A program made the position numbers and the translations under genes. Shown here in pieces: positions 1 through 64,000 of a DNA stretch of 64,000 bases (its first letter is position 1; each line of letters begins with the position of its first letter). Where the stretch lies: contig RDEW01000030.1 of NCBI GenBank assembly GCA_011109175.1, positions 118,094-182,093 on the forward strand, written 5' to 3'. This stretch comes from Dicyema japonicum (lineage: Eukaryota; Animalia; Dicyemida). A model generated the notes under the pieces. That model saw nothing but the letters and a program-made list of their open reading frames with translations. It was not told where the DNA came from and ran no database searches.

Positions 1-139
1 ACAAGAAGAGATACTGAACAGAATCGGATTTATAAGACGATTTGAAGAGAATTGGACGAATGACTTTGTCGTTATGTTTTTTCTGCCTTCAAGAATCCAT
101 TAGATGGGGAACTTGAATTAAGTAAGTCTGTTATTTCCA

Positions 140-1200
140 GTGATAGTTATTTTTTGACAGTTTCTGAGTTTACACTAAGGCGAGAGTAGTGATATCGAGT
201 CCAAACAGGAAGCACTGATCTTGGGTAATCAAGAAATTAATTTAGCAACATTTTGGACGGTGGAATAAAAACATGTCAATCACTGAGTTTTTTGGCGAAT
301 TTAGATGCGGAAAAACCGAGCTCGCCCACACTTTATGTGGTAGCAGTCCAATTAGTAAATATTAGTGAGTTCCCAAATAAGTCAGTCAATTGGCCGACTA
401 AATAATTGGAAAGTTATGTACATTGACACAGAAACACATTTTTGTCATAATAATCAATTTAAGTCGTCCTGCCAGGCTGCACACAATTGCTGCCAGATTT
501 AAAGTCAATAACAAATCAAATGACCTCAGATTCGGGGGCAGGAATGAGGTTTTAATGAAGGGGATATAACACTAGTTTTCAACCGGACCCTAAGAAACCA
601 ATTGGAGGGCACGTTTTAGCTCATGCAAGCACAACTCGNCAATTTAGACGAGCAGTTTTTCCCCTTTTTAACGATAGGCGAGCATCAGATGGAGATTATG
701 AACCACATGGCTGCGAAATTCTACGAGGAGCCTGGAATTTTTAAACTTTTGGTAGAATTATTAAACTATGTCATATTGTGGACTCGATTATGGCTTTATT
801 CCTTGACTACTCTGGGAGAGGAGAACTTGCTGATAGGCAACAGAAATTTGGCAATTCTTATCCCGTTTGCAGAAGATATCAGGTGTTGTTGTGAGTTACA
901 TTAGAGTACGACGTTGCTGTGATGATAACAAATTAAATGACCTCAGATTCGGGGGCAGGAATGATGTTTTAATGAAGGGGATATAACACTAGTTTTCAAC
1001 CGGACCCTAAGAAACCAATTGGAGGGCACGTTTTAGCTCATGCAAGCACAACTCGCGTCTCTCTAAGAAAAGGGAGAGCTGAGAATATAATAACAAAAAT
1101 TTTTGATAGGTACGTAATGTGATCTACTAGTAGTCCTGAATTTTGAGAAAACGAAATCACGTTCTCTATTACAGACGGTGAAATCTCTGACGCTAAGGAC
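140..1200 (+). pseudogene. DMC1: DMC1 meiotic recombinase pseudogene (two partial, differently broken copies joined at n639)
   Basis: Hand translation gives TGSTDLGNILDGGI, SITEFFGEFRCGKTELAHTLC (Walker A), KVMYIDTE, EHQMEIMNHMAAKFYEEPGIFKLL (DMC1-specific, not RAD51), [40 protein letters not shown] and ENEITFSITDGEISDAKD. Introns are 20-24 nt (e.g. 444-463). There are frameshifts near 270 and 340 and in-frame stops (TAG TGA near 187, TAA at conserved TNQ near 933, TGA near 1144). Confidence 0.85.
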
Positions 1201-1291
1201 TTTATTAAGTTTATTAGTTTATCCATAAACCTTGTTGGAAGTTGTTTAAAAACGAATTCAAAGACTTTTCTTTCAGTCCAATTATTTAAAA

Positions 1292-2100
1292 TGTCGCGTG
1301 CTGGTTACATGTCACCTGTCAATCGATCTGTCACCTGTCGTTCAATGAATATTGATTTCTAATCAAATAATTAATTTTTTAAGTCCATCGTATTTTGAAT
1401 GATGAACGTTCCATTTTTGTTCATCCTCTTAAAATAGGCTAACTTTAAATTTGGTGAAAAAAATTCAGATCAAAATGATTTGCATCAGTTTTCTAGCATA
1501 ATTTATACAATAATTACCTGAAACATCTGAAATATGTTCCACGTCAATAGGAAAAAAATCATCCGAACCCTAACTTTCTTTGAAATTAAAAATAATAATA
1601 AATTTTTATACTCACGAATGACTGTGTTTATTCCAGAAACTCCTTTCAGTTTTATAAATGGAGTTTCATTAGTGAAGGAACGAAGCACTTTTACAGATAA
1701 CACCACGATTCTATTTCTATGGATGTACTTCGCCATGGTTCGCATTTCAGACTCATCCATGAAACAACTAATCTGTGCTTTTCAAATTTTTCGTCTTTGA
1801 TAAATGATTCGAATAAGATTTTCGATAATTCCACCAACCTTGCACATTTTTCTTCCCAACCATAAGAGAGTTGGCATATGAGGATTTACCCCGTAAGCAA
1901 ACTTTAGAGCAAAATTACGCGTTTTCTCAAATGTTTTGAAAATTGAGTCTCTTTTTTGAGTCGTACCATCCTTCTATACCGTTTAACATTGCAGGAAATA
2001 GTTGAAGACATAAAGAAAGGTCTCCGACTTGAGCTTTAGTTTTCTGACAGAAAACAGAGCGTTCGTAGCTTTTTTTCTTTCGTATTTTAGCATGTTCCAG
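1292..2100 (-). mobile_element. Ginger-like integrase DNA transposon remnant
   Basis: Starts with a TGTCGCG terminus. Minus strand 1500-1830 is clearly homologous to 59540-59800 inside the TIR-bounded integrase element. Confidence 0.5.
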
Positions 2101-2104
2101 AAAA

Positions 2105-3290
2105 TTACCAACCTTGGAGGCCAAGGTATTTCATAGTTTTCTTCCGAGGTATTTCTTGTAACGAGTTCTTTAGGCTAGCCATCCTCCTGCTTCCAGTTAT
2201 CCTCACCAGACCAGACTTCTCATTTGCAACTGAAAAAAAGTTTTCATTACACCACTCATCGATCTGGTCCATGTATATCTTCAACCGTTTCTCAGATACC
2301 AAAGGATTTAAAGAGACATCATAACTTATGACGTCATCAGCGTATATCAAGATTTTTGTAAGTTGGTTTTCTAGCAAGGCAGTTCACTCATTACAATGTA
2401 GAATAATAAAGGACTGAGCACTGAACCCTGAGGGACACCTCTTCTCAGCCAGATTTCACGAGACTCATAGTTAAAAAAATAACAATTGACCGTCTATCCG
2501 AGAGCAAACTTCGTATCCAAAAATAGTTTTTTTTCAACACCTCATATCGCAAGATAAATAAAAAGTCCAAGATGCCACACAGTGTCGAAAGCTTTGGATA
2601 TATTAAGGCAGACTGCGGTCAAACATCCTTTAGTTTCCAAAGCCTTCACAATTGACGTTAACACTGTACAACTAATCTCCACATGAGCGATTTTTTGTAA
2701 ACCCTACTGATACTCTATTGATAGATCATTACGTTCTATGTGTTCAGAGACTCTGTTAAATATCATTCTTTCCACAATTCTTGAGATTGTTGGTATAAGG
2801 CTTATGGGTCTATAACTGGTTGTTAAGTACCCAGGTTTCTCAGATTTACGTATCAGCCTGACCTCCGTCAATTTCCAATGCGAAGGTATATGACCCAACT
2901 CCATACTACAAGTATAAAGACATCAAAGATATTCATATAGTGTCTGAGATGCTTCCTTGAATAAACGCATAACGATCTAGTCCTTTCCAGGAGTATTGTC
3001 TTCAGTGCATTTTACCGCATTTTCAACTCCAGCATTTTCTGTGACTTAGAGGTAAAGAACTATGCTGTGTGAATCAAGTGTCTGCAGTATATATAAGCAG
3101 GAACTGCGTTCTCGAGCAATTTTTCAATAAAAATAAAAAATACAAATTCAAGCAAGAGATAATATGTTATTTCTGTTAACTGAAAGGACTGGATGGACTT
3201 GTGCAACATTGAAAATCTCCGCGTTTGTGACCTTGAGAGTTGGCTACATTTATATATAACAGCCCTGCCGCCAAGGAGTAGCAATGTTTC
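2105..3290 (-). mobile_element. Degenerate non-LTR retrotransposon RT fragment (Jockey/I-like)
   Basis: Motifs YRPISLIPTISRIVERM, YADDV and MKYLGL, interrupted by stops and frameshifts. Confidence 0.75.
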
Positions 3291-3349
3291 CACTAATAAA
3301 CCCCAGTTTAGGCAGAACTCCGACCTTACTTAAAAAGTAAGAACAGTAA

Positions 3350-3598
3350 TGCTAATTAATCCAAGGCATTGAAAATGTCCTTGATTTTTCGTTTGAGTGT
3401 GAATCCCAAAAGACAATCTAGTTCCGCAGCGATGAAACACGGGGTAACTCGTCAACCCCCAGTAGTTGTTAATTTGCTAATTAATCCAAGGCATTGAAAA
3501 TGTCCTTGATTTTTCGTTTGAGTGTGAATCCCAAAAGACAATCTAGTTCCGCAGCGATGAAACACGGGGTCACTCGTCAACCCGCAGTAGTTGTTAAT
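3350..3598. repeat. 125-bp tandem duplication containing a SINE-body fragment
   Basis: Two near-identical copies start at ~3350 and ~3475. The segment ctagttccgcagcgatgaaacacggggtaactcgtcaac resembles the antisense SINE body at 39390-39440. Confidence 0.8.
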
Positions 3599-3726
3599 TA
3601 TTGACTAATTTCTGTATTCTGGGTTAATAAATTAATCGATGTCCACTTATAAACTTGTTGGAACCACATATGTTAGAAAACGTGTAAGAAATGAATCTTA
3701 TAGCTATTTATGAACGTCATGGATAA

Positions 3727-5278
3727 ATGCAAATCATACTGAAAGAGGTTTCTCCACTAGAGAAGAAAGTGATAAACTCAGTGATTGAAAGAAATAATAA
3801 TGTTATATACAGAGAACAAAATCGAATTCAGTACAATTACTGAATTAGTCTTAGAAAGCTCAAAGAAGGGATTATGTTGATCAGAAAGTCAATTATTAAC
3901 AGTAACGTAAATGGGACCTGTTGTGACACGTGTGGTTGGACTTTTGATCCTAAATCAATGATGTACTGCTCCAAATGTGATATTCTAATTTGCATAAAAT
4001 GCTTTCACGGTGTTTCCAAACCAGAAAAATCCAGAATATGCCGATGGTGCTACAATTTAATGTATCCTACTAATAGTCATATTCAGGGAGTTCAAGAAGG
4101 TCTACCAGTGGCACCACCAGTTCAAAAGTGTCTCTCTCAGGCAGCTATACTTTGGTATTAATATCTTACTCACTCCAGTCGACGATAACCTGGTCAGCAT
4201 CAATGGAAACACGGAAAGGACAAAAATCACAGAGTCATCGTTAAATACATTTTAGGGAAGAGATTTTGGAGAAATTCGCTGACAAACATCAAAAGAATAC
4301 TGAAAAGGAAAAGAAAGAGGATAAGGTCGAAGTAATAGAAGAGGACGACATTCAAATTCCAAATACGTCTAATTATATTACCGGAGAGGTTTTACTGTTG
4401 GTAGACTACAACGAGTTTACGGAAAAGCTCAAAATTTACATATATGGGATGAGAGAACCCCCCGAGCACAAAATGAAGAATTGGTGTGTATTATAGCGCA
4501 TTATAGGTCTGCGGCTGTTCTGCTACTCCCTGATTTTAATAATTCTCAAAAAATTAAATTTAAATTGAAAAATTATAAGATCGATAAACTCATAGAAGTT
4601 AGATGCCATCTGTTTTTACTTTAGTACCACGTGGCCGAGCATCAGATTAATTCACTGAGCGTATTCATCCAATTTACAGCCAAAATACCTTGGAGGACAC
4701 GTGTCATTTACTCGGCTGAGGTGCATATAGCTATGGTCAAATATGATACGAAAATCTGGCATTCGTTGCTAAAAATTGTGAACTATTTATATTTAATGCA
4801 GACACGGCCACAATCTCAATATGCCCTGAGAATGAGGATTTTGGTCTCCATCGAAGACGGGACGTTGACGTTGACGGCCAAGTCTCTTGTGGGCTTAAAA
4901 GATTCAAAATCAACTCGTTATAAGATCGTCCTGTATTTAAACAAGTAAACCACTTTAGGATTGCGAATGACATTTTGATGGAAGGTCATAAATATTTGTT
5001 TGGAAGGAGATGGCTCATTTTCAATGAAAAATTCAAATTTGGAAATTTCAGCAAATATGACAATTTCAAAGTTCACATAGTAAGAATGAAGGGAGGAGAA
5101 TCCATTTTGGCAATAGAAGAGGTTGAAATGACAAAACGTACATTCCGTTTTCATTTTCTTAGCTCCAAGATCGCACCAAGTAATCATAAATGGGGGTAAA
5201 TTTCATTCTGTGAAAGAAGTGTTGCATCAAGCACAAACAGCTGAAATTATCCTTTACTTAAACCCAATAACCAAATAA
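3727..5278 (+). CDS. Synaptotagmin-like protein / rabphilin-family Rab effector (Rab-binding helix + Zn finger + two C2-like domains)
   Basis: Eight GT-AG introns (3831-3854, 4062-4086, 4155-4178, 4933-4958 and four more of 23-27 nt) give one stop-free ORF: MQIILKEVSPLEKKVINSVIERNNNVIYREQNRIQKLKE (Slp homology domain), CDTC..CSKC..CIKC..CRWC, and ITGEVLLLVDYNEFTEKLKIYI (C2 start). Ends in TAA at 5276-5278. Confidence 0.8.
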
Positions 5279-5434
5279 TTTTAACCAATCTTCTACTAAA
5301 AGAGAATAATATTTAAAGCAATGTGTTAATGACCAATTGAGTTTGTCATAGCGGTGTTCTTCCTAATAGTAATCTTCAAATATGTAAGCAAAGCTGAGGT
5401 TAAGTACAACGAGAACAATTTATTATTAGTTAGA

Positions 5435-5712
5435 GCAGTTCTCGATCGCGGCCGCATGAGGCCCGCTGATACTTAAATGCCCGCTTAAATAATAAAAATA
5501 TTATGTCACATGGATGGCTTGATGCTTATGGGCAACCTGTTTTTTTACGTGTTTCCATTTTGCATTAAATTTTAATTTGACCGCGGCCGCATGAGGCCCG
5601 CTGATACTTAAATGCCCGCTTAAATAATAAAAATATTATGTCACATGGATGGCTTGATGCTTATGGGCAACCTGTTTTTTTACGTGTTTCCATTTTGCAT
5701 TAAATTTTAATT
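5435..5712. mobile_element. hAT-type terminus with 135-bp tandem duplication
   Basis: cagttctcgatcgcggccgcatgaggcccgc resembles hAT (SPIN/Charlie-like) ends. The unit repeats at 5447 and 5582. Confidence 0.5.
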
Positions 5713-5761
5713 AGTATCATAATTATTCTTTGTGATGTCAGAAAAACGTGTTAAACATAGA

Positions 5762-5835
5762 TTTCCAGTGAGAGTCCGCAGTGAGAGTCCACTGATGACG
5801 GCGTCACTCGTCAAGCCTTTTTAGCATGAACGCGG
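5762..5835 (-). mobile_element. SINE body fragment
   Basis: ccgcagtgagagtccactgatgacggcgtcactcgtcaagcc matches the SINE copy at 39397-39440. Confidence 0.75.
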
Positions 5836-6019
5836 CATCACAGTGAATAATGATAATTGATACCACGCTAGTATTTTATTTAAAAGCGCGAAAAATTAAA
5901 AAATAAAAATCAATAAAATTTTTGACTTTATTGACCTAAAAAATTAAATTTTTACCTATATTTAAAACGCTCTACTCACAATACATCGAAACATGTATTT
6001 CATATGCGTGTACTTCATG

Positions 6020-6410
6020 GGGACCACTGGCCTCTTATACGAACATCCAGAAAATCTCTGCAACACAGAAAAAGGCCTTCAAACTAACTGAGAGATGGTA
6101 TACAAGGGAAAACATCAAATCACCGACGCCCATATAGACACTAATCTAAAAAAAACAAAAATGGACACCAATGCCAAAAAGGAAGTGCTCGCCCGCAACG
6201 AAATTGNCTGAGCGATGGTATACAAGGGAAAACATCAAATCACCGACGCCCATAAAGACACTAATCGAAAAAAACAAAAATGGACACCAATGCCAAAAAG
6301 GAAGTGCTCGCCCACAACGAAATTGTGTAGGCTCAAGGGATCAACACCGATCAAAGATGAGAGCCTTGATCCAATTCGTCGGGATCACTTAGTCTTTTCG
6401 GTTTAACAGT
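6020..6410 (+). mobile_element. LINE 3' end fragment (flank duplicated at n6207)
   Basis: Terminal gggatcacttag motif is shared with the LINE 3' end at 50545-50560. 6088-6206 is duplicated at 6208-6327. Confidence 0.5.
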
Positions 6411-6419
6411 GGTCTTCGG

Positions 6420-7320
6420 AATTAATTTTAATTTAAAGCTATAAACCCTAATAATGTAAATTTCCCTAAACATTTCCAACTATGATCAAATTCTAAAGAT
6501 ACTTTATTAAATGTCTTTAGTAAAAAGTAAATTGGTTGTTGTCGTATGTACGCACGTTCCAAAATTTGCGACATACTCCTCGTAAAACAAATATGAAAAG
6601 TGATGTTGCTACATACTCCTGATAAATTATATTTATTAGATGTTGTTTTTAGATTAATAAAAATATAATCATTTTATAATATTAACAACAAATTATTTTT
6701 AATCTAAAAAATCATTTATTTTGTATCTAAATTATCCAAGTCTCTGCTATTTTCTTTAAATAATAGTTCCATCTTTGCATTCACAAATTATCATCCGAGT
6801 GGGAGAGATTTCTCTAACTTAATAAATTTTGATGTCTATATGCTCATTCAGAGCACCTCTACGAATTTTTATATTTGTGTCAGTGCGACTCTTCTAACAA
6901 CCCTGTCGCCAATATTGAAAACCTTTAAATCGTTCATCCACAACCACTTTCTTAACATCTTTTCCTCCGCTAGATTGGAAAACTCAGCCTTAAATTAAAT
7001 TTATTGAACCTTTCTCCTTTTAACTTCATTTTCCGTCCAAAAAATCTATCCTTGTAAAATTCGATATCTTCTTAATGTCAGGTATAACACCATCATTAAG
7101 AAAAGCAATAATTTCTTTCTCTCGAACGTCAAAAAAACAAACTTCATCCCAACTACAAAAAATAGTAGAGTGGTGGTTTTTTCTTTTATTTCATTAGAGG
7201 TGATTATTATAGGCAACTATCATAGAAACATAATTGTTATATTTCCACACGTGTTTAAGCGATTTTTTGTATCAATTAGAAGTAAACCTTTCTAAAAATT
7301 AAGATTTTCTATATAATTTA
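6420..7320 (-). mobile_element. Mosaic of decayed DNA transposon pieces (integrase C-terminus, pogo-related segment)
   Basis: FNIGDRVVRR-like integrase tail on the minus strand near 6900; TGCGACA terminus at ~6568-6574; 7215-7255 matches 34045-34085. Confidence 0.35.
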
Positions 7321-7381
7321 AATTGTTGATCTTTGTTGCAAGATGGCTTCTCCGCACGTGAGACCTGGTGGTTCTCCAGGC

Positions 7382-7460
7382 GATCTCTGTTGCAATCGTG
7401 AGAGGCAACGAAACGTCGATAATGTCGGCGGGGTCCACTTTGAATGGATGGCAGTGTTAA
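7382..7460 (+). repeat. GC-rich structured dispersed repeat, copy 1
   Basis: About 78 nt nearly identical to the reverse complement of 25173-25254. It contains three hairpins (GTTGC/GCAAC, CGTCGA/TCGGCG, TCCA/TGGA). Confidence 0.8.
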
Positions 7461-7579
7461 ATAAAAGAATAAATTTATGTTGGTTAAATAAAGTTGGATT
7501 TAAATTTATAAAAAAAATTAAATCTGAATTAATGAATGCTGAGAATAATTGAAAAATTTTAATTTTTTACTTAGCTAAC

Positions 7580-8870
7580 TAATATATTTTTGCGGTTCTT
7601 TCTCAGCCTAAGTGGAATTTGTGGAGAACGTCCACCTTGGAGGGGAAAGTAAAGGAAACCGGTCAAGTAAAGAAAACCGGTAGGTAACAAGAATGTAGCT
7701 ACCAATGACGTACGTTCCCAGAGTTCCAAAAGGTTGACCTTGTGCGGAGGAGAAACAGAAGACGGGTCAGGACACAAGAAAAGGTGATCTATGGTCATCA
7801 AATGCACATCAGGGAAAAAGTGGCGACTTTATATGCAAGGTCTTCTTCTATATGTAGGCATTGAGACTCATGTGGTGACAGCAACGGAGGCATGCCAGGT
7901 TTACCCGAATTCCAAGAGAAAAAGAAGATTTACTGACATTAATGCCCGATGGAAAGCGACCAAAAAGCTTGCTTAATCAAAGGCTTTGGATTGTATTTAT
8001 TGACACCGTATAGGTAAGAAGTCGGAGAACAACCTTGTTTGGGAAACCGGTAGCTCAAGTTTTGATGACGGAAGAAATTGATTTGTGGGGACGATCTGAT
8101 GCTTGCGCCCGCCCGATAACATATGGGATAATAGGAACACATCAACCACTGTTGATCTTCACATGAGTGACTTGTTAATGAAATNGTATAGGTAAGAAGT
8201 CGGAGAACAACCTTGTTTGGGAAACCCGTAGCTCGAGTTTTGATAACGGAAGAAATTGATTTGTGGGGACGATCTGATGCTTGCACCCGCCCGATAACAT
8301 ATGGGATAATAGGAACACATCAACCACTGTTGATCTTCAGCAGAGTGACTTGTTAATGAAATGAGTGAGACAGGAAGCAGCCTGGAATCATGCCCCCTTG
8401 GAAATACGGATCGGAATGTTTCTTGACTTCTGAATACGCGAGATGAAGAGCAGATCGTTCATGTCCAATTTAGGTAATTTTCGCATAAAGCAAGAATTGT
8501 TTCGAAGTGGTCGAATAAGCAGATTAGACAATCACAAATCGATTATCAGGAGCTCTGGATAATCACGCACAACCAATGTGGAGCTTGTGGGAGTTTGTCC
8601 CCTTACAGGTCTTGCAACGGGGAATAGATTTCAATAGAACAACAACTGAGAAATTTTTTCGTTTGCAACATCTTCGGGATCCTTCCAAACATAATTTAGT
8701 ATTTCGGTTTTTGAAACACCACTTCAGTCGACGAGACAACGCGGCGAAAAGATTATATTGCCAAATTATGACTAATACCCCATGAACCCATGTTTTTTCG
8801 AGATCTCGACAAAGAGTTAATTTATCATTCAAAAGTCTTAATTGAGCATTTTGTTTATGAGTCATCTAAT
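7580..8870 (-). mobile_element. Ingi-like LINE 3' part, degenerate (flank duplicated at n8185)
   Basis: C-terminus IDHLFLCP...LWERTSLVATFL resembles LWERPAFAASYI of the LINE at 21720-21760. Multiple stops. Confidence 0.55.
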
Positions 8871-9443
8871 TTCGTCAGAAAGCGTAAACAACCCAAATAG
8901 AGTGGTAATTAAGAGGTTATTGTTTCAAATACTCAGACTGGTTGTTTTGTCACTTTAATTGCTGACGATTAAGAATAATTGGCTGCGTCATATAAATCGG
9001 AAAAATAAACCAAAAACGAACTTCATCTAGTGAGTCGATGAAAATGACAATTTTGGTTAATATTTTATGTTTATTGAGCCGATTAAATACATACTGTTTT
9101 ATGCGATTTTAAAATGACCATCAAATTATCAATCAATAAGATTAATTCTCACAAAAAATAGATTTTTGAATTTTATTGGGATAACATTAAGTCAGTCAAT
9201 TGAATATAATATTTTTTTTATTTTTGAGGATAACCATATAATTATTTGAGATTTTTGTATCAATAAAATAGAATTTTGTGGAAAATATAATTCAATGTCT
9301 GATTTATGCGTTCATTGTTTTGATTTCACATCAAAATAGTAATCTTTGTTTTAAATTAAAATTAAATAAATATTTTAAATTATAAATTTAAAAATATTAA
9401 TAAATTGTTGTTTTTAGTATTATTTCTTTGTTTACACCTTTGG

Positions 9444-11606
9444 ATGCCCTCGAATCACCAAACTGAAAAAAATACGGAACCAAAACAGAAGACAGAAAAA
9501 CCAAAGAAAAAACCAAAGAAAGATTCTGATTTGGTTCCAAAGTCTAATTTCTTCCAAAGGCTTAATTCCCGTCAGTTGGATAGCTTTTCCTTCAAGGGTT
9601 TGAAAGGACAATCCCAGGAATTTAGCCAAAAAAACGTGGTTAACTCAGAAACAACAGATCAAATCAAACCTCTGGAACTTGGAAAATCCAAAACGCTGGG
9701 TCAAGTCGAATCCCCGGATTTAAACAAACCCCAGACTGTCAACATAGTCAAGTCTAATCAAGAACTCGTCAAATCCGAGTCTAAAACCCGTAAGCGGGGA
9801 CACAGAATGGNTCCAAAGTCTAATTTCTTCCAAAGGCTTAATTCCCGTCAGTTGGATAGCTTTTCCTTCAAGGGTTTGAAAGGACAATCCCAGGAATTTA
9901 GCCAAAAAAACGTGGTTAACTCAGAGACAACAGATCAAATCAAACCTCTGGAACTTGGAAAATCCAAAACGCTGGGTCAAGTCGAATCCCCGGATTTAAA
10001 CAAACCCCAGACTGTCAACATAGTCAAATCTAATCAAGAACTCGTCAAATCCGAGTCTAAAACCCGTAAGCGGGGACACAGAATGGTTGCCCGTGACGGA
10101 ACTATCCTCTACAAAATGACCCCTACGAACCAACTAATTCAGTCTATCCAACTGGGAATTGCTTCCCTTATTGGAAGAGTGGATAGGACGGAGGAACACG
10201 ACCTCCTCATGAAGGATTTCACAGTTGTTAAAACGATTATGTTTCCAAAAATCGGGTCCTTGATCACTCCCCCGCACTCTTTCGCGGATTTCCGTTTCCG
10301 TGCTTACGCTCCTATTGCTTTCCGTTTTTTCCGTATTGTATTCTACATATCTACCGATTTCTTTCTAGTAATCCGTTATATAACCAAAGTCTTCTATCTG
10401 TGGGGAGTCTCTGAAGGAACTATCCAACCCAGGAGCTTCAGGGAGCGTATTCTACAGGACTCCTGACGATAACTTCATAATAAAGACAGTCCAGCACAGA
10501 GAGGCTGCTTTTCTCCGTAGTCTGCTCCCTGGTTATTACATGGTATCGTTGTTGATTGATTGCAGAATATGAGTCAAAACAACAACACAATGCTGCCCAA
10601 ATTCTACGGATTGTACTCTTATGAGGTTGTTGTTGTGCCTACGTATAGAATCTGGGACGAAGTATTCGACTGATTGTGATGAACAACGCTTTACCGTCCA
10701 ATGTCCCCATTCAGGAGAAGTATGACCTCAAAGGCAGCACATACAAGCGGATGGCCTCCAAGAAGGAACGGAAGAAGGAGTCTCCGACCTTAAAGGACCT
10801 TGACTTTATATCTGTTCATAAGAAAGGTTTCTACATGTCCCCGCAACACTATGAAAACTTCTTCAACACTTTAAAACGTGATTCCAAAGTCTTGGAGAGC
10901 TTTAAAATAATGGATTACAGCCTCCTTTTGGGGGTGCACTACAGAGGGACCGCATTGGATGGACTGGACTCTTGTGAGCCAGTGATTGCTTCCGAACACC
11001 CAATTGCTAAGTCTGGTTTCGAATTGGCCCGTAGTGGAGTCTTATCCTTTAATTTCTCCCACAATGTTTTGTCGGGGTTTCCCTATTTGGTAACCGTAGT
11101 CGGGTTTTGCAAGGTGTACCCGCCAAAATGGCTGACGGACAAGATGTGGTGCTCTACGTGGCCATTATAGATATCCTGCAGAGGTACAGGGTGGCTAAGA
11201 AGATGGAGCATGTCTTCAAATCCTTAGTTACAGACGGGGTTGGTGCTTGTAATCAATGTAGGACATGGTGTCTGTCCATACTCCCAAATTCTATAGAAAA
11301 CGGTTTCTTAATTTTATAGGGAAGTATTTTCACTCTCTTGATGGTTGGTAGTGGTGATATCTAGATAATGGAATTCCGTTGGAGGTTAAAATATCGTCCG
11401 CAACATCGGATTTTACCAAATCTACTTACCCCTCCTGCAGTAGTGGACGTATGACTACTCTAGACAAGAAGTTTTTTCTGAAACCGTCCTCGGATTACCA
11501 GATATCCAATATTGATACTTTTTGTACGTCGGAGACGAGAACAACCAAGGATAAATTTGTGTCGGGGGATAGTTTTGGATATAGGTCAACAGGTTGGATT
11601 TTATAG
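9444..11606 (+). CDS. PIP5K1: Type I phosphatidylinositol-4-phosphate 5-kinase
   Basis: Spliced with introns 10368-10389, 10543-10565, 10626-10648, 11077-11099, 11239-11261 and 11344-11364 (21-23 nt). Gives [90 protein letters not shown] and VSVHTPKFY. The N-terminal repeat 9536-9810/9812-10090 straddles an n and is probably an artefact. Confidence 0.93.
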
Positions 11607-11904
11607 TCATTATAGATTTTTGATATATTAATTATTCACTTTTTTGATAAAATCTTATTTAATTGATTTTTACTTAGTGTTAATCATTTAAGAGAATCAG
11701 GGATCATTAAACGATATTTTGGGACATATCTATTATACAGATGTCCAATCATCTAAGCAAATCACTATAATTCCAGCTGATTCAACTGATATAATAGTCA
11801 AAAATTAGAATTATGCCTTAATATCACGAGACCAATCTCGAAGAACTGCTCTTGGTGATTTTAACAAATCACAGTGTTTTGGTACCAAAAACCAATTATC
11901 TCAA

Positions 11905-12330
11905 GAGATATTATTATTACCCCAGGATCACTGGGTCGAAGAGAAAGAAAACTTCTCAACTAACTAAGTGGTACCAGATCGACAAGGGAGAGGACGATTC
12001 CGGTGGGGTCGAGAATCCTGACTGCTCTTCTCATCGGTAATGGCATCTGCTCAAACTTTCTGTATGATTTTTGATATTTTGATTTTGTATTGAACAAAGG
12101 GCTCGGTAGACTAGTCGTCTTTAAGAGTTTCTTTTGTAATTCTATCAAGAGATTTTCAAAGCGTTGGATTTTGTATCAACAGAGATTTGAAACATGGTGT
12201 CATGGGGTTCATTTGTTATTTTGTATTGACAAAGGGCTCGGTAGACTAGTCGTCTTTAAGAGTTTCTTTTGTAACTATATCAAGAGATTTTCAAAGCGTT
12301 GGATTTTGTATCAACAGAGATTTTAAACAT
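11905..12330 (-). mobile_element. LINE 3' end with (TAA)n tail and internal ~136-bp duplication
   Basis: IELQKKL..PMRRAVRILDPTGIVLS..LS* is homologous to 50375-50560. The 3' end gacccagtgatcctggggtaataataat is shared with 50590-50620. Confidence 0.75.
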
Positions 12331-12394
12331 GGTGTCATGTGGTTCACCTGTTATTGTGGTGGCGCTCATTGCAAATTCAGCATGGAAGAGAACC
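12331..12394 (+). ncRNA. HDV-like ribozyme-shaped element at a LINE 5' remnant (possibly inactivated)
   Basis: P1 GGUGUC/GGCGCU, P2 GGUUC/GAACC, P3 ACC/GGU, P1.1 UG/CA, P4 UGC/GCA. J4/2 reads UGGAAGA and lacks the C seen in other copies. Confidence 0.55.
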
Positions 12395-12769
12395 GTTCGA
12401 CATTCCTTACCCTTCTACGACTTTCAGAAGAGTGCCCTACCAACAGAGATAAGCATTTGTATGTCATGAAACAATAGGTCTAATAGCCAAGACATTCCGG
12501 ATGCGCGTTGTTTTGTTATTTCTTATTTCATATTTTTCCTTGATTATTGTTTTTTATATAAAAATTCATTTTCTTAAATATATGGAGTCATGTTGTGCTA
12601 CGTGGCTAATCAATTAAAGTTTTCTATTATTTTGTTTGTTCCTCCTCTTTCCCTACCAGAGTGGCGTCATGTGATCCACCTGTCTCAGGTGGCGCCCAGT
12701 GCCACTCTGGCACGAAAAAGGANAAGTTTTCTATTATTTTGCTTGTTCCTCCTCTTTCCCTACCAGAGT

Positions 12770-12831
12770 GGCGTCATGTGATCCACCTGTCTCAGGTGGC
12801 GCCCAGTGCCACTCTGGCACGAAAAAGGATC
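12770..12831 (+). ncRNA. HDV-like ribozyme-shaped element (solo; flank copy at 12663-12722 truncated by n)
   Basis: P1 GGCGUC/GGCGCC, P2 UGAUCC/GGAUCA, P3 ACC/GGU, L3 UGUCUCA pairing with CA (P1.1), P4 UGCCA/UGGCA, J4/2 CGAAAAA with a candidate catalytic C at 12820. Confidence 0.7.
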
Positions 12832-14209
12832 ATTTGCTTCCTCCACTCCACTGGAAGGGTAATGAAAAGTGTTAATTCTATAATTCGTGACTATTAATGA
12901 AAATACATAACATCAATCATATCTGCTCCATCTCAGAAATTTGTTCAAACGATAACAGAGAAAATTATATAAAAAATCATTTAAAATGTTAAAAAATTCA
13001 AAAAATTCGAGCAACGTCATTCACTAAACTGGCCAGGTATTGAAAGAAATAAATGTACTTATCCAAGCAAATTTCTTAAACGTTAATATTTTTACATTTC
13101 TCCCAAAAATATAGCCAAATATAAAATTTTTATGAAAAAATTCTTCTTCGATCATCTCCGACCGAATCCAACTCCCAATGAAAAATGACTTATATGTGTC
13201 CCAATGAAAATGACTATAGGTTCTGGATGCAGTATATGAAAGAGAAAGTCTCTGCTTATTCGACCATGGGAACTGGATACGTTTAATTAGTCGCTAACTG
13301 TTAACTTCTTTTTCCGGGGTTAATGAATAAATGCTATTGGAGTACCCATCGATCTGAAACTTATGGGATATTGACAAAGGTATAATTATCAATGATAAGC
13401 ACAATAGTTTAATGTTTCCTGATCTTGAAAATTCTTCGAGTCTTTCCACACATTCCGACACCTGTTGTGATGGTTTATGTTTATCTCCACCTTTTCCAGT
13501 GAACCGTACTTTTCTTTACCAGATACTAAGAAAATTAGTCAGAAGGACAAAGACACGTGCTCGATTCATACCAAACAGACATAATTTTATTTTAAGAAAA
13601 TTACAGTTATGATATTTAATGAAGGAATTTTCTGACAAAAAAGTGTCATGAGTAGAATCACATGAGCTATCATTATGCAACTTCTGACGAATGATCCTCC
13701 AAGTTCTTTCAATCTTGTCAGACGAGATTCGTACTTGGATTCTCTTACGCTCAACGCTTCCTTTGTTTGAAGCTTTGGGTTTTCAATGTCCCCCGTCTAT
13801 CACCTCGTCAGTATACACGAGAAGGAGTAAGACATGGGTTTTCGTTTAACATGAAGCTAAATAGACATTCTGTGCATAAAAGGGACGTCATCACCTTAAC
13901 TACGATATTGCTTATTAGTTTTTCTATGATCAACTCCAGTCATGTCCACTCCCCATTACAAATGGACTTAACTGAAGTTTATAGTTTATCAAATTTCATT
14001 AACCTGTTTTGAAAATAGTCACGTGTATGAGTGATGCTTCCCATGCTGTTGTATAATCTGTGGATGGAACGTTAACAAAAAAAAACCACTTGATCGTAAA
14101 TTATTAATATTTTTCTCATCTTTAATTTAAGATTATAATTAGGAATTATTAAATTATAATAAATATTAAATTAAAAATAAATAATTTAAATCTATAGTGT
14201 ACGTTTGTT

Positions 14210-14574
14210 ATGGTTGTTAGTACGACACATCGAGTAATTAATGAAATAACAAATAGGTTGGGGAGATATTTTCTATTGGTGGACATGCATTTGAACTCTT
14301 TTCAGATGTCATCAATCAATTGAGTTCTGTGTCCTTTAACGAGTAAAAGCTTACTTTTATTATAGAACATGGACGGAGGAAGACATTCAGTCGGTAAAGT
14401 CAGCTCTAAAGAGATTCTCAAGTGACATAAACGAAATAGCCCTGTCCATTAAAAATAGGACAATGTAACTTTAATGATAATTGTAGTAAACAAATCACTT
14501 CTCAGCTAAGGTCTCAAGCATTTAAGGAGGCTGGAATCAAAGATGTCCCCCCTCCACCTAATTCTAATAATTAA
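14210..14574 (+). CDS. BAP18: Chromatin complexes subunit BAP18 (SANT-like) homolog
   Basis: Introns 14234-14256, 14343-14365 and 14465-14486 give MVVSTTHRVGEIFSIGGHAFELFSDVINQL..TWTEEDIQSVKSALKRFSSDINEIALSIKNRTIKQI. This is colinear with BAP18 KVGEIFSAAG..KWTETEIEMLRAAVKRFGDDLNHISCVIKERTVAQI. Confidence 0.85.
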
Positions 14575-14589
14575 TCATTTGTTTGATAA

Positions 14590-15034
14590 TTTAAATAATT
14601 GATTTATTATTTCTATTCTAAGCTTACTAGCTTGTGCCTCGGCCAGCAAGAGAAGTAATCTAATTCTTGACTCCTTAGAAAAATCACCCGAACATCCACA
14701 CGAGGATTCCAGAAGAAATGATAGCCCATTATCATACGACCAATCAGTTTCTTCCTCAAAAGTTGGGCCACTAATTTCATGGAACGTCTCCTACGACCTC
14801 CGCATTGATCACATTTCAATCTGACCTATTTCAAGGTATTCAAAGATAGGAATTTAATGGGATTTGAGTCCCCAACATTTGATTCCATCTACACGGCAGT
14901 GGTCTATCTAAATCGCTTAATCTTAACAAAAAAAGCCGTTTGTTCCTCGGGCAGTGTAGAAATGCTATAACCCCACGGTCGATTCTGAAAATCGTTCCCT
15001 TATAAAGAAGAGGAACGCTCTGAATATGAACCAT
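14590..15034 (-). CDS. Probable small host gene of unknown function (splicing unresolved)
   Basis: ATG at 15034; protein-like open frames and several GT..AG segments of 22-26 nt; converges on the BAP18 3' end. No family recognised. Confidence 0.3.
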
Positions 15035-15228
15035 CTCTTTATTTTATCTCCTCTCATTTATTTATTAACCCTGGATACACCGAGAAAGAAGTTAAAGTAA
15101 CCAACTAATTAAGTGTATCCAGTTTCCACTTCTACAGAAACAGAATCCATACGGAATCAGCATAAAAGGTAAGACGTCCATTACATGCAATTGTGGAAAC
15201 CCCTCCAGTGGAGTGGGGGAGAGCAAAT

Positions 15229-15289
15229 GATCCTTTTTCGTGCCGGCCTGGCACTGGGCGTCACCTAGACAGGTGGATCACATGGCGCC
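15229..15289 (-). ncRNA. HDV-like ribozyme-shaped element (solo)
   Basis: Reverse strand: GGCGCC AUGU GAUCC ACC UGUCUA GGU GACGCC CAG UGCC AGGCC GGCA CGAAAAA GGAUC. The P4 loop differs from 12770 while the stem is kept. Confidence 0.65.
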
Positions 15290-15384
15290 AATCTAATAAA
15301 AAGAGACAGGAGGAACAGACAAGAAAGCAGAAAACTTCAACCAATTAACCACGCAACACCACATGGCGCCACGCGGATAATCTC

Positions 15385-16330
15385 ATGAATATAAGATGTT
15401 TAAACCAAAGAATCAAAAACCTTGAAAGAGCGAAAAAAAGTATTGGGACCAATCTCATCATCCATTGGACAAATGAAATCCACAAGACTTTTTTGGAATA
15501 CAATCTTTATTCAACAAACCATTTATTATTTATCGATGATCTGAAGATACTCGCCGAGAAAGAAAATACGATGGTTAGAATGATGGAAGAGATTGATGAT
15601 TATTTCGATGTTGTTGGTCTCAAGAGAAGTTATGAAAAGTCGGCAACCTGGAATCCATAAATGAAGTGAGATGTCTGGGTGGACACGGAAGCTATCGGTA
15701 CCTCGGTGTTTTAGACGACAATGGAAGTAATGTCATTAAGTCTTGAACACTATTGCTGAAATGTGAGAAAAAGGATATAAACTTGGTGCATACAAAGCTC
15801 AATGCTGTAAACCGTTTTAAAGCCATAAATTAGAGTCAGTTGTCTCCCTGTAATTACTATATTGGTTAATATTGAACCAAAGGAGTTTGAAAATATATAG
15901 ATTTGGATATTATATATGTCAAAGTATAAAAATCACCTGAAGCCCAAAAACAAGGAGAGATTATATATTAGTCGAACTAAATTGAAGAGAAGGTTTATTG
16001 TCCGAGTGAACTTATGTTGTACTGTTTCTGACTGATATGGAAAAAAATCGAATATTTCGCTAAGAAAGGATGGAATCTTGCGGGTCTTGAAAACAAAGAA
16101 AACGCATATGACCACGATCGCTAGATTCTTATCTTTCAAGTACAATATAGATCCACGTGCTACAGAAAGTTTTGTTGATTGATGCGCCAATATGAGCTTA
16201 TATTCAATCGGTGGTTTTAAAGAAACCATTAGAAAGTATGATTGTCGAGAAAACATGGAGTCAAGACACCAATTGATGAAATCCTTTACGCGTCGAGGCG
16301 ACTGGAAAAGCTAATAACTAGGGCAACCAG
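15385..16330 (+). mobile_element. R4/Dong-like (RLE-type) non-LTR retrotransposon, RT segment
   Basis: NHLLFIDDLKILAE...VGLKRSYEKSA, YRYLGV and KERLYISR motifs, with stops. Confidence 0.65.
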
Positions 16331-16519
16331 AAAATTGCAATCTTTTATTTTAAAAAGTTGCAAAAAAAAATTGTAAAAATTTGCACTATGGAAAAATAAA
16401 CGAAATTATTTATTGTAATACGAAATTAAATTTTCCTGAACATCAGGTTTAAAGTTTCAATTTTTAGTGAGAATTTTCGTCAAATATTATGGCTCTCGTG
16501 AAAGTGCTAATAATAATAA

Positions 16520-18207
16520 GATCTCATCCCAATCACGTTGCCTCGAAGGATCGTTCGGCGTATCCAAACCAGTTTCACACCATTCGCGACGAGCTTCGTC
16601 GAAGATTTTTTCCCAAAAAAGTCCGGTTGGAAAACGTAGGATATTTTGGACCAAAAGGCTTCCACTTGAGAGCGATGACACATTGCCTCGAAGGATCGTT
16701 CGGCGTATCCAAACCAGTTTCACACCATTCGCGACGAGCTTCGTCGAAGATTTTTTCCCAAAAAAGTCCGGTTGGAAAACGTAGGATATCTTGGACCAAA
16801 AGGCTTCCACTTGAGAGCGATGACACACATTCTGGTAAGATTATCTCCAACGCCGATTTGAGACCCGTACCTCCGAGGCGTGTAGGAAGCTTGCATTGAT
16901 TCCAATTTGGCACGTCAAAGTGGATGTTTAGAAGCAATTCGGCTGATTTTCTCAATGTTCTATCCAGTGACTGGAGGATGTCACGATGTTTGAAGCAGGG
17001 AGAACAACAGAGAGCATATAAGAGTTTGGGTAAGCTAATGCTATTCTTCAAAAGGCTGATTTTCTCAATGTTCTATCCAGTGACTGGAGGATGTCACGAT
17101 GTTTGAAGCAGGGAGAACAACAGAGAGCATATAAGAGTTTGGGTAAGCTAATGCTATTCTTCAAAAGGAAGAACGTTGTATAAACTTCGAGTAAGGAGAG
17201 TTTCTCCGTAACTCTAGAGAGTTCATCCTCCTTTATTAGTAAATGGCTCCGCAGTTCCTTTTCTTCAAGTGGACACCCACAAAAGTATGTCCGCTCCCTG
17301 GGTACGACAGTAATTCCAGGTATTACCGAGTTGAAAGACTCGACCACGTTGATAAAATCACTCTCCGAGTATGTGATATTTATTAGTCCGAGGTTTGTAG
17401 TGCCGGCAAGAAATATGACAGAACGTCATGAACTTTTCTCCACGAGCTTCCAATCAGGGAGTCATCAAAATACCAGAGGTATAGTTCTGTGTTGATTGAG
17501 CAAACTATTTCATAGATGGCCAGAGCGAAGATAAAGTTGGTCCCCTTGTTGGACTCCAGTCTGCGAACAAATAATCTTGTCCCCGAAAACCAATGAAGAG
17601 TTAGTTGCGTAAACGAGGTAGACGAGTGGAATAAGTTCAGGGGCTCTTTTGCTTGTAGTTTCGAAAATTTGATCCCTCCGCAGTGAATTGAAGGCGTTGC
17701 AGATATCCAGCTTGACCCCAATGTGTGGGTTTTGTTCGTCTTTCTGTCCAAATAAACACCTAGCAGCATACACTGCCGCCTCGCATTCGTTCCTTACACC
17801 GACCTCCAGTTGGAGGGGAAAATTCTTCAGATACATCATGCGATTTTCACTGTCAGTCTTCTGAAATAGTTGCCGACCGCGATAGAGCGGACTCCACCTT
17901 CGGGTTTTTTGAAGGCTAGTAGATGTGCACCGAAAAGGTCCTTGGGTAATGAACAATTCACAATACAATTATATTCAATTAACATAAATTTTTTTTTTTT
18001 TTTTTCATCNACACCGACCTCCAGTTGGAGGGGAAAATTTTTCAGATACATCATGCAATTTTCACTGTCAGTCTTCTGAAATAGTTGCCGACCGCGATCG
18101 AGCGGACCCCACCTTCGTGTTTTTTGAAGGCTAGTAGATGTGCATCGAAAAGGTCCTTGGGTAATGAACAATTCACAATACAATTGTGAATTATATTCAA
18201 TTAACAT
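16520..18207 (-). mobile_element. CRE-clade non-LTR retrotransposon RT region, degenerate
   Basis: KPEGGVRSIAVGNYFRRL, VGVRNECEAAVYAAR, VKLDICNAFNSLRRD, TGVQQGD, WYFDD, FLLKNSISLPKLLYAL and KLPTRLGGTGL. Internal duplications at 16538/16683, 16941/17054 and n18010. Confidence 0.8.
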
Positions 18208-18329
18208 AAATTAGTTAAAATTTACTTTAATTAATAATTTTTGCTAAAATCCATGCCTCGTGTATTACGGAAGCCTACCAAAAAAGTCCCACACTCGAAG
18301 AAGCTCACAACACACTCTGTGTAATCAAT

Positions 18330-18900
18330 AGTCGCCAATGACAATGTTGAAATTCGTGTGGACACCACAATTAATACCGAGACAAATATTGAGCATAACA
18401 AGCCTGATGTAACTGAAGAACATAATTACACTTATTGAGATTGGCATCAGTTCCCAGCAGGCACTAAAGCAATCGAAGTGAAAAAATTGGACAAATATGA
18501 CCTGCTTGCAGGCGAATTGGAACTGCTAAGGTTAACATTGTGCCAATAGTGCTTACCTGGGATGGAATTGTATCAAGGTTTTATAAACATCACCATGCTT
18601 CGCTTAATTTGGAGAATCCTATAAGAGCGTACATCCAATCTCAAGTGATCAAGAAGACCTTGGAGAGCATGCGAGTAGAACACAAATATGGACTTACTCT
18701 ATAAGAAGGATTGATGGATGTTACCATTAGAGAAGGACTAACGAGCCAAATATGCCACCTTGGAGAGGAACAAAATGGACAAACTGGGACAACGAAGACT
18801 TCAGATGTTATTCAGGATGAGTCTGTGTTATTGGTCGGGTTGGGCCATAAGAGAAGGAGAATGTGCTAGGGAGGATAGCAATCAAAGAGCCCCTACATTT
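18330..18900 (+). mobile_element. R4/Dong-like element C-terminal restriction-like endonuclease segment
   Basis: HNKPD, LIEIGI, KKLDKYDLLAGEL, IVLTWDGIV and AYIQSQVIKKTLES. Likely the continuation of 15385-16330 split by the CRE/RTE insertions. Confidence 0.6.
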
Positions 18901-19099
18901 GTTAATTTATTTTTGACGTTAATCTTATCTTATTATTTTTTAGTTTAAATAACTAGTGCACATTGCCTTTTTTGTTTCCGATGTGGTACACTTTCACCTA
19001 GAAAAAATTGAATACAATTCAATCTGGCAACTAAAATAACCAAAACTACTTCCCTGTCAACTTGTTCATCGACCGCTGGCAAGTCGGAATGGATTATGG

Positions 19100-21830
19100 T
19101 GGCTATTGAGCAGGCGTATAGCTTTCGCTCAAGGATCGGATTGGCTACTCCTAATCCTCGCTGGGGACATCAAACAGAAACCAGATCCCCACAAAAATGG
19201 GAAATTCCTCAATTTCATTCAATTTAACATAAATGGGCTTGAACACAAATCCACTGAGCATATTATCTTTCTCACCCCCAGAAAATCGATATTGCCCTCC
19301 TATAGGAAACGAAACTATCCAGAAAAACAATTCTTCCTTATTTCAAAGAATATTCAATTGTCCGCCGCGACCGACCTAATTCTAGCGTGTGCTCTCCCTT
19401 ATACACAAATCTATTCTTTTTTTGTGATACTTCTACTTCACCACCCAATATTTACATCCCATATGAAACTATATTGTAGTAATAATCCTCAAAATTGGCT
19501 AAATTACAAACGATTCAAAATGACATAATCTGCAGAGAACTAAACGCCAAAGACTTTGGCTAATCGGTCAAAAGGGTAATTAGATGGGGGTTCAGATCCT
19601 ATCTCTACTTGAACAACTAGTCATTCTCAATAACAAAAAATTCCACATTAAGCCCAAGAAGATCCTTCGGATCTATGATCTTTCAGATTGATTTTACTAA
19701 AATCTGTAGTATCAAAAATTGTTGAATGTGTTGTATCAAAATTAATGTCGAAGTATCTTTCCTTACCAGATTCTCAAGATGGATTTCGTCCGCAATAATC
19801 AACATCAACGCATCACTCCACCCTAAATCAGTAAACCGCTTCAATAATTGCAATCCTCCCAAACGGACTATCCTTGCATCGATTGACCTAACCAAGGAGT
19901 TTGATCGAACATCAAGTAACCAAATTCTTGCATATCGAATTCATCCACGTCTTCAGAATTATCCTCTCTGGAAGACTTGGTCGAACTGAANTAACATCGG
20001 AGTATCTTCCCTTCACAGATTCTCAACATGGATTTCGTCCGCAATATTCAACATCAACGCATTTCTCTACCCTAACTCAGTAAACCGCTTCAATAAATCT
20101 TTCCAAACGGACTATCCTTGCATCGATTTACCTGACCAAGGATTTTGATCGAACATCAAGTAACAAAATTCTTGCATATCGAATTCATCCACGTCTTCAG
20201 AATTATCCTCTCTGGAAGACTTGGTCGAACTGAAATTATGTCTTTTCTATCTCACTAACGATTCCTTCTAAACGGCGTCTCCCAAGGCTCCGTTTTGTCT
20301 CCTAACTTATTCTATTGCACCTAGCGATATTCTAACCAAGACACTTATATCATATGCGGATGACCAGATTATCGCTTCTACAGACAGTGACGTTAGCGAA
20401 GCAACAAAGGATGTCCAGAACCACTTGAACTCTCTTTAAGAGTAGCTTAAAACAAATCACCTTTTCTGTTGAAATCCACCATCACTCTAATCACATCTAA
20501 CCGCCGCCAACTAAATTCTCAGCCAATATTAACAATTCATGGGCAAACACTCCTCGTTACAAAATATCATAAAATACTTGGAGTCATTTTCCACCAACTA
20601 CTGACTTTTTTGAACCATGTGGGGAACAATGTAAAAAACCCTCTCCCAAAATCAACATACTAAAAGCTGTGTCAGGCCATTCTTTCATCCAAAGCAAAGA
20701 GGCCCCAACGATCATATAAAAAATTCAATTAACTATGCAAGTCCTTGTTGGTCAACCCCTGCCTCCCTCAATTCAATCGATAAACTACAAAAAGTCCAAA
20801 CCATCGTGATCAGAACAATTACTGGATGTCTCAGATCAACCCCCTGATCATCTTCACTGGGAATCAAAAATACTTCCCATTGGAAAACATTTGGAAATGA
20901 GAGCTCTGCAGTTCCTCTCCCATGACTACAGCTCAAATCATCCCTGTCATTCTCTATGCAAATCTTTAAAAAAAATTATTGTGATAACCAGTGACCTGTC
21001 TCGAATGCTATGATCTATCCCTTCCACCACCAATGACTGGCGTTGTCTGAAACAGATACACAGCTATGTTTCTATGAGAACCATCCTAAGACTCGGTGAT
21101 GATAAATTACTATACCGGCACCCTCCTCCAATAGACCAATCGGAATCCTCTTTCCGAAGGATATCTGAGTAAACCTGGCTTCTACGATGTGGGCACCATT
21201 CCCTCTACCGACGTACGTGTGTAAACTGGATTATGTAAAACGATGTCCTATATTCCTTTTGTAACCTCTNCTGCAGTGTGGAAAGCAGCCCTGCCATCGA
21301 TCCCCATATTTACTGTGAAGGACAGAAGGATCGAGTCGCGAACGACCCTCCTGAGCTTCTCAATTCCTCGGACTCCTCTAAAATACAGTCCAATATTGGG
21401 CTTATTTGTGAAGAGTCCTTGTACCACGTGGGCCGCTGTGTCGCAGACCACACGTGAGATGTCCTCATAATCCTCAAGATTTCGTAACGCACGTGTTGTG
21501 ATCTTTTTAAATCGCTTTGCACCTGACTTTCCTCCTTTTCCACCTTTCCCACGTCCAGACATGCTTCTACGATGTGGGCACCACCCCCTCTACCGACGTA
21601 CGTGTGTAAACTGGATTATGTAAAACGATGTCCTATATTCCTTTTGTAACCTCTCCAAGTTTACGGCAAACCACCTTTAGAATGTTCTAAGTTAGTACAA
21701 TGTCAAGACCGTTTTATCTATGGGAGCGACCGGCATTTGCTGCGTCTTACATAATAGCCGATGGTCTCCTGTAAAATAGTGAGGTCTGGGATACTTAACT
21801 AACTAAGCCTTTTGGTTGAGCTGGTGAAGT
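19100..21830 (+). mobile_element. Ingi-like LINE (decayed 2A, APE, RT, C-terminal LRCGH motif)
   Basis: WLLLILAGDIKQKPDP, FIQFNINGL, DSQHGFRPQYSTST, YADD, KILGVIF and LRCGHH. Many frameshifts; n joins at 19991 and 21270. Confidence 0.75.
21271..21562 (-). CDS. Histone H4-tail-bearing ORF with divergent body (3' truncated by n)
   Basis: [20 protein letters not shown] versus H4 [21 protein letters not shown]. The body has only patchy H4 helix-2 likeness (GLYFRGV..L..VVRDSI versus GLIYEETRGV..L..VIRDAV). Open for 97 codons; about 48% GC by rough hand count. Confidence 0.6.
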
Positions 21831-22034
21831 TGCTCTTAAACATTAAATCTGGAAACATGAAATTCATGGACTATAGACTTCTCCCTTTTGACGTTCAATG
21901 TCAGGAGGCTCATATAGTGTTGATAGTCATTATCAAATTGTCTAATATATATTTTGGTAACATAAATATAAATTATTCTTAACTATCTGATTTGTCGGAC
22001 TATCCTTGCATCGATTTACCTAACCAAGGAGTTT

Positions 22035-22365
22035 GCCGGGTGGCATAGTGGTTGGTGTCGGGCTTAAGTGGCTTAGGTTACGGGTTCGAATCTCGCTGCT
22101 GTTCACCTGGTGGAAGGTTCCACGCATCTACGATGCAGAAAGGGTTTGACGAGTGACGCCATCAACAGTGGATACTCACTGCGGAACTGGATTGTCTAGA
22201 AAGGACCCACACACAAGAAAAAGAAAAAAAGANGGGTTTGACGAGTGACGCCGTCAACAGTGGATACTCACTGCGGAACTGGATTCTCTAGAAAGGACCC
22301 ACACACAAGAAAAAGAAAAAAAGAAAGTGAAGATCATTCCTTGGTTCTACGATTAGTTAAAATTA
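22035..22365 (+). mobile_element. tRNA-derived SINE, near full length (flank duplicated at n22233)
   Basis: A box TGGCATAGTGG (22041-22051), B box GGTTCGAATCT (22083-22093), and a unique body ending in gtgaagatcattccttggttctacgattagttaaaatt. Confidence 0.85.
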
Positions 22366-22544
22366 TATTTTCTTTACTTAAATAAAGTGTGTGTCCTGCC
22401 TATGCGGAGCTATAAATATTATGGCTCTCGTGAAAAGGCCGTTATTATTTATTATTATTTGATTTGTCATATTGCTTATTGCTAATCTATTTCAATTTTT
22501 TTACTCTATCACTCATCACAACAGAACATGTTGTACTGTAACGA

Positions 22545-22740
22545 ATGCCGGGCAAAAGGTCCGATGGCCCGTAGTTCTAATTTCGCTGCTGTACATTTCG
22601 GCTGAGGGTTCACGCATCTACAATGCTTTGGTTTGACGCCGTCATCATCTCACTGCAAATCGGATCGTCTCACATTGAACAGAAAGACTCAAACCCCACC
22701 CAAAAAAAAGAAGTGAAGAGCATTCCGTATACGTCAATCA
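22545..22740 (+). mobile_element. Diverged copy of the tRNA-derived SINE
   Basis: tcgctgctgtacat..ttcacgcatctacaatgct..gaagtgaagagcattcc aligns with 22090-22340. Confidence 0.65.
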
Positions 22741-22749
22741 TGACAGGTG

Positions 22750-23160
22750 AGTATCGATCTTCCATATTCCCGATTAACTTTTTAGTACGTTCAGTTTCTT
22801 TTCACATTTCACAAGAATATTTTTTACGTGTCTTAATAGACAAAGACATCAAGTGTCAGCCCAAAATCCTTTGACATCTGTTGAAAGTGATATCGACCTT
22901 GTTTAACTTCAAGGTGACTGTCTTCCTTCCTAATCTTGTCCGAACTAAAATGGGACGTGGTCGACTTTTCTGCATTCACCATAAACAAATTCTCGATTAT
23001 CCAGTTGTTGAGCCGGTCAGGAATAATTGCATTCTTGCTGTGGCCTTCGGAATATTCCCATCTCACAAAAGCAAAACAATATCGTCCGCATAATTAGAGG
23101 AACATCATTATCGGATTACAAAGTCAGGAGATCGGCCAGAAAATGAGTTTGTTCATTCAA
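22750..23160 (-). mobile_element. LINE RT fragment
   Basis: YADDI-like gcggacgatattg and downstream ILGLTLD-like motif on the minus strand. Confidence 0.5.
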
Positions 23161-23272
23161 ATAAATAGTTTATATTAAAAATAAAAAATCAATAATCGGA
23201 AAATCAAAGGATTTATACTTTAATACTTTTCTTTCATAAATTTTCTTTAACCTTGCAATCGTTGATTTAGTT

Positions 23273-23390
23273 TGTCGCGAGCGCTGAGAGTGATCCGTCA
23301 ATGTCAATCATTGTCAAAAATAAAAATAATTTGATATATCAAAGTTTAATTATCAATTAACAAAAGTGATAATTAACTATTATTTCAGTG
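23273..23390 (+). mobile_element. Ginger-like left terminus fragment
   Basis: tgtcgcgagc...caatgtcaatcattgtcaaaaat matches the left end at 59073-59150. Confidence 0.55.
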
Positions 23391-23433
23391 GTTTTTAAAT
23401 TCATTTTTGAATAATTTGTCCAAATTTTCTCGT

Positions 23434-23494
23434 GGCGTGATGTGGTTCACCTTTTGTGGTGGCGCTCAGTGAAATAATACACCAAAAAAGAACC
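23434..23494 (+). ncRNA. HDV-like ribozyme-shaped element at the 5' end of an Ingi-like LINE
   Basis: P1 GGCGU/GGCGCU with G1-U wobble, P2 GGUUC/GAACC (compensatory to GAUCC/GGAUC), P3 ACC/GGU, J4/2 CCAAAAAA. Ends 25 nt before the ATG at 23519. Confidence 0.65.
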
Positions 23495-23518
23495 ATTTGC
23501 TCTTCCCCATCCAGACTT

Positions 23519-25087
23519 ATGCCTGGATGGTATACCTCAACTGGAAACTCGAGATGTTGTTTGTTCCCCTTGATTCTATTGCTTTCTGGAGACATTGAAC
23601 AAAACCCTGGACCAAAACCCCTTATTATTGTGGAACTCAATGCTAACGGAATAAAAACAAAGATTCTGGAGTTACAATGTTTATAAACGAAGCACAAGAT
23701 TGACATCTGCCTTATCCAGGAGTCAAAACTTTCTACAAAGAGTACAACCCCACTTTTTCCTGGATACATCTCTATCAGAAAAGACCGCATTGGACGTGGT
23801 GGCGGCTTACTCACAATTATTAGAAACGGTCTATCCTTCCACGATGTAAGCTTGCAAGTGGATGATTTAATTCTACACGACAAGACCGCGGAACAAATTT
23901 CTATTGATCTTATTAATGGGTCAGAACATCTTATTCTAATCAACATTTACATTCCACCGCCGGGATCCTGTCCTAATAACTATGTTCCGAAGCTCGACAA
24001 ACTACAAGAAATTCGAAATGTGTTACTATGTGGGGATTTCAACGCCAAACATCCGCAATGGCTTAGTACCCAGTCGGCAGACAAGAGGGGGAGTCTAATT
24101 ATCGACTCTCTCGAAAAAATGGTGATTCTGAATCACCCGAATGTGTTCACAAGGACACCTATCCGAAGAAATGACAACCCAACCTCCCCCGACATATCCA
24201 TTGCTTCCTCTAGGATTGCCCCGAAGATTTCATGGAACGTCTCCTACGATTTTCATAGTGATCATAATCCGATTATATTAAAACTGAGCCGATTCAATAA
24301 CTCGCGTAGAATTAAAGCAACCTTCAAGGTCTACAAGAAAGCTGACTGGTCGAATTTCAAGCTCTTCATTGACAATAACCTAATACACTTTGATCCCACC
24401 TCATTTTGCTCCATCGACAAAGCAGTGGACCATCTAAACCATGTAATCGTTCAAGCTGAAAAGTTGTTTGTACCACGTGCAGTATATAAATCCTACAAGC
24501 CTACTCTGGACTCGGAGACTCGTCTCCTCGTCAAACAAAGAAACTCCCTGAAGATGAATCATCTGCAAACCTCTTCTGATTTGGAAAATATAAAATGCTT
24601 AAATCAGAGAATTACAAAGCTCATCAGAGAAAAGAAAGATAGGGCGTGGAACCGCCTATTATCATCTATTGGACATATGAAATCCACGAGTCTTTTATGG
24701 AAAACTATTCGTCGAATCAAGCTAAACTTATCAGATGTATCAGAATCTTTTTCTGCTCCAAATACTGTACAAGCTAACAACCTAATGAAATATTACGCAT
24801 CTATAAGTCACAAGGACTTCTCGAAATCTCATTCTTGTCACCTTCGGAATTTAATGCCTAAACCAACTTCGTGGATCAATTTATTTACGCATGCCGAGGT
24901 CACACAGGCTATAAGATCGATGAAGAGATCTTATACGTGTGGTCCTGACGGTATTCCGGGAATTTTGCTAAAACACCTTGGTAATGTTGCAATCAATTCG
25001 ATTACGTCAATTTTTAATTTGTCTTCTAACAAGAACGTCATCCCATGCAAATGGAAAAAGTCTTATGTGTCTCAAACAATGAAGTAA
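23519..25087 (+). mobile_element. Ingi-like LINE ORF: 2A-like peptide + APE endonuclease + start of RT (one in-frame stop)
   Basis: MPGWYTSTGNSRCCLFPLILLLSGDIEQNPGP (DxExNPGP at 23591-23614), ELNANGI, CLIQESKL, RKDRIGRGGGL, NIYIPP, CGDFNAKH, SPDISIAS, SDHNPI and GPDGIP. Same frame throughout apart from a TAA at 23684-23686; 3' truncated. Confidence 0.88.
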
Positions 25088-25172
25088 GATGGTTTGAGAA
25101 ACCATATCCAACAAACATGAAAGATATATGCAATTGATGAAAATCAGTTAATTTATCCCCAGTAAAGCATAT

Positions 25173-25254
25173 TTAAAACTGCCATCCATCCAAAGTGGAC
25201 CCCGCCGACATTATCGACGTTGCGTTGCCTCTCACGACTGCAACAGAGATCAAC
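25173..25254 (-). repeat. GC-rich structured dispersed repeat, copy 2
   Basis: Reverse complement of 7382-7460 with four substitutions. Confidence 0.8.
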
Positions 25255-25369
25255 TGGAGTAAAAAAAAAAAAATTGATGAAACGCTTAAGGATAAATGTG
25301 GGAACTGTCTTTAATTCAGATAGGGGGAAGTATCTCGGAAAACAAGGAGAGGGGATAGATTTTGAAAGC

Positions 25370-25560
25370 TTCGACTCTTGTAAAGTCCAATGTTCATCTT
25401 GAGGTTTGCAAATGAATCCCAACTCCAGAATTTACTGCAGATACAGTTAACGTTTAGTGAACAAGATTCTTGAACTTTTTCGTTAAAAAGATGCCAACAT
25501 CTAAGTTGGGTTCCACGTAGTCGGACAAAAGCGACATGGAATAGGAATATTGGAAAACCA
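25370..25560 (+). pseudogene. Degenerate RPL7-like fragment
   Basis: MFILR, a 25-nt GT-AG segment, then VNKILELFR*KD. Nucleotides 25451-25497 closely match 26066-26103. Several TAA stops. Confidence 0.4.
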
Positions 25561-25710
25561 CGACAGAATATTCCTATTTATTTAGAATCTTCTAATATTA
25601 GATGCTAGTTAAGTTTATTATATTTTTGGTAACATATTGATATTTTAATTAAATTAAAAATAAAAATTACTAATTTTTGATAAAAAGATTTAAATAATTT
25701 AGCACGTTAG

Positions 25711-26510
25711 ATGGCTGATGTTGAGTTTGTGTGGCATAAAATTACTTTTAGAAATAATAGGCCAAAGCCTGCTCCTGAAATTGTTCTAAAGAGGAGAAGA
25801 GACACAGAGGAGACTAGGAAACAAAATAAACTTATTCGTTTAGAAAAACAGAAGAAATTAAGAGAAAAGAAGAGGGACACAACAAAACGTTCTAGGAATT
25901 TCTATATAAATTATCACTGCATGGAAAATGGGAAAAGAAAGTTCTTCCGAGATGCAAAAAAAGGAGCAAACGAAGAACTGACAGATACTGAATCCGTCGT
26001 GTTCGTTCTTCGTCTAAAAAAGTAATATTCGTCATTAGTCTAGTAAAACTCAATGCCCGTCCAAAGTGAAGAAGATTCTTGAACTTTTTCGACTGAATGA
26101 TGTCATGGATGGAATATTCATTAAGAAAAGCTGAGCAGTCGAAGTTTTGCTGAAAATTGAGAACTCGTACATCGTCTAGGATTCTCTTTCTTTTGGCACA
26201 GTGAGTAACCTTGTTTATAAGAGAGGAAGCTCGGTGGAGGACAACCAACCAATAACGAAAAATGCTGTTATTAGCGATAATTTGGGTGATATTTGTGTTA
26301 ATTTAAGGAAAATATGACATTGTGTGTATGGAGGATCTTGTTCATCATATATATAACGTTGGACCTTATTTCAGGGAGGTTACATGTTTTCTTTCTACCT
26401 TCAAACTTGATTCGCAAACTGGAGTTGCTTTAAGGAATCGTAAGCAGCTTATCACAAGATTTGGGGATCAAGGAATTTTTCTAAATGACTTGATTTTTAA
26501 ATTAATATAA
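25711..26510 (+). pseudogene. RPL7/RPL7L1 (RLP7, uL30 family)-like gene with two in-frame stops
   Basis: Introns 26022-26043 and 26286-26307 (22 nt each) give VFVLRL..KVKKILELFRLNDVMDGIFIKKS*AVEVLLKIENSYIV*DSLSFGTVSNLVYKRG..LGKYDIVCMEDLVHHIYNVGPYFREVTCFLSTFKL, colinear with uL30. TGA at 26132, TAG at 26177. Confidence 0.8.
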
Positions 26511-26639
26511 TTGTTATAAAATTTTAATTTTTGTATTTTTATGTCTTAGTTAGTTGGAGAGCCTATTAAATAAATATTAAACGGCATGTAGTTTACACGT
26601 TTTTTTGAATGCCACGTGTTTCTAAATCTTCTCTGACTA

Positions 26640-27230
26640 AAGCAACATTAAATGTTACGAATTTTCAAGAGAATTTCAACTACATAATAACCATGAGTTA
26701 TTTTGTAAACTATGCTTAATGACAGTGAAGTGCTCAAAAAAGACTTTGTTAACCTTCACAGGTCTTCGAGAAAACAAAATTTTCGTTGGTAAGGATTTTT
26801 CGATGATATAGATAGATCGTTTGACAACATTTAGCCAACAAATTAAATGAATCTGAAGTTGGAAACTGGGATTTGTAGGTGACTAAGGCTCTTCTGAAAT
26901 GTGACATACCGCTTAACAAATTATCAATGCCTTTGTTCATTAATCTTTTCAAATGCAACCAAATATCCCTTCTTCGCGATCGCAAGAAAGGAACTGTGCC
27001 GAATATATTACAAATGAATACATAGCTTCGTTCAGTGCCATATTCAAGTATTTTAATAATTTTATTTTCTAAAAAACAAAAAATTTTTGCGATAACCGAT
27101 GAAACTCAAATCCGAAACAAACGATATGTCGCGGTTTTGATGGGATCAATCAAACTGCCTAAATTTACTTATTTGGTCTCATTCAAGTATATATTACAAA
27201 AATATTATAGCACAGATTGTTGATGATTCG
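26640..27230 (+). mobile_element. hAT transposase remnant of the CGGBP1-related type
   Basis: ELFCKLC (BED-like), TKALLKCDIPLNKL, and IFAITDET..RYVAVLMG. A second N-terminal piece (DRLFCSLCNKIVD) lies at 32455-32590. Confidence 0.5.
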
Positions 27231-27399
27231 ATCCGAAATATAATGGTTGAACGGGATATTTTTATGCTTCTTATTTCTGATGCTGCAAGGTACAGTAAAG
27301 TCTCTCGAATCCGCCAATTTCGGGGATCGACAAAATCTGGCGGATTCGAGAGACTTATTGATTATTTTATCCACTAATAATGCAAATCAAAAAAATTAT

Positions 27400-28210
27400 T
27401 TATAAGCAAAAAAATCAGTAAGTTTTGATTTGTTTCTTTTTATAGCTCTGATCATTGAAGATCCAAGCTTTTCAATAGACTCAAGATTTTCGACATTAAA
27501 GAATTCTTCTTGATTATAGAATTCTTTAATTTATTTAAGGATAGAAAAGCCTCGCTAATAATTACATTTTTCTGACTTTCTTCAAGGGGTTCTTCACTAT
27601 CAATTTCTTGTTCTATTTTCTCCGAATCATATAAATCAAGTTCTTCAATCATTCAAATCAAATTCTATTTCCATTTCAAAAGAAATTGATTAAAAATTCG
27701 GCTATCCATCCATGCTTTTTTGAATTAGAATATGTGACATATTTTTTAATATCAAAATTTTTGAAACATCTAGGATTTTTAAACATCCCAATTTGTAAGG
27801 GTGTTTGTTTATCTGTACCGTCCACATTTGTACATAACATGACTAAACTCTGTCTTTAATACTTTATAACCTGATTTAAGGTTTTTACAAACACTTTTGG
27901 AAGGCATCATTTTGTAAAATAAACCAGTTTTGTCGGCATTATAGACATTTTGAGCTCCGTAGAAATTGATTTATTTTTGATTAATTCAATAAAATCTGAT
28001 ATTACATTAGGGTCAAAATTTAAAGTTGCAGATTCTCCATGCATATTTCGTAACTTCAAACCATTCCTCTTTTTAAATTTAACAAGCCACCCTTGCTTTT
28101 TTTGAAATCAGTGATCCCTCGTTTCGATGCAAATGTTTTGGCTTTCTCAGTAATAATTTCATCGTTCAAAATGGCAGTGATTAGTCTTTTTATTCAAAAA
28201 ATTTAATCCC
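27400..28210 (-). mobile_element. Tigger/pogo transposase remnant
   Basis: SKGWLVKFKKRNGL..HGES (CENP-B-type HTH) and VYNADKTGLFYKMMPSKS. Confidence 0.75.
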
Positions 28211-29269
28211 AGTGATTAACATTTTTGAGTAATTGAGGACGAAGGCATTTTAGTGACTTATACGAAGAATGCATTGAGTTATTGGTAATAATTTTTCACC
28301 CGATCGTAGTCGTAATCATCCAACTTACCTGAGATTGGAAAACCGGTTGATAAGGGATAATTGTGGTTCTTTAAGTTCCCGAGTAAATTGGAACCAATTG
28401 TCGCTATGTGAATCACATTGACGAAATCAATAAGAATCTTTTCTACCCAGGGATATATGCGTCAACTAGGTATTGCGGTACCTTTCATTTTTGCTGAATC
28501 CAAGAGAGTCCTTTTTAAGTCTCTGAAAAATATGGATTGATTATATGGTAACTAGTAGAATGGTACCCTTCCGTATGAGAAACAGTCCAGTTTAATGAAA
28601 TTTGACTGGTTGAAGTGAGTTCCTAATGAGGAATCAAGTCCTTCGACCCTCAACCCTTATTATTTTAAATGTCCCTTATCTTTAACCTTACTTGATTCCG
28701 TAGGTTATTTTAGAAAAAAAGAGGAATGATTATTGATTCAAGATTCGAGAGAAAAGAGAGATTGGATGGAAGTTAACTTTCCTAGATGATTTGACAAGGC
28801 ACGTGCAACACGGGAAACTATCTGCATGGTCATTCTCTTCTATTTCTTCCTGTTCAATCAGTCTTATAGCTTATCGAAGTTATCTTCTTCCTGAAACGTT
28901 TCTCAATCCTTCTGATATTTGCTACCACGACAAATCTCGGGCGTCCATAGAAATAAGGCGCTTCAAAATTGTGGCAAATCACCATCAACATATTCGCTTA
29001 AACTTAAATATCTTAATGAACAGTAAATTGTTGACCGCATTTCCGTTAGCATGTATATTTAAGCTCTGAGGGGGATTATCTTGTAAAGAAGGGATTCTTT
29101 CCATGCAACATACATGGCCTGTCGGCAAAACTGACAGGTACTTTAAGAGTAGTAACAAATAATTAACAAAATCTAATTTATCAAAGCATATTAACAAAAC
29201 ATAGTTAGGAGTGTTAATAATTGTTTCCCCTTTTTGGCTCAATTATCCGTGAACGGTAAAGTTTCTTTA

Positions 29270-32200
29270 TTCCGGCAAATTCACCGAAACGGATCGACGC
29301 AGAATCGCGTAGGGACGGGCGTCAGCCCATCTCTGATCCTTATATTTTAGTCTAGCGGTAGCTAGGACTGTTATTCTGCAAAATTTATTAAATTTGCAGT
29401 TAAAGGCTCTCTTACACCAGGCAAAAATTGTGCCCTTTCGGAGAGCCCGAAAATGTACAGTATTCACTGCACCGGCAGATCTGAAGTCGGTCAAGCAAAC
29501 ACAAGAGATGATAAGGACCAATATATCACATACTCAGGATGGGTCAGTGGAGAGGAGCGCTACACGGAAACTTAAGCAGAGGAAGGTAGGTGTTTCCGAG
29601 ACGGTTTCTCGGAAGCTAAATGAACTTATCACACGTCTGAACAACCTATGTACACTGCTAAAAGTGGATTTATGGAGTCTGGTGGACCTGACTAGTGAAG
29701 AGCACAGGCCACCAACAAAAACTATGAAAAGGAATTTGAAAGTAGTGCTTGTGAATGCCCGCTCCTGGTGAAAAGACATGATGAACTAGCGCTACTTGCG
29801 AGGATTGCCAAGGTGGATGTCTTGGTAGTTAACGAAACGAAAATCAAACCCGGAAGGAAGTATAATATGGAAGGATATGACTCGGTAGAAATTCCATGGA
29901 AAGATGGAGCAGTGGCTGGAACTGGAACCTCAATCTTTTGTCGTAAAGAATTGCAAACACGGAACGACTGTATCGTATTGGCCGACGATTCTGAACCCGA
30001 TCTGCGAAAATTGTTCAATTTTTCGAAACAAACCCTATGTCGATATTGGTAGGAGACCTGAATGCTAAGAATACGAGCTACGGATGTTGCAAAAACAACG
30101 GGAACGGGCGACTCCTAGCAGATCTGGTTATCGAAATTGGAGTTGAAGTCTTGACGTCTGAGGAACCTAACCATTTCTCACACTATGGCGGTGACATGCA
30201 TGGATTGGCCCTAGTGTCTCCACAACTCCTGGATCATGTAAACAGACCAAGGTTACTTTGGGAAATAGGGAGTGATCATATCTCTCAGGAATAACTATAA
30301 ACTTGGAGCCAACATTGCTGAAGATATTTTCTTATACTTTGATACCTCGTCTATAGACTGGGTACATTATCGTCATTATTTGTCGGAGACCTTATTAATG
30401 AAGACTAATTCCATTTCTACACCTAATGAGTTGGACGTTTTCAACTGGGAACTATCCAACACTATGCTGATGTATCTACGACTATATGGAAGGAAGATCT
30501 ACTCAAGAGCTTTCTGAAGAACAAACAGTCTTGCCCTCTTTCAATACGGGATCTTATTCGCGAGAGAAATACTCTGAAGGCGAAACTCTCCACTGAAAAA
30601 TCCAGTTACTTGAGGATAAGCAGGCCGGGTAGGCATCAGGAAGAGCCCTACACTCTTCGTATACCGAGAGTTTCATCCATGAAATACATGGGAATTGCAG
30701 TAGATGGGAGGGAATCATACCTGAAGACATCGAAGGGAGAAGGAAGAAGGCTTTGCAAGCACTGTTCTGTACTAGAAGACTAAAGTTGGATGTTGATTCC
30801 ATGCTCTTTGTCTTTCGGAATGTGATTCTTCCCAGATTTATTTACGGAAGCGAGAAATGGTTCTACACCCCCTCGAGAGAAAAGATGAAAACTTGTTGGT
30901 GTCCAGGGATTTTAATGCCAAGCACCCTTCGTGGTATGAGAAACAACTTCCAGACATGTTCTACCTGGAGATGTCGCTTTGGAGATCTATCGAACAAAGA
31001 ACACACATTCCCGTGGACCGGTCAGGATACCCGGTAATTCTGTTGAAAAAGATGGGCACAGTGGGCGTATCAGTTCTAACATACATCTTCAACAACTCAA
31101 TCAACTTCAACTGTATTACCGCTATATGCAACTCGAATATTCATCCAATACTGAAGCCTGGGAAACCAAGGGAGGACCCTGCTTCTTACAGGCCTTTGTC
31201 GCTCTTGTGCGTCCAGACAAGAATCCTAGAACGGATGGTTATGACACTCACACGATTCCTTTTCGGATGGCAGATTTCAACATGGTTTAAAAGGGACGAT
31301 CAACTATCACACACCTAAATACATTAAAGGAGTTCTCAACAGATGGCATTAACAAAAGACAGGACAGAAAAAGACGATTGTATTGATATCCAAAAGGCTT
31401 TTGACTCAATTTCGAAAAAAATTATACGCACGAATATATTCGTCGAACATTGACGCAAACCTGAAATGGTGTTTGGGAAATTTCTTGTGTAATCGACGAG
31501 GACGATACACTATGGAAATCGATGCTCTGTATCGAGACTATTAGCAAATGGCGTCCTCAGGGCCCCATTATCTCCCCTCTTGAAACCTTATGATGAATGA
31601 CTTGCCACAGCCACAGGGGGATGACATATTATTAACGTATGGTATGATTCATTGCTTTGAGGATGTGAGTATCAAAGCAACGAGAAGAGAACAAGACAAT
31701 CTGAATAAATTAAGTTTGTGGTTTTGGGAAAATCAATTGACTGCTAGCCCGGAGAAGTCATTGTTGACCCTATTCACGACAAACAGAAGACTAGGGAAAG
31801 TATCAATTGACGTCACACTAGATGGGAAGAATATCCGCAAAACAAATACCAGAAAATCCTGGAGTTACCTTTGACACCTTCTAACCTTTACAAAACATGT
31901 CGAAAATATGTTATTGACTTGTACGAGGAAAATCAACTTCCTGAAGGCGTTCTTGCGAAACCTAAGAGACAAAAAATCTGAGTGACTGGATGTCATATAC
32001 AAACAGTTCATCGAGGTTACAATAAGATACGCATGTAATGTCTGGGGATCTAACCTTGCTGCAACGAATTTGGACAAGATCTGCAACATTCAAGTGAAGG
32101 CAGCAAACCTACTAAGGAAATATTCCAGTGTGGAAATCCTGCCCAATAACCTAGAAAAATGATAGAGGCGACTGGAACAGTGCCCCTACAAAGGACTCGA

Positions 32201-32345
32201 GTATGCGGACCCCGTCCATATCGGAAATGCGCAGTAATGAAGTCGGAACACCGAGAAAATATGTGGAGACTGTCGAGGGAGGTTGGGATCACCTGAATTC
32301 TGTTAATTTTGGAGATGACGGTGGTTTTCTGGTTCAATAATAATA
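29270..32345 (+). mobile_element. Mosaic LINE (APE + RT) with (TAA)n 3' tail
   Basis: VLVNARSW, VVNETK, VGDLNAK, GSDH, YRPLSLLCV, DIQKAFD and KILELP-like motifs. Tail aataataataataa at 32335-32350; a second APE piece is inserted near 30870. Confidence 0.75.
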
Positions 32346-32599
32346 ATAATAAAATAATAAATGCTATAAATTTTTAAGCCATAATCAATTAATTAACATA
32401 AACTCGTTTGATTAACTGTCATATTAATGAACAATAAATCAATATATAACAAATCGATGATGTATGCTCTGCAATTCAAAGACGAATTTAAAATTCAGAA
32501 TGATCGACTGTTTTGTTCCCTATGCAATAAAATAGTCGATTCATCAAAGAAATTAAAAAAGTACTACTACAAATGATAAATTTGGAAGATATCTTTGCA

Positions 32600-33330
32600 G
32601 AGTTATCGGATGTCCTCTATTGTATATGGAAAATATCGATTGATATGTCTACCCAGTGATTCAATACTCTTTGGAGTTGGATTCGCTATCCATTCAAGAA
32701 TGGCATCCAACATTCTCCATATTTGGCGTGTGAGTGAAAAGATTGGCGTAATTCAAATACGACTTAAGAGTCACAGGCCCTCCAAAGTCTCACGAGATCA
32801 ATAGAAATGACCCTTTCCTGAAAATAGCATTTTTTTGCAAAATTGCTCTACTCTTGGCAGTCGTATGCGCCACATTGTGGGAGAGTGGCGAAAGATATGT
32901 CTGAACTGGATGACTTTTATTGTGACGTTCCTCAATTTGCACTTATATCTGATTCACGCTTGGATGGCTATAATGTGCAAATTATTCTCATCTTCAAAGC
33001 CAAAGTTCTCAACGACCAGCCGAATAGGCTTGTCAAGACTTGACTATGTAAGAAGATCAATTGTAGCCTTCAAGAGACGAAAGTCAAAGACGGCCTTGAT
33101 GAATAAGATTACAAACTAATTTTACTTCTTGCTGATCGTAGACACTATGGACAAAGGTTCGCGGTTCACAAGGTTAATGGGCTATACTGTTTCTGGAGAA
33201 TCGATGATCAATTACGCAAAAGATCTCGTTGATTAATGTCTATTGTCAACGTAAAGTGGTCGTGTTTTAAAGGATCCAGAAAAACTTGACGTATTCTAAA
33301 AAGTTCTTCCCAGGAATGTTGCGTGTTGGA
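32600..33330 (+). mobile_element. RTE-like LINE APE fragment
   Basis: GVGFAIHSRMASNILHIWRVSEKIGVIQIRL. Confidence 0.55.
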
Positions 33331-33589
33331 TTATTCTACTCTTCTTTTCATTGCGGGTGACTGAAACGCCAAAGTGTAACTCCAAGGATTGAGAAATTCT
33401 TGGATAAGTTCTACACTCCAAGTTAATTTAGGATCAAACCACGTATGTTTCCTGTAGGAAGAGATAACAGTAGTGTTCAACAGGCCAAAGAGGCAATGTG
33501 CATCAATAATGTTAAATTGAAATTTATTGAACCAAAAAAACATCGTCACTAAAAGTAAAATTTTGACTAATTTATAATAATTTAATAGT

Positions 33590-34120
33590 TATTTTTAAAA
33601 ATTGTTTTTACAATATGGCGAACCTTTTAATACATTTGTATATCAATTAACGTGCAGTTGCCACGTTCTTGTGGTTGGTTCTGTGGTTTTCTATTTTATT
33701 GTATTTTCTGTCGTATTATCATACATTTTATTCAATATTTTATTATATATATATTATTGAATTCATCATATAGTGTTGAACCCTGTTATCGAAATGTCTA
33801 TTATATATATATTTTTTGGTAACCTATAAATATGGATTGCTCCCCACTATTTGATTTTTTCTGTATTTACTGTGATCAGTTTTTCTTTTTTTACCTTATT
33901 TGTGAAAAATTTTATATTTTTAATGGAAGAAATAATATTTTTATGACTATATCGAAATTTTATTGAAATTTTTAATGAAGAACACTGCTACCCATTACAT
34001 GGTTGTTAAATGTCAATCGTCAACACATTCATCAATAATATAGTTAACTATCATAGAAACATAATTGTTCTATTTCCACACGTGCGGCACATAAAGCGAT
34101 TTTTCGGCAATCGATGTTAT
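33590..34120 (-). mobile_element. Tigger/pogo family copy
   Basis: About 350 bp near-identical to 39640-39970; a third copy starts at ~40720. Confidence 0.6.
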
Positions 34121-34959
34121 CTCAAAATCAAAGGATATTGATCTTGTGAAAGTTGATTGAATCATTCTACTATTTGGTATATTGATTCTCTGATTATTGA
34201 AATTCGATTTTATTCATAGCTCCGTGTGAGATCATATGAAGGAATCTGGCTTGGGATTAATTTTTCGGTTTTTTATTCTTCTAAATATTTAAGGAGGAAA
34301 ATTCTATTGACTCTTTATCCTCGCTGGCGAGATTTATTAACGATTCTATTTTTCCTCATTGTATTTTATCTCCAGATTGACGTTGTACAAAATCTCAAAA
34401 GGACGCTGTCTTGTTGTGTGGTGTGATCTATTATAATCGCGTACAATGTCTTTTATGAAGTCAATATAACTTCCAAAATTTCCAACCATCTTTTCGGATG
34501 CATTCACCAGTTTTTCGAAAACTGTATTTCTCTCTATTATTAGTTCCCTGTCTCGATATTCTACTGTTAATTGTTAAACTTTGTTTTTCTTTACCCTCTA
34601 CACCCGTAAAAATATAGAAAGGTATTTTTTTCGTTGATGAATGAATTGTATTACTGTAATCTAAGACAATCTCTCTTATTTTAAATACGGTGTTCTTTCA
34701 CATGGGCCAAGCGATACCTATGGGCTGCCAGTTACATTAATCTTGAACCAAGATTAACTTCAATTAATTATATAAATGATTTATTAACAACAAAAAAATT
34801 AAATTTAAGTAACTTTTTCAGTCGATAATTCTCCTTTCGAATTTTTATCTATCAAATTAAACTATTTAAAACTACTTCCACGCGATTATTCGACAAAATA
34901 TTAATTATACTGAAACTCAAACTTATTCAGTCGCAATGAGGATTTGTTCCAAAGTCCTT

Positions 34960-35760
34960 TTTAGCCCGAACCTATTTGTCAATGTTTTTAATTGATACTT
35001 TATCTCCCATGTTAAAAGTATATTTACTATTATGAACATTCATTTTCCTGTTCATAGCTTTGTAATAATACGCTAGAATATGAAGAATTTTGTTTGAAAA
35101 TGAATGGACCGATATGTCATAACTGTAGACAGAACTTTCTAATTTATCAAGCCACTTTTTTTCACTGTTATCCATCATTTTTGACAACTTCCCTTGATCG
35201 TCTGATTAAAACTTTCGACAATTCCTTATGCAGTTGATTGTTATGCCTTCCGTGAATTTGCTTAATGCTAAAATGATTATTTGTCTGAGATTTACGTGCT
35301 TTAAATTCAACATTGTAAACTTATCTATCCTCAAAAGATAGGGTAAAATCCATCAAATTATTTAAATAATTGGAATTGAACGATATAATAACTCCCATAT
35401 CTAAAGTTGAATTAATGATGTTGCATTTTTTGGCAGAAAAAATAGATCGATGTTAGAAAAATGATTATTCTTGTGACAACTCGCATTATCCTTCAAAAGG
35501 ACACCTTTTCTGTTGTGTTGAATCATTTCTTCGTTGACACTGTTCAACCAACTAATAAATAGATGTCATCCAACAATTTTTAGAAAATGTATATAAACGC
35601 CGTGCTCTTCAGGGTTATAATTTTTCATACAACGTGGGGGTTTATATTTTCCTATCAATAATGGCTTCAATTTTTCGCACAAGCACTGACCGACAAAAGC
35701 ATAGTGACTTTTTCTTTACTCCTTTTAATTTCAAAACAATCTTCATCTGAAGTTACAAAT
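34960..35760 (-). mobile_element. Pogo DDE fragment fused to an integrase C-terminal fragment
   Basis: VLLKDNASCH..LFFLPKNATSLIQ (DDE_1) at 35390-35520; WLDKLESSVYSYDIS..FNMGDKV at 34972-35187. Confidence 0.55.
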
Positions 35761-35797
35761 GATTTTGATGTTATTATTTTAATGTACAATCCCGTTT

Positions 35798-36672
35798 CAA
35801 ATTGTGTCTTTTCTTAAATTTTTCAAGCCAACCATTTGATTGTTCTTACCCAACGATCTCACATGTTGTCCTGGTCGTCGGCATTTTTAGATTTCTTTTG
35901 ATATTTCTTTTTACCAGGTCTTTTTGTATAATTATTGTCTTAAATGACAAATTGTGTCTTTTCTTAAATTTTTCAAGCCAACCATTTGATTGTTCTTACC
36001 CAACGATCTCACATGTTGTCCTGGTAGTCGGCATTTTTTAGATTTCTTTTGATATTTCTTTTTACCAGGTCTTTTTGTATAATTATTGTCTTAAATGACA
36101 AATTGTGTCTTTTCTTAAATTTTTTCAAGCCAACCATTTGATTGTTCTTACCCAACGATCTCACATGTTGTCCTGGTCGTCGGCATTTTTTAGATTTCTT
36201 TTGATATTTCTTTTACCAGGTCTTTTTGTATAATTATTGTCTTAAATGACAAATTGTGTCTTTTCTTAAATTTTTCAAGCCAACCATTTGATTGTTCTTA
36301 CCCAACGATCTCACATGTTGTCCTGGTAGTCGCATTTTTAGATTTCTTTGATATTTCTTTTTACCAGGTCTTTTTGTATAATTATTGTCTAAATAACAAA
36401 TTGTGTCTTTTCTTAAATTTTTCAAGCCAACCATTTGATTGTTCTTTACCCAACGATCTCACATGTTGTCCTGGTAGTCGGCATTTTTTTAGATTTCTTT
36501 GATATTTTTTTACCAGGTCTTTTTGTATAATTATTGTCTTAAATGACAAATTGTGTCTTTTCTTAAATTTTTCAAGCCAACCATTTGATTGTTCTTACCC
36601 AACGATCTCACATGTTGTCCTGTAGTCGGCATTTTTAGATTTCTTTTGATATTTCTTTTTACCAGGTCTTTT
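35798..36672. repeat. Tandem array of ~5.8 x ~150 bp with a chimeric RTE/Tigger unit
   Basis: The attgtgtc anchor recurs at 35801, 35951, 36102, 36253, 36400 and 36550. The minus strand encodes SNGWLEKFKKRHNLSF in one half; the other half matches the RTE 3' segment at 41755-41830. Confidence 0.9.
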
Positions 36673-36964
36673 TGGCTACTTGCGTATATATTCGTACTTC
36701 CTGCCTTGCTTCATCGACTTCATAGACGAAAAATTCGACAAATCCTCTGGAGTTGCTTCCTATGGTTATTTACATCTCATATTTATGAAAAATTGCATTT
36801 GTTTCAATGTCTCGTGTATCGAATTGTTGTAATCAAAAACAATTTTTGAAATGAAGAACATTACTCCCAAGCTCTTTACTAGAAGCTTAGTCCTTAAACA
36901 TGTCGGTTGTGTCGGATGACCAAGAAGAGTTAGAGAGTTATTTCCCTCAACTAACCATTGGCTA

Positions 36965-37950
36965 GACCAGGGGTGTCAAACTCATTTTGCTTCGAGGCCC
37001 GCATTTTTAATAATTTTTCATCAAGAAAGATTATTATTTTATTTTAATGAAAAACCAGAAATAAGGAAAAACCATGTGATCACCAAGTGATCACCATCTT
37101 CTAATTTTGCTTAGAGTAACTTCCGGAGGATTGACATCTTTTTTCTGATACAATTTTTGATATGTAGGGCGCAACTATTCGATTAGTCCCGGCTTTTATT
37201 AAAGCCGATAAATTTTTATCATTGAATCTTTTTCTTTGAACAGTTTTTGTTAATTTGATATATAAAAAAGTTTTTCACACACATATGTCGAACCAACATA
37301 GCAATTATTTTCGTGCTAAAGTTTTTACATTTCAGGAAGACGTGAAAATAAAGCAGGTATTCCAACCTCCAAATATTTAGCCTTTAGTATTGAATCCGAT
37401 CGGATATCCAACAATTCCATTTGTAAACTTTTGTCTGCATTGGAAGCATTAAAAGCGAATGGTGCTGTAAATAATGAAAATTTTTGTTCAAAAGACGAGA
37501 AATTATTAAGTCTTTTATGATATTCCTTTAACGACAAATCCAGCTATCCTTCATATTTGAAAAAATTCATTACAGTATGTGCACCAACAGTGCTTCTCAG
37601 TTTTTTACATATACAGAAATGAACTAAATCTTTATTTGATATCTGATACTTTCACTTTTCTCGAATAGTTCTATTTGTTGTGCATCCTTCAGCTGTTTTA
37701 TATTAAAGTCCGTTGTCTCTAACCGATATTTTCCGTCTAGTAATCCTACGATTGTGCCATATGAATTTTTTTTGCATTCAAAACCTGTAGGATTCCCGCT
37801 CTCCTCAAACATTTGTTGCCTTTGTGTTGCAGGTGGTTATAAAATACAACATAATTCAATCCTCTCCCAAGAAAATCTCGCTGTAAATACAATCTTTCTT
37901 TATTTGCAGGTTTACAGTGAATCCGACCATTTATAAGTATACTACGTATA
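36965..37950 (-). mobile_element. hAT transposon remnant (GTF2IRD2/SPIN-like)
   Basis: TIR-like caggggtgtcaaactc at ~36967; FTAPF..LQMELLDIRSDSILKAKY and TYVCEKLF motifs. Confidence 0.7.
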
Positions 37951-38229
37951 CATCAGAGTTAACGGAAAATCTTTGCCCTGAGCTTTTTTTTCTCTCGAAA
38001 GAATCATTCATAGTGGAGTTTTAAATGACTCTCGAGATAGCACTGAGGGATCTTTCGGTAAGATTTCGAATTTGTTGATATGACTTTCCAACTTTATAAA
38101 AGCAATAATTTTTCTTTTTTTCTTGGTATGTAAGTTGTAGAACCATGTAACAAGAAACAACACGTGTAATAAAATAAAAATGGGTTCAAAAACTTTGGGA
38201 AAAATAGAGAATTTTTTTTATAACGATGA

Positions 38230-38340
38230 GCCGGGTAGCATAGTGGTCAAGTGTCGGGCTAAAGTGACTTAAGTTACGGGTTCGATTCTCTCTGCTGATC
38301 GTCTGGCGCAAGGTTTCCACGCATCTCGATGCTAACCATT
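38230..38340 (+). mobile_element. tRNA-derived SINE 5' half
   Basis: gccgggTAGCATAGTGG..GGTTCGATTCT..ccacgcatctcgatgct aligns with 22035-22137. Confidence 0.8.
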
Positions 38341-38830
38341 ATTCAGGTGATCCTGGCATCTCTCAATAATTGGGCCATTTTTTCTCGATGCTCCGACCGT
38401 GATCCCACACATTTTCAATTAGAGGCTAGTGATGTCAGGAGCTTTATAGAAGACAGTGGATCTGTAGTTACATTTACATCGAATTTCAATTTTCATTACT
38501 TTCGGCACCATTAACCTCTGATGTTCTCAAAAAAAACTTTCAGATGGAACTATTAGAAATGCAGTCTGATTCTACTCAGAGCAAAAGACCTGAGTTGATA
38601 CCTGGCTTCTATAATACCTTCCTGAAAACTTTAAAACCACAGAAAGTTTTTAACAGGGATTATGGTGCTTGTGAACAGTTGTGTTCCTTTCATGAAATCA
38701 ACGAATCTTTTCAGAGAACAAGGCTGACTGATGAACACTAGTCATCCCTGATCAAGATTGGAACTGTTAATAAATTTCACTGATAAGTGGCTTTGAGACG
38801 TCACAAGATAACGAACCCATCAATTAACGT
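38340..38830 (+). mobile_element. hAT transposase C-terminal remnant (GTF2IRD2-like)
   Basis: FQMELLEMQSD, CEQL and RTRLTDEH (hAT dimerisation domain). Confidence 0.6.
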
Positions 38831-39316
38831 CTACTCATATTGACTACTAAATGCCTGTAGGCCATAATGAGACCTCATTCTGATTAAAGTTAGACCATAA
38901 TTAAGATTAATTTCCTTTAAATTCCTTGCATGTCGTCAGGGGAATTGCGTTCTCAATTATGAGAGCAGCCAGGAGTTGTTAACTGTTAGTCTTTGTGTTA
39001 AATAAAATTGTTTATTTGGAAAAAGATTCATTTAAATTAATGTTATTAATTATGATTGGGATGACAACATTCCCTTTTGCTAATGGTTGAAACCTAGTTT
39101 ATAATTTTTAACCTGCTGATCTTTCTCCCCAATGCTTGACCACGCTTGAATCGAAAACAACGGTTCCGGTTTCATCGGTCTGTGTGCTCACAAAACAAGT
39201 CGTTTCTCCTATTCAAGACTAGAAGCCTCAATAATAATAATAACAGCCTTTTTCACAAAACAATGGTATTAGCTCGCATAGGCAAGACACACACTTTATT
39301 TAAGTAAAGAACAGTT

Positions 39317-39546
39317 AATTTTAACTAATCGTAGAACCAAGGAATGATCTTCACTTCTATTTTATTTATGTGTGGGTCCTTTCTAGACAATCCAGTTCCG
39401 CAGTGAGAGTCCACTGATGACGGCGTAACTCGTCAAGCCATTTTAGCATCGTAGATGCGTGGAACCTTCCACCAGGTGAACAGCAGCGAGAATCGAACCC
39501 GTAACCTAATTCACTTTAGCCAGACACCTAACCACATGCCACCCTC
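39317..39546 (-). mobile_element. tRNA-derived SINE, full length
   Basis: The reverse strand has TGGCATGTGG, GGTTCGATTCT and the same body and 3' end as 22035-22365. Confidence 0.85.
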
Positions 39547-39629
39547 AAATACACGTAAATTGGAAAAAAACCCACCTCTCTTCAAAATCTATTAAATGAT
39601 GAATCTTTAAATGTATTAATTTAATATTT

Positions 39630-40560
39630 ATTTAATTATTTTTAAAAATTGTTTTTACAATATGGCGAACCTTTTAATACATTTGTATATCAATTAACGT
39701 GCAGTTGCCACGTTCTTGTGGTTGGTTGTGTGGTTTTCTATTTTATTGTATTTTCTGTCGTATTATCATACATTTTATTCAATATTATATATATTATTGA
39801 ATTCATCATATAGTGTTGAACCCTGTTATCGAAATGTCTATTATATATATATTTTTTGGTAACCTATAAATATGGATTGCTCCCCACTATTTGATTTTTT
39901 CTGTATTTACTGTGATCAGTTTTTCTTTTTTTACCTTATTTGTGAAAAATTTTATATTTTTAATGGAAGATATAACAAAGAAGTAAGTGACTCTTTCTTT
40001 TCTCTGTTTAAAGCCAAAAGTATCGTCATTTATTCCGACAAACGACTTTCGTGGAGTCCTTTTTATATAAAGAGCAGTTTCATCACAATTAAAAAAATTT
40101 TGTCTTCCATATTGAATAATTTTCTCGTCAAGAATTTTAAAAAATTCATTGATGTCAGTCAAGTCACATGAATTTTTTTTCCACAAATTGATTTAAATTT
40201 CAGTTCATCTGTCAAGCCAGCCGGTTGAAGCTTTGAAAGTATCAGATCCAATTTTTGAAGCCGTATATAAGGCAATTTACTTTATGAAAGTACCTGATAT
40301 TGGAACCTTATCTTCGCATTGTTTCTGAAATATTTCAAAAACTTGATCATCGAATTTAGATTTCTCACAATAAGGCATAGGATCCTCATCCGTGTTTACA
40401 GTTCCTTGTTCAAGAAAAGGTACAATTGTTTTTTTTATTCGCGAAATCATGCCTTTACCAGTTTTGTATTTTTTAATTATCTGCCTTTCAGATAATATGT
40501 TCTTCAATATCAATTTAGCAATCGTTAATTTTGTTTCGTAGTTGATAACCATTCACAACA
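39630..40560 (-). mobile_element. Tigger/pogo transposase remnant
   Basis: FFNCDETALYIKRTPRKSF..GFKQRKERVT; N-terminal helix-turn-helix-like segment at 40277-40552. Confidence 0.75.
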
Positions 40561-40999
40561 AAAATGTAAATAAACGTGTAAATTAAAATTATATATATTT
40601 ATTAATAAATATTATTTTATTTACTTATAATTCATTCTCCACAATTTTTATAGTGCCCCAAAATCCGAGAATGCCCACCCCTGGGGTCTGCGACAATTCG
40701 GGTCGGACTGTATATATTCATTGGTAACCTATAAATATGGATTATTCTCCACTATTCGATTTTTTCAGTTTTTACTGTGATCAGTTTTTCTTTTTTTACT
40801 TTATATGTGAAAAAAATTATATTTATAATGGAAAATGTGTTATTTTTATGAATATCGAAATTTTATTGAAATCTTTTATGAAAAACAGTGTTTATGTCGC
40901 TACCCATTACATTTCGGCTATATGTCATTTTCCTAGCACAGGTCATTCAATCATATTAATTTTTCTAATGTGTAGTATGGTTGGCTAGCTGCCTATTTT

Positions 41000-41640
41000 C
41001 AGCTTGTTTCTACTTGTCAACTTCTTACACGCAATCTCCGTTTTATTTTGTTTAATGGTCTTATTTGTTCATATTCGAAAATATTTCTGATAAACCCCTT
41101 AAATTGAAACAGAATGACGAAAATTTTATGTTTCTTTGACAACATTGAAGATAACTCTCAATTATTCGACATAATTTGAGTATTTCTCTTGGTTCTGTAT
41201 ATAGATATTCAAATATGCCCAACATAGCAAGGATTAGTCCCATGTTTTTTTTAAAACTTGTATCTTGAAATATTCACTAAAATACCGAATTTCCAATTGA
41301 AAAATCAATTTTTTCTAATCACTGTTCGTTGGATGATGAAAATCTTTTCTTGCAAATCCTTTGAAAAGTTATCTTCAATGTGCTGAATCAGTTCCGGACC
41401 GCTGTCCACATGTATTGGGTAGATTCATCTTGCAAAGGTCTCTGATTCTGCTTTTCCAATCACTACTTTGAGATGATTTCTCCATTCGGTCATATTTTGT
41501 GATATGATGACAACGATTCTTTGCTATCTTCGATTGTGCAATTTCTCATTGATTATAAGAAAATGGGTTGACTGTTTAATCAGCATATTCTTATTTTGAC
41601 GATTTTAAAAAGTAACATATTATTCGGCCATCATACTCAT
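41000..41640 (-). mobile_element. Possible degenerate rve-type integrase fragment
   Basis: IHVDSGPEL resembles the LHTDNGSEF catalytic segment; heavily decayed. Confidence 0.3.
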
Positions 41641-41649
41641 AAGTTATGA

Positions 41650-41900
41650 ATTATTATTATTTAAGCACTTCACGAGAGCCATACTAATTATAGCACTGCA
41701 TGTCCAGCAAAAGAAACAAGGTTAGATGTCATCCTTTTCCATGCTCCCCTGTTCCTAGCCAATGCTCTCATGCTGTCCAGGTCGTCGGCATTTATTAGAT
41801 TTTTTTGATACTGACCAGGTCTTTTTGTAAGACGGGGAAGACCAAGAACAACACTGCAAATTATGAATGAACATATTATAATTATAGACAATTGAATCGA
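41650..41900 (-). mobile_element. RTE-like LINE 3' end with (TAA)n tail
   Basis: DDLDSMRALARNRGAWKRM followed by tatggctctcgtgaagtgcttaaataataataa. The same tail occurs at 16487-16519 and 22418-22445. Confidence 0.7.
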
Positions 41901-44900
41901 GGCTCGTAGACCATTCGTGATTTCCTTTTACAAATAGTCTTTTTTGTAACCAACGCGTTAACGTTTGGTTACACCTTTCAACTTGACCTGTGATTGAGGG
42001 TGCCTTGGGCCACTAAACTTCTGTAAAACGTTGCATTCTTGGCATAATGAAGTAACTATTTCATTTTTAAATTTTTTCCGTTGTCTGATTGTAATATTTG
42101 AGGAGGTCCAAAATTATAAAAAATGTTTTTTAAAATAGAAGCAATTAGAAATGCTTCTTTTAATTAGTAGCTCGGGAAAAGCAAAATTTTGAATAAATAT
42201 CAATTACGTTAAAAATATATGCGAGACCATGATTTTCTTCAGACCATCGACTCAAATCTACCATATCCATTTGATAACGCTCTCTTGGAGCTTTCGCTTT
42301 AATGTTTATTAAAGGAATATGTGCTTTTAGCGGCTGACTTTGTGCACACGCCATACATTCAGCAGAAACTTTTCGGATGATAGATCTCTTAATAGTAAAA
42401 AAAATAGTTGTCAGAGTATTCTTTCATTTTGTTTACTCCATAATGCGTTTTCAAATGTAAAATCAGATTCATAGTTTCCAAATCATCTTGAGTAATTACA
42501 ATTTTTTGTTCCATCATTGGTTATTAGTCTAGAGCAGGGGTTCTCAACCTTTTTTTACTCGTCGACTTCTTGAATTTTTTTTCGACCCCCTAATATTTAA
42601 TCGACCCCTTAAAACTTTTTTATTTAGAACAGACAATTCTAAGTAAAATTAGTTAACTATCTAAAATAAATTCATTGTTAATAATCAAACAAAAAAAGTA
42701 TATACTCAATGTTAAGTTCATTATCTGGCTCTATTTGTATTATTTTAAAACGAATATCTCCTCAAATGAACACATCCAATCTGTTTCGTTCTTGATTTAC
42801 AATTCGATGTAGAATGCTAAATCCGCATTCAACATTTGGACATATTTTTGTCAAATATGCCGCAAATCCTTTATATTTTCCAACCATAGACATTGCACCA
42901 TCTGTGGCACAAGAAACCAAATTTTCATATGGAATCTTCTTTTCATCCAAAAATAATTTGACTACGGAAAAAATAGAAAATCCAGTCGTATCAGTTTCCA
43001 ACTATTTGACGAATAATAAATCTTCTGTAAGAAGAGCATGATCGTCAAATTATCTTAAAGGGTAACCTTTTAATAAGATTAACCTGACATTGCCCATTAG
43101 AATTGATTGGTTGTCACATATATGACTTTCGTCAATTTGAAGCGAAAAAATAGTATTTTTAAGCCTTTCACATAAAATATGTTCAACATTAGCAGACATT
43201 TCGTTAATCCTGCGGCGAATTGAATCATTGCTAATTGGCACGGATTTTAAAATTTCGTCAAGATTTAAACCCATCAGATCTGATAGAATCACTGATATAG
43301 ATGGTTTGATGAGATTTTCACCAGAAACATGGGAACTCTCATTTTTGGCAATAATCATTGTAATTTTATAAGATGCAATTAGTCTCCTAAATATAATTTA
43401 AAATGACAACAACTATTGATTCTTTCATACTATTTGTGAAAACAGTGTCAATCGTTTTTTGTTTACGAAAAGAATCTTTTAATTTTTCAAAATACTCTAA
43501 TGGTTTATCTTTTTTATCCGAGTGTATTCTCCTAAGATGATCCAACAATTTAGACGGTTTCATTGCATCATTTGATAATGACTTATTACACAGTAAGCAA
43601 TGGTTTAGTATCAAAAGAATTTTTTATAAATTTAAATATTCATTTTTATATTGACGAATTTTTATTGTAGAAGGACGACTCATACACGAACAAAAACAAT
43701 CATAGAAATTTTACAAATTTTAAAGAACAAAGGTTTACCACTTTAAAAATAAACTAACTTAATTTAAATAAAAAATTAAATATGTTAAATTTATTTTCGA
43801 CCCCCTTACGATCGATCTGGATTGATTTTAGACCCCTGGGGGTCAAATCGACCCCAGGTTGAGAACCGCTGAGTTAGACCATTTAAAGCTCAGTTGACAC
43901 ACGCGTAAACCCCTCTCTTGCAAATATAATCTCTGACTTAGAATCTGCAGCTATAGCCAGGGTGACCCGACGTTTTATAAAGGACTTGACTTTAGCTTTA
44001 AGAACCCAGTAGATGCTCGTTTATTTTGGAGATAATAAACACAAACTTGCTCAGATTACTTTTGTGCAAAAGCAGTTAATGAATTCAATATGGATAAACT
44101 GGATATAAAAGGTCTCCTCTAATGGACACATCCAATCTGTTTCGTTCTTTATTTACAATTCGATGTAGAATACTAAATCTGCATTCAACACAGTATGATG
44201 TCGGGAAATAGAGTAGCAATTGTGCTATTTCTGTCCACAATTTTGGATAACTCTCTTTTATTTTCATATTTTGCCAAAAAAATAACAGGTGATTGTGAAT
44301 CATTATAATATAGTTTTAATTCTGGATTGAATTTTTAACATAATTAATTCCTCTTGGGAACTCTCATTTTTGGAATAATCATTGCAATTTTATAGGATGC
44401 AATTAGTCCTCCTAAATATAATTTTAAATAATAACAACTATTCTTTCTTTTATTAGTATTTGTAAAAACAGTGTCAATAGTTTTTTTGTTTGCGAAGAGA
44501 ATCCTTTAATTCTTCAAAGTACTCTTATGGTTGATCTTTTTTATCCGAATGTTTTCTCCTAAGATGATCCAACAATTTGGACGGTTTCATTGCATCATTT
44601 AATAATGACTTATTACACAGTAAGCAATATGGTCTATTATAAAACGAATTTTTTATGAATCCAAATGCCAAATATTCATTTTTATATTGACGAATTTTTA
44701 ATTTAGAAGGACGACTCTTTCACGAACAAAAACAAGCATGGTAATTTTAAAAATTTTAAAGAACAAAGGTTTATCACTTTAAAAATAAACTAATCTCATT
44801 TAAATGAAAAAATTAAATTTATTAAATTTATTTTCGACCCCCAAGTATTTCATTTTTCACCCCCTTACGATCGATCTGGGTTTATTTTCGACCCCTGGGG

Positions 44901-45195
44901 GTCGAATCGACCCCAGGTTGAGAACCGCTGGTCTAGAGTCTTCTAGTAAGAAACATTTTGTCTTATTTAGAAATCGGGACTTCTTCATTCCAGTTAAACT
45001 TCCATCAATCTTATTGTTTTCCAAATAAGCAACAATATTTTTGTACTCTTCAATAGTTAGTACTAAATTTTTAAGTAGCATTTTTGATAAAACGGCAACA
45101 TCTGAATATCAAGGTTGATTCGTGTCAGAAAAATAAAATTTCAAGGTCAAAATGTAACACGATAGAATTTGTAACGCGGATGGCGCGCCACATTT
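41900..45195 (-). mobile_element. Ginger-like integrase transposon interrupted by a hAT insertion
   Basis: PRERYQMDMVDL..FNVIDIYSKF and GPRHPQSQVQVERCNQTL. The N-terminal ORF 44931-45081 continues across the TSD into 42526; TGT terminus at ~45193. Confidence 0.7.
42535..44930 (-). mobile_element. Compound Buster/ZBED5-type hAT element with perfect 8-bp TSD
   Basis: TIRs CAGGGGTTCTCAACC (42535) and GGTTGAGAACCGCTG (44930); GTCTAGAG on both sides (42527-42534, 44931-44938); an extra internal TIR ending at 43870; CLLCNKSLSNDAMKPSKLLDHLRRIH and LLLYFPTSYCVECRFS motifs. Confidence 0.9.
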
Positions 45196-45369
45196 ATTTT
45201 TTTAAACCAGTGGTTTTTAACTTGGATAATATCGTCCAAATTTGGCGATGAGCTTTATATTTTCGAGAGATGTCATCTATAATAAGAAATTATTTAAAAA
45301 AATAAAATATATTGTCACAGTATTATTAACTAATTCACAGATAGTTAGTTAAGTAATCCGGGTTTTTTA

Positions 45370-46250
45370 AGATCATTAAACTTGGGGTGACTTTTGACAT
45401 GCACATGCTATTCTCGTGATAGTCTTTAAAAGGCAAGCGAGGCTTTTGCAGTGCTCCTCCATAGTACCCAGTGTTTTTCTGTATCAACAATTATTTTATA
45501 GAGATCGCCTTATGATAATTTTCTAATGTTTTATGTCACGGTGTGGGGGTTTAGTATGTCATAAAGCAGAAAACTTAAGTAGGGTTTTGATAACTGTGGA
45601 TTGAAAGTCTTTACGTTAGTTTTTGCTAGATCTACTCTCCATGCGGTCATAGTTGATGCTTGGTTCGATATATCTTAGTATTAAGTTGAATGATTCTTGT
45701 AGTGTAACTTAAGTGCCTTTACGAAGTTTAGGTTTCATTTTTTATTTGTCTCCCAAAAGTGAAGGAATAAAAAGTCAGTCCCAATATTTTCACTTTTTAC
45801 CATTATATACTCAAGAACCTTACCAAAGTTATTGGTTTCTTGTTTATTATTTGTATAACCCTAGTAACAGTTTCTTGAAAGACATTGATCTTCTTTAGAT
45901 TCGTGCTGGACAGGTTTGTCCCAAATGCAGCACAGGCATAGCTGATTGTCGGTTGTATGTTGAGTATAGTGAGTTTAGAGTTGAGTTGAAGCAGCATTTG
46001 TAGTGTCCAAGGAGTGTTCTTACAAAGTTTATTTTTCGTTGGGAATGAAATAAAGTTGTTAAAACGTCTACTGAATGTCATGAGGGAGCCGAACGTAATT
46101 ACATCATCAGCTGCGAGAACCAGAGTATCATCACTGGAACGAAAGAGTTCACATCATTCAAGAAGAGGTCCAACAAAATGGATGAAAAAGGGAATCCTGT
46201 GGGAGCACGTTCGGACGAAAGTTAGTGACAGATTTCGTGGAAAGTTAAAG
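45370..46250 (-). mobile_element. LINE RT/C-terminal fragment
   Basis: LAADDVITF and IQPTISYACAAFG motifs. Confidence 0.55.
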
Positions 46251-46379
46251 TAATTAAAAGAAGTTACAGATGATTAAATGTAGCCTGTTCTTACGGTCAC
46301 AGAAGCGGAAATTTAATTATTAATTTTATAACTTAAAAAATTAAAATGATTAAAAAATAAATATTTTTGAGTAAGTTAG

Positions 46380-48607
46380 ATGTCAACTAGCATTCGTGTT
46401 TGTGTAAGCACATTAAATCAATGGGCACTCGACTTTATAGGGAACCACCAAAGAATTCGTCAAAGTAGGCTCTAAATATTTCCAAGGTTTAATTGACGCC
46501 AGCCAATGCCACTACAGATTGGGCCCAGACTTAGAAATTTGTGGAGCCAGTTGTTGTGACGAATTCAACCGCCCTGAGCTATATAGGAAGTCGTGGAAGG
46601 TTCTGGACAAACTACTAAGGGAATTCAGCAATTCTGAGACTGTCTACGACATAGGATTGTAAATTCGATGATTTTAAGGTGGACCAGTCCGCCTGGGAGG
46701 GAAAAATTACATCACTAGGGCTATTTGCCATAAAGGGTTATCTACTGAGACAATCTAGAAAAGTTAAATTTCTCATAGCAAAGTCTCCTTCGAATATTCT
46801 TGAAAGATGGTTCTCCCAGCCAACCAATGAAATACTTAATTTTGAATTGCCCCACAAGACCACAGTTTTATTTAAATTTTAAATATATTTTTTATTAATA
46901 AATTTATTTTTTAGGATTTTGTGACTTTTGGGATTCAGGATTTTTCAATTAACAATGTCCAGTTTTCTCATTACAAGTTGTGGTCTATACTATTATAGGA
47001 GTGGGAGTGTTTTGGTGATCTCTGACCCTATTTTGTTTACAGAGAGATTTACTGAGGAAAAAAGGAAATTGATAGAAACTCGGGTTCTGTCGTGTTTGAT
47101 ATTTAGACTGAAGAGATTATTTTGTGCGCAAATTTAATCGGCTGCGATGGAGCTGAAGTCTATTATGCTGGAAATTCGTCTATCTTGGCTAAAGGACTTG
47201 ATTTGTCAACTCAACTATTTTCTCTTAAGGATGTCGTTAGTGATTTAACATTATTTTTCATCAAGGAGTCCATAAGAGCTTGTTTGTCGCTTAATGAGAA
47301 TCAACCTGAAGGATCTGTAAATAATTTAACAGTCAATATTGAAGTTGATGAAGAACCAACCACAACGGCAAAAAATACTATTTTTGCAGAAGTTCAGCCT
47401 CCAATTTATTAGTAAAATAATTTTATATAATATCATATTTATATTTTAATATTATTTAGTTTTGTATATTCTGCTGTTTGCTGGCTTTGGGATTATTTGA
47501 GGAGATCTGGCGCTAAGGGATTATTTCTTCCATTAAGCGGAGGAGCTGACAGTGCCTGTGTTGCCCTTTTAGTATCTCTCATACCACGTATGCTAAAGGC
47601 GCAGTCAGGTAGTATTTTGTATAATTGTAGTACCTAGTGATTCGTTCACCATTAAAACATGTTATTTTAAGTCATCCCTTAACAGTTCCGATGAGTCCCT
47701 TAACAGAGCCAACAACCTCGCCTGCGAAATTGACTCGTATTGGTTAACAGTAAATCATAGTGTTCACTCTGTACATGAGATTGACAATGTCGTTGCCTCT
47801 GTTTTGGACTCATTTGGTTCTAGTGGGTCTTTAAGAGGCTCTTTTAATGGGTTGCCCATGGAAAACTTGCAGGTACTGTGATTTCTGAGTAAAGGCGAGA
47901 ACGAGAATGATTATGTCATATTTTGCTGCAGCATCTCAAGACTTACCACTTTTGGTGCTGGGAACTGGAAATGCTGATGAAAGGTAATTTAATTTACGAA
48001 TAAAAATAATTTATGTTTCAAATAAAATATTTTAATTTTTAAATTTTAGTGCTGTAGGCTATTTTACAAAATATGACTGTTCGAGCGCTGATATTAACCT
48101 AATTGGTGATATTGGCAAGAGGGAGGTTCGTCAAATACTGACTTGGTACAGAGATGGTGTTGCAGATACATCCACATTCGTAGATGTCATCAACAGTAAT
48201 TTTTGGCTAATTAATCAAGAATTTTAAATGCAGTTCCCAGTGCAGAACTATCTGCGGTCGTTGAAGGAGTGCAAGCACAAACAGACGAAGTTTTTGTCCT
48301 GTAATGTTTAGGATGATCTTGGGATTACTTATGAGGACATTGGGAACTTTCGACAAAGGTTTTGTAATAAAATGTTAGTTTATTGCCTCATTTAATAGGG
48401 AAGGATTGGACGAAATCTCTGATAGTGAGCCAGGTTGTTGTTTGTTGTATGTTTCAGAAAAGATCGCAGATTGAGAGATTTTACAATTTATATGCTAAGA
48501 ATATGCATAAAAGTGTTGTTTTACCGCCTTTCCTGCGATTCTTTTCTCCACATTCGTCTCCAACTCGACTTTTGCTTTTTGACTGTAATTGGCCCCACGT
48601 CGATTAA
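46380..48607 (+). CDS. NADSYN1: NAD(+) synthetase (nitrilase-fold + synthetase domains)
   Basis: About 15 introns of 20-66 nt. Gives [96 protein letters not shown] and QTDEDDLG. Two junctions (46655-46682 and ~48196-48233) are ambiguous. Confidence 0.9.
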
Positions 48608-49399
48608 ATCTAACACTTTTAAATTTTAAAATTAATATTATTGATTTAATAAAATAACTGATTTTAGTTTGCCAATTTTATTTACTGAATTATTTTAGTT
48701 TGCCAATTTTATTTACTCAATTTTTGGCTGGACAGAATAAAACTAGATCATACGTGCGTCCGACATTCCCTTCATTCAGAACCTCATGTTTCTTGATGTC
48801 TCACAAGTCTGTCACTTTGTTAATTCACATGAAAAGAAAGAAGGGGTTTTCATCCATCAAGAAGCTCACTAGTAATATAGTGAAATCACCTCAACCTTTT
48901 GACCATTGAACAACTAACCTGTCCACTGTAAATATTTTATAACTTTTTTTAAATAATTTTTCGTTTTATATAAACTTTTTTGTTTTAACAAAATAATCAA
49001 AGCCACATAAATTTGGCATTAATATTCAAAAATTTAATGAAATTTAATAAAATTTATCTACAGATATAAAAGTTCAAGATGGAAATTATTAATTCACATT
49101 CTACGGTTGGACATTGATGTTCTGGCAAATGATGTCATGGATGCGTAACTCAGTTGCTATGGAATCAGTGGGTTCCGTGGAAGACGACAACTACCTTACC
49201 TATAGTTCTGAATAAGGACCTTTCTAAACTGAGTCTGAGAACGAGTGACGATCTAGATCAGTGGTTCTCAAACTTTAAAAAAAGACGTCGTGGTCCTCTT
49301 TATTTTTTTAATTGCTTGCGGTCCTTCATTAAATTAGTGAATTAACATTTTAACAAAAACAAAATTTAGTGCACAATTAAAGAATGATAATTAATGAGA

Positions 49400-50620
49400 T
49401 AAATGCACTTTTTGACCATCACCATATATAAGGCTTGTTTTGGAAAAAATACAAGACTCAATCTCAATACCTCCGACCCAGCACGGATTCCGGGATAACC
49501 ATTCGACACAACACACCTTACAACCCTCACACAATTCATTGCGGATAAAGTTAACTTCCCCAAACCCCATCAGAGGACAGTACTTATATCCGTGGACATT
49601 ACAAAAACGTTCGACTCAGTCCTTAGGAAACTTATAACAAAGAAAATATCTGAAACCAACATCCATCCGAATCTGAAACTTTGGCTTAAGAACTTACTAA
49701 ATGGAAGACGAGCACAAAAACTCTGCAACAACATCAAATCAAGATCTCGCTATTTCCCAAATGGAGTCCCTCAAGGATCCCCACTATCACCCCAACTCTT
49801 CAATCTTTACATATACGAAATGCCACAAACCTGTAATGAAAACTGTCTAATCCTCCCCTATACCGACGATATCATTCTTGCTCCAAGACAGAAGAATTTA
49901 ATCAGCAACTCTGTCCGCTCAACAAATGCTTGAAAAGCTGGAACTATGGCTCTCGAATCGGAGACTTGACACATCAGCAACAAAGTCCTTTGTCACACTG
50001 TTTACCACCTACAAGAGACAGCTCTGTATCGAACCAAAAGTCTTTATGAAGAACGAAGCTATCTCTATTAACAAAACACCGAAGATTCTGGGAGTAACCT
50101 TTGATCAGGGACTCACCTTTATCCGGCATGTTGAAAAAAAGTAACTTCTGCTCTGAAAAAATGAGAATTTTAAAAGTGCTCTCAAAAACACTTAGAGATC
50201 AAACTGGGTTTGCCACGATTTACAAACAATTTATCCGACCAACGATGACGTATGCAAGTCCTTCATGGGCAATGCAAATGTCACGATCTTCCACATTGAA
50301 ATTATCTGCAATCGAGGAGACTGCAATAAGGTTAATTGGACCAGATCACAAATCCAACCATTGAAAATTTTAATCGAATTACAACGGAAACTATCAAAAA
50401 AGGCTAGTTTACCGAGCTGCCCTCTATTCCATGCATTATCGAAATATCTACAATCATACAGAAATTTTAAGCGGGTGTCATGTCCAATGAGAAGAGCTGT
50501 TTAGGATTCTCGACCCCGCCGGACTCGTTCTCTCCTTCGTCGGTCTGGGATCACTTAGTTAGATGAGAACTTTTATTTCTTTATCTTTGACCCAGTGATC
50601 CTGGGGGTAATAATAATAAT
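49400..50620 (+). mobile_element. 5'-truncated Ingi-like LINE with (TAA)n tail
   Basis: QHGFRDNHST, DITKTFD, GVPQGSPLSPQLFNLY, YTDD, KILGVTFD and YKQFIRPTMTYAS; tail taataataataat at 50608-50620. Confidence 0.85.
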
Positions 50621-51479
50621 CACCTATTTTTCTAAGTTAGGTTGTGTTTTTTCAACCCTCATGTCATTTGACACATCCAATCTATTGGGGAATTTTGATT
50701 TGATGGTAAGTAGTGCTGAAAACGCTGTCTCATACTCATATGTATTTGCAAATGGAATAAGCACTTTAAGTGCCATCTTTGCCAATTCTGAATAGGAAAG
50801 TATTAAAATATGGACCTCAAAATGTATTTAATTGCGATGAATGTATTTAATTAATAAAAGAACTCCCCAAAAATCATTTGTCAAAAAGGCGAACAATGTT
50901 TTGGCTATAAACAATGGAAAGAAAGACTCAGACAAAACAACTGATGTAGAGTGCGAAGAGTCATAAAATAATATAGTGGATATTCAGAAACGGAGAATAT
51001 TGAAAATGTCGTAGAGGAAACAAAGGATCTGCTAAACAATTTGGAAGAAAAAATTTCACATGTGGCACCAAAAATGCAGTGGTATCTCTTCCTTGCAGTT
51101 GTAAATTAACAAAATTCACAGATTCAAATATATCCACCAAAAATGCCAATAAAGTCAATAAGCGAGTATCAGAAAAATTTTCATGCAGTTTTGGTTTGAC
51201 GTCTTTAAGAAATTCATGTATTTCTTTTGTAGCATAAATGCTCTCTTCAATACTTTTCTTTTTAAAAGCCATCTCACATTGATCAAATCTGGAATTGATC
51301 AATCTTTGGGCTTTGAATTTGAAGAAATCAACATCCTTTTGTGCTGAACTAGGATGTTTGGATTCCATATGCCTCTTTAACTTGCTCGGCTTAAGGAGTT
51401 TGGCCAAGTCCTCATCATAGAGGTTGGCATCACGTCTCAAGACTGTTTGCAGACTGTGGAAGTGAAGAAAAAAGGAAGT

Positions 51480-51790
51480 ATGACTTTCTTGCAAACGAGT
51501 TGGGGCAGATGCTTGGTTGCATGGTCCTCGTTATTCCAATAGTAATGACGTGGGAAAAATTGTAACAAAGTACCACAAGGGTTATCTGAAGCAGTTGGGG
51601 GTAGATAGGAAACTCCAGGCCTATCTACAGTCCACTGTATTAAAGCGGACTTTAGAGAGCCTGACACTGGAGTATAGGAGGCAGAGCCCGGAGATGCCAT
51701 ATGGGCAGAGGTTCAATTAAACAAGGCGCACTAAGAGTTGTTTCAGCAACCAAAATTGAACCTGCCTGAGGAGGCAGGCGAGAAAAGTTG
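51480..51790 (+). mobile_element. R4/Dong-like element 3' fragment
   Basis: IVTKYHKGYLKQL..AYLQSTVLKRTLES is homologous to 18570-18670. Confidence 0.55.
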
Positions 51791-52420
51791 TTGATTATCA
51801 AATATTAACTTCTTATTGTTAGGTAAATAAAGTGGGTTAAATTTTAATTACTAAAGATTGTTCCGCAGACCTCAGTTTGAGAAACACTGATCTAAATATA
51901 TACTAAGGATCAAGGCGAAGAAGAGAAAACGCTGGATGAGATTAACAAAACAGTTAGCAAACGAATGCTGCACAAGAAAAAACTCTAATTAAGTATCGTT
52001 CTTTAGAATAATTATAATAAAATTACACACTTATTACTTGATGCAATCAGTTGCCTCCAATTCAGTTTTCTTGAAATCAGTCCGTTAGTGATTATAAATT
52101 CTAAAAAAGTTTAAAATCGAAAAATCATATATTTACGAGTCTCATGTTACCACTAGGACACTTTAAAGATTAAGTTCGAAATTTATTTATTTATTAAAAC
52201 CAAAAATCACCGACAAACTAAATAACTATATAGCCGTCAGGTGATTCCGGCCGCCTCGAATAGCAATCTCATTCTTGCTCGGATTTATAAATAACTCCGA
52301 TAAATACGCCAAGTCGATGAAATTAGGAAAAAATAGTTTATTAAAAAATAAATTAAATGGGAAATATATTATATAAATAAATAACGCAAAATTCAAAATT
52401 CAATGTTTTTACTGTTACGC

Positions 52421-55378
52421 ATGCTTAGACGCAAAGTAAGAGATAAATAATGCCAAGTTGTCAGTTCAAACTCAGAGTACTTTTTCAGACAGAATAATCC
52501 CAATTTCAGGGATAAAAGTTAACTTCCCATACAATCCATATCCCTCCCAGTTGAGATTAATGGATAACGTTTATTTTTACAACCATCGCAGCTAATTAAA
52601 GGCCTAAAAAACGGAGAAAACTGCATGATAGAGTCCCCCACAGGAACCGGAAAAACTATGGCACTTTTGTGCGCCTCCATTGCCTGGCAGCGATCTCTAA
52701 TGCATGAAGCTGGTCCATCAGCTCAGAAGTTGGCAAAAAGTTTCATTTTAATAATCATAAGTCGACCACGACTTCGATGAAGAAGAGATCACTCCCAATT
52801 TGTTTCTTTCAGAGTCCGCCAATCGCTCTAAAGCAAGCCGGTTCCATATTTCTATGATTTAAGAATTCCCAAGATCATCTACGCCACGAGGACCCACGGA
52901 CAAATCAGACAAATTATAGGGGAGCTCAAAAAGTCATCATATTCCGACACTCGGTATTCTGTAATCTCACTAAAGAGTTACCGTGCTTAGTTCGAGGAAT
53001 CAGAGCTGCATAAATAGCCGAGTCTGCTCTCCTGGAAACGACAGAAACGTCACGTGTATCCAAACTGTGGTTATGTTGCTTTACAATAGCGGAAAAACAA
53101 ACTCTGTACATTTTACGACGGACTGGGTAACCAAAAGAAGATGGAAATGCTAGAACACTTTGCAGGTGCTGGTTGCTGGGACATTGAGGACCTTAACCAA
53201 TTTGGGAGTACTGTGAAAGTGAGGAAACTCTATATTTTAGATTTGCCCCTACTATGCTGCCTTTGAGTTGTACAACTCGGCTGAGATGGTCATCTGTCCA
53301 TATCACTACCTATTACGAGAACACGTGGCCGATACTGTAAACCTTACTGGTTCACCCAGACTTACTCTATTTCTACTAAGGGGAACATTCTCATCTTTGA
53401 CGAGGGACATAATTTGGACGATATTTGCCGGAGTTACTCATCCTTCAGCACAAATCTCTCAAAGATACGACATTTCTCAAACTTTTTGAATAATTTTAGT
53501 ATTATTCCCTCTTACTGGCAGGTTGTTCCAATTCTGACATGACAAATTACCTTTTGATTGTGGGAGACATTAGCAGGAGAATTTTAAGTTTCTGTGAGTC
53601 TATTCCTTCCTGGGAGTCTCAGAGTTTCAACAACGACCAATTCTGCTCGTACACGGGGTTCGATATGATAGAACGACTGAAGAAAATGTCAATTGGTCCT
53701 GATGACTATAAAGTGCTTATTGTTTGCTGTTTGGGTGATTCGGGTAGATGCCTAATGTTCCCTACTCAGAAAAGCCAATTGATGAAGAGTTGATTGCTGT
53801 TAAGAGTTTGTGGCGCAATTGGTTGAGGACTCTGAAATTTCTGTATGAGACTGATGAAGACAGGTACAACGACTTTAGGTAGTTGACTATGTGATGTAGG
53901 CTTATCATCACTAAGGAGTTTAAGAGTGGGGAAATCACGGTGGATATTGCCTGTCTCAACGCTGCTCTGGTTGGGGGACTTTTTACTTTAGTTATTCTCA
54001 AAGTTGGACAAAGAGGCCAAAATGATTACGATTGCCAGTGGCACGTTGTCTCCCATCGACCATCTTACAATGGAGTTGGGGGTAGAATTTCCCAATATTT
54101 TTGACGGATCCTTATTCTCTAACCAGAATGATGTAAATATATGTGATTATGTAGTTCTGGGCTGGTTGTATTAGCCAAGATTCTGACAACGTTCATTTGT
54201 ACGGAGTTTTACGTGAATCTACGAATCCTGTGTATGCAGATTCCTTGGGGACAGTCCTTTTACGTTTACTTGAGGTCGTCCCAAATGGTGTTATTTGCTT
54301 TTTTCCGTCGTCCACTTTCTATAGAAATGTGACCTCCCGTTGGATGGTGGGTACTCATGTTATTGTAGCTCACTGGAGTGTTCGAACGAATTAAGGCAAC
54401 AAAACAGCTCTTTTCTGACTTAGAGAGCGAGTCAGCCAGTGAAAGTAGTAATCTGATACAGTCTTACATTAATGCTGCCCAGTTAAATCCCGGTTGTCTG
54501 TTTGTTTACTGTTAGGAGCTGTTCTTTTTTGTGTTTGCAGGGGGAGGATGAGTGAGGGTATCAACTTCTCAGACAAGGCATCACGTGGAGTCGTTATTGT
54601 AGTTTTATCGTATTAAAGTTAGATTGGTCAGCCCTATGTTTCTCTTTCTCCGATGGTTTCCGTGATTTCGTGACTTTGTAGGTTAAGGCCAAAATTGAGT
54701 ATAATAAAAAATATTTGCCGGTGGAGGAGTCAAAAAATACTTGGTTGTCCAATAACATGTTCAGTGCAGTGAATCAGTCTCTCGGAAGATGTCTTAGGAA
54801 TGAGTAGTGGTTGTTTCTATGTTAGCTCGGATTGGGCCTGCATGATCCTTCTTGATAGTCGATATCAAATTATTCCAACAGGTATTTGTCTCTCATTGTT
54901 TGAAGGCATTTCAAAGTGGATTTTCAAAAAACTAAAGAAATTTGACTCATTTGAAAATTCCATCACCTCGATTTCTAAGTTTTTGTCTGACAAACAGTCT
55001 GTCATGGAAGAAAAAACGTCGGTGGTATCCCCAAGAGAAATGTCTAGTGTATTTATAAATAATGATGATATTAAATGTATAAGTGTCGTTATTCTGTAGA
55101 TTCTGGGTCAGAAATATTGTCCAACCTCCCCGAAGTCATCACTGATCATATTGAAATTGACTCTATTGATTATATTCAGGAAATTTCTGGTAGTCCAGAG
55201 TCATTCAAGTCTATGGTGGGAGAGCATAGTATGGAATTATTTGAGTGATGTAGAAAATTCTACTCAAATATCTCAATTTTATGGATTGGGTGGACTCCCA
55301 GATATTTGTCGTCTTATTGACTCTGACACTCTGCATTATGAGAAGGCTCATTTTGATTTTTTATTATTAGGTTTATAA
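52421..55378 (+). CDS. BRIP1: FANCJ/BRIP1-type Fe-S DEAH-box DNA helicase
   Basis: First intron 52436-52457. Gives GIKVNFPYNPYPSQL, ESPTGTGKTMALLCASIAWQ, PKIIYATRTHGQI, four Fe-S cysteines (SC, TC, LC, CPYY; needs the 20-nt intron 53070-53089), IFDEGHN, ASGTLSP, CFFPS, CRGRMSEGINF and AVNQSLGRCLR..DWACMILLDSRY. The 3' end is approximate. Confidence 0.88.
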
Positions 55379-55949
55379 ATTGGTTTATAAGAGTGAGTGA
55401 TTATTGTAAATTTTGTTATTAAATTTTTTTGTTGAATTTTTATCATTATTTTAATGATAGATCAGGTGATCCTTCTTAGTAGTTGAAGAATGGAAATAAT
55501 CTGTTTTACCACCTAATGTCCTTGAGATATAATTATTGTCATCCCAAAACCAATCCTACAATTGTTTTATAGTTAACAAATGAATTTCATTTAATTTCGT
55601 TTTAATGGTCGAGCAGATTGATGATAATGGTAAAGTATTGCTTCACTTAATTTCAAATACTGAAAAATTAATAAATTATGTTTAATTTAAAAATTAACAT
55701 AAAATCATAACCGCATCAAATTTTCCATTATAAAGTCTAATTATAAAGCTTTAATTCTTTATTCATATAGATGATACATCTATTGAGATCAATTGGAGGA
55801 ATCACTTGATTTCACGGACGGTTTTTGAATGTAGTCAAACGCTCCGGGTTTCGAGGAAGGACAGACTTCCAGCTTAACGCTCCAGTTGACAGAATTATAA
55901 ACTACATATAAACTTAAAATTAAATAAATAAAAGATTATGGATATAATG

Positions 55950-57450
55950 ATAATATGGAATCCAGATCGACCTTTAAGACACGTCAGTCAAATTCCTAGA
56001 TATATTCACGGGGGTAACAGATCTTGTTGTCTAATCATAACGTCTGATGACATCGAATGTGACTATCGTGGGTTCGTCAAGAACTTCCTACTTTATTTCT
56101 GATCAACTCCACTGGTGGAGATTACCATTATGAAAAGTCATCTCCCTATGAATGATTGATGTCCGCAACGGTAGGACGGACCTGCTTCTCCATCTCTCTT
56201 CTGGATCTGAAGTCTGTAATGGTTATTAAAAATGGATTTGGTCGGAACAAGCAGACGTTCTCATATTAGTTCTTATTTTGATTAATTAGTTACGACTGTG
56301 CCGGTCCTACGAAATTTTGTAAATCTGGGATTAGTTAGTTAATGCACGACCGCATTGCCAGTAAAAAATGTTTATGGTTTCGCTTGTGCCATTTTTTTAG
56401 GATTATCCTTACCGCTAGTCTTTTTTATCTTTTTCGTTGTCGTGCTCGTTTCTGATTTCGTCCAGATCGTCTGCATCCATCAATCGGACCCCGATCACAG
56501 CATAATCCTCCGAAAGTGTCCTAGGAAGACAATGTAGAAATATGACCGAACGATTCTTACGTGAAGGCATTGCATGGTGTTTCTTCTCCCACCCGTAGAA
56601 TATGTCCAAAAAGGCGCCAACAGGCTTCAAGTACGTTCAGACTTATTTGTCCGAAATCAGTCAGTCTGTATAATTTATTGTTTTAGATTTTCTTTGGCCA
56701 AGAATATCCAAAGAGTTTTTATTAGTTAACCTCTGTGAAACGAGTCGAGTTGCTCCATACCTTTCTTTGATGTTCCCCAAGTACATGCATTGTACATGAG
56801 GACTGGTCGGACAAATCCATTATATAAGCGTATCCGCATCTTAGCAGGAATTTGTTTCTTTCTCATTAGAATGGATTATAATTTTAAAGTGCTATTGTTC
56901 CCAGTATCTTTCGTCGTGTGATATCTTCTGAATCGCCAAGTAAAGATCCGAGTTTTCAGGTGTCCTCCACTTCTCAACAAGAGTTGGTGTTCTTTCAATA
57001 GTGGTTACTTCAGTTTATCTTCATTGACTTTGAGAGACCATTTACTCAAAATTGTTTTCGCTTTCTCTATAATAACGTCTATAAATTCCGATCTTCTCGA
57101 CAAAATCGACATCATCCGCGTAAATAAGTTCCATAAATAGGTTGTCCAGACATCCAATCTGTTCTCTTAGATCTCTCAAAGCTGCCTCCGGATAGATGAT
57201 GAATAATACAGGAAAAAGTGTCCCCTTTGTTGGGTTCCAACATTTGTAGAAAATGATCTAGACTCCTTAGAGCAACTCTGACGAGTAGTTCAGTCTCAGA
57301 TAATAGCAAATGCATCATGCGCAGACTGTCTTCATCTAATATATCTGTTTGTGAAGGAACCCCTAAAACGATGGATTAAAGGAGAATTAGGAAATTGTTG
57401 GATACTGGGATCGCTTGATTATTTAGCTTTGACACCTTCTTTCTATGTTA
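55950..57450 (-). mobile_element. RTE-like LINE 3' half, degenerate
   Basis: LLVRVALRSLD and ACWRLFGHILRVGEETP motifs. Confidence 0.6.
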
Positions 57451-57699
57451 TCTCGGGGTAATTAATACTATGATTAACTGAAAATACTCAGGAATTAAAT
57501 TCTTTATTCGCCTTAGCGAATTTTGAGTTTCTCAATCTCGGGTCTTATCTTGAGTTTACTCATCTCCAGAAAGGCTTCCTATTGGCATCGATAAAAATCT
57601 TAGCTTTTTATTGATTGTAGAACCTTCGACTTTAGTGTCATCTTTATAAACAATTTATGATCAGACTCTTTACTCTCCGGTCGCTTAAAATGAAAGAAA

Positions 57700-60600
57700 A
57701 TCGTGGTTAACAGCAACTTAATAACCAAAAGTGTGCGCTCCCAGATGTCAGTCAGATAAATCTGGTGTGTGGGTCACATCGGTCAATCATGTATCATTAT
57801 AAAGATATTTTAGGGGTCATACAAAGGAATGGAGCCTTTATTCTGAAAGCATACCCAGTCAACTTTTCCCATGACGGGTATAAAATTTATGGATCGACCT
57901 TCTATTCCTTGAAGCTACAAACCGAAGAAGAGAAACCGGATTCCTTCGCCTTTGTGAAGAAGGCAAAAATCCACTTCGCCTATTTCTGGCTCGGACAAAG
58001 GAAAGTCGAACGGTTCAGAAGTTCTCACCACAATCGATTTCCTGTGATAACACGAGAGGAATCAAATAGAAAAAATGACATGTGGTTCGCCGACGACATA
58101 TTATTACTTCACAAATCCAAACTTTCTACCAGCAATGCAACACCAAGGTTCCCTGGATTCACAGTAGTTCATCGCGACAGACGTGAGAAACCTGGTGGAG
58201 GCCTACTTACTGTCATTCGTAGCGGAATTCTGTACGAGGATATTATTGAATATGCCTACGCATTGCTCAATGACTGTGGAAATATCGAACTTGTGGCAAC
58301 AAAAATCCGAATTCCCAGACTTTCTCTAGTAAACGCATATCTTCTACCTTAAGTTTCTGCTCCTCCCATGTTCCCAGATTCTCTTACCTCCCTGAAGAAT
58401 GTGCTTATCTGTGGTGACTTCAGTGCGAAGCTGGCAGGACAGGACCATACAAAAAGGGGAAAGATGTTAATTGAGAACCTCGACAGTCTCTGCATACTCA
58501 GCTATCCGACTTTTTGTACAAAATCAACTCGACGAAACGATAAACCATCATCTATTGACATCTCACTTCATCTCATTCCTGACCCCTCTTATTGACTAAT
58601 CCGTCAAATATGACACCAGGAGCGACCACAATCCGATATTTTTGGAGGTCAAAACGAGATAATGGATGGGAAAACTGTCTAACGATAATTAATTACGGCC
58701 TTGCAAACTGGAGAGCATTTAAAAAGTACGTCGAAAACGCTGTTGGTCTTTTCCAGTTACACACAACATCCTCAGTAGAACAAATGGTTAACATGATTTT
58801 CTCAAGGCAGGGAAGTTATTATCCTGATGGGACGACGGCTTTCCTCATCAATGAAGTTTAGGTTCGCGGACAATGCTCCTGATAAAAGACATCGTCAGAA
58901 TACATGCTCTCAACAAATGAATAAGCAAAGACACGAACATAAAACTGTTGACGAAACTATCCCAACATCTGTCTGCAAACCCATCTGTTAGAAAGATATA
59001 GATACGACCAAATCAATCAAAACCCCCATTGCACAACATCTTGAAGAAATCCAACACTCTGATTAACTATTTTGTCGCGAGCCACAGACGTCACCTTGAT
59101 AGCTGAAATCAATGTCAATCATTGTCAGAAAATGAAATAATCAATTATTTCAAAGCAAACATTAACTAATTATTGATAATTATATTTTTAAGGCGTTTAG
59201 AATGCACCTTCTTAACAATTCCCTCGGGACGCGTCCCACACTGGTTACATGTCACCTGGCAATCAACTGTCAAACCACATGTCAGATGCCATACTTAATG
59301 TGGCTTTGATCATTTTTAATCATGTCGGACATACATAATAAATTTTGCCGTTATTCACAAATATTCAGCATGTGCTCTATAAAATGTTTATCTTCATATA
59401 TAATAGGCTTAGTCAAAAATATTATGGAATATCAATCCATCGTGAGCATTCTAAATGGTGATCCTTTAAAGACATCTTCAAGACAGGCGAAATACAAATT
59501 AATGAAAAAACCCGAGAAATTCATAGTCATTGATGTCGATTATACCTCAAAGACGAAAAATTTGAAAAACAGAGCTAGTTGTTTGCATGGATAACGAGTC
59601 TGAAATGCGAACTATTTCGAAGTCTATCCATAAAAATAGTCATTCGTGGATTCGTAAACTGCATCAAGAATGTTTTCACTTTTATTTTTAAATAAAACGG
59701 AAAATTATTGAAAGAATTGTCATAGAGTGCACACTCTTCAAGTTTTCTACTCCACTTAAAGTAGAAAATTAATTTATATAATAGATTTACAATTCTAAAT
59801 ACCACGTGACGGCCAATAGACCTAATGAACGATTGCAGGCAGACCTCATACATGTTAAACAATTTAATGATTCAAATGATATAAATGGATTTTTACTGTC
59901 ATTGATATTTACAGCAAATATGCTATTTGTAAAGAACTTAAAAATAAATCTGCAATAGGTATATTTTTAATTTATTGGAATTTAGAAATTTTTGAAGCAT
60001 TCGAAGAAATTTGTTTTGAAATCGGCTTTTTTGAGATTCTGCAAACAGATAATGGAACAGGGTTTAAAAACAAATATCTAGACTCTTTCGCATGAAAAAT
60101 AAAATCATGCATATTTATGGAAGACCAAATCATCCTCAATCACAAGTGATGAAATAATATTTTATGAGGTATTTTTAGTGAATATATTTAGATACGAGTT
60201 TTAAAGAATTATGGGACAAATACATCGCTAAAGTTGAGCAGATTTGAATCTCCAATTTATAAAAATAAAAAAAATTATAGAATTGATAAAATTTTAATTA
60301 AAATGACAGTTAAGACAGCAGATGACAGCTGTCATAGGTAACGTCTGTGGCTCGCGACATATTATGTTTCAGTCTCGCACAAAGATTTCTAAAGATCACC
60401 ATGTTTATTTGAAGAGGATTAAATCAGAAACCTTCACAGACTGGATAGTATTCTCCATAGCTTATGTCCATCTGACATATTTATGAAACGGAACTTCCAA
60501 ATTCTCTACTATGGAACTGAACTATCTGGGGACCGGATTCCATCTCCACTATGGAACTGAGTTATCTGGGCCCTCTAGTTCTATAGATGTTAGCTCTAAC

Positions 60601-61830
60601 ATTTAATACGTCGATAAATACGAATAGTATCCCGGAAATTTGGAAGAGATCTCACATAAAACCAATGCGGAAGGCTGGCAAACCCGCAGAAGAACCTGCA
60701 TCATAAGGACCAATATCAATCCTATGCGCTGCTTCAATAATTCTCAAATGTATTCGAGATGGCATCCCAATGTCTGCCTTTAAATATGGATTCCGAGCTA
60801 ATCATTCAACTTCCACACACTTTACGACCCTTTTCCATATATTGCAGAAGGATTCAACGCCCCGAAACAACATTTAAGGACTGTTCTTGTTTCTCTGGAC
60901 ATTACCTAAGCATTTGATTCACTAAAGAAATTATCTAACGAAAAAAATATTTGAAACGGATATCGGCCCTAACCTGAAAAGATGGCTCTCTATCTCTCTG
61001 GGGAAGGCGTGGACAGGTAATCTGCAACGTTAAATCGAGACACGGTCTCCTTCAAATGGGGTGCTCTAAGGACCCTCTACTATCACCAAAACTCTTCAAT
61101 TTGTATATATACACAACATGCCACAACCCACAGACGAAGCTGTCTCCTCCTTTGACGTCCGAACCACATAGTGATGCTGCAAAGGACGGGGTAACGATGT
61201 CGCCTCTCAAAAGATTAAAGGAATGCTAAATTCCTTAACCCAATGGTTGGAAGGAGTATGCTTGGAAGTGTCACCTCTTGACATCTTGTCGACAAGATTA
61301 TACAAGGATGGCAAAGACCACGATTAATAATGTGAAAGTTCCTTTTACGACCACATCCACCATTTTGGTAGTGACTTTTGATTAAGGACTTACATTCGCA
61401 AAACATGTTGAGAATCAGATGACTGAAGCACTTACGAGAATGAAGATCCTGAAGATAATCTCAAAACCCTAGGAAGAAACGCCCCTTTCCGATGTCCATT
61501 GGAAATTTTTACAACCGGCGCTGACTTACGCCAGTGAGTCGTGGTGAATGGTCATTTATCGATCCTCTCTCCTGAAACTGTCATGAAGCTACCAAAAGAG
61601 TCATTGGCCGTAACTATATACTCGCTCCTCTGGAAGCAGTTTTGATTGTAAACAATTGAGGATGGTGAGAAAAGCTACACTGCCCAACAAATTCTTTTTT
61701 TTACCAAATGAGTGATAACTTTATATCCCGTGGCCAGAATTTTTCGATGTCACATCTTAGGATCTATTAAGAGCGACAATGGTTGTTAGTAAACAAAAAA
61801 TTATGAAATTAATAAATTATGATTTCTATA
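57700..61830 (+). mobile_element. Ingi-like LINE split by a Ginger insertion (57700-59072 and 60360-61830)
   Basis: HRDRREKPGGGLL, CGDFSAK, SSIDI, YGFRANHSTST and LDIT*AFD. Removing the insert restores NYYVSVSHKDF, homologous to KYYASISHKDF at ~24790. Confidence 0.75.
59073..60359 (+). mobile_element. Complete-ended Ginger-like DNA transposon (decayed integrase)
   Basis: 23-bp TIRs TGTCGCGAGCCACAGACGTCACC / GGTAACGTCTGTGGCTCGCGACA; 5-bp TSD TATTT/TATTA; ERLQADLI, VIDIYSKY, ILQTDNGTGFKN and GRPNHPQSQ motifs. Confidence 0.85.
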
Positions 61831-62900
61831 GATTTAGAAAATGCGTTGGAACTGGAAAAAAAGGTGGATAATATCTCTACAAAAACCCGGGAAAGCCAAA
61901 GATCCCCTTTACAACTTTAGACCAATAATTCTACAAACTTCCATCATGTATTACACCGTCTGTCATTGCATTAAACTGGATAAAAAACAGTGAACAAATT
62001 CATACCCCCCGACCAAGGTGGATTTTGGACAGGCAGGTCTACAGCCGATGTAGTGTGGGGGCACAGAGGATATTGTGCACTATGCCAAAAGTATAAAAAT
62101 CTATTGAAATATTTGGCATTGATATGTCCCGGGCATTTGATTCGTACACCGGGGAAAACTCATGGAAGTTCTGAAGTTTTCTTCACCTTGACGACGTTAA
62201 AATAATACGCCTGCTCATGCAGAACACTCACCTTTCTGTCGAAATTGGCAAATGTACCTCCAACTTTTTTTTCGACTTCACGTGGAGTTCCACAGGGGAA
62301 CTCGCTATCCCTGGTCTTCTTTATTGTTTACCTTGAAGCTGCACTAAGAGAGTTCAGGGCCCCGATTGGAAACAATATGACGAGATAATTTATGCGGACG
62401 AGCTGGAATTAGTTTCCGAGGATACTCAAACATTTCTGTACATGCTCAGCGTACTCCCACACATATTTTCGAAATGGTTCTTACCGTAAATCCCGACAAA
62501 ATGGAGTTTACAACGCTTACACGTAATGATCGGACGAATCATGGAGAAGGCAAAAAATGTTGGCTCGCTTCTAGGAGACTCTGAAGATGTTACTCGTAAG
62601 AAGATCCTTGCTATGAGTGCATTGGAAAAAAATATCGTCAATATGGAGCCACAAGAAGAGGATAGGATCAAACACCAGGCTCAGAATATACAAACAGAGT
62701 TCAGCTCAAATCAGTAATCAAGATCAACTGGCCTATGAAGATTTAAGAACTAATCTAACATATCTTCTTCTTTTAAGGGAATCTTCACCAGACTTCCACT
62801 TCCTCCTCGGACTGTGGGTCCGCCGCTTCGCCAATGTGAAGAATTGCACACTCTTCCAGTCGCCTCACCGTGTAATAGATTTCGTTAATCAATGATTTGA
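61830..62900 (+). mobile_element. RTE-like LINE RT segment
   Basis: QGGFWTGRSTADVVW, GIDMSRAFD, GVPQGNSLSL..YLEAALR and IYAD motifs. Confidence 0.75.
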
Positions 62901-63011
62901 CTCCGTGTTTGTGCTCGACAATGATACTTTCTAATCTTTTATGTAAATCCAACGACTGAATCTGAATAAGTTTTCCTTCAAAACCAACGACTGGTACATA
63001 TTAGTGATTTT

Positions 63012-63250
63012 GACATTAATCAAATCAAACAGAAATTAACCAAGTTCTTAATTAAGTATCAATATTTTCAAATTCCAAATTATTAAAAGTATTGGTTATG
63101 TCAAAAAATGTAGGTAATTAGAACAAACATAGATACTTAACATGGTCGTGAAAAGTCCAAATTAGAGTTTTCGACATTAATCGAATCAATCAGAAATTAA
63201 CCAAGTTCTTATTACGCATCAAATATATCAAAGTCCAAATTATTTACAGG
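63012..63250. repeat. Diverged direct repeat, ~161-bp period
   Basis: gacattaatcaaatcaaacagaaattaaccaagttctta occurs at 63012 and 63173. Confidence 0.65.
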
Positions 63251-63432
63251 AATGGTTCTTGTCGAACAATGTAAGTAATAGATCGATGATTGATTCTTAA
63301 GATGGTCGTGAACTGAATGTGGACTTTAGCTAAAAATCAAATCCGCAATGCTCCACATTAGAAAGTACGTTAGTATGAAAAGATTTTTCAGTTTATAGCA
63401 GTATTGTGACTTTGTGCCATTTCGAATAAAGC

Positions 63433-63492
63433 AGCACCATGTGATCCATCTAATTCAAGTGGCACCTAGTGGCAGGTTGGCACGAAAGGATC
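63433..63492 (+). ncRNA. Degenerate HDV-like ribozyme-shaped element (solo)
   Basis: P2 GAUCC/GGAUC, J4/2 CGAAA and the 3' extension atttgctcctccctccactagaaggg are kept; P1.1 is UA/UA; P1 and P3 are damaged. Confidence 0.5.
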
Positions 63493-63519
63493 ATTTGCTC
63501 CTCCCTCCACTAGAAGGGT

Positions 63520-63921
63520 TTATTCAATCACGTTATACCTACACGCTACAGCATTGATTTCATTTGCCATATGTTTTTCCCTCGAGACCCTATAGGCATT
63601 TATTGCCCTTGGTACCAGATGATCATAGTTACACAGGCGCGTCTCTATGTTCTTACAAATAAGGGATTCCAGAGAAGTTTGTGAGGAAAATTTCTTTCCA
63701 GAAAGTTCATCGATCGTCACTCTGATCGCCTTTTCTAAATAATTTCGATCTTCATACCATTTGACAAGAAGATAGATGGGACCCACAAAATATGAGTAAT
63801 CATCATCTATCCATCCATGTATTGCTTGTTTATTGTTTTCAAGAAAGAATGGTTTCCGATTTCCATTGCCAATTTTCCCTAAGAGATCGTTTCGCGTCCA
63901 TCGCCAACTGCAAGTTTTCAT
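63520..63921 (-). CDS. Hypothetical 133-aa ORF, unknown family
   Basis: Stop-free, protein-like composition; no TE or host family recognised; the 5' part may lie beyond the window edge. Confidence 0.3.
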   Translation of the reverse strand: MKTCSWRWTRNDLLGKIGNGNRKPFFLENNKQAIHGWIDDDYSYFVGPIYLLVKWYEDRNYLEKAIRVTIDELSGKKFSSQTSLESLICKNIETRLCNYDHLVPRAINAYRVSREKHMANEINAVACRYNVIE

Positions 63922-64000
63922 TCTTCAAGTCTGTCTTTCAAGAATTGAATGATACTCTTTCAGCAAATAAAATACTCATGTATGACTCAGAGATTCAGAA

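Follow-up and report, generated by a model that had tools for sequence, protein, structure and literature searches.

A histone-headed open reading frame at a faulty contig join is probably a dead fragment of a mobile repeat

Introduction

R1 and R2 are site-specific non-LTR retrotransposons that reside in the rRNA genes and depend on this host gene. The RNA of R2 is freed by a ribozyme, with no use of a host start codon, and the rRNA itself is non-coding. Host sequence is also found at the 5' end of retrotransposed copies of other elements, as in LINE-1 5' transduction and in the template switching that gives rise to U6-L1 chimeras. Histone sequences in unusual settings are known from viruses: the bracovirus protein CpBV-H4 has a full histone fold with an extended tail, while viral histone mimics are short convergent motifs.

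Here, we analyzed an open reading frame with the start of a histone H4 gene in the window, by which we mean the whole stretch of 64,000 nt. The element that we propose as its source would resemble R1 and R2 in its association with a multicopy, highly transcribed host gene family, in the lack of a promoter of its own and in co-transcription with the target gene. It differs from R1 and R2 in that its open reading frame is apparently translated from the histone ATG and from 21–26 histone codons that travel with the element. It has in common with LINE-1 transductions and chimeric retrogenes the host sequence at the 5' end, the sharp junctions and the dispersed dead copies, but here the pieces consist of coding sequence in frame, are nested with H4 ahead of H2B, and are common to diverged copies, which suggests that they are functional parts of an element rather than accidents.

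Two comparisons concern the histone sequence itself. Residues 1–21 are identical to those of two variant H4 proteins (P0001 and P0002), but there is no histone fold past residue 21, and the real H4 gene departs at nt 64. Like CpBV-H4 and the viral mimics, the sequence places a histone tail in another context, but the tail here duplicates the start of a host gene verbatim at the DNA level. Neither a viral context nor a full H4 fold bearing an extended tail was found, and the flanking DNA consists of decayed LINEs from a eukaryotic genome. The literature searched, whose coverage is incomplete, yielded no account of LINEs that target histone genes or carry histone heads, which is weak evidence of novelty.

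Results

A three-part open reading frame

On the minus strand of the window, an open frame of 97 codons extends from an ATG at 21562 to 21272, just short of the N at 21270. It is not a histone but a chimera with three parts, namely H4 codons 1–21, H2B codons 20–25/26 and a body. The piece has a G+C content of 49%, as compared to 36% for the window, and is single-copy within the window. The features of the region are listed below, where L003 is a 2255-bp contig with genes for H2A, H2B and H4 and the start of H3.

21500..21562, minus strand: head 1, nt 1–63 (codons 1–21) of a variant histone H4 gene (61/63 identity to L003 1380–1442)
21480..21499, minus strand: head 2, about 20 nt of a variant histone H2B gene, codons 20–26, TTRALR (blastn, 20/21 versus L003)
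21271..21479, minus strand: body, an orphan reading frame belonging to a high-copy repeat and truncated where the contig begins (depth, variants, frame continuation)
21270, no strand: single-N contig join, one of nine in the window, with duplicated flanks
21178..21269, plus strand: end of the left contig, host LINE 3' region, 92 nt equal to 21563–21654 (98% identity)
21563..21654, plus strand: right contig, host LINE 3' region, directly adjoining the H4 ATG (repeat comparison)
19052..20663, plus strand: decayed host LINE with endonuclease and reverse-transcriptase remnants, the piece lying in its 3' continuation (tblastn, open reading frame)

The first-pass annotation, which was made from the sequence alone, had recognized an H4 tail with the equivalents of K5, K8, K12 and K16. 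We obtained the same result for the first ~21 residues from an alignment to the variant H4 and from a phmmer search against all PDB chains, in which histone H4 was the only match (E ~0.02, residues 1–29 aligned). The similarity, previously counted as 16 of 21 positions, is closer than that: the tail is identical to the variant H4 encoded on L003 at 21 of 21 residues, and at the DNA level the two differences among the 63 nucleotides are both synonymous. The identity of the head to octopus H4 genes, by comparison, is 87%.

A word-indexed search covering 5.8 billion proteins returned only two entries, both named "histone H4-like" and both matched via the tail. One (P0001) is filed under the ant Vollenhovia emeryi and the other (P0002) under Octopus sinensis; both start with the exact 21 N-terminal residues of the window and continue with LIDNIQGITKPAIRRLCRRGG... 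Among the matches listed of 6958 H4 hits, the Cys-rich H4 variant was confined to these two sources, and the other H4 proteins listed were at most ~81% identical to it. The contig filed under Vollenhovia emeryi has the accession number DF945167.1, and two octopus histone clusters (L001 and L002) were also included in the comparison.

The second head was identified by blastn, with 20 of 21 positions identical between 21480–21500 in the window and 772–792 in L003, inside the H2B gene at 716–1084. It is read in the native H2B frame. In all, H4 contributes nt 1–63 and H2B approximately nt 58 to about 79; each piece keeps its native frame, which is also that of the body. The joins between H4, H2B and body are sharp, with an overlap of 0–1 nt, and the predicted peptide across the junction is KKITTRALRNLEDYEDISR.

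The variant histone genes carry AATAAA signals and contain no Rfam stem-loop, which suggests that their mRNAs are probably polyadenylated and abundant. A TATAAA motif is located 29 nt upstream of the H4 ATG, where the octopus loci have AAAATA.

The source gene in public reads

We placed Logan contigs from four runs (X1, X2, X5 and X6) on positions 21271–21900. Three of the runs are from organism A, two of them from one sample and the third from another, and the fourth is from organism B. The sequenced runs are probably not from the assembled individual, since they contain only 9–46% of the sampled words, and few of the about 790 contig pieces were listed. The 63-nt head reaches a depth of up to 1e6, which is a depth summed over Logan contigs and not a copy number. 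At both ends of the head the contigs depart from the window sequence: behind 21562 they enter the H4 5' leader, in a version that in organism B is identical to L003, and before 21500 they enter H4 sequence that codes for LIDNIQGI (24 X1 contigs, agreement 0.99). A full-length variant H4 thus exists separately and diverges exactly after codon 21. The first-pass annotation had asked whether a canonical H4 gene is present elsewhere; what the reads contain is a variant H4 with the same head, at very high depth, which leaves the window sequence at nt 64.

The contig join and the flanking LINE

The N at 21270 had been overlooked in the first reading. The window contains nine single Ns, and at all nine joins the sequence that precedes the N recurs after it, at 91–99% identity. 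At seven of the joins the right contig starts inside the left contig, and at the joins at 639 and 21270 the right contig opens with about 290 bases (~285 at 639) that are absent from the left contig. Since all nine joins are flanked by duplicated sequence, the 92-nt repeat, which had been noted earlier as LINE sequence abutting the ATG, is an unmerged contig overlap rather than a demonstrable target-site duplication. The ATG does adjoin LINE sequence, and 21178–21269 does recur at 21563–21654, at 98% identity. What is represented here are overlapping contigs, one in which the host LINE is uninterrupted and one in which the histone-headed piece meets the LINE at 21562/21563. Single-N joins duplicate sequence in this assembly, and apparent repeats or insertions in contact with an N should be distrusted.

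The host LINE is located on the plus strand, with an APE domain at 19052–19383 and an RT domain at 19997–20170, as identified by tblastn of LINE proteins, and with an open reading frame for the C-terminal part of the RT at 20469–20663. The best matches of the window to LINE proteins are only 34–35% identical. The open reading frame of the piece is on the minus strand, and its antisense orientation relative to the LINE, as first described, was confirmed. We also considered a minus-strand LINE that ends at the ATG. This was rejected: to the right of 21563 the minus strand shows neither an open reading frame nor similarity to RT, and on their left the 92 nt lead on into LINE sequence of the plus strand. 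If a target duplication was formed at the insertion, it would begin at GCTTCTACG.

A less likely alternative for the placement of the piece is an assembly chimera, in which the piece is real in the genome and the junction at 21562/21563 was made by the assembler or by a gap closer. The piece begins directly after a single-N join in a window where nine of nine joins are faulty, and the right contig at 639 likewise opens with unmatched bases. No bridge over 21562/21563 was found among the listed contigs of X1, X2, X5 and X6, which hold 9–46% of the sampled words, and records 5 and 6 of X1 end at 21563 with 9 unlike letters. The head is, in addition, extremely abundant and of a sequence type that is prone to mis-joins by assemblers. 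Against this, the absence of a bridge comes from a few listed pieces of runs that are probably not from the assembled individual, and a join exactly at the ATG is also what a full-length cDNA would show if it came from an H4-driven transcript whose leader is very short, given the TATAAA motif 29 nt upstream. A chimera of this kind concerns only the location of the piece and is compatible with its identity as a mobile repeat. The first-pass annotation had cautioned against a chimera, which holds for the 92-nt repeat, an artefact, and for the ATG/LINE junction, which no listed contig bridges, but not for the fusion of H4, H2B and body, which is real.

The body is a repeat with shared junctions

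The body has a depth of 9,000–61,000 in X1, as compared to 350–4,200 for most of the adjoining host LINE. It is thus 10–50 times deeper than most of the flanking LINE, in terms of Logan depths that sum all contigs and are not copy numbers; the runs may be of DNA or of RNA, and expression could account for some of the signal. With distance from the 5' end there is an uneven tendency toward greater depth, from ~12,000 to ~55,000. The body was recovered from two samples of organism A and, at ~91% identity, from the run of organism B.

Record 4 of X1 (66 nt, 5 mismatches) covers the body, the H2B piece and the H4 head. Both junctions are thus shared by a diverged copy, which shows that the mosaic has been copied as a unit and that the fusion of H4, H2B and body is no artefact. 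The 5' junctions vary among other copies, with departures at 21472, 21486 (in X5) and 21500. In the organism B copy the H4 sequence reaches nt 75, and an in-frame linker of 15 nt, with no match to H4 or the window, leads into the body at nt 91. A large number of dispersed copies that differ at their 5' ends, as expected for a non-LTR retrotransposon, is therefore indicated by the three departures, by the 10–50-fold greater depth and by the tendency of the depth to rise toward the 3' side.

The open frame does not end with the contig. In X1 and X5 it extends at least 10 codons past 21274–21276 (...GADISSQSAV and ...VADIPTHLAV), and a contig of X5 reads 21271–21303 free of mismatches and then 78 nt beyond. 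The motif CTGCAGT had been taken to mark the end of the segment, and CTGCAG is indeed found at both 21271 and 20906, but it is no boundary, as the X5 contig reads through it. This is ordinary sequence, and the copy in the window is simply cut by the contig start. For the same reason, a PstI site left as a cloning scar was rejected. Among the copies, the frame is open over 97 codons and at least 10 more in two variants, and none of the 16 listed variants is a stop. Eight of the 16 are synonymous, against an expected share of 24–29%, a weak excess (P ~0.01–0.07).

These copies also bear on a second alternative, a one-off chimeric retrocopy in which a reverse transcriptase that had started on some RNA switched first to an H2B mRNA as template and next to an H4 mRNA, leaving a dead mosaic outside any propagating family. 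The short histone pieces with sharp joins and 0–1 nt overlaps would fit such an event, as would histone mRNAs that are probably polyadenylated and abundant, given their AATAAA signals and the lack of an Rfam stem-loop. We consider it improbable in view of the diverged copy (5/66 mismatches) with the same two junctions, the high copy number of the body, and the reading frame, which is kept across both junctions and across the different junction in organism B. A captured retrocopy was the option of the first-pass annotation that came nearest to the truth, although the histone pieces were most likely carried within the RNA of a mobile element.

The body does not encode a histone

Beyond the heads, the body comprises 70 codons, and the window contains only 229 nt of it. 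The scattered H4-like motifs that had been noted in it are attributable to chance: Smith-Waterman scores against the H4 core were 24–27, and scores as high were obtained with 246–908 of 1000–2000 shuffled sequences. Likewise, alignments of the body to the variant H2A, H2B, H3 and H4 scored at the level of shuffled sequences. An origin of the body from another histone was rejected; the best candidate was H2B, for which 33 of 1000 shuffles reached the score and the alignment was not colinear. A frameshift that hides a canonical H4, as had been suggested, was not found, and no frame of nt 64–292 resembles the H4 core.

Searches for relatives and folds gave concordant results. Pfam returned no match for the 97-aa open reading frame at E-values up to 10, and a histone fold (three helices; Pfam CENP-T_C / Histone, with PF15511 for H4) was found neither by Pfam nor by the alignment statistics nor in any frame of nt 64–292. 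An exhaustive phmmer search of 1.84 billion representative proteins yielded only three bacterial repeat proteins, with spurious matches in multiple stretches. The best score against ESM Atlas features was 0.82, which is at chance level, and an AF2 model built without an alignment had a pLDDT of 45.7 and no confident fold. At the RNA level, Rfam gave nothing for the piece at the gathering threshold or at E-values up to 10, and the fold z-score was –1.6; a ribozyme-defined 5' end at the ATG is not supported. No second copy of the body and no continuation of it was found in the window, the four fetched histone loci, the JGI metagenome contigs or the contigs of prokaryotic genomes.

In light of these results, it is very unlikely that the open reading frame is a genuine cellular gene, either for a divergent H4 variant or for a histone-tail mimic that decoys histone modifiers. 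The equivalents of K5, K8, K12 and K16 are retained in the tail, and the frame is open, extends past the contig start and has an excess of synonymous changes, all of which such a gene would also show. However, no histone fold was detected by Pfam, phmmer or alignment statistics, and the tail is a copy, at the DNA level, of the H4 start followed by an H2B fragment, which makes it a mosaic rather than a diverged paralogue. There are also hundreds of copies with varied 5' ends, and the copy in the window has no promoter or 5' leader. Both the novel H4 variant and the tail-mimic decoy that had been put forward in the first reading can therefore be set aside: the head is a literal copy of 63 nt of the host H4 gene, followed by a 20-nt piece of H2B, and beyond the copied heads lies a high-copy repeat.

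Least likely of all is contaminant DNA of another organism joined to host sequence, for which the nearest H4 gene, on a 2.2-kb contig filed under Vollenhovia emeryi, and the restriction of the variant otherwise to Octopus sinensis contigs could be cited (at least one of these ant and octopus H4 records may itself be contamination), but head, body and host LINE all occur in the same runs of organism A, from two samples, with the variant H4 at very high depth there and the body found in the organism B run as well.

Discussion

A probable histone-headed mobile repeat

We conclude that the 291 bases are probably the 5' end of one copy of a dispersed, high-copy mobile repeat, most likely a non-LTR retrotransposon, with a histone-headed first open reading frame. 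The copy in the window is probably a shortened, dead fragment of this repeat, situated at a faulty contig join, and it is probably inert, with no histone promoter preceding it. The contig begins at 21271, which accounts for the absence of the remainder of the element. The evidence for a retrotransposon consists of the copy number and the variety of junctions, and no endonuclease, RT, 3' end or target-site duplication of the element is visible in the 229 nt of the body in the window.

The body was absent from the four fetched histone loci. Other observations at histone genes suggest a LINE. We infer that the repeat is the ORF1 of a LINE, partly from LINE 3' ends that are located just upstream of variant H4 starts in Octopus sinensis. 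In this species, the protein model P0108 consists of a LINE RT C-terminus that reads into the variant H4, and in L004 an RT remnant at 8562–10219 ends 130 nt before the H4 ATG. The units upstream of the variant H4 ATGs diverge 9–18 nt before the ATG, into A-rich ends that bear AATAAA, and such ends have the look that would be expected of LINE 3' ends inserted there.

A likely sequence of events that would produce the mosaic can be outlined. The first open reading frame of the element would have no start codon of its own and would be headed by pieces of the host variant H4 and then H2B genes. Initially, an element resident in an H2B gene may have acquired the H2B head. A copy shortened at its 5' end could then have landed in an H4 gene, after codon 21, and been transcribed from the H4 promoter, and the RNA, including both heads, may finally have been copied antisense into the 3' part of an older LINE. 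More generally, an element residing in the variant histone genes would be transcribed from their promoters; translation of its open reading frame would begin at the histone ATG and run through the head, which would travel in the RNA. Successive residences would stack heads, and off-target insertions would lack a promoter and be inert. Given the TATAAA motif 29 nt upstream, the H4 transcript may start within a few bases of the ATG, so that the full-length cDNA of an H4-driven element transcript would begin at the ATG.

We propose only tentatively, as something short of an even chance, that all of these elements hold jointly: that a family of retrotransposons has dispensed with a promoter and start codon of its own and uses the promoters and the first 21–26 codons of polyadenylated variant histone genes, that the heads borne in its RNA stack (H4 over H2B), that the copy in the window is an off-target, full-length cDNA of an H4-driven transcript, and that insertion is accompanied by a large target duplication that spans the start codon. 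Such a duplication would start a few bases before the ATG, end at about +63/+79 and leave the histone gene intact. It would account both for the LINE 3' ends before the histone ATGs and for the LINE 5' ends fused after codons 21–26.

For histone biology, the open reading frame represents neither a new H4 variant nor a tail decoy. For the biology of mobile elements, it is a dispersed copy that carries two stacked heads outside any histone gene. A dispersed, doubly headed copy supports the idea that borrowed histone start codons travel with the RNA of the element. If this is true, a parasite protein would be translated from the start codon and tail of a host gene, and such a mode of expression would be unusual for a LINE.

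Single-N joins and false duplications

All single Ns of the window (639, 6207, 8185, 9811, 12723, 18010, 19991, 21270 and 22233) are contig joins, and at all nine the 91-275 nucleotides preceding the N recur after it with 91-99% identity. The single-N joins give rise to false tandem duplications in the window, one of which accounts for the doubled peptide within an open reading frame that adjoins a kinase-like one:

9405-10466: open reading frame with the doubled peptide
10676-11170: phosphatidylinositol-phosphate-kinase-like open reading frame

At the join at 639, the right-hand contig opens with approximately 285 bases (640-924) that are missing from the left contig, followed by the overlap, in which 508-638 corresponds to 925-1055. 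This is the second case in the window of extra bases in the right contig ahead of the overlap, and the segment may represent another structural variant or a mis-join.

The H4 head and its LINE surroundings

In the public run X5, read as Logan contigs, the H4 head (21500-21562, minus strand) was also recovered in contigs in which it starts at nucleotide 14 or 21 and is preceded by unrelated sequence (window 21500-21549), at depths of 11,000-18,000, which are sums over contigs and not copy numbers. These contigs are additional head variants or 5'-truncated copies, and ATGCCTTCT lies out of frame in one of the sequences preceding the head. The open reading frame of the body (21271-21479) includes an imperfect palindrome of 50 nucleotides (21370-21418) that is 80% self-complementary, and the predicted fold of the whole piece is unexceptional (z = -1.6). 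In the 3' region of the host LINE, the 43 nucleotides at 21716-21758 occur once in the window and constitute a very high-copy short motif, with a depth, again summed over contigs, of about 65,000 in the public run X1, or roughly 15-190 times that of the flanks. The X1 contigs depart from the window sequence at both ends of this stretch.

In Octopus sinensis, a LINE lies ahead of an H4 gene. The NCBI gene model for the "histone H4-like" protein P0108 has an N-terminal extension of 73 residues that corresponds to the C-terminal end of a reverse transcriptase encoded by a LINE. This LINE is decayed and stops 130 nucleotides upstream of the H4 start codon, on the same strand:

L004 (octopus histone locus), 8562-10657: LINE remnant and H4 of P0108

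Variant core histone genes

A full set of cysteine-rich variant core histones (H2A, H2B, H3 and H4) is near-identical in the octopus clusters L001, L002 and L004 and on L003, a contig of 2.2 kb (DF945167.1) filed under the ant Vollenhovia emeryi. Among 6958 H4 matches, the H4 variant is confined to L003 and Octopus sinensis sources, and the ant-filed contig may reflect cross-contamination with cephalopod DNA. This distribution may also point to an octopus as the source of the genome to which the window belongs. A near-GTGCTTCCGGAAAAAAC motif, repeated in both orientations, precedes each variant histone gene (L003 591-674, 1278-1335 and 1921-1998). Because AATAAA signals are located downstream of these genes (L003 1689-1780 and 1085-1170; L001 after 8726, 5954 and 14233) and no histone 3' stem-loop was identified in L003 with Rfam, their sequences look like those of polyadenylated rather than replication-dependent histone genes.
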